Source: Octopus vulgaris (lineage: Eukaryota). From it: a DNA stretch of 64,000 bases. Both the position numbers and the translations under genes were made by a program. The notes beneath the pieces were generated by a model. That model was not told the DNA's origin. It ran no database searches and was given only the letters and a program-made list of their open reading frames with translations. This document shows positions 1 to 64,000 of the stretch, one piece after another. The stretch is taken from positions 79,732,001 to 79,796,000 of the forward strand of contig OX597820.1 of NCBI GenBank assembly GCA_951406725.2. The letters run 5' to 3'. Positions within the stretch are counted from its first letter, which is position 1, and every line of letters begins with the position of its first letter.

Positions 1-152
1 AACGGGCTTCCATAGTTTCCGTTTACCAAATCCTCTCGAAGGCTTTGTTCATCCCGGTGCTATAGTAGAAGACACTTGCCCAAAGTGCCATGCAGTGGGA
101 ACGAACTTGGAAACATGTGGTTGGGAAGCTTACTTCTTAACCACACAGCCAA
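1..152 (-). mobile_element. tRNA-derived SINE family B (CORE-like motif), partial
   Basis: Reverse complement matches the head of the copy at 7424-7830 (ggctgtgtggttaagaag...ggcaagtgtcttctactatagc). Confidence 0.8.
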
Positions 153-1139
153 ACCGGTGTCCATTTGCAAAGAGCAAATTTATTCAAGACATATATCTTT
201 GACTCACTCCTGATGGAATGTTGAGTGGCAAACATGATATGATGAGAATTTCATCAAATAGAGTTTTCGGAAGCATCGTTTCGAATTACTCCATTCATTT
301 CTCATAACGGAATGATTCAGTATAAGAGAGGAATTTTGGAACTGGTTCAGAGACTGAAATGTTTTAGAACATAATAAAACGTTTATAACTGGAATACGAT
401 CAGCTATGTTAGGCATGATATTGTCACATTTAGTTCTATACAAAAATATAAAATGAAAACTTCAAACTGCATTGCATTGATTGTAAAATTGGGGATTTCC
501 ATTAAATAAAGACAAACGGCCTGTTTAGCGTCATAAAAATATACAATTCATGAGTCAAACTCTTACAGATAAAAGAATTTCAACTGTAAAAAGGAAAGCT
601 ATTACATGCGCTAAATCTCCGAAAATTAGTATTGAATCGTGAGGTTTAAAATGAGTTTGTATAAAATGATAAAGCAAATAGTAAAATTTGTTAGAACTTC
701 TGAATAGGTTAATGCATGAAGACTGGAACCAAACGCCAATTCGCACAAAAAGAGTTTTCTATTAAATCAACAATGAATTGCCTGAAGTAATATTTTATCG
801 TTTTTTTAAACGTAGATTCTAAAACAGCTTTAAGAGTCGATTTTAAGCCAATGAATGGAACTAAACGTGGACATATAGGAAGAAAAGAATTTAGTGAATA
901 TTATATCTTTTGTTAGTGACAAACAGTGTCTTTTGAAAGATTCTATGAGAAGGTCTTAGAAAGAGCATGTGATCATTTCCAAATATTCTTTTGGAATTGA
1001 AAAATAGATCACGAACCTCGTCTACATAATATTTTCAAGACAGTTTAGCTGAAGGGTTATGAGACGACAAATGCTTAACCTTTTCATGAAAAGTACGCAA
1101 AAATCATTCAATATCACTGTTTCATTATCGCATCTTAGT

Positions 1140-1545
1140 GAAGGCAGCTAGCTGGCAGAAACGTTAGCACGCCTGTAGAAATGCATAGCGGTATTTCGTC
1201 TGCTGTTACGTTCTGAGTTCAAATTCCGCCAAGGTCGATTTTGCTTTTCTTCCTTTCGGGGGCGATTAAATAAGTACCATTTACGCACTGGGATCGATAT
1301 AATCGACTTAATCCGTTTTTCTGTCCTTGTTTGTCCTCTCTGTGTTTAGCCCCTTGTGGGTAGTAAAGAAATAGAAATAGGTATTTCGTCTGCCGTTACA
1401 TTCTGAGTTCAAATTCCGCCGAGGTCGACTTTGCATTTCATCCTTTCGGGGTCGATAAATTAAGTACCAGTTGCGTACTGGGTCGATTTAATCCACTGGC
1501 CCCCTACCCTCCAAAATTTCAGGCTTTGTGCCTAGAGTAGAAAAG
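1140..1545 (+). mobile_element. Dimeric tRNA-derived SINE family A (Nin/Deu-like domain) with 16-bp TSD
   Basis: A-box-like tggcagaaacgttag, B-box gagttcaaattcc, gactttgc.tttcatcctttcggggtcgataaattaagtacc domain present twice; TSD attatcgcatcttagt at 1124-1139 and 1546-1561. Confidence 0.88.
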
Positions 1546-1649
1546 ATTATCGCATCTTAGTAATGAAAATGGAATTATTCCATATAAAGGTGAATAACAC
1601 AAATTGTTTTAGACAAGAATTGAGTTCCACCCTGAGTGTAACTGGTATA

Positions 1650-2010
1650 ATTGCTAAAACGTTTTCCGTGTTCAAGCAGCTAACTCAATCTTTCGAAAGA
1701 TCTCTGGAATAACTTTACACGACAGGGTGCTTATCGCGGAGATCACGAAGTCTCTCCGGGTCGAGCTGCTGTTTCTCTGCATTGAGACGTCACAATTCGG
1801 ATATTATGGAAATGTGATTAGAATATTAGAGGAAAGAATCCCAAGATGGATCGTTGAAACTGAGCCAATGAACAGGAAACCTGGGGGAAGACCAAGAACA
1901 AAATGGTTGGATAACATCCATAGTCTTAGTTGATCACACTTAGGAATTCAGATGGAAAGTATGACAGTTGTTTCTGATAGGACTCTATCGAGGGGACGGC
2001 TGAGGATTCT
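1650..2010 (+). mobile_element. RTE-clade LINE 3' fragment (decayed)
   Basis: ORF 1727-1933 YYGNVIRILEERIPRWIV...RKPGGRPRTKWLDNI resembles the RTE RT C-terminal GHVxRM..R.P....GRPRxRWxD motif. Confidence 0.7.
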
Positions 2011-2679
2011 ATCCCAGGGAGGATGGATGGTTAGAGAAGAAATATTAGAAAATATTTGGAATGATCAGATTTTAGCAAATTCTTCTCAATTTGAAAGTTC
2101 AAACCGCAATATTAGTTCTGTATGCTAGCAAACATGTCATTCTTAAGGAACTTAGAAATAATCCATTAAGCCTAGGCATTTCAGATTATCAAAGGATCTT
2201 AAGAAGCAAAAGAATTTTGTGTTGTTGTTGCTCTTTTGCCCTGGATTATCAATCATCGAGCAGACTTATGATCGAAAGTGTGTTGTAGCCTTAACCGTCG
2301 CATCTTCTTGCTTGTATACCAGAGAGTATGTTGTTCGATTTTTTAAAAATTCTAGATGGTAGGCTTTGGTTTGAGAGAGATTTTGTTGCCATTTCTAAAA
2401 GGTCTAGCAGCGACGTAGAGACTTCTGTAGGAATCTATGGTGCTCTGGTAACAGATCAAAAAGCAAAAATATTGTGTAAAAAAATGTAATAAATGTCTGA
2501 AAGTTAGACAGCTATAATATTCCATTTCTGGTTGGATTCCAATTATGAAGAGAAATTTGGCTGAACAGTGAAGTACATTTGGTAAATCATATTTTTTAGT
2601 GGGTTTACTTCAGCTTAGAGTATTTCTCTATTAGAAAGTAAATGGTGTACTTTAGTAGACATGGATATAAAATCTGACA

Positions 2680-2835
2680 ATGTAGCTATGTGGTAAGGAG
2701 TTTGCGTCCCAACCACATAATTCCAGGTTCAGTCCCACAGCACGGCACCTTAAGAAAGTGTTTTCTATTATAGCCTCGCTCCGATCAAAACCTTGTGAGT
2801 GGCTTTGGCAGATGGAAACTGAAAGAAGCCCATTG

Positions 2836-2867
<32 letters not shown>

Positions 2868-3120
2868 CATACACACACACATATGTGCATGTGTGTGTCT
2901 GTGTATGTATGTATGTCTGTGTTTTCCCCCATTACCGCTTGTTAACTGGTGTTGGTGTATTTACGCTCACCTAACTTAACGGTTCGGCAAAACGAGACCG
3001 ATTGAATAAGTGTCAGGTTTAAAAAAACGCCTGGGATCGATTCGTTCGGCTAAAAATTCTTCGACGCGGTGCCCTAGCATGGCCGCAGTCAGATGATTAA
3101 CGCAAGTAAAAGGCAAAAAG
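2680..3120 (+). mobile_element. SINE family B, diverged full-length copy
   Basis: Colinear similarity to 7424-7830, including the internal TA/TG tract and gcatggccgcagtc tail. Confidence 0.8.
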
Positions 3121-3231
3121 TGTTAAAAACTAATTTACATTTTATGCTTTCCCTGAATACCGAAACAGTGAAATCTGTATAAAGAATAAGAAATAAATAA
3201 ATAGATAGATAGTTAGGTAAATAAATAAATA

Positions 3232-3510
3232 AACAAGAGCCCTCAGAGAGCGCAAATGTCCGTCAAGGCAAAACCGACGTCTTCCCAACGATTAGCCGGA
3301 GATCATTTTTAAAATGAGAATATCTGAAATAAACTCGACCGCTCTCACAAACGAGAATACTAAAAATGAACAGTTTGTACCAGTTACGAGGTCAAGCATC
3401 CCTGAAAGTTTCGTCCAAATCCATCCAACGGTTCTTGAGATATTCTGTTCGCGGGCAAACAAATACGACTGAAAACAATACACCTGCCTTAGCTAAAGCG
3501 GATGTAATAA
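3232..3510. mobile_element. Non-autonomous Helentron/HINE-like element
   Basis: Begins aacaagag; contains aagtttcgtccaaatccatccaacggttcttgagata; ends in an imperfect hairpin (acctgccttagctaaagcggatgt) plus aataa. Confidence 0.55.
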
Positions 3511-3599
3511 ATATGTATATTCTGTGCGTCATCGTTGTTACTCTTAAAATTAAAATTCAAACAACACACCTGGTCGTAATTTATGATTTAACTAGAAGT

Positions 3600-3930
3600 G
3601 ATTATCTCCTTTACAGTAATTGCATCCAGGGCATTAGGTGTTATTCACAAGTAATTGAAAATATATTATAACCGTTTCTCTCAATTTCATTTGGACTGTG
3701 TAGTTTGTAGAATGGAAATATTATATTATCCGACCACATGTTGCCAGATGGTTACTCAAAGGTATCTGACGGACATCTAGGTCTCTAATGTTTTGTCGGT
3801 GTACACGTGAACATTCTGATAGTGCATTTCCAATCTGACCTACAGTAAATTCAATTTCTGCTTTTGCAGTTAATATTTGTATTTGTGAATATTTTCCCGG
3901 CTTTTGCGTTCATATATTGGCCGGTGTGTG
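3600..3930 (-). mobile_element. Penelope (Neptune-type) GIY-YIG endonuclease fragment, decayed
   Basis: Close nucleotide similarity to 35400-35705 (ggttactcaaaggtatctgacggacatct...cacgtgaac.ttctgatagtgcattt). Confidence 0.6.
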
Positions 3931-3949
3931 TGTATCTATACTCAAACAC

Positions 3950-4102
3950 ACGATGGGCTTCTTTCAGTTTACGCTTACCAAATCCACTTACAAAGCTTTG
4001 GTCTGTCCGAGGCTGCAGTAGAAGGTGCCACGAAGTGGGGGCTGAACCTGGAACCCTGTAGTTGGGAAGCAAGCTTCTTACTACACAACCACGCCTGCGC
4101 CT
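3950..4102 (-). mobile_element. SINE family B head
   Basis: Reverse complement aggcgcaggcgtggttgtgtagtaagaagcttgcttcccaac...gacc aaagctttgt. Confidence 0.75.
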
Positions 4103-4459
4103 AGGATAGTTTTTAAACGAGTGATTACCACGTGATATGTTTGCCAATTTATCATCAGGAGAATTGATGAATTTTAAAGAATTAAATGATAATGATATTA
4201 AGAATTTGGGGGACGAACATAAAAAAACCCATTAGAAATATACATTATTCTAAATGATGCTGTCGTATAGAAATATGACAAATTACGAAAACTGTAACCA
4301 TACTCAGGATATGAGAGGTTTCTAGTCACGTAAGTTAAATCAAAAGTGATAAATAATGAAGAGAAATTACACAAACATAAATATTTTAAAGATGGACAAA
4401 TTAGGATTATTTTTAGACTTGTATTTTTCATTATCATCAATCATTAAAAAAAGATTCTT

Positions 4460-4945
4460 CAATGAGGGTCAGCTGTAAAATTTATAGGCTGACCAATATA
4501 CTCCTCATGGAATGGGACCAAATGAGGTTTTAATTTTTAACATGGTACCCATCGGTGTTCCAGTGATTGGATCCCATTGGTAAAGATTTCATTCTGGTGG
4601 TCAAAAATGTCATCAACAGTAGATATGACGTTATCATCTCCAACCCAGTGTCTTTCATGTTGGGGAACAGGTGATGGTCAGAGGCGGGGGGAGGGGCAAA
4701 TTAGGAGAATAAGGAGGTTCAGCAACCAGTTCAAAGCTACAGCTACGAACAACAGCCATTGAAACCAAAGACTTGTGTGCTGGAACATTTCCCTGATGGA
4801 ACTAAACTCATTTCGCTAGTGTTAGACTTTTGTAACTGCCTCAGCAAGTTGTCATAATACTCCATTGATGGTGACGCCATTTTGAAGATAGTCAATAAAC
4901 ACAATACCTTTTACATTCCCAAAACACTGAGGCTGTCACCTTCCC
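4460..4945. mobile_element. Decayed mariner/Tc1-type DNA transposon remnant
   Basis: Terminus-like gagggtcagctgtaaaatttataggctga and internal sequence recalled as mariner-like; no intact ORF. Confidence 0.4.
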
Positions 4946-5073
4946 TGCATATGTATATATATATGTATTTATGAATATATGAATACACACACAACATATA
5001 CATATAAGTATATATACACTCATATACACTTATATATATATGTATATATATATAGTGTGTGTGCATATATATG

Positions 5074-5155
<82 letters not shown>

Positions 5156-5162
5156 TATATAT

Positions 5163-5455
5163 ATATTAAGGAATGGCCCTGATAGGCCATTCGACTCACT
5201 AGAATATCTATTCCTCCTGGCCTCCTTGCCGATGAGACAAGCCAGTGGTAGATTGACTTGATTAAATTAAATTAAATTTAATTAGGCTAGTTTGCCAAAA
5301 GTACGTCGAAACAATGCATTGTCCAAGGATGATTAGGGTAAATGTTTAAATTTTCCTTTGATTTCTGAATTACTACTATTTAGCGGTTTGAGCTTTGGCT
5401 GCTCTTTCTAGTGAGTCGAATGGCCTATCAGGGCCATTCCTTAATATTGTTGAAA
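5163..5455 (+). mobile_element. Miniature PLE-like element with ~42-bp inverted repeats inside (TA)n
   Basis: atattaaggaatggccctgataggccattcgactcactagaa (5163-5204) is inverted at 5406-5447; (TA)n on both sides; internal HHR fold. Confidence 0.75.
5223..5329 (+). ncRNA. Type I hammerhead-like ribozyme, core CCGAUGA (U4C), long stem II loop
   Basis: tccttg-CCGATGA-gac...gtc-GAAA-caatgcattg-TC-caagga: 6-bp stem I, palindromic stem III, GUC site. Confidence 0.75.
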
Positions 5456-5456
5456 T

Positions 5457-5504
<48 letters not shown>

Positions 5505-5948
5505 CATATGTATGTGTATTCGCGCGCGCATATTCATATGTTAAATAGCTTATACATATACTAATGGAATACATATTCCGTATATTCCATGTTAGTTTGT
5601 GTTCTGCAGTTCATGCACAGAAACAGAAAGAGTTTGAGACGCAATAGAATTTTACCGGAACTAGTTGACGTGCACGAAGTATGTTACGTCATTTCCGCTT
5701 GTCTCTTTTATTGAAGACTCGTTCATGACGGCTCACTGACAATTTTCAATGAATACTGCTTTTTTTCTGTATATTCCTAACATTCCCTTTCTAATCTTCC
5801 TAAATGTTAACCAAAATATATTGCCTTCACCTTTTATTGATCTATTTTCTTTTCTCAATTTTAATAAATATTTCTTTCTCTTCCGTTACGTCCTTCACTT
5901 TACAAAAACGTTTTCTTCTGATTTCCACGCACACACGCACGCACGCAT

Positions 5949-6013
<65 letters not shown>

Positions 6014-6342
6014 AACACACACACACAGAAGATGGCATGTATTAAATGCGTCGACATAACATACATTCCGTATACTTTATATGGATTTGTATCGGAAGAA
6101 CAATTAAATTTTTATTGAAGTTTCTTATATTATTACATCTGCAGATAATTCTATATGGGAAAAGATTTACGATTTATATACATACATTGTTTTAATACTG
6201 TATTGAGATTAAAACAATAAAGACTTCTATATTTTGTTATTGAAGATTTCTCCTAATAATATTTTTAATCATTGGAGATTCTGCGCCATCAAAAAACGGC
6301 GAATCACACATATTTTAAAAGTTAACAATATCCACCACGCGT

Positions 6343-6737
6343 CTAAGTCGTCGAGCTGGCAAAATCTCTAGCACGGCGGGCGAAATGCTTAGCGGTATTT
6401 CGACTGTCTTTACGTTCCGAGTTCAAATGCCGCCGAGGTCGACTTTGCCTTTCATCCTTTCGGGGTCGATAAATTAAGTACCAGTTACGCACTGGGGTCG
6501 ATGTAATCGACTTAATACCTATGTCTGTCCTTGTTTGTCCCCTCTGTGTTTAGCCCCTTGTGGGTAATAAAGAAATAAGTATTTCGTCTGTCTTTACGTT
6601 CCGAGTTAAAATGCCGCGGAGGTCAACTTTACCTTTCATCCTTCCGGGTTTGATAAATTTAGTACCATTTATGTACTAGGGTCGATCTAATCGACTGCCC
6701 CTCTCCCCCGAAATTTCAGCCCTTGCGCCTAGAAAAG
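6343..6737 (+). mobile_element. Dimeric SINE family A
   Basis: Same two-unit layout as 1140-1545; diverged TSD aatatccaccacgc / aatattcatcacgc. Confidence 0.85.
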
Positions 6738-6779
6738 AATATTCATCACGCATATAACTTTAAAAAAAAATCTTTATAT

Positions 6780-7185
6780 TTGATTTAATCATTGGACAAC
6801 GGCCATACTGGGGCACCAGTTTCAAGGGTTTCAGTCGAACAAATCATACCCAGTATTTATCTTCTTTTTTAAAAGTCTGGTACTTATTATATCCGCCCTT
6901 TGTACAGTTATACCGAGTCACTAAGATACGGTGGCGTAAACAGACCAACACCGGTTGTCAAGCGATGGTGCTGGGCAACCACAAAAATCACACACGCGCG
7001 CATAGCCGTATTTTGTCTGTCATTACGTTCTGAGTTCAAATTCCGCCGAGGTCGACTTTGCCTTCCATCGTTTCGGAGTCGATAAATTAAGTACCAGTTA
7101 CGCACTGGGGTCGATGTAATCGACTTAATCCGTTTGTCTGTCCTTGTTTGTCCCCTCTGTGTTTAGCCCCTTGTGGGCAATAAAG

Positions 7186-7190
<5 letters not shown>
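6780..7190. mobile_element. SINE family B tail (minus, 6780-7000) abutting a family A unit (plus, 7005-7190)
   Basis: Similarity to other copies in the window. Confidence 0.7.
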
Positions 7191-7223
<33 letters not shown>

Positions 7224-7423
7224 CACCCTCAGTAATATCATTAAAGGCGCGAAACTGAGTACGACCATTCTGAATGATAACTGATGAAGAATTAAGGATC
7301 CTCTGCGTCTTACACGTTTTTCATCTGTCGTTTTTATTTACAATCGTTTTTTTGCATTTACTAGTAACGGTACGCAAAACACAGCAAACCTTTATATATA
7401 CACACGCATATATACACACACAT

Positions 7424-7830
7424 AGGCTCAAGTGTGGCTGTGTGGTAAGGAGCTTGCTTACTAACCACACGGTTCCGGGTTCAGTCCTACTGCGTGGTAC
7501 CTTGGGAGGATGTCTTGTACTATAGCCTCGGGCCGACCAAAGCCTTGTGAGTTGATTTGGTAGACGGAAACTGAAAGAAGCCTGTCGTATATATATATGT
7601 GCTTATGTGTTTGTGTTTGTGTGTCTGTGTTTGTCCCCCCAACATCTCTTGACAACCGATGCTGGTATATTTACGTCCCCGTTACTTAGCGGTTCGGCAA
7701 AAGAGACCGATAGAATAAGTACTAGGCTTACAAAGAATAAGTCCTGGGGTCGATTTGTTCGGCTAAAAGGCGGTGCTCCAGCATGGCCGCAGTCAAATGA
7801 CTGAAACAAATAAAAGAGTAAAAGAGTATA
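7424..7830 (+). mobile_element. SINE family B, near full-length
   Basis: tRNA-like head gtggctgtgtggtaag...gggttcagtcc, CORE-like ccttggg motif, tail ggtgctccagcatggccgcagtcaaatgactgaaac-(aaagagt)n. Confidence 0.85.
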
Positions 7831-7884
7831 TATCTATACTCACACACACAGACACACACACAGACACACACACACACACACACA

Positions 7885-7922
<38 letters not shown>

Positions 7923-7935
7923 CAAGAGGCATTGA

Positions 7936-8340
7936 CTGTTGGAGTCGACTAAAAAACTCATTCTCTGCTCTCTCCAACGCCGTCGGGAGCGTTTCTTCAT
8001 TTGTGTGATGTGGAAAATATTCCATCAATATTGCACAAATGATGTTGGCATCAATTTTAAAATCCATCGAAGACTTAGCCACTGTGCTGTCTGCCCACTA
8101 CAAAAATCGAACTCGGTACACATAGCAACATTACGTTACAATTACTTTACCTCAATTGGTTCAGCTCTCTTTAATATCATACCAAAATACATCAAAACGG
8201 AAACGGATCCCATAAAATTCAAATGTTCACTGGACAAATATCTTCAAAAAATCTCAGACAAACTTCCTACAACCGGATATGTCTCCAACAATAATAACTC
8301 TTTGCTACAGTGGGCCATGATGCCCCATATATGATTAAAA
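7936..8340 (+). mobile_element. CR1/L2-group LINE 3' end fragment
   Basis: ORF 7939-8334 SLQRRRERF...SALFNIIPKYIK...FKCSLDKYLQ is a typical CR1/L2-group ORF2 C-terminus. Confidence 0.75.
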
Positions 8341-8370
8341 GACTTCACCGAGTGATGCTATCAAAGTTAA

Positions 8371-8401
<31 letters not shown>

Positions 8402-8406
<5 letters not shown>

Positions 8407-8782
8407 CTGAAGTTGTCTGGGTGTATGGCGGGTTTGGTAGCCTTCAACTAACACTATCTCCTCCGAGACCCTGCGGCGCAAGTTGACCAAAATTGAGAAT
8501 ATGATAGAAGAAGGCTTGCTCTTCCTTCCATAGAAGAAAAAATTCAAATCGGACCATGTTAACACCAAAATTTATTTACATCAAAAAGGTCCTTTTTTAC
8601 TATGAAAATCCCTATTTTTTACGATTTTTTGACTGCTGTGTCGCCATTCTTCGGTGTATTTCAACCAGAAAAATGTTCACCTAAAGAGAATAACAAGCTA
8701 CATAATGCAAAATTTTTACTTTTCAAAAATTCTAATTCTAAAGGGTCGAAACAAACCCGAGCAACGCCGGGCGATACTGCTA

Positions 8783-8783
<1 letters not shown>
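8402..8783 (+). mobile_element. Non-autonomous Helitron
   Basis: 3' GC hairpin cccgagcaacgccggg (8756-8771) followed by CTAG (8780-8783) and T; the 5' end is masked by (TA)n. Confidence 0.75.
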
Positions 8784-8834
<51 letters not shown>

Positions 8835-9529
8835 CAAGTTATAGGTAATGGTCATTACATATTTTTCTTTTATTAGACCAAATGTGGCTTACAGCTGTTT
8901 CCAGTAGTCATTATAGGTACGTTACTGTCAGGTTTACTCAATTATTCAATTGATCAGTGACCCATTTTTATTATCTTCGATTGCATTGTTTACACAGACG
9001 CATTCATTTACGAAACAGTGTAACATGCGGTGCTGGCTCTGAGTTCTATAGAAAAATCTATAGTTCACCACTTAAAAAAAATTTATATATAACAAGTAAA
9101 GTCAATCGCCACATCAATATAGCAGAAATGGCCCGAAACCGGTCTCAATTTATATATATTTATATGCATACATATAGATATATATGCATATATGCGTGTG
9201 GGCACACACTGTTACATACACGTACACACAGGCACACACATGTATATATATGTATATACGCAAGCACATACGCACACACATACATGCACACATACATAAG
9301 ACATACGCAGACAAAAGCACATCCATCTTTTTCTATCCTCCGCTGTCCACGTTTCATCCCACACCACGTAATTTTAATGAGAAATGCCATACAGGTCAAC
9401 GGACTTGAATCTCCTTCTCTTCCCAGCTTCTCTGTTTTTCTTTGAAAAAAGATTACTTTCGCAAATGTACAATACTTATCACCATCGTCATCATCATTAT
9501 CATCATCCTCATATTCATCAATATCATTA

Positions 9530-9571
9530 TTGCTGTTGTTATCATTAATATTATTATTGTTGCTGTTGTTA

Positions 9572-9654
<83 letters not shown>

Positions 9655-9665
9655 GTTGTTGTTGT
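9530..9665. repeat. (ATT)n microsatellite
   Basis: Direct reading. Confidence 0.95.
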
Positions 9666-10074
9666 TTGTCTTGCGTGAAATTGTTATTATATAAAGTCTA
9701 GTCGTGTTTTGATATTAATTTATCGGTGGTTTGTTTTGCCTCAAAGATTTGTGTTGTGTGTGTGTGTGCGCGCGTGTGTGTGTGTGAATGTGTGTATGTG
9801 TGTGTGCATGCGTGTGTATTATTGATTATAGTTAAAAATACCTTGTAGGACAGTCTGTCTTCTCAAAGTATTTACATATTGCAGAATAAAGATAAAAGAA
9901 TGTATGGATTCATATTTAGATCGATAATATAATATACAGGAATGGATGACGAGTAAAACAAAATACGAAAACATTCGAAAATATAGACAGATTGTCCATT
10001 TTGTAGGAAATCCAATATTTTATATATTTTCTCTTAATAAGGTTCATATTCCTAGTGGAAGCACTTTTATAAAC

Positions 10075-11152
10075 CTATGTACACATGTGTGTGTGTATGT
10101 ATGTACACATGTGTATGTATGTATGCATGCATGTATGTATGTATGCATGTACATATATGTATGCACGTATGCTTGTATGCATGCATGTATGCACGTACAT
10201 ATATGTATGTATGCATGTATGTATGTATGTATGTATGTATGTATGTATGCATGTATGCATGTATAGATGTATGCATGTATGTATGTATGTATGTATGCAT
10301 GCATGCATGTATGTATGTATGTATGTATGTATGTATATATGTATGCATGCATGTATGTATGTAACTATGTATGCATGTATGTACGCATGTACATATATGT
10401 ATGTATGTATGCATGTATGCATGTACATATATGTATGTATGCATGTATGTATGCATGTACATATATGTATGTATATATGCATGCATGTATGCACATATGT
10501 ATATATGTATCTATGTATGTACATATATGTATGTATGCATGCATGCATGTATGCATGTATGTATGTATGCATTCATGTATGCATGTACATATATGTATGT
10601 ATGCATGTATGTATGTCTGTACATGTGTGTATGTATGTATGTACACACGTGTATGTTTGCATACATGTGTATGTATGTACACGTGTGTATGTATGTTCAC
10701 ATGTGTATGTATGTATGTAAAGGGTAAAGACCCCCTTCGGTCATGAATGACCATGGGATTGCACCTAGAAAGTTATCCTCCTAGACACAAGTCCGGGCAA
10801 GGTTGTTTATGGAAGACCAGCAGTCGCCCGTGCATACCAGCCTCCCCTCTCCACGCCACCAGTGTTATCCAAGGGAAAGACAAAGGTCGATACAGCTTGG
10901 CACCAGTGACGTCGCAGCTCATTTCTACAGCTGAGTGAACTGGAGCAACGTGAAATAAAGTGCCTTGCTCAAGAACACAACACACATGTGTATATATGTA
11001 TGCACATGTGTATGCATTTATGTACACATATATGTGTGTATGTATACAAGTGTATATATGCATGCAGATGTGTGTATGTATGTATGTATGTATGTATGTA
11101 TGTACACATGTGTATGTATGTGTATGTATGTACGCATGTATGTATGTATATA
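10075..11152. repeat. (TATG/CATG)n compound microsatellite interrupted by a SINE
   Basis: Direct reading; source of many spurious ORFs. Confidence 0.9.
10718..10982 (-). mobile_element. SINE family D (V/Meta-like central domain), 5'-truncated
   Basis: Reverse complement gtgttcttgagcaaggcactttatttcacgttgctccagttcactcagctg; related pieces at 23555-23845, 36215-36356, 60500-60645. Confidence 0.65.
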
Positions 11153-11153
11153 G

Positions 11154-12740
11154 GTAGATTTGTATATTTTGTTTTATGTATGTATTCTCATGCATATAGT
11201 TGCATATCTAGACATGCTCATATGTATCTAAATGATAAACGTCCAGAAAGGGAGTGTGTTACATATCCCGGGGCTCCAATAATTACAGGTATAAACCTGA
11301 ACTTGTACTCTGGATAGAGTAACTGCAGATTTCTCAATAGTTCAGCATAGGTGTTCTCTCTTTCACTGATCTTCAGTCTTATGTTAACATCCGCTGGGCA
11401 GCTGATTTCCACAATTGTGCACAGTTTCTCTTCTCTATCCCAAATCATTATATCAGGTCTGTGCTACTTACATTTTATTGATGTCTTCACAGGGACATTC
11501 CACCAGTACTCCTTTTTATTATGAGTGGCTACGGCTTCTACCATATTGTGGGTACTTATTTCTTCGGAGATATCGACGGATTTCATTATCGAGTGTTCTA
11601 GTTACAACATCGTGTCTCATCAGTAGATAATACCGTGATGACATTTTCAGACAACTGCTTATGATGTGGGTCATATCTTCGGTGTCAACTCCACAAAGTC
11701 TGTATCGGTTGTCACATTTTACTGCTTTTTCTGCATTTCCATCCCTTTTGTGCACCAGATATTTGGTTGACATTTCCTGTTCCTGTATTGCAAACGCATA
11801 CCCTTCAAAGTGGAAAGTAGTAATCCGGTTATTGGTCCATGATAGACCACTTTGATGATCAATGTTACTATCATCTCGGAGCTTTCTATTAACATATCCA
11901 TGAATAGTCTTCTGCTCATATATACTCATCCTTTCATCTAATGATATGTTACAGGTGAGCCCTGCGGTTTCTTTGGGCATGTATAAAAGGTTATCAGAGA
12001 AGGAATATTGCTCAAGGAGATGCCTTCCTGGTCTTATAATATTATCACCCTCATGTATGCCTACTTGGTCAAGGGATGCACTTCAACACTTGGTGGTTAA
12101 AAGATATTGCCGAAGGGATATGATACGACATTCAAAGGCATTTTTGATCGATGTTAAGCCTCTGCCGCCCAGCTTCGTTTTAGGTAGATGCGGTCTACGT
12201 CATTGTTTATGTGGAAATTATGTGTGCTTGTTAATATTTTTTGGGTTTTCACATCAATGGGTCGGATCTCATCAAGTGTCCAATCAAGCAGCCCAAATGT
12301 TGTTATGAGTACTGGCACTGCAAACGCAACGTGGGCCACTGTTTTATTGAATGCAGAGAGTTCTGAGGTCTAAATTTTCTTTATTCAGCTGTAATATTCT
12401 TTAGTGACGCATGTTGTTACAGGTGCCATTGTAAGATATGCTTTCATCCACCCCTAGATACTTGTAACATTCCTCGTCAGATATAAGGGAAACAGTGAAG
12501 TCATTGATGGGGATGCTGCTAGTCTGGTTTACAGTTTTCTCCCTTTTCATAACCATATAACAACATTTATCCTGACCAACCTCGAACCCTACATCCTTTG
12601 AATCCTTTGAGAATGTTGTAACTAGGTCAAGGCTCTTTTTCATCTCACGCATATTCTTTGCATAAAGTTTTAAAACATCCACAAAGAAACAGTATTTAAT
12701 TTTGGTATTCCTGTTTCCTTGTGAACCAGTGAGATATCCT
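11154..12740 (-). mobile_element. R4/Dong-clade non-LTR retrotransposon (RT + CCHC + restriction-like endonuclease), 5'-truncated and frameshifted
   Basis: ORF pieces MDVLKLYA..YKYLGV; DRIYLKRS; AIQEQ..RLCG..THIISSC..RHDVV; (PD)IMIWDRE..IVEISCP..YAEL..IPVIIGAPG. Confidence 0.85.
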
Positions 12741-12810
12741 GTATGTATGTATGTATGTATGTATGTATGTATGTATGTATGTATGTATGTATGTATGTAT
12801 GTATGTGTGT

Positions 12811-13347
12811 CATTATTCAGTTTATTTTAAGATTTCTTGCCAATGGAGAAAGAACCGGTTTCTAACCTAGATACAAGGCTCCTTCATTGGAATTTCCAAT
12901 ATCAGGGTATTTTTGTTTGTATGTATGTAGATATGTGGAGGCGCAATGGCCCAGTGGTTAGGGCAGCGGACTCGTGGTCGGAGGATCGTGGTTTCGATTC
13001 CCAGACCGGGCATTGTGTGTGTTTATTGAGCCCAAACACCTAAAGCTCCACGAGGCTCCGGCAGGGGGTGGTGGCGACCCCTGTTGTACTCATTCGCCCC
13101 AACTTTCTCTCACTCTTTCTTCTGTTTCTTAAGTAACGCTGCGATGGACTGGCGTCCCGTCCAGCTGGGGGGAACACATACGCCACAGAAACCGGGAAAC
13201 TGGGCCCATGAACCCGGCTAGACTTGAGAAGGGCGCATAAATAAAAAAAATGTAGATATGTATGAATGTATGTATGTATGTATGTATGTATGTGTAGATT
13301 TGTATGTTTTATGCATGTATTCTCATGCACATAGTTGTATATCTAGA
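12811..13347 (-). mobile_element. Second R4-type 3' UTR fragment, interrupted by a SINE
   Basis: 13294-13347 repeats 11154-11211, the sequence just downstream of the R4 ORF. Confidence 0.55.
12935..13250 (+). mobile_element. tRNA-derived SINE family C with TSD
   Basis: Head ggaggcgcaatggcccagtggttagggcagcggactc...ggtttcgattccc; A tail; TSD atgtagatatgt at 12925-12936 and 13250-13261. Confidence 0.85.
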
Positions 13348-13542
13348 TAAGTTGTCTGGAGGCCGTGGTTGAAGCCAATGGCTATTTTATTGAATAAATT
13401 TACTCTTTAGTATCTTAAGATATTTTTACGCAATTTTGGTAAATATAGCTGGTAAAATGAGATATCTGAGTTATTTTCATTAGACGACAATATATTTACC
13501 GCACCCTCTAATACACACACACACACACACACACACAGATAG

Positions 13543-13912
13543 GTTTGTAAAAGATGGAAGTGGAAATAGCTCAGAAGTTAGTCTAAACTATTTCAAGAGG
13601 GAATTTAGTAAAAAATAATTTAAAAAATTATATGAATAAAATATTACTGGTTTTGATGAATCTCATCTTATCAAATACCAATAAAAATTTATAAAAAATT
13701 GAAAACAGTTTATTTTCTCTCTGGGGGTTAAGAACATGTTTTTACTACAATTTCTTATAAATTTTTTACTGATATTTGATAAAATGAGATTCATCAAAAC
13801 TGGTATTATTTTCATCATATAATTTAAAAAATCATCTTTATTAAATTCCCTCTTAAATTGAAATGTCTTAGACTTACCTTCTGTGCTATTTCTACCTCCA
13901 TCTTTTATAAAT
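13543..13912. repeat. Imperfect fold-back inverted repeat, ~150-bp arms
   Basis: ctggttttgatgaatctcatcttatcaaatac vs gatatttgataaaatgagattcatcaaaactgg; aagagggaattta vs taaattccctctt. Confidence 0.8.
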
Positions 13913-13949
13913 AAAAAATTTGATTTGCATAGATTTCTAATGTTTTCCC

Positions 13950-14003
<54 letters not shown>

Positions 14004-14032
14004 TTTGAAAATGCAATTTAAACGATGTTTAT

Positions 14033-14077
14033 TTACTTAACCGGTTTCACTCTTTGGTAAAAGATTGTCAAAAGTAA
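14033..14077 (-). ncRNA. Minimal type I hammerhead-like ribozyme, U3:A8 core, in the sense 3' pLTR
   Basis: ttactt-TTGACAA-tcttt tacc aaaga gt-GAAA-ccgg-TT-aagtaa; 6-bp stem I; 2-nt bulge before GAAA. Confidence 0.7.
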
Positions 14078-14654
14078 CATTTAAGGAAACATTGAATAAT
14101 ATGGGTTCAAAAAAAGTTTTTTACATAATTGTCACATTGAATATTATGCATTCAAAAAAGTTTTTTACATAATTGTCACATTGGATATTATGAATTCAAA
14201 AATGTTTTTTTATACATAATTGTCACATTACATGTATAAATATAGTGTTTGGTAACAGAGAAGTTCAATAGTGTGATGAGAATATTTGGGAAAATTTGGC
14301 AGAAAAGGATAAAACAAATATATTATTGGGAATTGGTTGCGTTAATTATTGGTTGTCGCAAATTGTCACATTACATGTATATATATACAATCTTTGGTAT
14401 ATATATACAGCCTTTTGACAGCAAAAATTAAAATGGATTTTTTATACATCTCAGAATATTTTAAGTTCAAGGCGAGAATATGTTTTTACTGACCTGTCGG
14501 TATTAGCAGAAAGGCTGAACTGAGAGAAAAGAAGAAGTAGCCAATGTGGTGTATACTTCCCCTTTATGCATGAATGATTTTGGGGTTATCAGGAGGTTAG
14601 TATGCGGGTGTGAATAGATGTGTCCGTGCCTGCTGGTCAGATAGCGTCTGTTTG

Positions 14655-15464
14655 TCACACACATATATATATACACTCACACACACACACACAACAACAC
14701 ACACACACATAGTATACAAACACACACCACATACAAACAACACACACACACACACACAGAACACACACACCCACACACAACGCACCCACATATATCACAT
14801 ATACACACAGCACACAAATATAACATGTATCTATATATAACATACACAGATATATAACACACATACACACACACAACACACACACACACACACACACACA
14901 CAACACACGCACACATACATACATAATATAAATATCACACAAATACACCTAGCATATATATACACATACAATACACACATACAGCATGTAAATAATACAC
15001 ATACACAATATATGCATGCAATATACATACGCAATACATACATATAATATATATATATATAGACAATGCATATACATATATACATATATACATATAAATA
15101 GTGTTTACATACACATACATAGATGTACCACATATACACACAATATACATACATACAATGCATACACATACACGTACGCATACATATAATATATATACAC
15201 ACACACACACATAACATACATACACAATGCATACATATATATACATGCAATGCATATACATGTATTCATGCATATATAGCACACCTACAATATACATATA
15301 TACAATGCACACATACACACACATATATACACTTAATTGTACACATACATATACAATACACATACATACAATATCCATATACACAATGCGCATGCAAATA
15401 ATGTACATGTTTATACACACATAAACATGCAAATAAATATACACACACACACATACACACACAC

Positions 15465-15508
<44 letters not shown>

Positions 15509-15703
15509 ATACATACATACATGCACATACATATATTTTTTCACACACATACACACACATATATATATATATATATATAAAATTCACCCCCCCCCACACA
15601 CAAATTACAAACCTATAGCGTACACACTCAAATATATCTCTACATCACACACACACAAACAAAGTACTAACATATACACACATACCATGCATATACACAC
15701 ACA

Positions 15704-15740
<37 letters not shown>

Positions 15741-15945
15741 AAAACAAATACACATGTAAATACATACACACGTACACAATGCTCACACACACACACACAC
15801 ATACACACACACCCGCACACAGTGCACACACACACGCACACACACACACACACATATATATACACCCGCGCACACACACACACAACGTGCACACACACAC
15901 ACACACACAACACTCACACACATACATCACCTACATATATATAAT
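14655..15945. repeat. Cryptic (CA/TA)-rich microsatellite within the PLE 3' region
   Basis: Direct reading; lies between the endonuclease stop and the 3' pLTR. Confidence 0.9.
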
Positions 15946-16094
15946 GCATGCGTGTGCATGCCACGTATGTGTGCGGTCAATGCCCGCTAGTGTGTCCTAT
16001 GCGTGCCGATGCGCGCATGTGCCCGCCCGCACGATATGCTGTGAGCGTGCGCGCATCTCTGTGTGCTTGCTCTGGATGTGTTTCCAGGGTTATG

Positions 16095-18371
16095 TTAGAG
16101 TATGTTTAGTTGTGGTCTGTATTTTTGAATAAGATTACTTTCCTTATTTATTCGTGTTTGGTCTGTGGTGTTGTCCGAGCATTGGTATAGTGGGAAGACT
16201 AAGAATTTGGGGGACTTATTGTGTGCACAAAGGTCTAAGTGTCCACTTAGTGGTATCTGTCTTGTGGAGGGTCCCTCAGTTGTTGTCGGTGAACTGTCAT
16301 TCTTTCTCTGAGGATAAGGCTCGTTTGCCCTATGTAGTCTTCGTGGCATCCTTCACACCTTATGACGTAGAGTAAATTTTTTGATGCGCACGTGAAATTA
16401 TTTTTTATGATGAATGTGTGTCCCGAGTGGAACTTGTACGACGATCCCTCAATGAGGTGGATGCAGGTCTTGCAGTTGGGGCGACCACATTTTTTGATGG
16501 TGGGCGGTGGGTTTGTGTTGTGTAATTTTGCGTTGGTGAGGAGGTTTTTTAGGGATTTAGGTTGTCTCTTACTTTTTATTATTTTATGAGCTGCCGGTAT
16601 TTTTTTCAGGCGTGGGTCTTGATTTAGTTGTGGAATGTTGTTGTATATAATAGTGTAAGCTTCTGCATTCCTTGGGTTGTGTGTTGAGAGATAAGGGAGG
16701 CTATTTACTGTACTGTGGATGTGTTTGGGTTTTCGAAGGTCTTGAATGTTGATTGATTTGGCCCGTTCTATTCCGTTGTCTACTAGTGATGCCGGGTAAT
16801 GTCTTTCGAGAAGAATTGCCCTTAGTTCCCGGAGTCTTCTATTTCGTGTTGTGCCATTTGAGACAATAGTGCAGATTCTTCTCGCTAGGTTGAAGGGGAT
16901 ATTTGTCTTTGTGTGTTTTGGGTGATTGGAGGTGAATAGAAGGTATTGTTTAGAGTCAGTGGGTTTGTAATGGATGTCAGTTTCAATGTTGACGCCTTTT
17001 TTAATGATTAGGATGTCAAGAAAAGGGAGTTGGTCCTGACTATATTCCATTGTGAATTGAATGTTGTTATTTACACTGTTGATAAGGTTTTTGAAGTCTA
17101 TAAGTTGGTCGAGTGTGTGGGACCATAGGATGAGGCAATCATCTAAGTAGCGTTTCCAGTTCTCCAACAGGTATTTGTGGAAAGACTGGCCGTACTTATA
17201 TTTGGATTTTTCATAGATATGTGATTCCAGGTAGGCCATCACCAGGTTTGCATAGGTAGGTGCAACTTTCGTACCCATTGCAGTTCCTGAGACCTGTCTG
17301 TAAGTGTTGTTGTGGAAATACATGAAGTTGTTTTGCAGAATAAATTTGAGGCCCTCAATTATGAATTCTTTTTTAATTCTTTCCGGGATCTCATTGGGAT
17401 ATTTATCCAGCCAGAATTTAATGGCTTCCAGTCCATATTCATGTGGGATTGTGGTGTAAAGATTAATAACATCAAAAGAAACGATTAAGGTGTCTTTATC
17501 GGCATGTTTGGGGAGATGGTTTAATAGGTCCAGGTCATCTCTTACAATACTTGGAATGTGTTTCAGTATTGGCTTTAAGATGATATCTATAATGTTGCTA
17601 AGTCTGTGTGTTTCACAACTTGGGCCTGCCACTATTGGTCTCAGTTTGAGATCAGTGGGATGTGGTATAGTGATGCAGGTTGAAGTGGACTTTTTGCAAG
17701 CTTCTGTGATAATTTGACTCTTGTGTATTTTTGGAAGCCCATAGAGTGTGCTGGTTTTGCAATTAAATTTAGTAATGTAGTCGCATTCCTTTGCTGTCAA
17801 GTCATTCCGGTGTTGGTAAATGAGTGCCTTCAGATTGGTCATTGTTTTGGATTGCTGGTAGTCGACTACTCTTTCGTAGTATGTGGTATCCTCTAAAAGG
17901 AGAGATACAGAGTTTTTTATATGGCTCAGTATTCATAACAACGACCGTACTACCCTTATCAGCTTCCTTTATTGTGACGTCATGATTGTCTCGTAGCGTA
18001 TGGATGATTTCCCATCCTCTTTTACTGGTGTTGGGTTTGAGTTTAGGTTGTGGGAGTTCACCATAAGGGAAGTTGGAGATGTAATCGCAAAATTTGTCTA
18101 AGGTTTTGTTTTTGCCTTTTATGGGATTATAGTTGCTTTTGTTACAGACCATTGATTCGTCGTTATTATTAGTTTTCCTGTCAAAAAATTCCTCTGTGAG
18201 GCGTAATTTTCTGCAAAAGTGCGAGATGTCATCCTGTATTTCCCTCAGGTTAGGGTATTGCGGAGTTGGGGTGAATTTTAGTCCTCTTGAAAGGATTTTT
18301 ATTTGTGGTGTCGACAGGTTTAGGTTAGAAAGATTCACTATTTTTGGTTTTTCGGGGTTGGTATCTACCAT
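16095..18371 (-). pseudogene. PLE polyprotein: N-terminal domain, reverse transcriptase, Cys-rich linker, GIY-YIG endonuclease; two frameshifts (~17890, ~16270)
   Basis: IVNLS..ILSRGLKFTPTP; LRPIVAG; SFDVINLYTTIPH; YRQVSGTAMGTKVAPTYANL; WKRYLDDC; LPFLDI; CGRPNCKTC; LLYVIRC..YIGQT..LRERM..H; C-terminus ..KESNLIQKYRPQLN in ORF 16095-16349. Confidence 0.92.
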
Positions 18372-19120
18372 CTGGTGTCGTGGAAACTGATGCCCTTGCC
18401 TAAAAAAGGAATCCTGGGGGTTCTTCTATTTGCGGTATTTTGCTGTATGTGATTCTGTCCCCCGTTGACATGTCTGTTGAAGAGGTTTTGGTTGTTGTGA
18501 TTCTGTCCCCCGTTGCTATGTTGTCTGTTGAGGAGGTTTTGGTTGTTCCAGGGTCTGGGTTGTTGGTGTGGCCTCCTGGAAGAGTTTTGGTTATTCCAGG
18601 GTTTGGGTTGTTTGTCCTGGGTGTAATGTTGGTTCCTTAGAGTGGGTTGGAAACTATATTCATGGTTTAGAAGTGAATTCCTATATGTTGGGGGAGAACT
18701 CTGAGTTAGGAGCGGTTTGGGTTGGAATCTACAATCATAGTTCAGAGATGGGTTTCTAAGTGATGGGTAGGATCTCCGAATCTGGAACGGTTCTTGTGTG
18801 GGTTGGGGTCTACGTTGTCTGGTAAAGTTTTGTCGTGTGATGATGGGTGTCTCGGTTCTTTTGATGGGATTGTAGTGCTGTCTGTAAGTTCTGTTGTTGT
18901 TGTTGTCGATGTTAGGGGTGGTGTGTGTTCGGTGTTTTGTGGTTGGTTTTCTTTGTTTTTGGCGAGGGGTGTGAGTTGAAGTAGATATTTTAAAATATGG
19001 GTTGCTTGAAAGGTGTTCCTTTGTGAACTCTGTTTCATAATTGGTGAACCAGCTGTTTTTTTCCATTCGCTGGAGGGATGTTATTTCTTCATCCTCGCAG
19101 TTTTTTCTCCAGAGTTTGGT
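18365..19120 (-). CDS. Upstream ORF of the PLE (N/Q/R/P-rich, repetitive), 5'-truncated by the inverted pLTR
   Basis: About 250 open codons with QPKPWNNQN / QPRPWNNQN / GGQNHNNQN repeats; the annotated start lies inside the inverted repeat. Confidence 0.55.
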   Translation of the reverse strand, partial: TKLWRKNCEDEEITSLQRMEKNSWFTNYETEFTKEHLSSNPYFKISTSTHTPRQKQRKPTTKHRTHTTPNIDNNNNRTYRQHYNPIKRTETPIITRQNFTRQRRPQPTQEPFQIRRSYPSLRNPSLNYDCRFQPKPLLTQSSPPTYRNSLLNHEYSFQPTLRNQHYTQDKQPKPWNNQNSSRRPHQQPRPWNNQNLLNRQHSNGGQNHNNQNLFNRHVNGGQNHIQQNTANRRTPRIPFLGKGISFHDTRW

Positions 19121-19687
19121 GCTATCTGACCAGCAGGCACGGACACATCTATTCACACCCGCATACTAACCTCCTGATAACCCCAAAATCATTCATGCAT
19201 AAAGGGGAAGTATACACCACATTGGCTACTTCTTCTTTTCTCTCAGTTCAGCCTTTCTGCTAATACCGACAGGTCAGTAAAAACATATTCTCGCCTTGAA
19301 CTTAAAATATTCTGAGATGTATAAAAAATCCATTTTAATTTTTGCTGTCAAAAGGCTGTATATATATACCAAAGATTGTATATATATACATGTAATGTGA
19401 CAATTTGCGACAACCAATAATTAACGCAACCAATTCCCAATAATATATTTGTTTTATCCTTTTCTGCCAAATTTTCCCAAATATTCTCATCACACTATTG
19501 AACTTCTCTGTTACCAAACACTATATTTATACATGTAATGTGACAATTATGTATAAAAAAACATTTTTGAATTCATTAATATCCAATGTGACAATTATGT
19601 AAAAAACTTTTTGAATGCATATATTCAATGTGACAATTATGTAAAAAACTTTTTTTGAACCCATATTATTCAATGTTTCCTTAAATG

Positions 19688-19732
19688 TTACTTTTGACAA
19701 TCTTTTACCAAAGAGTGAAACCGGTTAAGTAA
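19688..19732 (+). ncRNA. Minimal type I hammerhead-like ribozyme, U3:A8 core, in the inverted pLTR
   Basis: Exact inverted copy of 14033-14077. Confidence 0.7.
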
Positions 19733-19796
19733 ATAAACATCGTTTAAATTGCATTTTCAAACCTTTTTTCTTATATAATCCCACTCGTGCGATACC

Positions 19797-19871
<75 letters not shown>

Positions 19872-19875
19872 CGTA

Positions 19876-21543
19876 TATAAAATTATAAATTAAGGTATCT
19901 ACGAGATACCACCATGCTGAAAATAGCAGACATGATCTGACTTCATAAATGCAAAGTCAGAAATCCAGATCTAGAATTATCCTGTAATTTTTTACTAGTT
20001 TCATATTGTCTCTTTGTTTTCTCTCCGTGTTGATATATGGACAATTTGGGTGGTTTTAAAGTCAGATCATGGCTGCTATTTTCAGTACGGTGGTATCTCG
20101 TAGATACCCTAATTTATAATTTTTAATAATGAATTGAAGATTAATCTTGTAGCAGATTAATCAAAAGTTGACAAAAATCACAGCAGAAGACACACGGTTG
20201 GAAGATGCGTTGAACAGAAATCGTTTTATTTCATTCTACACGTGTTTCGAAAGGCACAATTTACCAAAATCCGATTGAATAATGAGACCATATTGTGTCT
20301 TTCTCTTCAGGAAGAAATAGGAAATCCGTTGGAAAAAACAAAAACAGAACAGAGGCGGAGCAAAACAAATCGAACTAGGCTCCTAAGAGCCCATGGCCAA
20401 ACTGTTTATCAGTGTATGTTGAGAACGGGTGGTGGGTGCGTTGAAGATTTTAACGGGTCAGGCAGCGGTCATTTCGGTGGGTGAGGGCACGGGATGTGTA
20501 GATATTCTTTGTGACCGAGAGTAAAGTTCTGACTATTTAAAGAATATTAGATGTATTATATGGGGCGAGACAAAATCTACTTAGAGACATGTGTGTGTTT
20601 ACTGTTCTATATATGTGTGCTGGCGCAAGTTGGTAAGAAGCGCTATTTTCTGGTCACTGCTGAGAACTCCGTCAAGGGGTAGAAAACATGTGTGCGTTTG
20701 ATCGCGTGGCTGTCAGTTGTTAAACAGCTCTACACAATGGTCACTGCAGTAAGAACCGTCGGGCGGCAGAAAAATATTTTATGTTTTATGTGTGCGTGTG
20801 TTCGTCTAATCATGCCTTGTCAAAGAAACCCCCGTCGTCAAAAACAAAGCCCCATTCATCTCACAGGGGTAATTCCCCTTGCAATGGTTAATCATATTTC
20901 TCTGAAAGGCCTTTTCAGAATTTATCACCAAGGGCTATTTTCATATAAGTAGTGTAACCGGGTGCAGGTATTATTTATAAGCGTTATTTATAAGCAAGAT
21001 AAGTATAACGCCGCCAATGGGGGCATCGAAAAGCCGACTGTAAAAGTCCGTTTGCCATCCGGTCTCTGGCGAACAATATATGGAAGAGTTCGGAGACACA
21101 AAGGTTGCACTTCCTTCTGCCCCTATCAAATGGGAGGGCCACCGACAAAATTGACCATTCCAGCCTGTAGCTTGAGTTTCTAAGTAGATTTTGTCTCGCC
21201 CCATATAATACATCCAATATTCTTTAAATAGTCAGAACTTTACTCTCGGTCACAAAGAACATCTACACACCCCGTGCCCTCACTCACCGAAATGACCGCT
21301 GCCTGACCCGTTAAAATCTTCAACGCACCCACCACCCGTTTTTCAACATACACTGATAAACAGTTTGGCCATGGGCTCTTAGGAGCCTAGTTCGATTTGT
21401 TTTGCTCCGCCTCTGTTCTGTTTTTGTTTTTTCCAACGGATTTCCTATTTCTTCCTGAAGAGAAAGACACAATATGGTCTCATTATTCAATCGGAATTTT
21501 GGTAAATTGTGCCTTTCGTTCAGCTCCATTTCTTCAATTCACT

Positions 21544-21550
<7 letters not shown>
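19876..21550 (-). mobile_element. Non-autonomous PLE/retrozyme-like element with two inverted repeat pairs, in (TA)n
   Basis: 20248-20585 inverted at 21179-21518; 19876-19943 inverted at 20059-20125; HHR present; no RT coding seen. Confidence 0.8.
20229..20318 (-). ncRNA. Type I hammerhead ribozyme, canonical core
   Basis: (atttc)ttc-CTGAAGA-gaaag...ctttc-GAAA-cacgtg-TA-gaa(tgaaat); GUA site; palindromic stem III. Confidence 0.85.
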
Positions 21551-21602
<52 letters not shown>

Positions 21603-21709
21603 CATATTTATACACGTAAAAATAGAACAACACTGATACATACTCTCACACTCGCATTTATTTATATATGTGCCTTGTACATATGTATACGTGCACGAAT
21701 GTACGTCTA

Positions 21710-22330
21710 TGTCAGGTCGCTCTTGAGTGCTACAGGTAAAATGTAACCCAATACGTCTTGTTGCATAGCCGGGTCGTTGGTGCCTAAAACGCCAATAAAG
21801 CTAAACATGCTTGGTGAGTTGGATATTTTTGGGACTGCTACCGCTATAAAAGACAAGCCCCGTCAAATGGTGGATGAAGTCAGGAGAGGCAATAGACATC
21901 TAATTAAAACTATCGGCTCAGAGGCCCCCCCTACTGACGTCACAGAATCCTTATAGAAGAGGGACACTTTAATGTAAAAGCCGAGGTTTCACCGATTATT
22001 GGTCATCTCGCTTCGGTCTGTCACTAGTTACTAATCACGGACGTAGAGAATGGCACTCGTGTTGTACTTATAATGCAATGACGTAGAGATGTTCTTTTAT
22101 GCTGATCTCCCTTGTCATTCCGTCTACTGAAAGTCTTGTGATGATGGAAGCAAGGCGACACATACAGACCTACCTAGTTGTAAGCGCACAGTTATGCAGA
22201 TATGTAGGAGGGTTGAATAATCATCTAAGAAGTCATGGACGGAAAGTCAGAAATGCCGTTGACGATGGGAAAGCACAAAGAAACGGCAATCGTCTGTGAA
22301 CATGTAACAATCAACATGTATGTGTGAGAT
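21710..22330 (+). mobile_element. Internally deleted RTE-like element (5' UTR-like part plus 3' end)
   Basis: 3' part shows gacgtagagaatgg (DRxxW-like) and GGLNNHLRSH zinc-finger remnant typical of RTE C-termini. Confidence 0.5.
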
Positions 22331-22569
22331 GAGGAAAGGAAATGTGTGAAGTAGCCACATTAAACATCTCATGTCGATAAGTGATATAAAGACGTCTTTC
22401 CACACACTGCCCACAATTGTCTGCTTATAAATACACACGCACATGTGGAATATTTACATATTTACACACATTCATTAGTTTTACACACACACACACGCAT
22501 ACACTTACTGGTCTGCTAATTTATACGTGTTGATATATGAACAGAAATATGAATGATAAATGGATGTGA

Positions 22570-22960
22570 GTGGAGGCGCAATGGCCCAGTGGTTAAGGCA
22601 GCGGACTCGCGGTCATAGGATCGCGGTTTCGATTCCCAGACCGGGCGTTGTGAGAGTTTTTTGAGCGAAAACACCTAAAAGCTCCACGAGGCTCCGGCAG
22701 GGGATGGTGGTGATCCCTGCTGTACTCTTTCACCACAACTTTCTCTCACTCTTACTTCCTTTTTCTGTTGTATCTGTATTTCAAAGGGCCGGCCTTGTCA
22801 CTCTCTGTGTCACGCTGAATATCCCCGAGAACTACGTTAAGGGTACACGTGTCTGTGGAGTGCTCAGCCACTTACACGTTAATTTCACGAGCAGGCTGTT
22901 CCGTTGATTCGAATCAACCGGAACCCTCGTCGTCGTAACCGACGGAGTGCTTCCATCATC
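22570..22960 (+). mobile_element. SINE family C, full-length, 12-bp TSD
   Basis: tRNA head; TSD aaatggatgtga at 22558-22569 and 22961-22972; close match to 37413-37801. Confidence 0.9.
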
Positions 22961-23224
22961 AAATGGATGTGAATGAACGTGCATTTATCGATTTTTTTGT
23001 GTTAATTTGTCTGTGTATATATCTATTTGTCTGTCTTTACATATTTGCTTCTCTCTCTTTCTCTCTTACTCTCTCTATATGCATGTATATATATGTACAC
23101 ACACATACACATGCACACAAATATGCACGCGCACACATACATACACACATTAATATAATCAAGCACACACGCACACGCGCGCGCTCATAAATTGTTTGAC
23201 TTTCTGAGACGAGAATTCATCATT

Positions 23225-23845
23225 ATGCATGTGTGGTAAAAAAACTTGCTTCCCAACCTCAGGGATCCGGGTTCAGCCCCAGTGCGTGGTAATTTGGGCA
23301 AGTGTCTTCCACTATAGCCTTGGGCCGACCAAAACCTTGAGAATGGATTTAGTAGACGGAAACTGAAAGAAGCCCATCGTATATGTGTGTATGTATGTAT
23401 GTTTGTATGTATGTATGTATGTATGTATGTATGTATGCATGTATGTATGTATGTGTGTGTGTGTGTGTGGGTATGTGTCTTTGCGTTTGTGCTTGTCTCC
23501 CCATCACCGTTTTATAACCGGTATTGGTGCGTTTACGTCCGCATAAATTTAGTGGGTTCCAGTTGATCTGATGAACAGAACAAACTGCTCATGAAATTAA
23601 CATGCAAGTGGCTGAGTACTCCACAGACACGCGTAACCTTAAAGTGAGATCCAGCATGACGCAGAATGTGACAACGCTGGCCCCTTTTGAATTACAGGTA
23701 TAACTCATATTTGTCAACTGAGTGAACTGGAGTAACAAGAACTAAAGTGTCTTGCTCAAGGACGCAATGCGTCATTAGGATTCGAACTCACAACCTTACG
23801 ATAGCGAACCGAATATCCCTAACCACTAAGCCACGCGCCTTCACA
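23225..23845. mobile_element. SINE family B (plus, 23225-23550) abutting a family D-like SINE (minus, 23555-23845)
   Basis: Similarity to other copies; minus-strand head aaggcgcgtggcttagtggttaggg...gagttcgaatcc. Confidence 0.75.
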
Positions 23846-24689
23846 TTGGTTTCCTACAGACCACGAGCATACACCCGAACACAGGATTTTTTCTGGAGTT
23901 ACCGCATTTGAAGCCACATAAGGGACACTATTTTTCAAAAAAAAAAATCTCCCAGGCCCTAAATGGATAGTTGGGCCTATATTACATACTTTAGTGCTCT
24001 AAAAACATTTTAAACCTGAATATGCGCTGCTGAAATTGGGGTGCGTCCTTTATGGCATCAAATACACTGTATTTATTGTCTCATTTAATTTCATTTGAAT
24101 CCACAGAATACATTCTCGAAGTTTCAAACTCACAGGTAGATCATTTTGAAGTTTTAAACTTACAGGAACTTACAGGTAGACCGCTTTATTAACAACAAGA
24201 AAGTTATGTAAACATCAGCCAGATTTGATCCCAGAACATAAACACTGCTGGTCCAAAACCTGCTGAACGGATCCGCCCCTGATATTACATTTACACATCT
24301 AAAAGGCATAATTTTCCCATTACGCTTATCTTTGATATTTCAAGTATGTTTGCTCGTTCTGTGAACAGACGGGGATGTAACCACAAAAACACCCGATTCG
24401 TCTATATATTTACTCTAAAATCTTTGAGACTTGCCATTGAAGCCATCAGCTGCATACATAATACATAATTGCCGGCCGTGTGCCAAAATTTGAAACAGTT
24501 ATTAATTAAACTATTACACACAATTACAACGCATATAATAATTATTTGTACAACTAAATATTTTCTCCTTTATTTATTAATTTACTTGGCCTACTTACGT
24601 TAATTAATAATTATTCATTTCGTTAATCATTTGTTTGATCAGCTGTTTAATTAGTTATTTACTTCGCATTTTCAGAATTTTTCTTGAAC

Positions 24690-25718
24690 ATCCACTCTTA
24701 GCGACCCCCTTCCGATAAGTAACACCCTCTTGGTGTCCTGTACTCATATATGCGTGTATATGTACATGTAAAGGTAGGTACGTACATATATGTTTATATA
24801 TATGCATATGTTTTATTTCATTTATTAATATATTATATGACTAAACGCACGCACCCTCTTAAGTAAGATTGTTCTGTATATCAAGTTTTTGTCTTGATAT
24901 TAACTCTCACGCGCACTCTTCACCTTTCTGTCCCATCCCTATTCTTTGATTTTCTTTTTCCCCCACTTAACTTGTCTCTTCCTCTCTCTCTCATTCTTCA
25001 CTCTCTCTCTACCCCTCACCATTCTTCATGGTCTCCTGCAGCCATTCCCATTCTTCTCTCCCTTCCTCTTGCTCCTCCTCCCCCTTCCCGTCGTCCACCC
25101 GCGACGATACTTCCGCCCTGACTGTCTTTATTGACCTGGCTTTCAAGGTAACTGGACGACATTCTTCCTGTTCTCCTGTCGTTCACAAAAAATTCTGCGT
25201 TTGCAATACTTTTTTCGTTCGGCGTCAACAGCCCTTCTTATCTTGTTTTTCCCTGTCCTGTCTTTTACTGTTATATTTTTTTACTGTTTATATTTTTTTA
25301 CTGTTTATTTTTTTACTGTTTATATTTTTGTACTGTCGTTACTGTCCTATTTTTTTGCCATTTTTTTACCATTTGTTACCCCTCTGCGAAAAGATCTCAG
25401 AATTTTAATTGATTTGCTTTTCGCAGGAAGGAAAGTTTCTTGTCGAAGATACGTCTCGCTTTTATCCTTCGAAACGTAGAGTAGATGAAACCTTAGCGAC
25501 TGAAGAAGGGTTTTTTTCGTTGTGTTAATTGTCCTGTACTCCATTTTTTGTTGTTTTAAAAAATGTCCAGTTCCTTTGGTTTGTGTCTATGTTTTCGTTT
25601 CTCTTTGTGTTCGACGTCCCTTTGGTGTCCTGTACTCATATATGCGTGTATATGTACATGTAGAGGTAGGTACGTACATATATGTTTATATATATATGCA
25701 TATGTTTTATTTCATTTA

Positions 25719-25745
<27 letters not shown>
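24690..25745 (+). mobile_element. Non-coding PLE-like element with ~100-bp partial direct repeat, ending in (TA)n
   Basis: ggtgtcctgtactcatatatgcgtgtatatgtacatgta...ttcatttatta at ~24732-24828 and ~25624-25721; HHR 3' half cGAAAcgTA at 25470-25478. Confidence 0.6.
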
Positions 25746-25750
<5 letters not shown>

Positions 25751-25852
25751 TCGGGGTGAGTACTTGATAATTATAAGCACCTGTGTATACCGTTTGGTGG
25801 TGTAGGTGGTGGAGTAAATTGATCAAAATAAAAACAAGATGCGAAGGATTCA

Positions 25853-25930
25853 GCGGTACATATGTTTCGGGCCTTTATTAGACAGATTTATAACAATGCA
25901 TAATGTATGTCTGTGGCCTTCTTCAGCCGC
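25853..25930 (-). ncRNA. Type I hammerhead ribozyme at the Naiad 3' end, canonical core
   Basis: gcgg-CTGAAGA-aggcc...ggccc-GAAA-catatg-TA-ccgc; A-C mismatch at the base of stem II. Confidence 0.8.
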
Positions 25931-27569
25931 GCACAACAGCTTCCACAAGGACATGTGTTACATAAAAATTCTTGGTTGGGGATGCAAATCCTCCCATTCG
26001 CGTACGACATAATGCGGCAGCAGCATAGAATTGAAGCGTCCATCTCTTTCTTCTCTCAATGTAGGATGAGGAAAAAAGGATGTTGAAGTAATGTAAATAA
26101 ATAAATAAATACATGTATATACGTGAAGATGGAGGGGCGAGAATTCAGGACGAGGGATAAAAAATGTATAAAAAGTGTAAGTATAGAAAAATATAAAAAT
26201 GTAGAGCATAAAGATATAAAGAGATATAAGGAGATGTAAAGGGGGTATAAAGAATATAAAGAAATATAAAGAAATATAAATAAATGTAAAGGCATAAGGT
26301 TATAAAGTAAAAATAGAAATAGAAATAAAAATAAAAGTAAAAAAACATGATAAAAATGTAACAAAATATAAAAAAATATAAAGATAAGGGATGTATAGAG
26401 GTTACGGACCAAGCATGGTGGTCAGGAGATTGATAAAATTTAGTTGTAGAATTGTCAGTAAATCAAGTTTCGTCTGGGGACCTAATGCGTTGTAAATCAG
26501 AGCTGTTGAGCGTTTAATCTGGTTCCTTGAATTATTTGGACTTCTAGTACATACATACCAACATGGATACATACACCCATATACACGCGTACATATACGC
26601 CTCCAAGCCTATAAGCATACACACGCACTCGCGTGTAAACATGCATATAAACACACACACACCCACACGCACGTGCGTACACATACATACATACAACAGA
26701 ATATCCGCATGTATACACGGACACTATACGTGTACACACTCACATGTACATACGCGCGCCCATCCCTACATACACACACGCATATGCCCACGCTTCCAGG
26801 TCTAGATATAAGATATTAAAGGATGTATATAAGAGCGTATGTAAGGAATCACGTCTATGCGTGCACGCACACACGGCTGTGTGTACGTATGTGCGTGCAC
26901 ATATACACCTACACACACACACAGAGACATATGGGTATAGCTATAAGATATCAAAATATGCATGTACATATATGCGCGCGTTTATGTATGCGTATACATA
27001 CGTACACGGACGCTCGTATAGTCAAAAGTGGATCTATAGGTAAGTAAATAAACATATATAGAGATGTAAAGCGATAAGTTAGGGGTAAGAATGAGGGTAA
27101 GGGTAAGAATTAGAAATAAAAGTAAGAAATACAGTATAAAATAAGAAATACAATGTAATAGTTAGAAATGAAATATAAAAATTATAAAAATTATAAGAGT
27201 TAAGGTAAGGGATGAAAATGAAAATGAGAATAAATGGAAGTAGAATAAGAGTAAAAATAAAAATAAAATAAAATAAGATAAAAATATAATTTAACATGAG
27301 ATGAAGGTGGTTGAAAGTTAGAGGTGTGTGTTAAAAGTGCCCACGTAGGGGCGGGCGGGGGGAACTGAAAATAGGAAGGGTGGGAAGCGGAGTTTGGCGG
27401 TGTGCGTTCAACATCCGAGTTAGAAATGTGAAAGGTTATAGATATAGGGAAGTAAAGAGACTATATAGGAAGGATATGGGTGTAGGAGAAGAAAATATTT
27501 AGGGAAAAGAAGTCATGTATGGGAGACAAAATTTGTATATATAGGAGGAAAATGCAGGGAAACATATAT

Positions 27570-27608
<39 letters not shown>

Positions 27609-27774
27609 TATATATATATATATATATATGTACATATACGTACACATATGTGCACATACATATACATACACACACACATACGCATATACACGCACATATA
27701 GGAAAGCGGGATGTGCTGGAGCCGACAGGTTGCACCGGGTGGGAGGAAATTGCATGGGGGAGTTGGTATAAAAC

Positions 27775-28206
27775 CTAAGCTTTGTAGTATTTGAAAGTAT
27801 TAATAAGTTTGTGTATACAGGATGGTTTGAACTCTGACCTTTTGTTAATAAGATTGTGTTTGTCTTTGAATTTCAAGATGTTCAGGAGTTCTACACAACA
27901 TAGTTGGCATCCTGCTCTATTATTTAAATAAGGTGCAGCTGATCCGATGATGGACCATCTGAGTTTGAAGCCTATACATTTGTCTTTTAATTCCCAAATT
28001 CTTTTAGAAAGGGAGGTGCTGTTAGCCTTATGTCTGTGTCTCAGCGAGGACCGGTGGTTGTAGTATCTGGATTTCCAGGAGGTTGAGCAACCAATATAGG
28101 TGAGTGTGTTAAACTGAGTACTCACCTCACATGAATATATTACGTTTTTCGCCCTACATGCGCCCTGCAGCGGGCACTCTGATGCACATCTGCAGTTGCA
28201 TCGCAT
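27775..28206 (-). pseudogene. Naiad-type GIY-YIG endonuclease domain (open frame within a decayed element)
   Basis: CNCRC..CPLQGAC..NVIYSC...YIGCS..WKSRY.NH..S..TSLSKRIWELK..CQLC.VE..I..LINKRSE..CIH. Confidence 0.88.
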
Positions 28207-29027
28207 TGCATTATTCGGTCGTGTGCTGCTAATCCCAGGCGGAGGTGTTGCAATACGAGTGGGGGCGTTGATATCCTCCTGGTTGTTGATGGGTGTAGTA
28301 TTTCCTCTGTTGTGTTGGCGGGTGTTATTACTAACTGTTTGGGTAGTATGGCTGCCAGTTTGGTTATATTGTCTACTGTCTAGATGAGGGGGGGTTCTGT
28401 TGGTCGCTATGGTTTGCTCTTGATCTAGCTGTTCTAATATTAATATAGTTATGTTTAGCTATGAGGCAGCTCATGTTGGGCAGGGTAGAGTAGGAAATCC
28501 TAATGGTTTTGTTGGAGAAGATACTTCTATACTTGTGGGTGGGTGGGAAGTTGTTGGAAATGATAGAGAATATTCTCTTACATAACTTACCCCTAACTGC
28601 TAAGTTGTAAGGTAAGTTGAACCATATATATTTGCGTAATACTATTATCCCTTCTATTTCTCCTAATAGGATCTATATTGCTCTCGTCGGGAGGGTTACT
28701 ATTGTGTGCTATTCTATTAGTTCGCCTATTTCCTATATGTTGTTTGGAGTTTAAATTAGAATTATCGCTAGTGTGAGTTGAGTGCTGAGTTCGATTATAA
28801 TTGGGAGTTTTATGGCAGACGGACGCTCCCGGGTGGTCTACATATGATATTCTCTGGTTATACCCGGCACTATAGAGAGCCTGGTTGTAGTGTTGTGCGT
28901 GATTATTGAAAATTTCTCTATTAGAGGATAGTTTTGTCAGTCTGTCTGAGATGGCTTGGACCGTGGTGCTAATTATACAGGGTGGATGGTTGGAAGAGGT
29001 ATGGATGTATTTGATATATATATATAG

Positions 29028-29230
29028 TTAATCCAAACATGAAAACACAAAGAGAAAACGTAACAACGCGAGGACGTGGAACAAATATAGTATTATTGGA
29101 CGCTCAGGAAGGAAGGGAAGAAGGAGGGTTTTTACATTTCGAGTGGAGCTCTTCGTCAGAAACATAAGAAAAGGAAAGATCCAGAGAAGGGAAGACGGAG
29201 GAAAAAAAATCGCCAACGGTACACACGCGG
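29028..29230 (-). mobile_element. Short PLE-derived pLTR fragment, same family as 53865-54058
   Basis: Shared caacgcg.ggacgtgg.aca...gacgctcagg...aaaatcgccaacg; adjacent to (TA)n. Confidence 0.7.
29128..29163 (-). ncRNA. Ultra-minimal hammerhead-like motif
   Basis: gttt-CTGACGA-a-gag ctcca ctc-GAAA-tg-TA-aaa. Confidence 0.65.
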
Positions 29231-29589
29231 ATATCGCCCGAAGAAATGAATGCATGAATATGATTCGCCCGATGTCCATTGATACTATGGACTGTATTAT
29301 AATCATCCCAGGAGTATGGACGATGATCTTAAGAAATATGTGATGGTGGAAACGCGCGTAGCGAAGAGTTAAAATATTTTAAAATTCCGACCATGGATTA
29401 TTATCATTATTACTATATTTATCCCACCTTATATCGGCACACCTCGGGGTGCGACCGTAAAATACCGCTTTTGCCAGTTGATATCAGGCATAATGCAATA
29501 AATAGGAGCTTTTATATACATATTCAAAACCTTTCCCGCAAACGAACTTAGAGGATACACACACACACACACATACATACATATACATA

Positions 29590-30730
29590 AAAAACAGTTC
29601 AGTACCGGTTTCAGTCATTGAGACTTTTTCAACTGTAAGTATGGAAAACAATTAAATTTTGGAAAAATTAAAAGAAAAGTTTTTTAAAAGAATATTTGCA
29701 TAGTATTCAAATACAAGAGGCATTTTCCTTGTTTCTGCCTGTCTCTGTCTCGTTTACTCCTATGTGTTCGAGGTCGTTGTGAATTCTTGGCAGAGAAGAA
29801 GAAGAAGAAGAAGAAAGAAGAAGAAGAAGAAGAAGAAGAAGAAGAAGAAGAAGAAGAAGAAGAAGAAGAAGAAGAAGAAGAGAGGAGAAGAAGAATGCGG
29901 GAGTGCCATGATAGTAGTAGGATGTTAAATGGTCAAGTGACCTGAAAGTGATTTGTTGTGGATGGTAGTTGTGATTGAATTCTTGAGACATCACTTTTGA
30001 ATGTATTGTTTATAATATTTGCGTAGGTGTTATTCTAAACAGCAGTAGTAGTCATAAAGTAAGGAAGGAGGTGGCGGAGAGGAAGACGACGAAGAAGGAG
30101 AAAGAGAAGAGAGAATAATAAGGGATGGTATGATAGTAGTAGGACGTTAAATGGTCAAGTAACATAAAATTGACTCGTTGTGGATTATAGCAGTGATTGC
30201 GAGTGCTTTTTAATGAATTCTTGGGTATCATTTGAATGTATCATTTTTAATATTTGCGTGTGTGTTTGTGTTATTCTAAGGCTGTGGTGGATATGGCATA
30301 TGCTGTAGACGCGTTCAAAAGGGGTCTGTATTTTGTAATAAAGAGAGTCCCTTTACTAATTCGTTGGCTACAGGTTGTATCGTCCCTGAACTGGTGGAGG
30401 GGAGAAATTCTGAAGTTTGGATTTTAGTTATGTCGATGTGTTGGCTGAATGCTGTTTTTCTGTTTTGGAGAATTTTGATCTGGGATCTGTGCAGAGCTAT
30501 TCTTTTACGTAGACTGTTTTTGTTTGGCCTATGCATTGCTCTTGACACTCTGAGCAGGTTAGTGCGCATATCAGGTTCTCTGAAGCACACGAGAAGCTGT
30601 TTTTCACTGTGAAACGTTGTCCTTGTTTGAAGGAGAACTCTGATCCCTCAATTAAATTGACGCATATCCAAGCTTCAGAATTTACCCCCTCTACCAATTC
30701 TAACTGGGTTCCCACCTGCAAGGTCATTTA
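29590..30730 (-). mobile_element. 5'-truncated Neptune-type PLE (decayed GIY-YIG plus 3' UTR with (GAA)n)
   Basis: CVNLIEGSEFSFKQGQRFTVKNSFSCASENLICALTCSECQEQCIGQT and LRKRIALHRSQI align with the EN at 16250-16490. Confidence 0.75.
29600..29635 (-). ncRNA. Minimal type I hammerhead-like ribozyme, U3:A8 core
   Basis: cag-TTGAAAA-agtc tcaat gact-GAAA-ccgg-TA-ctg; perfect 4-bp stem II; GUA site. Confidence 0.75.
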
Positions 30731-32359
30731 CTGTTCATTGTTGTTAGATATGAGGTCATCAAGTCACGCACATATGGTTGTGAGGCATGTACCTGGTATA
30801 CACTTATGAAGCAGGTAGTCATGATGGATCTATTGGACTTCGTATATTTGTACCCCAGCGTCACTTTGATGGCGTATGCTTCTCTCTCACTCAATAATAA
30901 TCTACAGTTATGTCTTCGAGTTATCCCAATTATTAAGACACAGCTCTCGGACTTTTTTTATTTGCACACTCTGATGATAACATTATGTAACACAATTTTT
31001 GTCCTGGGTAGCAATTATTTCCTATTTGTTTACCTCTAGAAAGTATGAAAACTGACTGAAAAGTGACTAACAAGGAATATGTGGCATTGAGCAGAATGCA
31101 TGTATGTACATCTTGAAATATTTGAATCCTTTTCTAGAAACAAGGAGCAAATTCCTAAAAATGATATAAAGCTCCATCGTTGGAATGTCGATAATGAAAA
31201 CAAATTCAGATTTTGAACCCGAGCAAAGACTTTCATATTTTAATTTTCCTCTTCGTGTTAAGTAACTCACAAATGTCGTAGATCCGTTTTCAGTATCAGC
31301 CATGATCGCATTAGCGGAATTTTACCTGGTCTAAGATATATTTTGTAATCTGGCCTGAATAATGCTTCATTGGTAAGTAAAATGTGTTTCTCTTTACCTA
31401 TAAATAAAGAAATACACCAATAAGTAATTTAGGCTCAAGGAGTCGGTATAATTGTGGAAGAAAACGTTCAAAACGACATTTTAAGCGGTCCTCGCACGTC
31501 TCATGATGATGGCGCCATATTGTATGTATGTATGTATGTATGTATGTATGTATGTATGTATGTATGTATGTATGTATGTATGTATGTATGTATGAATGTA
31601 TGTATGTATGTACAAGGGCCCGGGGACAGGGGTTGCAGCAGGTGCACCTGCACCCCTTGGAATTTTCAGGTGGTGCAAGATCAAAAGTTGAACCCCCTAT
31701 ATAATTTTACCAGTTTCAGAAAATAGTGTCTAAAAAGTTATCTGTATAAGATGCTTGAAGCTAGATTTCGTTTCAGAGCAAAAACAAAGAACAAAAATAA
31801 ATAAATAAAAGTGATGAAGCTGGGCTTAAAATTCCCAAGGGAATTTATGACTGACCAGCTTCTGAAGCAGAGTAGCGTCAAGAGAAAAAAATTATGTGAC
31901 AACAACAACAAACAGTAGCAGGAAACAACAAGAACACCAAACATGACCAGCATCTACGGCTACTTTGTTCTCTTTGTAGTTGATGTCGTTAAAGACTGAC
32001 GACATGGTTGAATGGATTCGACTGTTTGACCTCAGCCTAAACATAAAAGCCCTTTTAAAATTCTTTCAGTCATATCGGTTTTCTCATTTAGGTTGTTAGG
32101 TCCAAAGTTTGACAAGGGAACAAAATGATTTATTTGTGTTTGATATTTAATGCTCATTGTTAAATGCCTCGATATTTATTGTTCATTCGAAATACTAGTC
32201 CAGTTTAATAAAAAAACAATTTAAAAAAAGATTTTGAAAGGAAACATTTAACTATAAATGATTGCAGACCAACTCCGAAATTACCTAATTTGCGAAGAAA
32301 TGTATTCGACAATTTCAGACTAATCTATATAAAAAGGAAATATTAAAAGCATTACCTAC

Positions 32360-33280
32360 GCGGTTAACCACGAAGAGGTGCTTTTTTCGCTCTAAGTCTA
32401 ACCCTAGCTGAGGCCAGCATACGGGCTAATATGCTTTTGTTAAAAGCATATTTATTAATCTTAGCTGGTCCGAGGATTATATCCAGCCTGGAGCTAAGCA
32501 ACTGGAGTGGAGGGATACGAACGCTTCCTCGATACAACAAAAGACTTTCCCATACATCATTACCCGTCCAATTAGGGGAAAATAACATACTCGACTTTGT
32601 TCAATTCATTCCCACAGCTATTTCCAACCAAAGCATTATACAATTATCTGTATATGGTACAAAGATATATCCGACTCGCAGCATGGATTTCTACCCCGAA
32701 GATCTTGCCTAACAAATCTTCTCCTTCTTGAAGAATGGATTACAAGGACCATGGCTGAAAAAGACTTGGTGGGCGTGGTATCTTTGTACTTCGCATCGCC
32801 AGAAGGAATCTTTTCCTCATCCACCGATCCTTTCAAATGGACGTCTTTTATCCTGTATACATCACCCTAACTCGACCCATCCTCGAATATTGCATCCATA
32901 ACTCAAACCCATATCTCCAGAAAGACATCCAATACCTGGAACGGGTTCAACACTTGGCAACCCGAATGGGCGCGGAGCTTGTCTAAGCTTGCATAAGAGG
33001 AACAACACCCAACGGCTGGCATTGCCTTCACTCGAACGACGGAGGATGCAGGGAGATCTCATCCGGCTTTCAACATCTTCAACGGACATATAAACTTACC
33101 ATTTGCGGAGATTTTCACCCCAGCGCCGGATAGAGGTCTTCGTGGACATGATCGCAAACTCTATCCCCGACACTTTCGTTTCAACAGGCGGAAGGCTGTA
33201 TTCTCCGTCCGTATCGCAGCCCCGTGCATAATCCGTATCGCAGCCCCGTGCATAATCCAAACGAATTCTTTGATTCCACA
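32360..33280 (+). mobile_element. CR1/L2-group LINE 3' fragment with a ~24-bp tandem duplication near 33207-33258
   Basis: ttgccttcactcgaacgacggaggatgcagggagatctcatc = LPSLERRRMQGDLI; tccgtatcgcagccccgtgcataa occurs twice. Confidence 0.7.
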
Positions 33281-33289
33281 ACTCAAGTG

Positions 33290-34300
33290 CAGAGACTCAA
33301 CTTAAAATTAATATCATGGAAGTTGATATACTTGCGGCTATTAATGATTTAGACTCAAACTCAGCATCTGTACCAGATGGTATTCTAGTTATATTGCTAA
33401 AAAACGTGCAAAAACCGCCTCATGAAATCATTAAAGGTACTATTTCAAAAGTCGCCAGATACCTTCATATTTCCGAGACTATTGAAAGAAGCTATAATAA
33501 AACCTATATAGGTACAAATGAGGTAGCAGTGCTGAAGCTAAAAATTACAGACCTGTTTCTCTCACGTCTTACACGTCTAAAATTATCCAATGCCTTGTCC
33601 GAAGATAAAAGGTAATATCGTACCTGAGGGAAAACAACTTAGATGACACTCGGAATAGGTTTCGGAGTGAACGAAGTTGCCTGTCACAATTGCTTACAGC
33701 ATCATAACACTACCTCTAATAATCTCTTAAGAGGAAAGATCATTGAGTGTTAAAACCTTGATATTGTTAAGGCGTTTGACAAGACTGATCATGGAATCAT
33801 CTATCATAATTTAAGAAATCTTGGTATCACAGGAAATGTCGGAGAATGGTTCTTTAACTCCCTATACGGTATGGGTCAACTGCAAATAGATTTCTCTCTA
33901 AGTTACCTGTAATACGTCGTATACATAAGGGAACGAATTACACAAAAATATCGATGGCTAGGAGCTAAACCAGAAAAAATATGAAAATTAGTACTTCAAA
34001 ATTTCAGCATCTTCATTACAAACGAATTCACCCAAATCGCAATATTTGACACACGGTAACATAATGATTCAGAGCACTAACGACTTCTTTAAATGCAGCA
34101 AACTCATAGGCTGCATCCTACAAACATTCATGACAAGGGAACTGGTAGTTAGTTTTATATTTAGGGAAAACCCTAGTTCTGAGCAGTTTATATTACTGCT
34201 TACAATTTTAATCTTCTAACTCATCCGGTCTCATAGAAGAAATTGAAGGGTTACAAGGAACGTTCACTGGTAAAATACCTTCGGTTAAAAAGTCTTATTT
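33290..34300 (+). mobile_element. CR1/L2-group RT fragment, heavily decayed
   Basis: DLDSNSASVPDGI; LDIVKAFDKTDHGII..LRNLGITGNVGEWF. Confidence 0.7.
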
Positions 34301-34324
34301 ACCGACAATATCTGAAAGCGCTGA

Positions 34325-34705
34325 GTATCTGTGGTAAGTAGATTGCTGTGTGGTAAGTAGATTGCTTACTAATCACATGGTTCCGTGTTCAGTCCCACTG
34401 TGTGGTACCTTGGGCAAGTGTCTTCTACTATAACCTCAGGCCGACCAAAGCATTGTGAGTGGATTTCGTAGACGGAAACTGAAAGAAGCCCGTCATATAT
34501 GTTTGTGTGTCTGTGTTTGTCCTCCCCCACCATCTCTTGACAACCGATGTTGGTGTGTTTACTCTCCCGTAAGTTAGTGGTTCGGCAAAAGTGACCGATA
34601 GAGTAGGTACTAGGTTTACAAAGAATAAGTCCTGGAATCGGTTTGTTCGACAAAAGGTGGTGCTCCAACATGGCCGCAGTCAAATGACTGAAACAAATGA
34701 AAGAA
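34325..34705 (+). mobile_element. SINE family B
   Basis: Colinear with 7424-7830. Confidence 0.85.
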
Positions 34706-35339
34706 TATATATATATTACTCAAAGAAATTCCGACTTTGATCTTTACATTTTATTCACAATCTTATAGTGATGTAATATTAGATACGAGAATATAACGAA
34801 ATGATAGAATATTAAATGTCCATTCTGATTGAACTAGTACTTTCATGCATTAAACTATGCAATCTTCAGACTCATATAGTCGTGGTGACAGTTATGTTTT
34901 ACAATTTCTAACTGTAGTCAGTGGATAAGCTGTGTCCCAGAATGTTAAATTTAGCAAACTGTATTCTGACCAATCAGTGTGTGATTTTACTAATTTATTT
35001 AATTTGATTGTTTGGTTTAGGCGTCACGGTTTGTTGAACATGTCAAGAGACCTGTGTTTTGACTCTGGCCAAAAGAGTAATTGTTGGTCTATTTTTAGAA
35101 ATGTTGTAAATACTATTTCCCAGGGATTTTTATATTTCAGTTATCGCCATCATCATTATCATCTCCTTTATTATTGTTGTCGCTGTTGGTGGCGGTGGTG
35201 GCGGTAGGAGTAGCTGTGGTAATAGAACTTTAAACCCGAAAATAAGATTATTTTTACTGACTTTTAGCTGGTATTTTCATGCTATCATCATAATGAGCAC
35301 CTTTAGTGTTGTTAGTGGTCGTAGCAGTAGAAAGAGTAC

Positions 35340-36200
35340 CTCTAAGTATTATTATTATTGTTTATTTAGCTTGGTTTGAAATTTATTAATAAAGTTCTTT
35401 TCTCTGATTTTTCTCTCAATTTCACTTGGACTGTATAGTTTGTAGAATGAAAATATATTTTCCGTCTGCATTTAGCTAGCTGGTTACTCAAAGGTATCTG
35501 ACGGACATCTGGGTCTCTAATTTGTGTCGGTGCACACGTGAACGTTCTGATAGTGCATTTTCAGTCTGTCCATATAGAGTTCTTCACAATTTAGGCATTT
35601 GGTGCAGTAAGTAAAATTTTTATTTTTGTGAATATTTGATGCAGTAAATTAAATATTTGCTTTTGAATATTTTCCCTGCTTTTGTGTTCCTATATTGGCC
35701 GGTATGAATGAATTGGCACGTGTGCCACATCGGCTATCACTGCATTTAGATACAGTGAATGACTGGTCTTCTTTTGCTAAGGTCAAACTTTGCCTTTTAA
35801 TAATTTTTTTCAAGTTTTTAGACTTTTACTAAGAACCATAGTTCGATCTGTGATTATATCTTTTAATTCATTTGAGCAATGGTTGGTAGGTTTACTTTGG
35901 CAATGTTGAAGATATTCTGGTGACATGGGTTGTGTGTCACTATAAATGGTATGACCTGTTCCAGTTATCCTCTTCTTTCGGTTGTTCTCAGTTGTTGTAT
36001 GGGTATTTTTATAGCTCGCTGTATGCCATTTTCTATAAGTAGAGTACAAAGTATGGAATGTTGCGTTTTGTATGTGGTGGATAGCATGACTTACAATTCA
36101 GGTATTGATGTGCGTCCGTGTGTTTGTGGTATATATCTGTGGTAATGGTGGTGTCCTTTTTAATTGCCATTCTATCTAGGAATGGTAATTTGGTACTACT
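35340..36200 (-). mobile_element. Neptune-type PLE fragment (RT thumb to EN), decayed
   Basis: KLPFLDRMAIKKDTTITTDIYHKHTDAHQYLNCKSCYPPHTKRNIPY matches the thumb region of the RT at 16247-17842. Confidence 0.8.
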
Positions 36201-36352
36201 CATCTCTTTTGTAGGTTCAGGAGGATATATACAGCTGAGCAAGGTGAAATGAAATGTTTTGCTCAAGAACATAACGTGCTGCCTAGTCTGGAGAGTCGAA
36301 CCAGCGACCTAGTGATCGTGAATGCAACGCCCTAACCACTAGGCAACGCACC

Positions 36353-36432
<80 letters not shown>

Positions 36433-36716
36433 TATATCGCAAAATGCTCATAGGTATTGTTGCAACTATTTTTTAGTCAAGGAGACATATGGTTGAAGAC
36501 ATTGCTTTTATGACCATCTTGTTTATATTTCTAGCAGTGTATCTAGTATTCTTTTGTAAGAAAACAGTGATCTGAGGGAGATTTGAGGGAGACAAGGTTT
36601 TAGTCGGCCCGAGGCTATAGTACGAGACACTTGCTCAAGGTGCCATGCAGTGGGACTGAACCCGGAACCATGTAGTTGGGAAGCAAGCTTCTTACCACAC
36701 AGTCACATATATATTT

Positions 36717-36790
<74 letters not shown>

Positions 36791-36861
36791 GTATATATAT
36801 GTGTGTGTGCATGTATGTATATGTGTAAATGTGTGTGTGTATAGATAGATAGATATACATA

Positions 36862-36961
<100 letters not shown>

Positions 36962-37412
36962 GTAAATATGTGTGCGTGTGTGTATGTACATTTATTCTAT
37001 ATTTGGTATGAAACAGTAAATTGTTATTTTTTTACAAAAGATATGAATTAACTCTAAAACGTCTTTTTACGAAAAATGGAATTTTTTGAAGAATAAATTT
37101 CAAGGGTGTGTTTCCATTCCTTATTGAATCTAAATCACTAATTAATGTAGAAAGATAAGATCCGAAACTATGTCATATAGCTTTCCCTCAACCGCTACAA
37201 ACATAGGTCATTAAAAAATTCCTTGCCACTTATTATTTGTAAGCGTTGTTTTATTTTCTGTGTAGAAAACAGCAGATAACGAATAAGAAATAGCCAATAT
37301 GATAAAAATTTGGAACAAACAATCTGAGTATGCATACCACATCACACCACACACTGTAGATATAAAGTACCAACGATGTGCTCTCTATACGGTGACTCAA
37401 CTGGAAAGAAAT

Positions 37413-37801
37413 GGATGGGAAGCACTCCGTCGGTTACGACGACGTGGGCTCCGGTTGATCCAAATCAACAGAACAGCCTGCTCGTGAAATTAACGTGTAA
37501 GTGGCTGAGCACTCCACAGACACGTGTACCCTTAACGTAGTTCTCGGGGATATTCAGCGTGACACAGAGAGTGACAAGGCCGGCCCTTTGAAATACAGGT
37601 ACAACAGAAACAGGAAGTAAGAGTGAGAGAAAGTTGTGGTGAAAGAGTACAGCAGGGATCACCACCATCTCCTGCCAGAGCCTCGTGGAGCTTTATGTGT
37701 TTTCGCTCAATAAACACTCACAACGCCCGGTCTGGGAATCGAAACCGCGATCCTATGACTGCGAGTCCGCTGCCCTAACCACTGGGCCATTGCGCCTCCA
37801 C
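37413..37801 (-). mobile_element. SINE family C, full-length, 13-bp TSD
   Basis: TSD actggaaagaaat at 37400-37412 and 37802-37814. Confidence 0.9.
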
Positions 37802-38159
37802 ACTGGAAAGAAATAGCACACAAATCGCCCGCTTATCCCACCCTATTTACTAAATTTTTTTTTAGTCTAAGGACTTATAAAATGGGTTACGCGGTCACCA
37901 TGGCATATAAGTGATCGAGATCACAACATTTCCCTTGAATAGTCCGTTGCAGAGTTCATGGTCAGCAATTGACTTCAGTACCTGGTTGATACTCAATTTT
38001 ATCGATCTCAGAAGGACGAAAGGCTAAGTTGACCGCGGTGGGGTTTGAACTCAGATTTGGAAGAAATGCCTCTGTCAAAGCACTGCCTCTGTCTAAGCAC
38101 TGTCAAACGATTCTGTTGGTTCGCTGCCTGATAGAAACATTCAATGGGTTCTTATTATT

Positions 38160-38690
38160 AATTAAATGTCACTTCTATCAAACCGGATTTTCCTTTTGTG
38201 AGGGTTAAAATCCCACACTTCCCCTTGCACTCGAAGCATTTCTCTACGAAGAGTAAATGAGGTTTTCACTTTCATCGAATTCTGTATACACGGGCCAGTA
38301 ACTGGCATTTGCTGTACTACTGCAAGGTTCACTCTTTGTTGCGGCGTGTTGGCTTGCGTGCCTTAATGACCTTAAGAGATATGCCAGTAGAGCGCAAGCT
38401 TCAGGTAGGGCCATCCATATTGAGCGAGTCAAAATATAGAGGCCTCATCAATTTGGACCACCTCTTCTTAGAGGTAAGAATGGGTTTGCATAGGATCAAC
38501 ACCCTTACATAGAAAAATGCGAAGTTAGAGAAGCATCGATAACGATACAAAACCAATAAGACTTGGGAGAGGAAGAGCAGCACAAAATCGAGATCAGTGA
38601 AGAAAACTTTTGTCGATAGCCTATCTTCCAAAGGAAACGAAAGGCTTAAGTGAGTACCACGACTGCGAAAACTGCTGTTACTGTTATTAG
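38160..38690 (-). mobile_element. Probable decayed CR1/Jockey-group LINE 3' fragment
   Basis: Weak resemblance of broken minus-strand frames to LINE RT C-terminal motifs. Confidence 0.35.
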
Positions 38691-39049
38691 TCATATATTA
38701 TTGTCGTGTAGTCTCAGGTCAGACTATGCTCTTCTTCCTATTTTTTAAGGAAATTTGAAGGTGATTGCACTGTTAATTCTAATAATCACATGGAAAATGT
38801 TATTGTCCCGCTATTGCTTACTGAGGCGGTTTTTGTCATCGTTGTTTGTGATCATGTTGTCTAACCCACAACAGGCGCCAGCTCTGATCAAAAAGAAGTT
38901 CTAGACCATGAAATTTTGTTTTCATCCTTATCATCTCGGACGACATTATCTAATGCAACTATTCTAGTTTTAAAGACTGTAGAATGTGATTTGAGTAAAA
39001 TTTAGTTTCTTATTAAAACATAGACTAACGACAAAGAAAATATATCTTT

Positions 39050-41110
39050 GGCTCGTATCAACCATACAATCTCTGATTTAGATACAAGGCCAGCAGATTT
39101 GAGGATTTATTTTCAAAATAATTGCATTTTCCGTCATCTTTTGTTATTTGTCTAGTTTTTCTATTTGTTGTTGTATTGCTATTGCTGTATTTCTTGGTGT
39201 ACATCGAGAAAGACTTTATTCTATCGTTTTATCAATCTTTTCCAACGATTGTTATCTCAGCCATTTTGAAACGATAGAACTTACTTGTCTTGTTAGGAAG
39301 TCGCAAATCCAGTTTGACAGATAAATTCGGTTCGGTTGGATTTGAATTCAAGACGTAATTAAATAGTGCAAAGCATTTTACCGGGTGTTCTACCAATTTT
39401 GACCCACACTCAGATCTTCCTTGGTCACAAAACCAGAAAGGATATAAACGATCAAATTAATCCAAGAAGAATAAAAGGCTTACTCGACCTCGATGAGATT
39501 TGAACTGATAATATTGATATGTAATTAAATACTATAAAACGTTCGATCCTGCATTCCGAGTACTTTCGCCAGTCAGCACTAACGTCCAGTAATAATATTT
39601 CGTACACAACGAAGTAAAATTTTGAGGGACGAGTTAATCGAATAAATTAACCCAATACGACTGTGCTACTCTATTTTATGGACTAAACAATCTCTGATTT
39701 AGATGCAAGTCCAGCAGATTTGAGGATTTACTTAATACTATCGGACCATCGGTAACAGTATTTGATTGGTATCTTATTTTATCGACGTCTAAACGATGAA
39801 GAGCAAAGCTGATCTCGGTGCTATTTGAAGTCAGAAAATGAAGTGCCGGAAGTAATGCTAAGCATTTTGCCAGACATGCTAATTATTTCTCCTCTAGGCA
39901 CCAGGCCTTGAATATAATTTGGAGGAACTGGTACTTATATAATCGACCCCGAAAGGATGAAACGCAAAGTCGTCCTCGACGGAATTTGAACGCAGAACGT
40001 AGCGGCAGCCGAAATACCTATTTCTTTACTACCCACAAGGGGTTAAACACAGAGAGGACAAACAAGGATAGACAAACGGATTAAGTCGATTATATCGACC
40101 CCAGTGCGTAACTGGTACTTAATTTATCGACCTCGAAAGGATGAAAGGCAAAGTCGACCTCGGCGGAATTTGAAATCAGAACGTAACGGCAGACGAAATA
40201 CGGCTAAGCATTTCGTCCTGCGTACTAACCATTCTGCCTTATGCTAGTCTAGTAATAACGGTTCTAAAGCTTGTTGCAGGGCCATCTGTGTTTTGAGGGG
40301 AGGGGGAAGTCGATTAGATCGATTCCAGTATTTGACTAGTAATTTATTTTATAGCACCCGAAGAAATGGAAAGCAAGTTGCAGAATTCGAACTCAGAGTG
40401 TCTAAAGATCTGCCAGCTCACCGTCTTCATCACCTTATAAATAACGATCTCCGATTAAGACACGAGGCCAGCAAGCCATTTTGAAAGGTGCGTTAGTCGA
40501 TAGCATCAACTTGAATGGTACTTAATTTTATTGACCCCGAAAAGATGAAAGGCAAAGTTGGCTTCGGCGGGGTTTGAACCCAGAATATGACAAGCCGGGA
40601 GAAAAGCTGCATTATATTTTGTTCGTTGCTCTAAAGACTCCACAAATCCAGCATCTTCACCTCTACTATTAATAATAAGTTTTGATTTAGACATAAGGAC
40701 AGCGATTTTAAGGGGAAGGGTTAGGAATACCATCAACCCCAGTGCTAGACTGGTACTTGTATCTTATCGACTCCCCACCACCAGAGGGACGAAAGCTAAA
40801 GTTGATTAGAACACAGAACGCAAAAAGCCAGAAGAAATAACGCAAAACATTTTTTCTGGCGCTCTCCCGATTCTGCTGCTCGCTGCCAACTCTTCATCCT
40901 CACCTCTTCTATTAATTCTTTCTACTATAGTTACAAGGCGCGAAATTTTGAGGAGAGGATGAAGTCAAATACATCACCCCACCACCCTCGTTCCCATCTG
41001 GTATATATTTTATCGACCTCGAAAGGATGAAAGGCAAAGTCGACTTCAGCGGAATTTGAACTCAGAACGTAAATACCAAAGATTTACCGCTAAACATTTT
41101 ATCCGATTCT
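39050..41110 (-). mobile_element. Cluster of co-oriented family A SINE units of varying age (best preserved 39890-40240)
   Basis: Repeated tatcgacc.cgaaaggatgaaaggcaaagtcgacc.cggcggaatttgaac motif. Confidence 0.75.
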
Positions 41111-41283
41111 ATCAAATAATAACCCTCTCCTTTTCTATTAATAATGGTTATGCTTGTCAAATTGGAAAGAATCTTGTTTATATCACTGAATTAATTCTTA
41201 ACTGAAAATTCTACATTTTGTGAAGATTAATATCTTTGGTGTTTACGCCCAAAATATGCAAAGTGAGCACGTTCACTCTTGTC

Positions 41284-42206
41284 AGCTAAGTATGGAACCA
41301 ACTAACGGTTTTAACGATTCAAGAGAGAGAAAAAAAGAAAGTGAAAGAGAGAGAGGGAAAAGCGGGGGAGAAAAGAGAGAGAGGGAAAGCGTGAGAAAGA
41401 GGAAGACGAAGGAGGAGAGAGCTAAGTATGGAACCAACTAACGGTTTTAACGATTCAAGAGAGGGGAAGAAAGAAAGAGAAAGAGAGAGAGAGAGAGAGG
41501 GGAAAAGTGTGGGAGAGAGAGAGATAGAGAGAGGGAAAGCGTGAGAAAGAGAGAAGAGAGAGAGAGAGAAGACGAAGAAGGAGAGAGCTAAGTATGAAAC
41601 CAACTAACGGTTTTAACGATTCAAGAGAATAGAGGGAAACAAAGAAACAGAGAAAGACAGAGGGAGAGGAGAAAGTGAGATGGGGAAAGTGAGGGAGAAG
41701 AAGAGAGAGAGGGAAAGCGTGAGAAAGAGAGGAGAGAGAGAAAACGAAGGAGAGAGAGAGAGGGAAAACGTGAGAAAGAGAGGAGAGAGAGAAGGAGAGG
41801 AGAAAGAGAGGGAGAGGAGAAAGAGAGGGAGACGAGGAATAGAGAGGGAGAAAGTGAGGGAGAAAAAGAGAGAGGGAAAGCGGGAGAAAGAGAGAGAAGG
41901 AGTGAAAGAGAGAGAAGCCGAAGGAGAAAGAGAGAAGAGGAAGAAGGAGAGAGAGAAGACGGAGAGAGAGAGAGACAAAGGAGGGAGAGAGAAAGAAAGG
42001 GAAAACGCGAGAAAGCGAGAGGAGAAAGAGAGAGGGAGAAAGTGAGAGAGAAAAAGGGAGGGAGGGAAAGCGTGAGAAAGAGAGAGGAGTGATAGAGATA
42101 GAAGCCGAAGGAGAAAGAGAGCAGAGGAAGGAGAGAGAATACGAAGAGGGAGGAGAGAGAGAGAGGGAAAACGTGAGATAGAGAGAAGGGGAGAGAGAGA
42201 AAAAGA

Positions 42207-42241
<35 letters not shown>

Positions 42242-42245
42242 AAAT
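41284..42245. repeat. Polypurine (AG-rich) minisatellite with three 42-bp anchor repeats
   Basis: agctaagtatggaaccaactaacggttttaacgattcaagag at 41284, 41420 and 41586; recurring gggaaagcgtgagaaagag. Confidence 0.9.
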
Positions 42246-42674
42246 AGGAAATAACTCCAATTTTCACAACTTCCAAACTAGTCGTTTTTCTTTTTGATTT
42301 AGAAATGTTCCCATTTCTACATAATTCTATGAAAACTCTATGTTTTCTGATCAAATATTTGTCTCTCTGTTGCGTGTCTTTTTGCAAAAGTAAGAACTTC
42401 CATTTTAGCGTTGAGATAGTATTTTATCCGTCAATTTGCGACCGTCGTCTGAACATAAAAACATAAGAAAGAAACCAAAAAGGGTGCAACCGCGGTTGTG
42501 AGGTTAAGAAGATCGCTTTCAGTGACATTGCGTGGCACCTCGGGCAAGCATCTTCTACTTTAGTCCCAGACCGACCAATGCCTTGTGAGTTGATTTGATA
42601 GAGGGAAACTGTATAGAAGCTCGTCGTATATACATAACTGTAAATATAATATGTGACAGCTATTCGATAGCCAT

Positions 42675-42735
42675 GATAAAACTCCGAGTCTCGGATGTCA
42701 GGGCGGAAATCCACGCTAGCATCTCTTCAGTTATC
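42675..42735 (-). ncRNA. Hammerhead-like motif, GAAA mutated to GAGA
   Basis: gataa-CTGAAGA-gatg...catc c-GAGA-ctcggag-TT-ttatc. Confidence 0.6.
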
Positions 42736-42796
42736 GATAACTGAAGAGATGCCGACGTGGATTTCCGCTCCTACATCCGAATCTCGGAGTTTTATC
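42736..42796 (+). ncRNA. Hammerhead-like motif, GAAA mutated to GAAU
   Basis: gataa-CTGAAGA-gatg...catc c-GAAT-ctcggag-TT-ttatc. Confidence 0.6.
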
Positions 42797-43000
42797 ATGG
42801 CTACCGAATAATTGTCATTATATTTAGAGATAAATTCCTTTATTTACATAATATCGAGGTCTCTTTCATTCTTTTGTTGTCTTGCCTTTTCTATCATTAT
42901 ATATATATATATATATATACAATTGCAGCGTGGAAGGTGTTTATAAGCCATTTAAGAAACACACAAAAGCCGTTCGATTCACTTCAACATTTAAGTTTAA

Positions 43001-43050
43001 TTTGTCAAAATATTTTCGTCGCTAAAGTCCGCGACCTGTTCACTGACAAA
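43001..43050 (-). ncRNA. Minimal type I hammerhead-like ribozyme, G3:C8 core
   Basis: tttgtca-GTGAACA-g-gtcgc ggacttta gcgac-GAAA-atat-TT-tgacaaa; 7-bp stem I and 5-bp stem II, both perfect. Confidence 0.78.
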
Positions 43051-43165
43051 AATCCGTGCTGCATCACGTTTCATGTTGTTTACGGTTTGCGACGTCCTGT
43101 ACCAATATATGCATATATATATACGCGTGTTTTTGTGTACACATATAAAAATATATATATATAAG

Positions 43166-43201
<36 letters not shown>

Positions 43202-43212
43202 GTATATATATA

Positions 43213-43267
<55 letters not shown>

Positions 43268-43325
43268 CTTATATATATATATTTATATATATTTATATTA
43301 TATATATATATATATATATTTATAT

Positions 43326-43384
<59 letters not shown>

Positions 43385-43393
<9 letters not shown>

Positions 43394-44399
43394 TGAGGGT
43401 ACTACTATTCGTAGATACCAACACGCTAAGAGGGACCAATGCGGTCAAAACTACTAAAAATAAACAAAATTTTACCGAATGCAAAACTTCAAAACACATC
43501 ATTTTAAAAAAGAATTCAGTTACATATCACATGTGATTTCGCATTTAAATGCAGAATATGCATTTTATGTTCATCAGTGCAACAAACTCAAGAAATATAA
43601 GAGAAAAACATAACATTACAAGCTCGATAGCCAACCGTAGAATTCGTCGTAGCATGTCCGAATGTTTATCTTTACATATCTATGAAAATGGCGGGCTTAT
43701 TCGCAATGCATTTCGGTACCAAATTGTCTATTCGGAATAATCACGGAATACTATTCGGAATACTACGAATAGCAGTACCCTCAATATAATATAAATGAAT
43801 ATTTTCAAAGAGGAAGAATTTACGGATTTTTTCTCTTACGAGGTTTTTCACCCTGACTACTGATAATTTCTTTTAAAGATTTTATCCTCAATTGTTAATT
43901 TATATTTTTCACCGGAATAGTTCAATACTGAATTTTTATTCCGAATAGACAATTTGTTACCGAAATGCATTGCGAATAAGCCCGCCATTTTCATAGATAT
44001 GTAAAGATAAACATTCGGACATGCTACGACGAATTCTACGGTTGGCTATCGAGCTTGTAATGTTATGTTTTTCTCTTATATTTCTTGAGTTTGTTGCACT
44101 GATGAACATAAAATGCATATTCTGCATTTAAATGCGAAATCACATGTGATATGTAACTGAATTCTTTTTTAAAATGATGTGTTTTGAAGTTTTGCATTCG
44201 GTAAAATTTTGTTTATTTTTAGTAGTTTTGACCGCATTGGTCCCTCTTAGCGTGTTGGTATCTACGAATAGTAGTACCCTCAATATAATATAAATGAATA
44301 TTTTCAAAGAGGAAGAATTTACGGATTTTTTCTCTTACGAGGTTTTTCACGCTGACTACTGATAATTTCTTTTAAAGATTTTATCCTCAATTGTTAATT

Positions 44400-44402
<3 letters not shown>
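43385..44402. mobile_element. PLE-like non-coding element with ~355-bp inverted repeat plus ~140-bp direct repeat, in (TA)n
   Basis: 43385-43740 inverted at 43935-44292; 43762-43901 repeated at 44262-44401; HHR 3' half GAAAtgcaTT at 43962-43971. Confidence 0.8.
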
Positions 44403-44440
<38 letters not shown>

Positions 44441-44964
44441 TATAAATAATATCTATGTGTATTGTGTGTGTTAATCTTAGTTGTTTTGTCCTGTTATTTT
44501 GCAATATGATGGGGCACTCTTCACTTTTGTAAAGTACAAATAATCATTCTTAAACAAGAATATTATTGACTGTCTAACGATGGCTTAACTAGCCAAAACT
44601 TCGCAGTCCCTGTCAATAACATCCCTGTTTAAAAATAATATGTATATATGTATATATTTGTGCGTATGTACGTGTGTTTGTGTCCCCTCAGTTTGACAAC
44701 TGGTATTCGTAACATAGTGGTTCGGTGAAAGAGATCGATAGAATAAATACTTGATTAAAAAAAATAGCAAGTATTTCGGGTGGTCCTGTTTGACTGACAC
44801 TTTATTTTATCGTTCCCAGAAGGATGAACGTCATAGCTGACTGTGGTAGGATTTGAAATCAGAACGTAAAGAACCAAAACAACAACAACAACAACAAAAA
44901 CTGTACGGCATTTTTACTGACACCGTAACGGTTCTGCCAATTTATTACTCTCAATTATATTGAT

Positions 44965-45360
44965 ACAAGGCGACCTGGCAGAATCGCTGGCGCGCCGGGC
45001 GAAATGCTTAGCCGTATTTCGTCTGCCGCTACATTCTGAGTTCAAATTCCGCCGAGGTCGACTTTGACTTTCATCCTTTTGGGGTCAATTAAATAAGTAC
45101 CAGTTACGCACTGGGGTCGATGTAAACGACTTAATAATAATAATAATAATAATAATCCTTTCTACTATAGCCACAAGGCCTGGATTTTCTGGGGAGGGGG
45201 ACAGTCGTTCACATCGTCCTCAGTACTCAACTGGCACTTAATTTATCGACCCCGAAAGGATGAAAGCAAAGTCGACCTCAGCGGAATTTGAACCCTGAAC
45301 GTAGCGGTACACAAAATACCAGTAAGCATTTCGCCCGGCGTGCCAGAGATTCTGCCGGGT
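44965..45360. mobile_element. Two family A SINEs tail-to-tail around (AAT)n
   Basis: Plus copy 44965-45135, minus copy 45155-45360. Confidence 0.8.
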
Positions 45361-46341
45361 TTACAACAACAACAACAATTATAATGATGGTGATTGTCAA
45401 AGTGGAAAGAATTTTACTTATATTGCTGAAATAATTCTTGACAGAGAATTTAAATTCTTATAAAGATGAAGATCAGTAGATTTGAAGTTTGCGTTAAAGA
45501 AACTAGGCGAATGGAGCACGTTCACACCAGTAAATATGCAGAGAGAGAGAGAGAGAGAGAGGTGGGTAGGAGAGAAGACAACTTGTTACTAATTTAACTC
45601 AAATGACTATTTTCACAGCTCTTAAATATATATTGAAAAAAAGAAAAAAAGGAATTTACCATCTATTGATGAATTAATGAAGCTATACAAGTATTCCTCA
45701 TCAAGTGCTTTTACTCTCTCTTGAGAGTTTTTCAGAAGCAATAGTTACTTTGATTCTATTTATAAAGCGGTTTCATCTTCCATTTATACGACCATTGATT
45801 ACAAACGAAACATTCTCAAACAATCCCATATTGACCAAATGAAACACAACATCACTCTCTCTCTCATAAATATGCTTATTCAAAACCACGGTCGCAATCA
45901 TAGCATGAGCTGCAATTTATTCTCACAGCGCAAGCCGATGTTTAATTATATGGAACAAACCAAAACTTGCTTACATAATTATTTTTAAAAATTGTAGTAG
46001 TACTACGCTTCTGAAATGATGAAATTATTTCAAGCTGATTTTGTTTCACCACTGCCTCTTTTTTTTAATGATTATTCAGTTAGTTTCTTCTACACTCTAA
46101 GCTAAATTGCCTGAGTCATGAATATGTTTATCTATAGTTCAAGGTTTCGTATCAAGTTAAAGGCATTGGGTTTGTCATTGTAGAAATGGTATATAAAAGT
46201 TGAGTGTTTAGTTCTCAAATGCCGTATGTGTTCGAATAAAGATATTTTTTCGGCAATTTTCCTATTTGTTACAAAGGTAATATGTGCGTGAATTCACTAC
46301 AAAATAGCGACTTTATATCATATATATATATATATATATAT

Positions 46342-47472
46342 ACCGGAGTAAACACATAAATGTGAAACAAGGTGGAAAAAAGAGTACTCAAATACCAGTG
46401 GTAGAGTAATATGCTTTATTTTAAGCAGCAGAAAATTCAACAAAATCTGTTACTCTGAGTTTCTCGTTGCCGTTCATCAGACAGTTTTTGCTAGAATGGA
46501 ACATATATATTAATTCAATCTATACTCTTACAAACGCTACACATTTAAAAAGAAATGGACTTGTTTGATTGGCCCTTTAGAAAAAACGGTCAATCTTCGA
46601 GCGATAAACAAAAAGGTCAAAATATATGTATATATATATAAAAAAAACTTATAAAAATTATAAAATCCGAGGGAAAAAACCGAGGAAAAAACCTATTGCC
46701 GTTAATGAAGACAGTACAAATTAATGCATAGAAATTAAACCTGTTATAAATACTGCAATACATATTTATATTAAAATCCACATATATATATCAACATACA
46801 CAAAAGGATGCGCGTAAACGCCATACATACATATACAGACGTATGAATATGAATCTAAATTATACACATAAAAGCATGTGTACATATATTCACGCAAACC
46901 GTCTCGCACGCAAGCTAAAATTCATCTATGTAGCAATTCTCAGTATATGAGAATTGCTACATAGATGAATTTTAGCTTGCGTGCGAGATTTGCGTGAATA
47001 TATGTACACATGCTTTTATGTGTATAATTTAGATTCATATTCATACGTCTGTATATGTATGTATGGCGTTTACGCATCATCCTTTGTGTATGTTGATATA
47101 TATATGTGGATTTTAATATAAATATGTATTGCAGTATTTATAACAGGTTTAATTTCTATGCATTAATTTGTACTGTCTTCATTAACGGCAATAGGTTTTT
47201 TCCTCGGTTTTTTCCCTCGAATTTTATAATTTTTATAAGTTTTTTTTATATATATATACATATATTTTTGACCTTTTTGTTTATCGCTCGAAGATTGACC
47301 GTTTTTCTAAAGGGCCAATCAAACAAGTCCATTTCTTTTTAAATGTGTAGCGTTTGTAAGAGTATAGATTGAATTAATATATATGTTCCATTCTAGCAAA
47401 ACTGTCTGATGAACGGCAACGAGAAACTCAAATGTAAAGATTTTGTTGAATTTTCTGCTGCTTAAAATAAAG
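46342..47472. mobile_element. PLE-like element forming a ~1.06-kb palindrome (arms 46414-46942 and 46948-47472) in (TA)n
   Basis: Centre gcaattctca-gtata-tgagaattgc; arms match out to ctttattttaagcagcag. Confidence 0.8.
46447..46484 (-). ncRNA. Minimal type I hammerhead-like ribozyme, canonical core
   Basis: ctgt-CTGATGA-acg gcaa cga-GAAA-ctcagag-TA-acag; GNRA-capped stem II with a basal mismatch; damaged inverted copy at 47402-47439. Confidence 0.72.
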
Positions 47473-48312
<840 letters not shown>

Positions 48313-48314
48313 AT

Positions 48315-48712
48315 AAAGGCCGGAGGAACTCTTGAGAGTCAACGGCCATCCAATAAATGTCTTAAGGCTGTATCATGCGCGGGGACATAGAAATAATCGG
48401 ACTGAATACCCGATCGCGCGGTTAAACCATTGGGAGTGAAGGACCCCTAGCCTTCGTTAGGGCATCTTTTTAGGAGAAGGTAACTCAGGTAACTGGGATA
48501 ACTCCGATATAAAACCTGCGGCTCAGTGGTTACCGATGATGTTGACTTGTTCTTCCTTTCGGATTATAGCTGCTGTTGCTTAGTGAGTGGGATTGACTCA
48601 GTGCACAGCCTTTCCTCACTTTTAAAAAAATCTTCTTGCACAGGCATTGCACGATAGCAACATTGATTAAACTTCGTGCAATGGCCACTCTCGATAACGA
48701 GGGAGCAGCCAC
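48315..48712 (+). mobile_element. RTE-derived non-autonomous element
   Basis: RTE 5' UTR-like motif taggagaaggtaactc...taaaacc; microsatellite on both sides. Confidence 0.5.
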
Positions 48713-49016
48713 CATATATATATACATGTATGTATATATATATATGTATGTATATATATATATATGTATGCATATATATGTATGTATATATATATGTATG
48801 TATGCATATATATGTATGTATGTATATATATATGTATGTATATATATATATGTATGCATATATATGTATGTATGTGTATGTATGTATGAATATATATGTG
48901 TGTATATATATGTATATATATATGTATATATATATATGTGTGTATATATATGTATATATATATGTATATATATATATGTATGTATATATATGTGTATATA
49001 TATATGTATATGTATG

Positions 49017-49047
<31 letters not shown>

Positions 49048-49076
49048 TTATATATATATGTATATATATATGTATG

Positions 49077-49120
<44 letters not shown>

Positions 49121-49174
49121 GTATGTCCATATATATATATGTATGTATATATCAAAAAGCAAAAAGAACAAATA

Positions 49175-49590
49175 TTGTTGTATCTTTGGATGGTCATTGC
49201 GCCAATAACAAACACAAACACTGGTTCAATTTTACTTCTTTTATTATTATTAGTTAATTCGTCAATATTTGACCAATTAACTAATCGGTTGTTTGATTAA
49301 CCCTTCGGTTAGTCAATCATTCAGCTTGGCTTCTCAAAGTTCTTTCGTCGTCATTCACGACCTCTTCAATGACACACCCTCTCCTCCAAGTTTGCTTGAA
49401 ATCTCTGATGTAGAGTGCGCATGTCATTGATGTGACCACGAATAGTGACGAAGGGACTAATAAATAAGTGATTGATTGATTAAGCAAGTGATTAAACAAG
49501 TAATCGATTTAATAGTTGGTTAAATAACTAATCATTTTATTAATAGCGAAGAAGTGAAATTGAACAAGTATATGTCTCTAGATACAACAC
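49175..49590. repeat. Old imperfect inverted repeat
   Basis: gttcaattttacttctt vs aagaagtgaaattgaac; tttgaccaatta vs tagttggttaaa; gttgtatct vs agatacaac. Confidence 0.6.
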
Positions 49591-49710
49591 AATCTGTTTT
49601 AACACACGAGTTCACATCAACAATTTTGCGAACCAAATACGAAAGCGAAAAGGAAAAATACTTCGAGAAATTTATCAAGGATAAAAGAAAGAATTTACCG
49701 TATTAATATA

Positions 49711-49752
49711 TGCTACCGGTTTCAATAATTTAAAACACGACTTAGTCATACT
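49711..49752 (-). ncRNA. Decayed hammerhead-like motif, A3:U8 core
   Basis: gt-ATGACTA-agt...att-GAAA-ccgg-TA-gc; weak stems I and II. Confidence 0.45.
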
Positions 49753-49854
49753 GAAATAAAAGGAAAATAAATTGACATAAATTAAAGTAATTTTTCATGA
49801 TATCTTTTCTGTAAGTCCAGTAGTACTGCTGTTGCTACCACTACGACACAGAAA

Positions 49855-50290
49855 CAATAAAATACGGGTGCAGCAGAAACAGGAAGAACAAGTGAGAGAA
49901 AGTTGTGGTGAAAGAGTACAGCAGGGTTCGTGACCCCGCTGCCGGAGCCGCGTGGAGCTTTAAGTGTTTAAGAAACCGCGATCTCACGACCGCGAGTTCG
50001 CTGCCCTAAGCACTGTGCCATCGCGCCTCCACTCCACTGAAGTTAACCTGTAAGTAACAATATTGTTGAATATCATAGAAAGTTATGTATTCACGCTGAT
50101 CCTCCTGACTATTTCAAAAATAACCCCGGTGTTTATTTCAAACACAAGGCCCGAAATCTTTTGGGAGGGGGCCAGTCGATTAGATCGACCCCAGTACGCA
50201 ACTGGTACTTAATATATCGACCTCCAAAAGATGAAAGGCAAAGTTGACCTCAGCGGAATTTGAACTTAGAACGCAAAGACAGACGAATCA
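49855..50290 (-). mobile_element. SINE family C fragment (49855-50032) and family A fragment (50140-50290)
   Basis: Similarity to other copies. Confidence 0.75.
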
Positions 50291-52971
50291 AACACTAATT
50301 ATTAATAGGAAAATGTGAGTGTCTTTATATTTGAGATCACATGTATAGTAGGGACGACAAAGCGAGTAAAATCGTCTGCTTTCTGTTTAACTGTCGACTG
50401 CTTCAATACCTTCTGTTTTACAACTACCATTTCATTGTTTTAACATGTTGAGGTCCTAATGGCATAAACCAGGTACACTACTTCAAAATGTTCACCAGAA
50501 TCGCCTTAGCACGCTACCAGTTTGTCCTCAGATCAATTGATGCCTGAAAAAGACGAGTAATTATATAAACTGAGAATTTTTCCATAGCAGTGTAGTCATG
50601 ATTTCATTCTTAGTTTTTGTAGTAGAAATAACAATGGAAAAAGTGTTAACTCAGTTGTGTATATTAACGTGTGCTTAACAACAATGAAATAATTCTGAGA
50701 AAAATAAGAAAGGATTAATCGAAAGATGAATCACTCTTCCTGTTTTCAAATACTATTTCTCTGTAGATGCAGTAGTAATTCATTGACATAAATCTGATGC
50801 TAAACAATGATTTAACTTAATCACAAGTCCAGAACGAAAACTGAACGACATGCTGGCTCCTTATTAGCATGCATAACGGATACAATCACATCAGTTGTAG
50901 ACAAATTGTGACAAAATATATTTATTTCTGGATGACAAAAGATCATTTAATATTGATTTCACGAACATTGTAAAAGTGATTAGAAAATACATTACGTATG
51001 GCGGTAGATGGTCTTTGATTAATGTGACTGATGCATGTTATCAGTAAAGGACAAAATAAGTTGTCTACAATAAGTTATAGTTCGGATGTGTCTGCAAAAT
51101 CTTCCAGTAAACGGTATTTTTACACAAAATAACAGACGTCCTTTCAAATTTATTTTTTTTAATCATCACTTTCCATTCACATAATTCAACGAACCAGATT
51201 GAATAACAGGCGCCTTGGTCATATTTTCTCGGAACAGAATTGTCTTCAGCGAAATATTCTGAAATAGAAAGTGTTATTAATTCGATAAGACAAACTGAAA
51301 GTGTTACTTGGAACAAAGCAATTATTTGGAGCCCGAAGCTAGTTATTTGAATCGGAGAAAAATTACTTAATTTCGAGCTGCAGACTAAAGCTACAACTAA
51401 GTACAGCTACAGGCTACATGTGTAACTTTTTGGTTCAGCTTTAATCTTGAGGTACATATAAGAGAATTTGAAATGATCTATTTGAAGCATAGAAGCTACA
51501 AATGAAAATGAGACTTCATGTATATTTCAGGCTAAAATATTTTGCCATAAAACTGTTTTAAAATAAACACAGATTCTATAGTGTCTGTTGAATAATTTGT
51601 CTTACCTAAGCCCTGCAGATGGGATAGCAACAGCGAAGCACAGCTGGCAATATCTACTGCAACAGCATCACCACTTCATGGGGCTCTTCCCCCAGGCATG
51701 ACTTCTTCTCTCCATTTCGAAGGGAAAGAGTGTTTGTCCGAATACTGATGACGTCAATGACTTCAAAAGGGGACCGGAGCGAAAAGGAGTTTGTCCGACA
51801 ATGACTTCTACTTAGTCATCTTCTTCCCCCACCCTGCGTAGCGGATGGCAATTCCTGGGCTTATGGTCGACGTGACAAGGTTGGTACCGGAGATTTTCTT
51901 AGTCTTGCTGTTGTCAAGGCCAACTGGCTTCGATTGTGACGAGATATCAACAGCGTCGAGACTCCTTTTATTAGCATCGTTCAGCACTGCCTGGCAAACG
52001 AAACTTCGCGCACTGTGACGACAAGAGAGTGGACTCTGGTCAAATTTGTCGACAGTAGCTCTACATAAATATTTTTATAGTTCACACACTTGGAGACTAA
52101 AGAGCACTGTTCGGCAAAAAGAGATCGATAGAATAAGTACTAGGCTAACAAAGATTAAGTCCTGGGGTCGATTTGCTCCAGCATAGCCGCAGTCAAATGA
52201 CTGAAACAAGTAAAAAGGAGTAAAGAGTGAGAGAACATCACAGTTAAAACATATCAGAAAAGTTAATTAAAAGTTAAAGAAAAACCGACAAGTCATAACT
52301 TATAAAGAAATGATTGAAAACTCGTTATATATTGAATGATCTATACTTTGTTTTATTCCATTCACCTTCTTTCTTTCCGTCGTTTACGTTTGGTTGCTTA
52401 TGAGTTAAAGCTAAAGCAGAAGTTTCTTCTCGAATCTGTTGTAGTAAACAGAAGCCAAAAGACAACCGAGGCTACGCTAATACACTACACTGCTGTGGTG
52501 ATGGCAATATATTCCTTCATATGCAAGAACAGAACGTAGGTTTGAAATGTTTTTATTTTAGAAATAAGCCTGCTATAATCGTGTCTTCAAAAAATTTCTT
52601 TGTTGCTGCAGTGGGAGGCAAAGATTTCTTGTAGTGTCTAGAAAAAAGAAAAAAAAAAAAAGACCGAAAACAAAACAGAAACAGCTTTAATGCACGGATT
52701 TAAATACTCAGTTCTAACATGTAAGAATGTAAAAAGGAAATAAAAATGAAATTATTCAGAGGAGCTTTATATAAGGAAAATTCAGAAGAAAGAAATGAAA
52801 TCGCCTGCTTAAGCTATCTGTTTGCGTAAACTATTTTCTGTTCGTCTTTGTGTGAGAAAACAGTCGTCTAAATTAAGTTCTGGCCATTTTCTTAAAGAGT
52901 TAAAAATGTTCGACACCTCGGGGGAAATATTTCGACGTTTCCTTCTGTATTTGACTGGATATACAACAAAC

Positions 52972-53305
52972 AGGAAGAAAGAGAGGGAAGCGAGAAGGAA
53001 AGGTAGAGTGAGAGGGAAAGAGAGACAGGGAGAGAGGGAAAGCGAGAAAGAGAGGGAGAGCGAGAAAAAGAGAGACAGAGGAAAAAAGAATGAGAAAGAG
53101 AGGAAAAGAGAAAGTAAGAGAGGGAGAGACAAAGGGAGAGAGAGGTAGAAAGAGAAGGAGAAAAAGAGAAGAAGAGTGGAAGAGAGAGAAGGAAAAAGAG
53201 AGAGGGAAAGAGAGGCAGAAAGAGAGAGAAAGTGAGAGAGGGAGAGACAGAAGGAGAGGAAGGTAGAAAGAGAAGGAGAAAAAGAGAAGAGAGAGGGAGA
53301 GACAG

Positions 53306-53336
<31 letters not shown>

Positions 53337-53368
53337 GATAAAGAGAGAAAGAGAGAGAGGAAAGAAAA
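52972..53368. repeat. AG-rich polypurine tract
   Basis: Direct reading. Confidence 0.9.
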
Positions 53369-53826
53369 CATCGACACAAGTACTTATTTTTTTTAAAGCC
53401 TCGTACTTATTCTATTTTTTGTCCAACCGCTACGTTACAGGACATAAACAAACCAGCGACGGTTGTCAAGTGGCTGCGGGTGACAAACACAAAGACACAA
53501 AGCACACACAAATACATAGGCATATACAGATACCGGGCCACGAGTATTCTCTTCACTAGACTCTACATTCCTTTAACCTTTTACTTGTTTCACGTAATGA
53601 ACTACGGCCGTGCTGGAGTACCTGCTTACGGATTTTTAATCGAATATATCGATCCCTTTATTTAGTCTGGCACACGCTTTATCGATCACTATCGTATGGC
53701 GCCGAGGAGAGTAATTCAATGTAACTCAGAACATATATGGGACACATTACCTTTCTTCGTTGAACCGATTTTAAACCGTACATACATACGTAGATACATA
53801 CATACATACATACATACACATATATA

Positions 53827-53868
<42 letters not shown>

Positions 53869-53969
53869 TAGTAAATTAAAAAAAACGAAGAGCAAGCACA
53901 AGAAGCAACAACGCGTGGACGTGGTACATGTAAAGTATTAGCAGACGCTCAGGGAAGGAAAGAAAGATG

Positions 53970-54005
53970 GTTTAGCGTTTCGAGCAGACGCTCTTCTTCA
54001 GAAAC
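53970..54005 (-). ncRNA. Ultra-minimal hammerhead-like motif, NUH mutated
   Basis: gttt-CTGAAGA-a-gagc gtct gctc-GAAA-cg-CT-aaac; lies in pLTR fragment 53865-54058 next to (TA)n. Confidence 0.62.
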
Positions 54006-54392
54006 AGAGAAGTACAATACAAAAAGGAAGAAAAATCGCCAACGATTCGCTTGTGGTTATATATGCATGCACACACATACATACACATACACACGCACAC
54101 ATACATACACACGCATACATACATACACACGCATACATATACACACGCACGCATATGCACACGCACACACGCACGCATATGCACACGCACACACGCACAA
54201 ACACACGCGCACCCCCACGATAATGTCGATCAATGGAAATAAGTGCTCAACACCGCATTGGTGGGCGAATATACTTTATTTGTCGCTTAACAAATCTACC
54301 AATGGTTTCGTGTGAAGAGATTTTCCGAACTGTTCAATCGTGCCACATGAAAGTGTTGGAACTCCACTGGTATCCCTGTTAATCCACAAATA

Positions 54393-54433
<41 letters not shown>

Positions 54434-55249
54434 CATACATACATACATATATACATACATGCATACATACATACATACATACATACATACATACATACAT
54501 ACATACATACATACATACATACATACATACATTGTGTGTGTAAAAGGTAATTCGTTTATTTTGAATATTGTTGAAGATAAACTTCTGGATAATCAATCCT
54601 GTCACCCAGTTTCGATTCCCAGTTTCAGCCATTTCACTCCAACTATGGCACTAATGTCCACGAATAAAGTCATAAATGTAACAACGTAAAATTATCATTA
54701 AAACAAATCTCACTAAAAAAAAAAAATACATGACAAAAAAGAATAGGTAAACTTTATTCCTAAAAATATAATTTAAAAAAAAAGTGGAATGAATATTGGC
54801 TTTTGACATTGGCGCCCGCCTACAAATCTCGACGGTGAGCAAAGCCGATAACATGCTGTCATTATGAGAGTGATTTTTATCGACTCTGGAAAGATGAAAG
54901 TAAAGTCGACTCTGCAGGGATTTGGACTGGATGTGTGGTGAAATACTAAAACAAAGTTTGAGGTGGAACTATAAACCGTCAAACTAGCTTAGTTCTATAT
55001 CCTGAGATCAAATCCTGCATGCAGCGGTTTCATATACTTATCCGTGGTCATATGTGAATGAAGGAAATATTTCATTTTATAATAATAGACTTGTTTTTCC
55101 TCATCGTAATAATCTATGTCTCAAAATAGTTTTGAATATGTTTTTGTTGTTTATCTCCAGATCCTTCCAGGTCGAGCAGGTCTATGAGCAAATGCATTTC
55201 TGACTGTGGCCTTCCGCTCTGTTTTCACACATAATGGTTCATGATGTGC

Positions 55250-55520
55250 AATAGAAACAACATAAGTTTAAAATCGCTATTTACCTATAATAACGTAGAT
55301 ACATGACAGAGAACCAAATTAACTGCGGTATTCGTCCAGAGATAATATCTCTTATTGACGTTCTGTGTTAAATACCACATAAGTATATCTGATATATTGT
55401 TGTGTTATTTAACACTGTAACAGATGCACATCAGAACGAATACCGCAGAATTTTGGCTTTCCATGATGTATCGGCATTAAGTATTACACACTAATTGCTA
55501 TTTCACACATAATGTTTCTG
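55250..55520. mobile_element. Old fold-back/MITE-like element
   Basis: ctgcggtattcgt vs acgaataccgcag; gtgttaaata vs tatttaacac. Confidence 0.5.
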
Positions 55521-56289
55521 AGGCTACATTATCTAGAGTGTCTTTCATTTTTATGGTGGTAGTGTAAATTTAATTGAAATTTAGATGTTATTTCTAGAAA
55601 ATTTGGGACTGGAGAGAGGGAAGGAATCCCCCTCATTGACTCTGAATTTTTGTTTCATTCAGAATTGTGACGCCTGCCAACACAATCTGGGCTGTGAGAT
55701 AAATTCGTTGGGTTTTTTCCTACTGGTACTCCATCAGCAATATCTGAAAAGAGGTAAAATTTACTTCAATTTCTAAAACGACAAACGAAAGTTGTAAAGG
55801 AAGAATAGAGCTCTAAAATCCCCATAAACGACTACGATAAAAAATTTTTTTTCCTGTTCGTTGAAATAACTTTGGAATTAACTAAAATAAATGTGGGATG
55901 GGGGACCGAACAAATTTATATTATTTTCATTTCCTTTTCTTGCATTTTCGTTCCGAGTGGAAATCCAGCTGGGTTCTACGTTGCATTTCGTCTCTCCATG
56001 GGCGATAAAATATATACCGGTCATTTACTAGGAACATATTCATTTGGCAATAACCTTTTTTCTGCAAATGTGGTATCTTTGTACTTTTGTACCACTGTCG
56101 AACATCAATAATTTGAAAATGTAGGCGAGATAGGGGCAAACCGAATACTACTTCTGCGTTTATTTTTCGGAGTCAAAAATTTACTTCACCTCTGTTATTG
56201 AAATGCTAAAGAATAGCATACTATGCACATTCATCTCTTTTGGCCATTTTTTAAAGATGCCTGTATAAGAAATCAGTCACCTATTCACT

Positions 56290-56465
<176 letters not shown>

Positions 56466-57329
56466 TTTTTCGATGTATGTATTTATGAATCTAATTATCT
56501 ATTTCCAAAGGAAAGAAGTAATTAATTGTAGTATCCTAATTTCAAAAGAAAAATTCCATTTGATTCGTTATGCGTGCATGCACAATATATTGATTATAAG
56601 AAAGTAAAAGGAAACTGAAATTCATAATTTTTTACATCAATTACATTTTTATTCAATTATCTTAAAACATTTCCTTAAAATCTCTTGTTAAAAAAATATG
56701 AAATATATTCACGTCAACATTGAATATAAATTTCATAATTTCTTTTGACGAATACATTTGTATATTTAATAAATTACCATAAGACATAAAAAGAAAAAGA
56801 GTTTGTAGTGATTCTTATTGGTTAATTCTTCACAAGCGCATTGGTCTTTGTTCTGTAATGTAAGATTTTGTAAACCGTTTAATTTTAGCATCATATATCC
56901 TGGTATTTGTTGTGTGTATAAAGATTCTATAAATCGTTCAAATTTAGCATCATGCATATTGCATTACACGACGCATTACGGTGTCTGCAGCGTAGAATTT
57001 TACTATTTTAATTTTAGCGTATATCAGACATGATAGTTTTCCAGCTTTTGTAAAGATGAAGAATTTGGTAAATTGTTTAATCATTGCATAATATAACATG
57101 ATTTTATTTTAGTATCATGCAAATTTAGCCTTATGATTGTTCTGCAGTGTAAAATTTTATATAATATTTTTTTAAAATCTTAGCATATGGCATCATATTT
57201 TGGTTTCTGTAATACAGAATTTTGTTACCCGTAAAATATTTGGCATCACACAACATTGTATCTCTTTTAAGTAGGATTCCTCTTTTAGTATTTACTCATT
57301 TCGGTCATGCTAGAAAGTCCTTTCAACGG

Positions 57330-57768
57330 TTTAATTAATCAAAAGTTGGTTTCATTGCTCTTCATCGAACTCAATTAGACGGCCAGAATGAGGTGCGTCT
57401 TTGAGGTCAAAATTTCCATTTTTGAACTTGGCATACCAATCACGAACGGTTCTTTCCGCTTTGGCACAAATGTCACAGCATAAATGTCACGAGCAGCTTT
57501 TGCGGACTTAGAACCTTGATTAAAAGCAATAAGAAGGCGGTGTCGAAAATGCTCGTTTTCCTTAACTTGACATTCCATTTCAATGATCTGAAAATAAACA
57601 AAAAATTAACTGAAATTAACTAGAAAAAACAAACAAAACAAAACAAAATAGATTCCAAAGTGATTCAAAAATAGAATTCTCGAAAAAAAGAAAAAGATTC
57701 CAAAATTTAAAAATGCAATAAATTTCAAAATTTAAAAAAACGGCGGGAACTTAGTTGCCAACCCAATA
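57330..57768 (-). mobile_element. mariner transposon 5' end (TIR plus N-terminal HTH), truncated
   Basis: TIR tattgggttggcaactaagt; MECQVKENEHFRHRLLIAFNQGSKSAKAARDI then, shifted, ERTVRDWYAKFKNGNFDLKDAPHSGR. Confidence 0.85.
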
Positions 57769-58165
57769 CATACATGTGATTGTTTCTCTCGTCGTAAACG
57801 ACAAATAAAGGGTCAGTAAAATAAAGTGGCAATCATGTTCTATGGACACGAATGTGTCTCTTGAGGCCTGCTGGTGCCTTGCAAACCAGTCGGCAACTAG
57901 AATAAGTTGAGGACTCAGGTTGGTCGAGTGTTTGTGGATCATTTAATATGTGTTTTCTTAAGGGGACAGCAACGCTTGATTTGCTTCGTGCTTTTATGTT
58001 TGTGCGAAGTTGGACCCAATGCTAGAGTCGACTTTGCCCAAATCTTTGAAGCAAGAAGCAGGACTGGAGCCAAAAAATGGGCTGGCGCTTCGTCTAGCGG
58101 AGGATGGAGTGAATATATACGTCACAGAATACGGGAATTCGTTAGAGACCTTTTAGCCTTTTGAT

Positions 58166-58249
<84 letters not shown>

Positions 58250-59483
58250 GTATGTATGTATGTATGTATATTAATAGTTATCGCCAAACTAATATGGCAG
58301 TCCATAAATATAAGACTAAAGCTGTCGCTGATTAGCTCCAAGAGGCCATCGCCTCTAGCTAGCTATATGAGACACGAACCTGCGTGTTAATTAGCGGTCT
58401 GACACAAAAAGAACGATAGACGTACCACACGTAATATACTTTGTTCAACTAAAATCCTTGAAGACGGTGTTCCATCTTGGCCACCGTCCAACAACAGAAA
58501 CATGTAAAAGATAAAAGATGTATTCATATAAATTTGTAACGAATCTATGAAAATGAATACTGAGAATGTATGGATGTCTCTAATTGCTCAAAAACCAAAG
58601 AGGTTCTTTGCTGTGTCGAAATGTTCTGACTGGCGGTTATAATTATTCTAACATCAAAATACTTTCACGTTAAAACTTGAAATGCATTATTTACAATTAA
58701 TGTTCACGTCTAACCGTATGCATGCATGCATGCATGCATGCATATATGTATGCATGTATGTATGTATGTGTATTTATGTGTGTTTGTGTATGTATGTGTA
58801 TTTATGTGTGTTTGTGTATGTATGTACGTACGTATGTATATATATATATATATGCGTATGTGTATGTATGTATAATTGTGTGTATGTATGTATGCATGCA
58901 TGGATGCATGTATGTATGCATGTATGTATGAATGTATATATGTATGTGTGTGTATGTATGCATGCATGTACAAGCATATATATATATATATATGCTGTGT
59001 GTGTGAGTGTGTGTGTGTACATGTTATCAGCCAACTTTTTATAGAGTCCTTACGATTATGGGGCTTGATATACATACATATAGACGTACATATATATGTA
59101 CGCACGCACACACGCGCACATATATACATATAAATGCATTTTTATGTATATACATATGCACTCACATATGCATGTATATATACATATACATACAAACACA
59201 GATCCACAGAGACAAATACATATATTGACAAAATAAACGCCTTGCCGTGATAAACTATATTTCCTTGTGCCAAAGGACTTCATTAGGGAACATTCTGGGA
59301 GCTGTAAACACAGAGAAAATATAAAATCTGGGTTTTTATTGCAGCAATTAATTTAATATGAGAACCCTAAAACACGTCCATGTTACCAAACGCTTTGGGT
59401 TATTGCATAAAGAATTGGTCATGTATAGAATTGATGTATGACACGTTCCTAGTTTTTGTGTTATTTATATTCGAGGTTGTGAT

Positions 59484-59550
<67 letters not shown>

Positions 59551-59553
<3 letters not shown>

Positions 59554-59945
59554 ACAGAAAGAGAGGAATTTCGATTATCCCCATATGGTGAGTTGTAATA
59601 TATATAAGAAATTAAAGAAGGAAAATCTACACACTTTACATAGTTTTAATATAACTTTTAATATATCTTGTACTGTTTTTGTCGACTGGTTTCGCTTTCG
59701 CTATTCATGACATTAAAATTTATTTAAACAAATACTTTCTTAAGAAAGCTTTCGGTCCATGATGTGTGTGAAATTTATGATTTAATGAGTCAAGTAGAAA
59801 ACTAAGGGGAGGTAATTGGTTATCGTTATTATTGTGGGCAGTGCGATAACTGTTCAGTTTGATAGGGGGTGGGGAAATATATATAGATATACACAGAAAA
59901 GTTAGTTATGCTTGCATATTTAGACGCGTTCTGTATTTTTCGATG

Positions 59946-59947
<2 letters not shown>
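59551..59947 (-). mobile_element. Short PLE-like insertion between two (TA)n tracts
   Basis: About 400 bp of unique sequence flanked by (TA)n, carrying an HHR-like fold. Confidence 0.6.
59680..59712 (-). ncRNA. Minimal type I hammerhead-like ribozyme, A3:U8 core
   Basis: tgtc-ATGAATA-gc gaaa gc-GAAA-ccag-TC-gaca; GNRA-capped stem II; GUC site. Confidence 0.72.
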
Positions 59948-60024
<77 letters not shown>

Positions 60025-60059
60025 TGTATGTATGTATGTATGTATGTATCAATGTATAT

Positions 60060-60252
60060 ATATTCTTTTACTTGTTTCAGACATTTGACTGCAGCCATGG
60101 TGTAGCACCGGCTTTAGTCGAACAAATGACCCCAGAACTTATTCTTTGCAAGCCTAGTACTTATTCTGTCGGTCTCTCTTGCCGACCTGCTAACATCGGT
60201 TGTTAAGCGATGGTGGGGGGAAAACACAGACACAAACACACACACACATACA

Positions 60253-60284
<32 letters not shown>

Positions 60285-60440
60285 CGACGAGCTTCTTTCA
60301 CTTTCCGTCTACCAAATCCAATCACAAGGCTTTGGTCGGCCCGAAGCTATAGTAGAAGACCCTTGCCAAAAGTTCCACGCAGTGGGACTGAACCCGGAAG
60401 CATGTGGTTGGGAAGCAAGCTTCTTACCACGCAACCACTC
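60060..60440 (-). mobile_element. SINE family B
   Basis: Reverse complement colinear with 7424-7830. Confidence 0.85.
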
Positions 60441-60910
60441 ACACACACACACATACACACACACACACACACACACATGTATATATATTCGCTCTAACCT
60501 CTGATAGACGGAACGCTGGTCCATCTTTGGCAGCTGTGTGGAATGGAGCAACATGAAATGAAGTGTTTTGCTCAAGAACACAATACATTGTCCAGTCGAG
60601 GAATCGAAACCACAATCTTACAATCGTGAGTGAAACACCCTAACGAAACCGACGATGCGTTGTTGTCTGGAACAAAACACTTTACAGCCACTCAGCTGTA
60701 AATGGCTACAACCTGCGTTGGGTCAGCGTTCCGTTCAGGGGGATTGTGGGCCTACTCGGTCAGCGAGCGGGATGGCATTATTCGAAAACTATACCATTGC
60801 TTAGTAGCGTAATTTGATCAACCGTGGATAACATGTCCTAGTCAGGTCAATAGAGTGGTACTGTGACATATACATTCATACATACATACATACATACATA
60901 CATACATACA

Positions 60911-60942
<32 letters not shown>

Positions 60943-60978
60943 ATATAAATAATATATATGTGTGCATATATATATATA

Positions 60979-61014
<36 letters not shown>

Positions 61015-61129
61015 ATGCATATATGGGTACTTGACGTCACCAACAGTAAACAACATGAAATACGAAAACAAATGAGTTCAATACGCAAACAACGAGAGAA
61101 ACAAATGGAAAACAGGACAAGTAACATAA

Positions 61130-61870
61130 AGAACGCAAAACTGACCGAGTCACCTCTATTTTTATTATTATGGATTGCATCTTGCAAATTCATGTAAGGT
61201 TTTTCGCTCTGATTTTCTTCTGATGACTTCTAATACGGCACACTCTTTCCGGCTGCACCTTTGCAAACTGGTGGAAGAGAGTTTGATGTCATGCAGATGG
61301 TTGAAGGGATTATTTCAAACCTTGGAGTGATCGGCATAAACATATTTGGAAGGATTTGACTTCATCCCGGGGCAGGGGGATGTATTCAACTTGCCCTCCC
61401 CCCAAACTGGTCTACATGTTTCTAGTACTTGAAGGCGGCGAGCTGGCAGAAACGTTAGCACGCCGGGCGAAATGCTTAGCGGTATTTCGCCTGCAGCTAC
61501 ATTCTGAGTTCAAATTCCGCCGAGGTCGACTTTGCCTTTCATCCTTTCGGGGTCGATAAATTAAGTACCAGTTGCATACTGGGATCGATGCAATCGACTT
61601 AATCCCTTTGTTTGTCCTTGTTTGTCCCCTCTATGTTTAGCCCCTTGTGGGCAGTAAAAGAAATATATGTTTCTAGTACTATTTTTTGCTTTGTCGGACT
61701 CGTCGGTGCCTGCGGTCTTACAGAACGTTTTGTTCATTTGCACTGAAGTATGATGTCTTCTTTACCACGTGGCTTTCCACTTACGATGACATTGCCTTTA
61801 GGAGCAACGAAGCATCATGCATGTTCTCCAGATGGTCTTTGTTTTCATTAATGACCATTTGAATCTACTT
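61130..61870 (-). mobile_element. Possible decayed piggyBac-like transposase remnant, interrupted by a SINE
   Basis: Broken frames giving KVQPERVCRIRSHQKKIR and GNVI/KWK-like pieces; weak. Confidence 0.3.
61430..61666 (+). mobile_element. Monomeric SINE family A, 14-bp TSD
   Basis: TSD atgtttctagtact at 61416-61429 and 61667-61680. Confidence 0.9.
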
Positions 61871-62214
61871 AAAAATAAAAAAGTAAAGATTCCAATACAT
61901 AACTTGTCTTCTCATGAACCGTCTCTTTCTACCCATCCCACTCTATCTTCCGATAGTTGCAGTTTCCCTTCCCTCTCATTCTATTTTTTATCTCATATCC
62001 CCTATCTTCTATCATTTGAATTATACACTCACCGCTTACATTTGCAAAGCCACATCCGTTGTTTTTTACAGAGCAATTGTATTTTTATTACTGCATGTGT
62101 CTTTTGAAAAAGGAAAACCTACATCTGGATGCGGGTGAAATTTGCTCTGACGCACACAAAATTTGACTTCCCGCTTCAAATAATTTCAAAGAAAGTAATT
62201 AGGACGGACAAATA

Positions 62215-62992
62215 ATATTTTCTACTCTAAGCATAAGGTACGAAATTTTTGGGATGGGGGCCAGTCGATTAGATCGACTTCAGTATGCAACAGGTGCTTA
62301 ATTTATCGACCCCGAAAGAATGAAATGTAAAGTCGACATCGGCGGAATTTGACTTCAGAATGTAGACAGACGAAATAATCCTTTCTACTATAGACATAAG
62401 GCCTAAAATTTTGGAGGAGAGGACCAGTCGATTACATTGACCCCAGTGTTTCACTGGCACTTAATTTATCGACCCCCAAAAAATGAAAGGCAATGTCAAC
62501 TTTGGTGGAATTTGAACTCAGAACGTAAAAATGCTAAGCATTTTACCCAGTGTCCTAACTATTCTGCCAGCTCACCGCCTTAAATAAAATCTTTTTTCTA
62601 CGCTAGGAACAAGGCCCAAAATGTTTGGAGAGGGGTCCAGCCGATTAGATCGACCCCAGTGCGCAAATGGTACTTCATTTATCGACCCCGAAAGGATATA
62701 AGGCAAAGTCCACCTCGGCGGTATTTGAACTCAGAACACGAAGACAGATGAAATACCTATTTCTTTACTGCCTACAAGAGGCTACACACAGAGGGGGCAA
62801 ACAAGAACAGACAAACGGATTAAGTCGATTATATCGACCCCAGTGCGTAACTGGTACTTATTTAATCGACCCTGAAAAGATGAAAGGCAGAGTCGACCTC
62901 GGCGGAATTTGAACTCAGAACGTAGCGGCAGACGAAATACCGCTAAGCATTCCGCCCAGCGTGCTAACGATTCTGCCAGCTCGCCGCCTTAA
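62215..62992 (-). mobile_element. Head-to-tail array of about four family A SINE units
   Basis: aatttatcgacccc...gaatttgaactcagaa-type motif recurs near 62300, 62465, 62680 and 62865. Confidence 0.85.
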
Positions 62993-63062
62993 AGAGACAG
63001 ACAAATAATGGTAGAAAGCAGTGAGGTGGGTTAGTGGAAGTAAGAAGTACGGGTAATATAAG

Positions 63063-63110
<48 letters not shown>

Positions 63111-63643
63111 CTTACAATGGAAAGCAAAAAGAGGCCAAAAGTTTAAACTCAAAGCTCATAAAGAAGTTCATAATGGGCATGCACAAGACATACATACATA
63201 CATACAGACATACAGACATACACACACACACATACATACCTACACACATACATACCTACACACACACACACATACACACACACATACACACATACACACA
63301 CACACACACATCCATAAACGCATACGCACACACATGCATACACACACACACACATACACACATATTACAAAGCTTGCGTGTGCGTGTATGTGTGTATGTG
63401 TGTGTGAGTGTATGAAGAAAGGAAATGTTTTTATGTTATTGCTTTTGACATGATTTCTCTATATTTGTTTTAAAGTGTGAAGTGCAGAGAAGTCAATGAA
63501 CTGCTTTGAAATTGTCTTGAAAAGGAAACAGGAAAAACAAAGACAAAACAAAGCAAAAATGAAATTTCCAATGGAATAGATGACAGATGATGGATGACGT
63601 GTAATTGACTTCACTTCGCGATTTATATACATGCATATATATT

Positions 63644-63683
<40 letters not shown>

Positions 63684-64000
63684 TCTTCTTAGGCTTGTTG
63701 GTAATTATGTTCATTTAGATCACAAAGATAGCCACTTTGTAGCACTAGATGAGAGATAGTTAACATACAGCTAATTATGAAGGCAATGTTTTGAAATACA
63801 AGTGATAAAATACATATTTTATCAACGATAACTTCTTTCAAGGTGACTTTTCCAGGTAAACAACTCAGATACGTATCGTGATGAAGGCCTTGATTTATCA
63901 AGTTTACTTTAGCTTATAAAGTTTATATTTTTCTCTAAATTTATCTTTAATAAACATTAGGACAGTAATTAACCAAGCAGTAATGCCGAAATATTAGGTG

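What the first reader, a model, noticed from the sequence alone, without database searches (positions are those of the whole stretch)
43001..43050. G3:C8 swapped-core hammerhead with perfect helices
Seen: 7-bp stem I, GUGAACA core, 5-bp GC-rich stem II, GAAA, AAUAUU palindrome and a UUU site, in a short insertion between TA tracts. Two transversions restoring the 3:8 pair, with flawless flanking helices, are hard to explain by decay. Established: engineered C3G/G8C double mutants regain activity. Inference: a natural example of that swap.
Basis: partly seen in the sequence, partly recalled or inferred. Interest (0 to 1): 0.82.

Follow-up and report, generated by a model that had tools for sequence, protein, structure and literature searches.

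The report
Swapped-core hammerhead in octopus retroelement
This is a small self-cutting "hammerhead" RNA motif carried by thousands of copies of an active jumping gene in an octopus genome; two paired core letters have swapped places, and related jumping genes carry the two other allowed pairings, so it is probably a natural working variant, although cutting has not been shown.

Summary
Confirmed on the minus strand, with one omission: an unpaired G sits between core and stem II. The motif lies in the pseudo-LTR of a young Penelope-like element (RT plus C-terminal GIY-YIG) in an octopus genome. A core pattern has 6,147 matches, 93 of the first 100 GUGAACA; 30 of 30 loci with an identical endonuclease carry it. 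So it is not decay of this copy.

The main evidence is comparative. At the same place, two sister families here have C3:G8 and U3:A8, and four metagenome relatives have C3:G8 or U3:A8. Positions 3 and 8 pair in 7 of 7 families; G3:C8 occurs only here. Subfamily variants avoid core and stems (0 of 42 positions, against 19 of 155).

Cleavage is not shown. Copies do not pile up at the cut site, stem III is very weak, and G3 can mispair with U17. I found no natural G3:C8 in print, but three key papers were not held. This scan noted G3:C8 before in phages and protist elements (unchecked). New variant of a known kind.

The parts
42919..43065 (-). 5'-truncated copy of the pseudo-LTR of a Penelope-like element (family A); no ORF body in this copy
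   Evidence: 1 mismatch to copies L003 and L008 over about 147 bases; the same unit lies about 1 kb behind a GIY-YIG ORF and directly before the ORF start in longer copies
43044..43050 (-). Hammerhead stem I, 5' arm (UUUGUCA)
43037..43043 (-). Core GUGAACA: G3 (43043) and C8 (43038) in place of C3 and G8
   Evidence: consensus
43036..43036 (-). Unpaired G between positions 9 and 10.1, shared by all 7 related families examined
   Evidence: an extra base here is a known trait of Penelope-like hammerheads
43018..43035 (-). Stem II (5 bp, G10.1-C11.1 closing) with 8-nt loop; the loop is the variable part between subfamilies
43014..43017 (-). GAAA box (G12, A13, A14, A15.1)
43009..43014 (-). Palindrome AAUAUU: stem III, plausible only between two molecules
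   Evidence: duplex only -0.2 kcal/mol
43008..43008 (-). U17; predicted cut on its 3' side, between 43008 and 43007
   Evidence: hammerhead numbering applied; not tested
43001..43007 (-). Stem I, 3' arm (UGACAAA)
42949..42951 (-). ATG that opens the element's ORF in full-length copies; here the frame runs into the TA tract
   Evidence: frame starting MAYKHL in L115 and L117; position
43064..43066 (-). Sharp 5' boundary shared by most short copies, 21 nt upstream of the core
   Evidence: 50 of 59 copies that reach it stop within -1..+4, 9 run on 15 nt or more, none stop between
43069..43112 (.). About 45 bp joined to the 5' end; resembles the end of another TA-associated repeat
   Evidence: 86% match over 44 bases to window 61017-61060
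42897..42918 (.). (TA)n tract at the element's 3' end (target microsatellite); a longer TA tract follows on the other side from about 43105

Best explanation
A minimal type I hammerhead in the pseudo-LTR of an active Penelope-like retrotransposon, in which the tertiary 3:8 Watson-Crick pair has been inverted from the ancestral pyrimidine-purine pair (C:G or U:A) to G:C. SHOWN: the motif, its place in the element, its consensus status, covariation of 3:8 across related families, and constraint on core and stems within the family. FROM THE LITERATURE: position 8 acts through its 2'-OH, so the base can change if the pair is kept, with partial activity; such minimal hammerheads cut slowly, as dimers or with help from the element's protein. 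INFERRED: this RNA cuts after U17, slowly, through intermolecular pairing of AAUAUU and probably with protein help. Most RNA that is reverse-transcribed is uncut. The cut lies about 57 nt in front of the start codon and about 57 nt behind the apparent RNA 5' end, so cutting more likely trims or silences element RNA than makes the template.
For: Consensus: 93 of the first 100 of 6,147 pattern matches; 43 of 44 readable cores in 50 copies; 30 of 30 loci with identical endonuclease; no other letter at 5% or more at the core in contigs of 4 runs from 3 coded organisms. Context: ORF of 1,025 codons with DKSG, RT motifs, CX3CX2C and Pfam GIY-YIG; tandem pLTR-ORF and inverted arrangements. Covariation: family B C3:G8, family C U3:A8, metagenome relatives 2 x C3:G8 and 2 x U3:A8; 7 of 7 paired, 36 of 5,040 permutations do as well; stems I and II also covary between A and B. 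Tree: A, B and C form one clade (SH-aLRT 100) and all outgroups with a motif have Y3:R8. Constraint: second allele at 8% or more at 0 of 42 core and stem positions, 5 of 8 loop II positions, 14 of 147 others; Fisher p = 0.008 (0.026 without the loop). Papers: partial rescue by C3G/G8C in a Penelope-like hammerhead that needs protein; G:C swap the only rescue in the CUGA turn.
Against: No cleavage data of any kind. 243 copies break within 4 nt of the cut site, with no peak at it: 4 of 30 by script, about 12 of the 100 listed by my hand count against 4-13 at neighbouring positions. The AAUAUU duplex is worth only -0.2 kcal/mol and the best co-fold does not form it. G3 pairs with U17 with probability 0.67 in the 50-nt fold, which would be an inactive form. 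G3:G8 copies make up 26 of the first 100 of 513 non-C8 copies and some sit in tandem, which suggests a broken core was copied at least once. Family B and relative L205 have C at the normally invariant A9, so this clade tolerates odd cores. The seven families are related, so the permutation figure is not a strict probability; family C was found with a scan that required a 3:8 pair and L206 by eye.
Confidence: 0.66

Rival explanations
1. The hammerhead fold is kept by selection for a role other than cutting, such as a binding site for the element's RT-endonuclease, an RNA dimerisation signal or a promoter/5'-end signal; catalysis is negligible.
For: Inserted copies carry the uncut motif and show no peak at the cut site. 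Catalytic mutants of a related element insert normally in vitro and no reads ended at its cut site. Odd cores (C9) occur in thriving relatives. Cervera and de la Pena leave non-cleavage roles open.
Against: The 3:8 pair is a tertiary contact of the active fold; keeping it through three pair types, with U4, G5, A6 and GAAA invariant in 7 of 7 families, is what selection on the catalytic conformation predicts.
Confidence: 0.22
2. A dead ribozyme: two independent substitutions were fixed by drift in a master element and happen to pair; the element spreads regardless.
For: Some Penelope-like clades thrive without canonical hammerheads. A G3:G8 class of copies exists.
Against: Core and stems stayed free of subfamily variants after the swap while loop II and flanks changed. 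Older copies at 81-90% protein identity already have G3 (5 of 5 motifs found in 14 loci; C8 in 4 of the 5).
Confidence: 0.1
3. A chance look-alike, or a DNA hairpin unrelated to hammerheads.
For: No Rfam hammerhead hit.
Against: Related elements carry ordinary C3:G8 hammerheads with the same spacing at the same place; descriptor hits in shuffled DNA are rare.
Confidence: 0.02

Closest known systems
Minimal type I hammerheads of metazoan Penelope-like elements (Cervera and de la Pena 2014, PMC4209133)
   Same: Place in the pseudo-LTR; short palindromic stem III; unpaired base between 9 and 10.1; G10.1-C11.1; NUH site; thousands of solo truncated copies; natural U3:A8 covariation reported there.
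   Different: G3:C8. All cores I could read in their 56-motif alignment begin CUGA or UUGA. The extra base is G, outside their consensus H, though one listed motif has G.
Engineered C3G/G8C hammerheads (Anolis Penelope-like PAc, PMC11167929; pairwise scan, PMC9901934; review PMC8495972)
   Same: The same inversion of the 3:8 pair; single changes kill activity, the double change partly restores it.
   Different: Those are laboratory mutants; this one is the natural consensus of a multi-thousand-copy family.
Natural U3:A8 hammerheads (Perreault et al. 2011, PMC3088659)
   Same: Natural covariation of the 3:8 pair.
   Different: That change keeps pyrimidine 3 and purine 8 (two transitions); this one needs two transversions and puts a C at the general-acid position.
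Neptune/Nematis clades of endonuclease-bearing Penelope-like elements (as described in Craig et al. 2021, PMC8557442)
   Same: RT followed by a CX2-5CxxC linker and C-terminal GIY-YIG; pseudo-LTRs, tail, inverted 5' copies, (TA)n targets.
   Different: Clade not resolved here (no named reference in my trees); about 1 kb microsatellite-rich 3' UTR; tail about 60 bp rather than 30-40.

Membership tests
Hammerhead ribozyme (type I, minimal) | Three-way junction with stems I and II and a stem III or palindrome | tested here: met
Hammerhead ribozyme (type I, minimal) | Literal consensus core CUGANGA | tested here: not met
   GUGAACA; no Rfam hit
Hammerhead ribozyme (type I, minimal) | Watson-Crick pair between positions 3 and 8 | tested here: met
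   G:C here, C:G and U:A in six related families
Hammerhead ribozyme (type I, minimal) | U4, G5, A6, A9, G12, A13, A14, A15.1-U16.1, H17, G10.1-C11.1 | tested here: met
Hammerhead ribozyme (type I, minimal) | Site-specific self-cleavage after H17 | not testable with these tools
   No assay; no genomic peak at the site; only contigs, no raw RNA reads
Hammerhead ribozyme (type I, minimal) | Stable dimer through the stem III palindrome | tested here: inconclusive
   Palindrome present, duplex -0.2 kcal/mol, not in the best co-fold
Endonuclease-bearing Penelope-like element | Single ORF with Penelope-type RT and C-terminal GIY-YIG | tested here: met
   (GIY-YIG above the Pfam cut-off; RT recognised by motifs and homologues, no Pfam RT hit)
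Endonuclease-bearing Penelope-like element | Pseudo-LTRs in tandem, inverted 5'-truncated copies, optional 3' tail | tested here: met
Neptune or Nematis clade | CX2-5CxxC linker between RT and endonuclease | tested here: met
   CQSNCAVC in P0003; definition
Neptune or Nematis clade | Grouping with named clade members in an RT tree | not tested
   No named reference sequences
Non-LTR retrozyme | Tandem non-coding units each with a type I hammerhead | tested here: not met
   The window copy is a solo fragment of a coding element; a tandem array exists elsewhere (L129)

The most novel reading that the evidence does not exclude
[quoted passage not shown] The swap was possible because this clade mostly has U17: with the usual C17, G3 would be trapped in a G3-C17 pair (0.985 against 0.67 in the fold model; a related remark). 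The three octopus sister families would then be a natural allelic series (C:G, U:A, G:C) that tunes cleavage, and CUGANGA-based searches would be missing a sizeable class of genomic ribozymes.
Probability: 0.2. Interest if true: 0.78.

Novelty: new variant of a known kind. Interest (0 to 1): 0.56.

Why it matters
The C3:G8 pair is among the best-conserved contacts of the hammerhead. In the papers I could read, natural variation is limited to U3:A8, and the G:C inversion appears only as an engineered, partly active mutant. Here it is the consensus of a still-spreading animal retroelement with over 6,000 copies, next to sister families that carry the other two pairings at the same place. That gives a ready-made comparative set for an open question: whether Penelope-like hammerheads must cut, and what for. 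It also shows that Rfam and CUGANGA descriptors miss such families.

Tried and rejected
Rfam at gathering score (window) and at E <= 10 (301 bases): no hammerhead. Plus-strand reading: folds less well and has no core. MITE or DNA-transposon reading, suggested by a GAGATG...CATCTC likeness of the ends and by inverted pairs: rejected once the RT-endonuclease ORF and pseudo-LTR layout were found. Search for a canonical C3:G8 subfamily inside family A: 1 of the first 100 of 314 non-G3 copies. Genomic footprint of cleavage: none. RNA evidence: no RNA holder listed; contigs only, no joint at the acceptor-like site, no verdict on expression, splicing or cutting. Viral contigs: no relatives. Metagenome scan: 14 loci, a motif in 4 (3 by scan, 1 by eye), none seen in 10, several of which lack the 3' end. 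Older family A copies: motif found in 5 of 14 loci. Global alignment of the A and B pseudo-LTRs (205 nt) scored no better than shuffles (54 against mean 46, maximum 67), so homology of the motifs rests on position in the element and on spacing, not on flanking identity. The careful tree did not finish; quick trees were used. Papers not held: Lunse et al. 2017, Przybilski and Hammann 2007, Arkhipova et al. 2017.

Full report
Observation. Rfam does not recognise it.

It is a repeat, and the odd core is its consensus. The 2.8-Gb genome holds 6,147 exact matches to a 22-base pattern with positions 3, 7 and 8 left free; 93 of the first 100 listed read GUGAACA. With a shorter pattern, 314 copies lack G3, and 1 of the first 100 of them has C3:G8. 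513 copies have G3 without C8; by my count 26 of the first 100 have G8. Contigs of four public runs from three coded organisms show no other letter at 5% or more in the core. The window copy differs from typical copies by one base in loop II; 25 copies share that exact stretch.

The parent is a Penelope-like element. Five loci shared upstream sequence, three of them reaching a GIY-YIG frame. [quoted passage not shown] 39 copies have an identical 145-residue endonuclease, so the family is young; all 30 of them that I fetched carry GUGAACA 0.86-1.16 kb downstream. Full copies show 3' UTR, pseudo-LTR with the motif, then the start codon and ORF; the optional tail of short copies is the beginning of the ORF. 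Head-to-head pairs and (TA)n targets are common. This fits the layout described by Craig et al. 2021 (passages). The best protein homologue is named as an Octopus vulgaris protein, so I take the host to be an octopus.

Covariation is the main evidence. A search with the RT region found sister families at 64-67% identity. Family B has core CUGAUGC at the same place (20 motif matches). Family C has UUGAAAA (13 of 17 strict matches; motif region found in 23 of 30 loci). Of 14 metagenome relatives, four showed a motif: two C3:G8 and two U3:A8. All seven families have a 7-base core, an extra G, G10.1-C11.1 and GAAA, and positions 3 and 8 pair in all seven; 36 of 5,040 permutations do as well. The families are related, family C came from a scan that required the pair and L206 was found by eye, so this is support, not a p-value. 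A, B and C form one clade with A as sister to B plus C, and outgroups have pyrimidine 3 and purine 8, so G3:C8 is derived (quick trees; 28 and 14 of the 120 listed homologues used). Flanking DNA of A and B does not align better than chance.

Constraint after the swap. Across 141 alignments from 98 loci (loci picked for core variants or breakpoints left out), a second allele at 8% or more occurs at 0 of 42 core and stem positions, 5 of 8 loop II positions and 14 of 147 other positions (Fisher p = 0.008, or 0.026 without the loop). The nearest exception is C8 to G in 6 of 111 copies.

How it most likely works. In hammerheads G12 is the general base and the 2'-OH of residue 8 the general acid (passages). 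G8C alone costs about 10^5-fold and C3G partly restores it (passage); the G:C swap was the only rescue in the CUGA turn in a full pairwise scan (passage). In the Anolis element PAc the same double mutant partly restores cutting, cutting needs the element's protein, and uncut RNA is the main insertion substrate (passages and section 3 part 2). Minimal Penelope-like hammerheads cut weakly and as dimers (main text parts 1-2 of 4; review passage). I infer slow, dimer- or protein-assisted cutting after U17. Most short copies stop sharply 21 nt upstream of the core: 50 of 59 that reach the point stop within -1..+4, 9 run on, none stop between (one of the three sets was selected for reaching it). The point follows an ACTAAC-pyrimidine-AG motif, so it is either a splice acceptor behind a tiny exon or a transcription start. 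Either way the copied RNA held an uncut hammerhead near its 5' end, in front of the start codon, where a cut would trim or silence the message.

Evidence against activity. There is no peak of copy ends at the cut site (243 copies break within 4 nt; 4 of 30 at the site by script, about 12 of 100 by hand). The stem III duplex is very weak. G3 can pair with U17 (0.67), though less than with C17 (0.985); a passage on G17 variants reports that G3-C8 works better without C17, as data not shown. A G3:G8 class of copies exists, and relatives tolerate C9. From recall only, an extra G at this position was harmful in a viroid hammerhead (de la Pena and Flores 2001; not read here).

What is known. Natural U3:A8 is reported (Perreault 2011, section 8; Cervera 2014). 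The cores I could read in Cervera's supplement (parts 1-2 of 3, machine-read; logos not visible) all begin CUGA or UUGA. Nine full-text searches listed no paper reporting a natural G3:C8; I read passages of the closest hits only. An octopus repeat annotation has no mention of ribozymes (passages); a 2026 preprint on retrozymes covers no octopus (part 1 of 5 and passages). Lunse 2017, Przybilski and Hammann 2007 and Arkhipova 2017 were not held, and the first may contain such rows. Earlier notes of this scan describe G3:C8 motifs in three protist Penelope-like elements and three phages; I did not check them.

Verdict. A real, family-wide, derived G3:C8 inversion in a Penelope-like hammerhead, with comparative support for selection on the fold and no proof of cutting. 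New variant of a known kind; interest 0.56.

Noticed in passing
L158-L164 (sister family B, e.g. G000:C1:59391000-59398999): Very young family with 1,312-codon frames and a long Asn/Ser-rich insert; its hammerhead has C3:G8 but C at the normally invariant A9, and a non-palindromic middle in stem III (AGAACU). C9 also occurs in metagenome relative L205.
   Followed up: partly
L165, L173-L202 (sister family C): Older family with a U3:A8 core, 3-bp stem I and AAUU palindrome.
   Followed up: partly
window 43064-43066; L117:1150-1181: Most short copies end sharply just behind an ACTAAC-pyrimidine-AG motif, often with an extra G in front (GAG|ATG): tiny-exon splicing or a capped transcription start. 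Families B and C show no such motif at this place.
   Followed up: partly
L128, L129 (G000:C28): Tandem arrays of the pseudo-LTR unit separated by TA tracts (7 units in L129), retrozyme-like; G3:G8 cores occur in two tandem units of L128 and one unit of L129.
   Followed up: no
window 43069-43112 and 61017-61060: The window insertion is joined at its 5' end to about 45 bp resembling the end of another TA-associated repeat: possibly a template switch between two element families.
   Followed up: partly
window 42680-42802: Long near-perfect palindrome of about 120 bp just left of the insertion; similar sequence flanks L030; probably an inverted pair of another repeat's end.
   Followed up: no
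window 16898-17767 and 49574-49648: Weak tblastn matches to Penelope-like proteins: a decayed RT remnant (minus strand) and a family B-like ORF start.
   Followed up: no
L033, L017, L097: Three canonical C3:G8 minimal hammerheads with an ACGU palindrome and extra A, from other repeat families of this genome.
   Followed up: no
L203, L207, L211: Related Penelope-like ORFs (42-45% identity) whose 3' regions are tandem repeats or lack a detectable hammerhead.
   Followed up: no

What the first reader, a model, noticed from the sequence alone, without database searches (positions are those of the whole stretch)
59680..59712. 33-nt A3:U8 hammerhead
Seen: tgtc/gaca stem I, AUGAAUA core, gc-GAAA-gc stem II, GAAA, ccag (one change from the ccgg palindrome) and a GUC site, inside a (TA)n-flanked insertion. 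It completes the four possible 3:8 pairs and is the smallest fold in the window. Short helices make a chance match more plausible than for 43001.
Basis: partly seen in the sequence, partly recalled or inferred. Interest (0 to 1): 0.78.

Follow-up and report, generated by a model that had tools for sequence, protein, structure and literature searches.

The report
A3:U8 hammerhead in Penelope retroelement end
This is a real but decayed copy of a tiny self-cleaving RNA motif that a known class of jumping gene (Penelope-like elements) carries at its ends; the one unusual feature is that the whole family uses an A-U pair where textbook hammerheads use C-G.

Summary
The motif is real and lies on the minus strand (59712→59680); shuffles give 0.017 such matches per window. 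It sits in the 3' pseudo-LTR of a 397-nt, 5'-truncated Penelope-like element (PLE; Neptune-like, RT plus C-terminal GIY-YIG) inserted in (TA)n. A second, older family also has A3:U8 (20 of 25). Two sister PLE families carry U3:A8 on the same scaffold (25 of 25, 20 of 20), and stem I changes are compensatory, so the 3:8 pair covaries naturally. Two intact copies co-fold in silico as a double hammerhead; this copy's CCAG change breaks that, so it is probably dead. Minimal dimeric hammerheads in PLEs and the U3:A8 core are published. I found no report of a natural A3:U8 core, but the most relevant survey (Lünse 2017) was not available. Activity is untested, and one mutational scan found only the G:C swap rescues. 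Verdict: new variant of a known kind, modest interest.

The parts
59680..59712 (-). Minimal type I hammerhead motif, 33 nt. A3=59708, U8=59703, G12=59693, A15.1=59690, C17=59684; predicted cut between 59684 and 59683
   Evidence: family conservation; covariation
59702..59708 (-). Core positions 3-9 (AUGAAUA) with the A3:U8 pair; A3-U4-G5 also spells an AUG
   Evidence: A3 72 of 73, U8 70 of 73, both 69 of 73 copies
59694..59701 (-). Stem II, 2 G-C pairs with a 4-nt loop, no extra base after A9
   Evidence: loop varies between subfamilies while the stem is kept
59685..59690 (-). Stem III hexamer; palindromic ACCGGU in the family, ACCAGU here (G>A at a CpG, 59687)
   Evidence: CCGG 55 of 73, CCAG 5 of 73 other copies; duplex energies
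59551..59947 (-). 5'-truncated Neptune-like Penelope-like element (end of ORF, 3' UTR/pLTR, tail); the only copy of this family in the window
59906..59947 (-). Last 13 codons and stop of the PLE ORF (C-terminus of the GIY-YIG domain), followed by an internal deletion of about 80 nt relative to other copies
59551..59600 (-). About 50-nt optional 3' 'tail'; family copies end either before or after it
   Evidence: PLE tail described in PMC11167929
59482..59550 (.). (TA)n array at the 3' junction (target)
59948..60063 (.). (TA)n/(TATG)n array at the 5' junction

Best explanation
A minimal type I hammerhead carried in the pLTR of a Neptune-like Penelope-like retrotransposon. SHOWN: the motif, its place after the RT-EN ORF and about 170 nt before the ORF start in 5' pLTRs, family-wide A3:U8, and covariation of 3:8 and stem I across PLE families. 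INFERRED from published hammerhead work: one copy cannot close stem III, so two copies (tandem pLTRs on one transcript, or two RNAs) pair their ACCGGU palindromes into a double hammerhead. Each core then cuts the partner after GUC. G12 acts as base and the 2'-OH of residue 8 as acid, so the base at 8 can change if it still pairs with 3. Cleavage is probably slow or protein-assisted and processes only some transcripts, since copies were reverse-transcribed from uncut RNA. This particular copy is an old, solitary, mutated relic and is probably inactive.
For: Chance 0.017 per window. 2047 first-look candidates for the element in G000; 700 exact A3:U8 scaffold matches, reversed-pattern control 0. 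Upstream RT and C-terminal GIY-YIG in a 635-aa open frame: Pfam RVT_1 E 1e-6 (28.9 bits, just under the 29.6 cut-off), GIY-YIG E 2e-6. A3:U8 in 69 of 73 unique copies, 49 of 53 among those found without the motif in the query. Subfamily differences inside the motif fall only on N7, loop II and a compensated stem I pair. Family C has A:U in 20 of 25; families D and E have U:A in 25 of 25 and 20 of 20, with PLE ORF upstream. Pair counts on 17 hand-picked rows: 3:8 AU 11, UA 5, unpaired 1; 4 of 4 stem I pairs change on both sides; slid controls 19-36% paired against 93.5%. Two intact copies co-fold as a double hammerhead at -14.9 kcal/mol; the window copy does not (stem III duplex -8.3 intact, -2.4 mixed, +1.4 window/window). 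Precedent: PMC4209133, PMC3088659, PMC11167929, PMC6155905.
Against: No cleavage was measured. In a full double-mutant scan of a type III hammerhead only the G:C swap rescued the 3:8 pair; all other mutants there were low (PMC9901934, passages). Stem II has only 2 bp and the monomer does not fold better than shuffles. None of 13 full-length 5' ends starts at the cut site; 10 extend upstream of it. PMC11167929 found cleavage dispensable for insertion in vitro. rows were chosen with a core pattern, five of them via a pattern excluding A3/U8, and rows within a family are related, so they stand for few independent events. The two pair-level measures did not exceed shuffles (343 and 383 of 500). 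The subfamily result alone is weak (3 changes, about p 0.06 by my estimate).
Confidence: 0.8

Rival explanations
1. Hammerhead-derived but catalytically silent: the A3:U8 lineage keeps the fold as a binding or dimerisation handle for the PLE protein, not as a cutter.
For: A:U did not rescue in the type III scan; reverse-transcribed templates carry uncut motifs and 5' ends do not pile at the cut; PMC4209133 leaves non-cleavage roles open.
Against: G5, A6, A9, G12-A14, A15.1:U16.1 and H17 are kept across families whose proteins are only about 50-60% identical; U3:A8 also failed to rescue in that scan yet is natural and reported active in vitro elsewhere, so the scan is context-bound.
Confidence: 0.13
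2. Dual use: A3-U4-G5 forms an upstream AUG in the 5' leader, and cleavage removes it, linking ribozyme action to translation of the ORF.
For: In 7 of 8 full-length 5' copies the core AUG is intact and opens a short frame (8-23 codons in six, 61 in one) that ends before the main ATG 159-210 nt downstream.
Against: Frame relative to the main ATG varies (0, 1, 2) and length differs by subfamily; U3:A8 sister families lack the AUG; a second AUG-stop remains downstream of the cut in subfamily B; the cut product would be uncapped.
Confidence: 0.05
3. Chance resemblance inherited passively by a high-copy repeat.
For: Short helices, no Rfam hit, and dead copies share sequence by descent alone.
Against: Same position and scaffold in four PLE families, with double changes at 3:8 and in stem I while flanks diverge; known location of PLE hammerheads.
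Confidence: 0.02

Closest known systems
Minimal type I hammerheads of metazoan PLE pLTRs (Cervera and De la Peña 2014, PMC4209133)
   Same: In the pLTR of an RT + GIY-YIG element; short stem I; palindromic stem III needing a dimer; many solitary copies from truncated elements; G10.1-C11.1 pair
   Different: A3:U8 core (their 56 representatives show C3:G8, two U3:A8 and one U3 with G8, none A3:U8); stem II of 2 bp where their listed examples mostly have 4-8; no extra base after A9; 4-nt palindrome between 15.1 and 16.1 (2 nt in most of theirs)
U3:A8 core variants (Schistosoma Cercyon PLEs, PMC4209133; Perreault 2011, PMC3088659)
   Same: Natural double change at 3:8; 2-bp stem II also reported by Perreault; U3:A8 occurs here in sister families D and E
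   Different: Purine and pyrimidine are swapped (A at 3, U at 8)
Small dimer-cleaving PLE hammerhead variants (Lünse, Weinberg, Breaker 2017)
   Same: By title and by the summary in PMC6765202: short palindromic stem III, PLE-linked, cleave as dimers
   Different: Could not be read; whether its alignment already holds A3:U8 is unknown
Poseidon PAc hammerhead (Frangieh 2024, PMC11167929)
   Same: pLTR hammerhead, tail from two RT start sites, AT-rich target, uncut RNA as template
   Different: C3:G8 core; its ORF starts inside the ribozyme, here about 170 nt downstream; different PLE clade
Neptune clade PLEs (Craig 2021, PMC8557442)
   Same: C-terminal GIY-YIG, CX2-5CxxC linker, microsatellite target, inverted 5'-truncated partners, tail
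   Different: Clade not confirmed by RT phylogeny with references; Nematis shares the linker

Membership tests
Minimal type I hammerhead (PLE type) | Core U4 G5 A6 N7 N8 A9, G12 A13 A14, A15.1:U16.1, H17 | tested here: met
   (61-72 of 73 per position)
Minimal type I hammerhead (PLE type) | Watson-Crick pair between positions 3 and 8 | tested here: met
   A:U 69 of 73 and 20 of 25; U:A 25 of 25 and 20 of 20 in sister families
Minimal type I hammerhead (PLE type) | Canonical C3:G8 identity | tested here: not met
   A3:U8; departures from C3:G8 are published
Minimal type I hammerhead (PLE type) | Stems I and II supported by covariation | tested here: inconclusive
   Stem I met: 4 of 4 pairs change on both sides. 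Stem II never varies in the 17 rows, so it gives no support either way
Minimal type I hammerhead (PLE type) | Palindromic stem III allowing a dimer (family) | tested here: met
   CCGG 55 of 73; double-hammerhead co-fold
Minimal type I hammerhead (PLE type) | Palindromic stem III in this copy | tested here: not met
   CCAG; duplex +1.4 kcal/mol with itself
Minimal type I hammerhead (PLE type) | Site-specific self-cleavage after H17 | not testable with these tools
   needs an assay; contigs cannot show RNA ends
Rfam hammerhead families | Covariance-model hit | tested here: not met
   none up to E 10
Penelope-like element, EN+ | Single ORF with RT and GIY-YIG | tested here: met
   L100, 635 aa, Pfam RVT_1 and GIY-YIG
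Penelope-like element, EN+ | pLTR at both ends, tail, inverted truncated partners | tested here: met
Neptune clade | CX2-5CxxC linker before a C-terminal EN; (TA)n target | tested here: met
   C-X4-C-X2-C in L100; junctions
Neptune clade | RT phylogeny with reference elements (to exclude Nematis) | not tested
   no reference sequences held
Non-LTR retrozyme | Non-coding tandem repeats, each with a type I hammerhead | tested here: not met
   solitary copy that retains the ORF end; definition from 10.64898/2026.07.22.740005

The most novel reading that the evidence does not exclude
A3:U8 is an unreported natural hammerhead core, fixed in at least two PLE families about 50% apart in protein and present in hundreds of copies. 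It is active as a 33-nt dimer with a 2-bp stem II, so one genome holds natural ribozymes with all four Watson-Crick 3:8 pairs, two of them on one scaffold. A bolder add-on (about 0.05): the swap creates an upstream AUG that cleavage removes.
Probability: 0.3. Interest if true: 0.55.

Novelty: new variant of a known kind. Interest (0 to 1): 0.37.

Why it matters
If active, it shows in nature that the hammerhead needs a pair at 3:8 rather than a guanine at 8, in the least favoured geometry, on one of the barest scaffolds known. It gives a natural A:U versus U:A series on one scaffold for testing that. Practically, searches fixed on CUGANGA miss whole high-copy families (700 exact copies here, no Rfam hit). 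It does not settle why PLEs carry hammerheads, and this copy has no likely function.

Tried and rejected
Rfam scans: only microsatellite-driven miRNA hits, no hammerhead. Monomer folding uninformative. Pfam on 7 short decayed fragments gave only weak hits; the intact 635-aa frame was needed. AUG(3-5) as the main ORF start: rejected, the ORF starts 159-210 nt downstream in no fixed frame. Cleavage defining the element's 5' end: not seen, 0 of 13. L192's U3:A8 as family-level covariation: rejected, it is one decayed copy of an A3:U8 family (1 of 25). An intron from the GT after the motif: no consistent acceptor AG before the ATG, no such joint listed. EN tree (100 aa, unrooted, decayed rows) groups the U:A family D with the young window family (support 0.90) apart from A:U families, but cannot give the direction of change; family E was not in it. 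Expression: no RNA holder listed; contigs cannot show ends. Earlier findings of this scan: nothing returned. Papers not held: Lünse 2017, Przybilski and Hammann 2007, Nelson and Uhlenbeck 2008, Arkhipova 2017. One supplementary file of PMC4209133 could not be searched; the supplements of PMC9901934 held no 3:8 rate data.

Full report
Observation. A relaxed one expects 0.043 in 300 shuffles and finds 3 in the real window. Rfam gives no hammerhead hit up to E 10, and the single strand folds no better than shuffles (z 0.57), as expected for a motif that cannot close stem III alone.

What it sits in. The 397 bases between the two (TA)n arrays (59551-59947) are a dispersed repeat: 2047 first-look candidates in the 2.8-Gb genome G000, best copies 79-88% identical. 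[quoted passage not shown] A 635-aa open frame in L100 hits Pfam RVT_1 (E 1e-6, slightly under the curated cut-off) and GIY-YIG (E 2e-6). The window copy begins with the last 13 codons and stop of that ORF, has an internal deletion of about 80 nt, and ends after a roughly 50-nt optional tail. In full-length copies the same segment precedes the ORF start, so it is the pLTR. Linker, domain order, (TA)n target and inverted truncated partners match the Neptune clade as described in PMC8557442 (passages); I did not exclude Nematis by phylogeny. The window copy differs from its subfamily majority at 43 of 339 positions and has no partner in the window.

Family test. Of 88 loci from three searches, 82 span the motif and 73 are unique. 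A3 is present in 72, U8 in 70 and both in 69 of 73. Among the 53 found with queries that did not contain the motif (3' flank or protein), 49 have the pair (my count). CCGG is present in 55 of 73; CCAG, a CpG-type decay, in 5 of 73. A pattern for the intact scaffold has 700 exact matches, reversed control 0; the subfamily A motif alone has 45. The two subfamilies differ at 34 of 310 compared positions; the three inside the motif are N7, loop II and a stem I base whose partner also changes. That alone is weak. Sequencing contigs under four organism labels hold the family; in the four runs laid, no change at positions 3 or 8 appears among the 40 rows shown, with 66 rows hidden.

Covariation. A search for the same scaffold without A3 and without U8 gave 6 matches, 5 of them U3:A8. 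Following them up: family D has U3:A8 in 25 of 25 copies, with same-strand PLE ORF upstream in 15 of 25 and about 60% protein identity to L100. Family E has U3:A8 in 20 of 20, with PLE ORF matches ending just upstream in many copies. L192 proved to be one decayed member of family C, which has A3:U8 in 20 of 25 and about 50% EN identity. On 17 hand-picked rows the 3:8 pair is AU 11, UA 5, unpaired 1; all four stem I pairs change on both sides; slid controls pair 19-36% against 93.5%. Two of the five shuffle measures were not exceeded, rows are related and were picked by pattern, so this is a few independent events, not 17. An unrooted EN tree separates U:A from A:U families but gives no direction.

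Mechanism. Two intact natural copies co-fold as a double hammerhead with a 6-bp intermolecular stem III (-14.9 kcal/mol); the window copy with itself or with an intact copy does not. PMC4209133 (main text parts 1-2 of 4 and supplement parts 1-2 of 3) reports that such motifs show no monomer activity and low dimer activity. PMC11167929 (passages) shows a PLE hammerhead that cuts only with the element's protein, is partly rescued by the G:C swap, and is dispensable for insertion. PMC6155905 (passages) assigns the acid role to the 2'-OH of residue 8, which explains why its base can change. So the family motif is most likely a slow, dimer-dependent, possibly protein-assisted ribozyme, and this copy a dead one. 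These steps are inferred, not shown.

Against. PMC9901934 (passages) found that in a type III hammerhead only the G:C swap rescued 3:8. U3:A8 also failed there although natural and reported active in vitro (PMC3088659, part 3 of 8), so context matters. Of 30 loci at the ORF start, 13 have a same-strand pLTR directly upstream; none begins at the cut site, 10 begin upstream and 3 downstream of it (my reading). Every 3' copy was also reverse-transcribed through an uncut motif. The core AUG opens a short upstream frame in 7 of 8 5' copies examined, in no fixed frame with the ORF; sister families lack it, so a regulatory role is a long shot.

Known and new. Minimal dimeric hammerheads in pLTRs, the U3:A8 core and 2-bp stems II are published. 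The 56 representatives of PMC4209133 include no A3:U8. Searches for A3-U8 wording, for variant core strings and for cephalopod hammerheads found no natural case. Passages of PMC10085705, PMC7229834, PMC3884650 and PMC11014351 and parts 1-2 of 5 of 10.64898/2026.07.22.740005 gave none. Lünse 2017, the survey most likely to hold it, and Przybilski and Hammann 2007, which by its title tested exchanges of this pair, were not held, so absence from print is not established. The genome looks like an octopus to me from recall; no call tested that.

Verdict. Real, explained, and a new variant of a known kind: interest 0.37. If A3:U8 is both unreported and active (about 0.3), 0.55.

Noticed in passing
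window 14030-19735: Near full-length copy of a very young Neptune-like PLE family (ORF about 16100-19100 minus, 58% identical to L100; 150 of 150 scored genome matches identical over the last 54 aa, open frames up to about 870 aa). It has a long microsatellite-like 3' UTR of about 2 kb and an inverted 5' partner.
   Followed up: partly
window 14030-14080 (-) and 19685-19735 (+): Two identical U3:A8 hammerheads of that young family, with a 6-bp stem I, ACCGGU palindrome and a U.U mismatch at 10.1-11.1. Being young, the best candidate here for an activity test.
   Followed up: partly
window 43001-43050 (-): G3:C8 hammerhead with AAUAUU palindrome; related copies in L265, L024, L062, L200 keep the core while stem II varies. 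Link to a PLE ORF not tested.
   Followed up: partly
window 29600-29635 (-): U3:A8 hammerhead about 680 nt after a decayed PLE EN (30664-30313); a related copy in L172 keeps the core.
   Followed up: partly
window 54001 (-) and 29159 (-): Decayed C3:G8 minimal hammerheads with a 2-nt palindrome; intact versions in L064, L195, and another type in L086, L163.
   Followed up: no
window 36212-35364 (-) and 3843-3733 (-): Older PLE ORF remnants; no hammerhead recognised downstream.
   Followed up: partly
window 42696-42779: Long near-perfect inverted repeat centred near 42735; probably the junction of an inverted insertion.
   Followed up: no
window 43577 (-)/44099 (+) and 46480 (-)/47406 (+): Two inverted pairs of repeats containing CUGAUGA followed by GAAA but without a proper hammerhead stem III.
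   Followed up: no
L020 (G000 C2:148750434-148751592): Two direct copies about 400 nt apart plus an inverted one, an arrangement that would allow an intramolecular double hammerhead.
   Followed up: no
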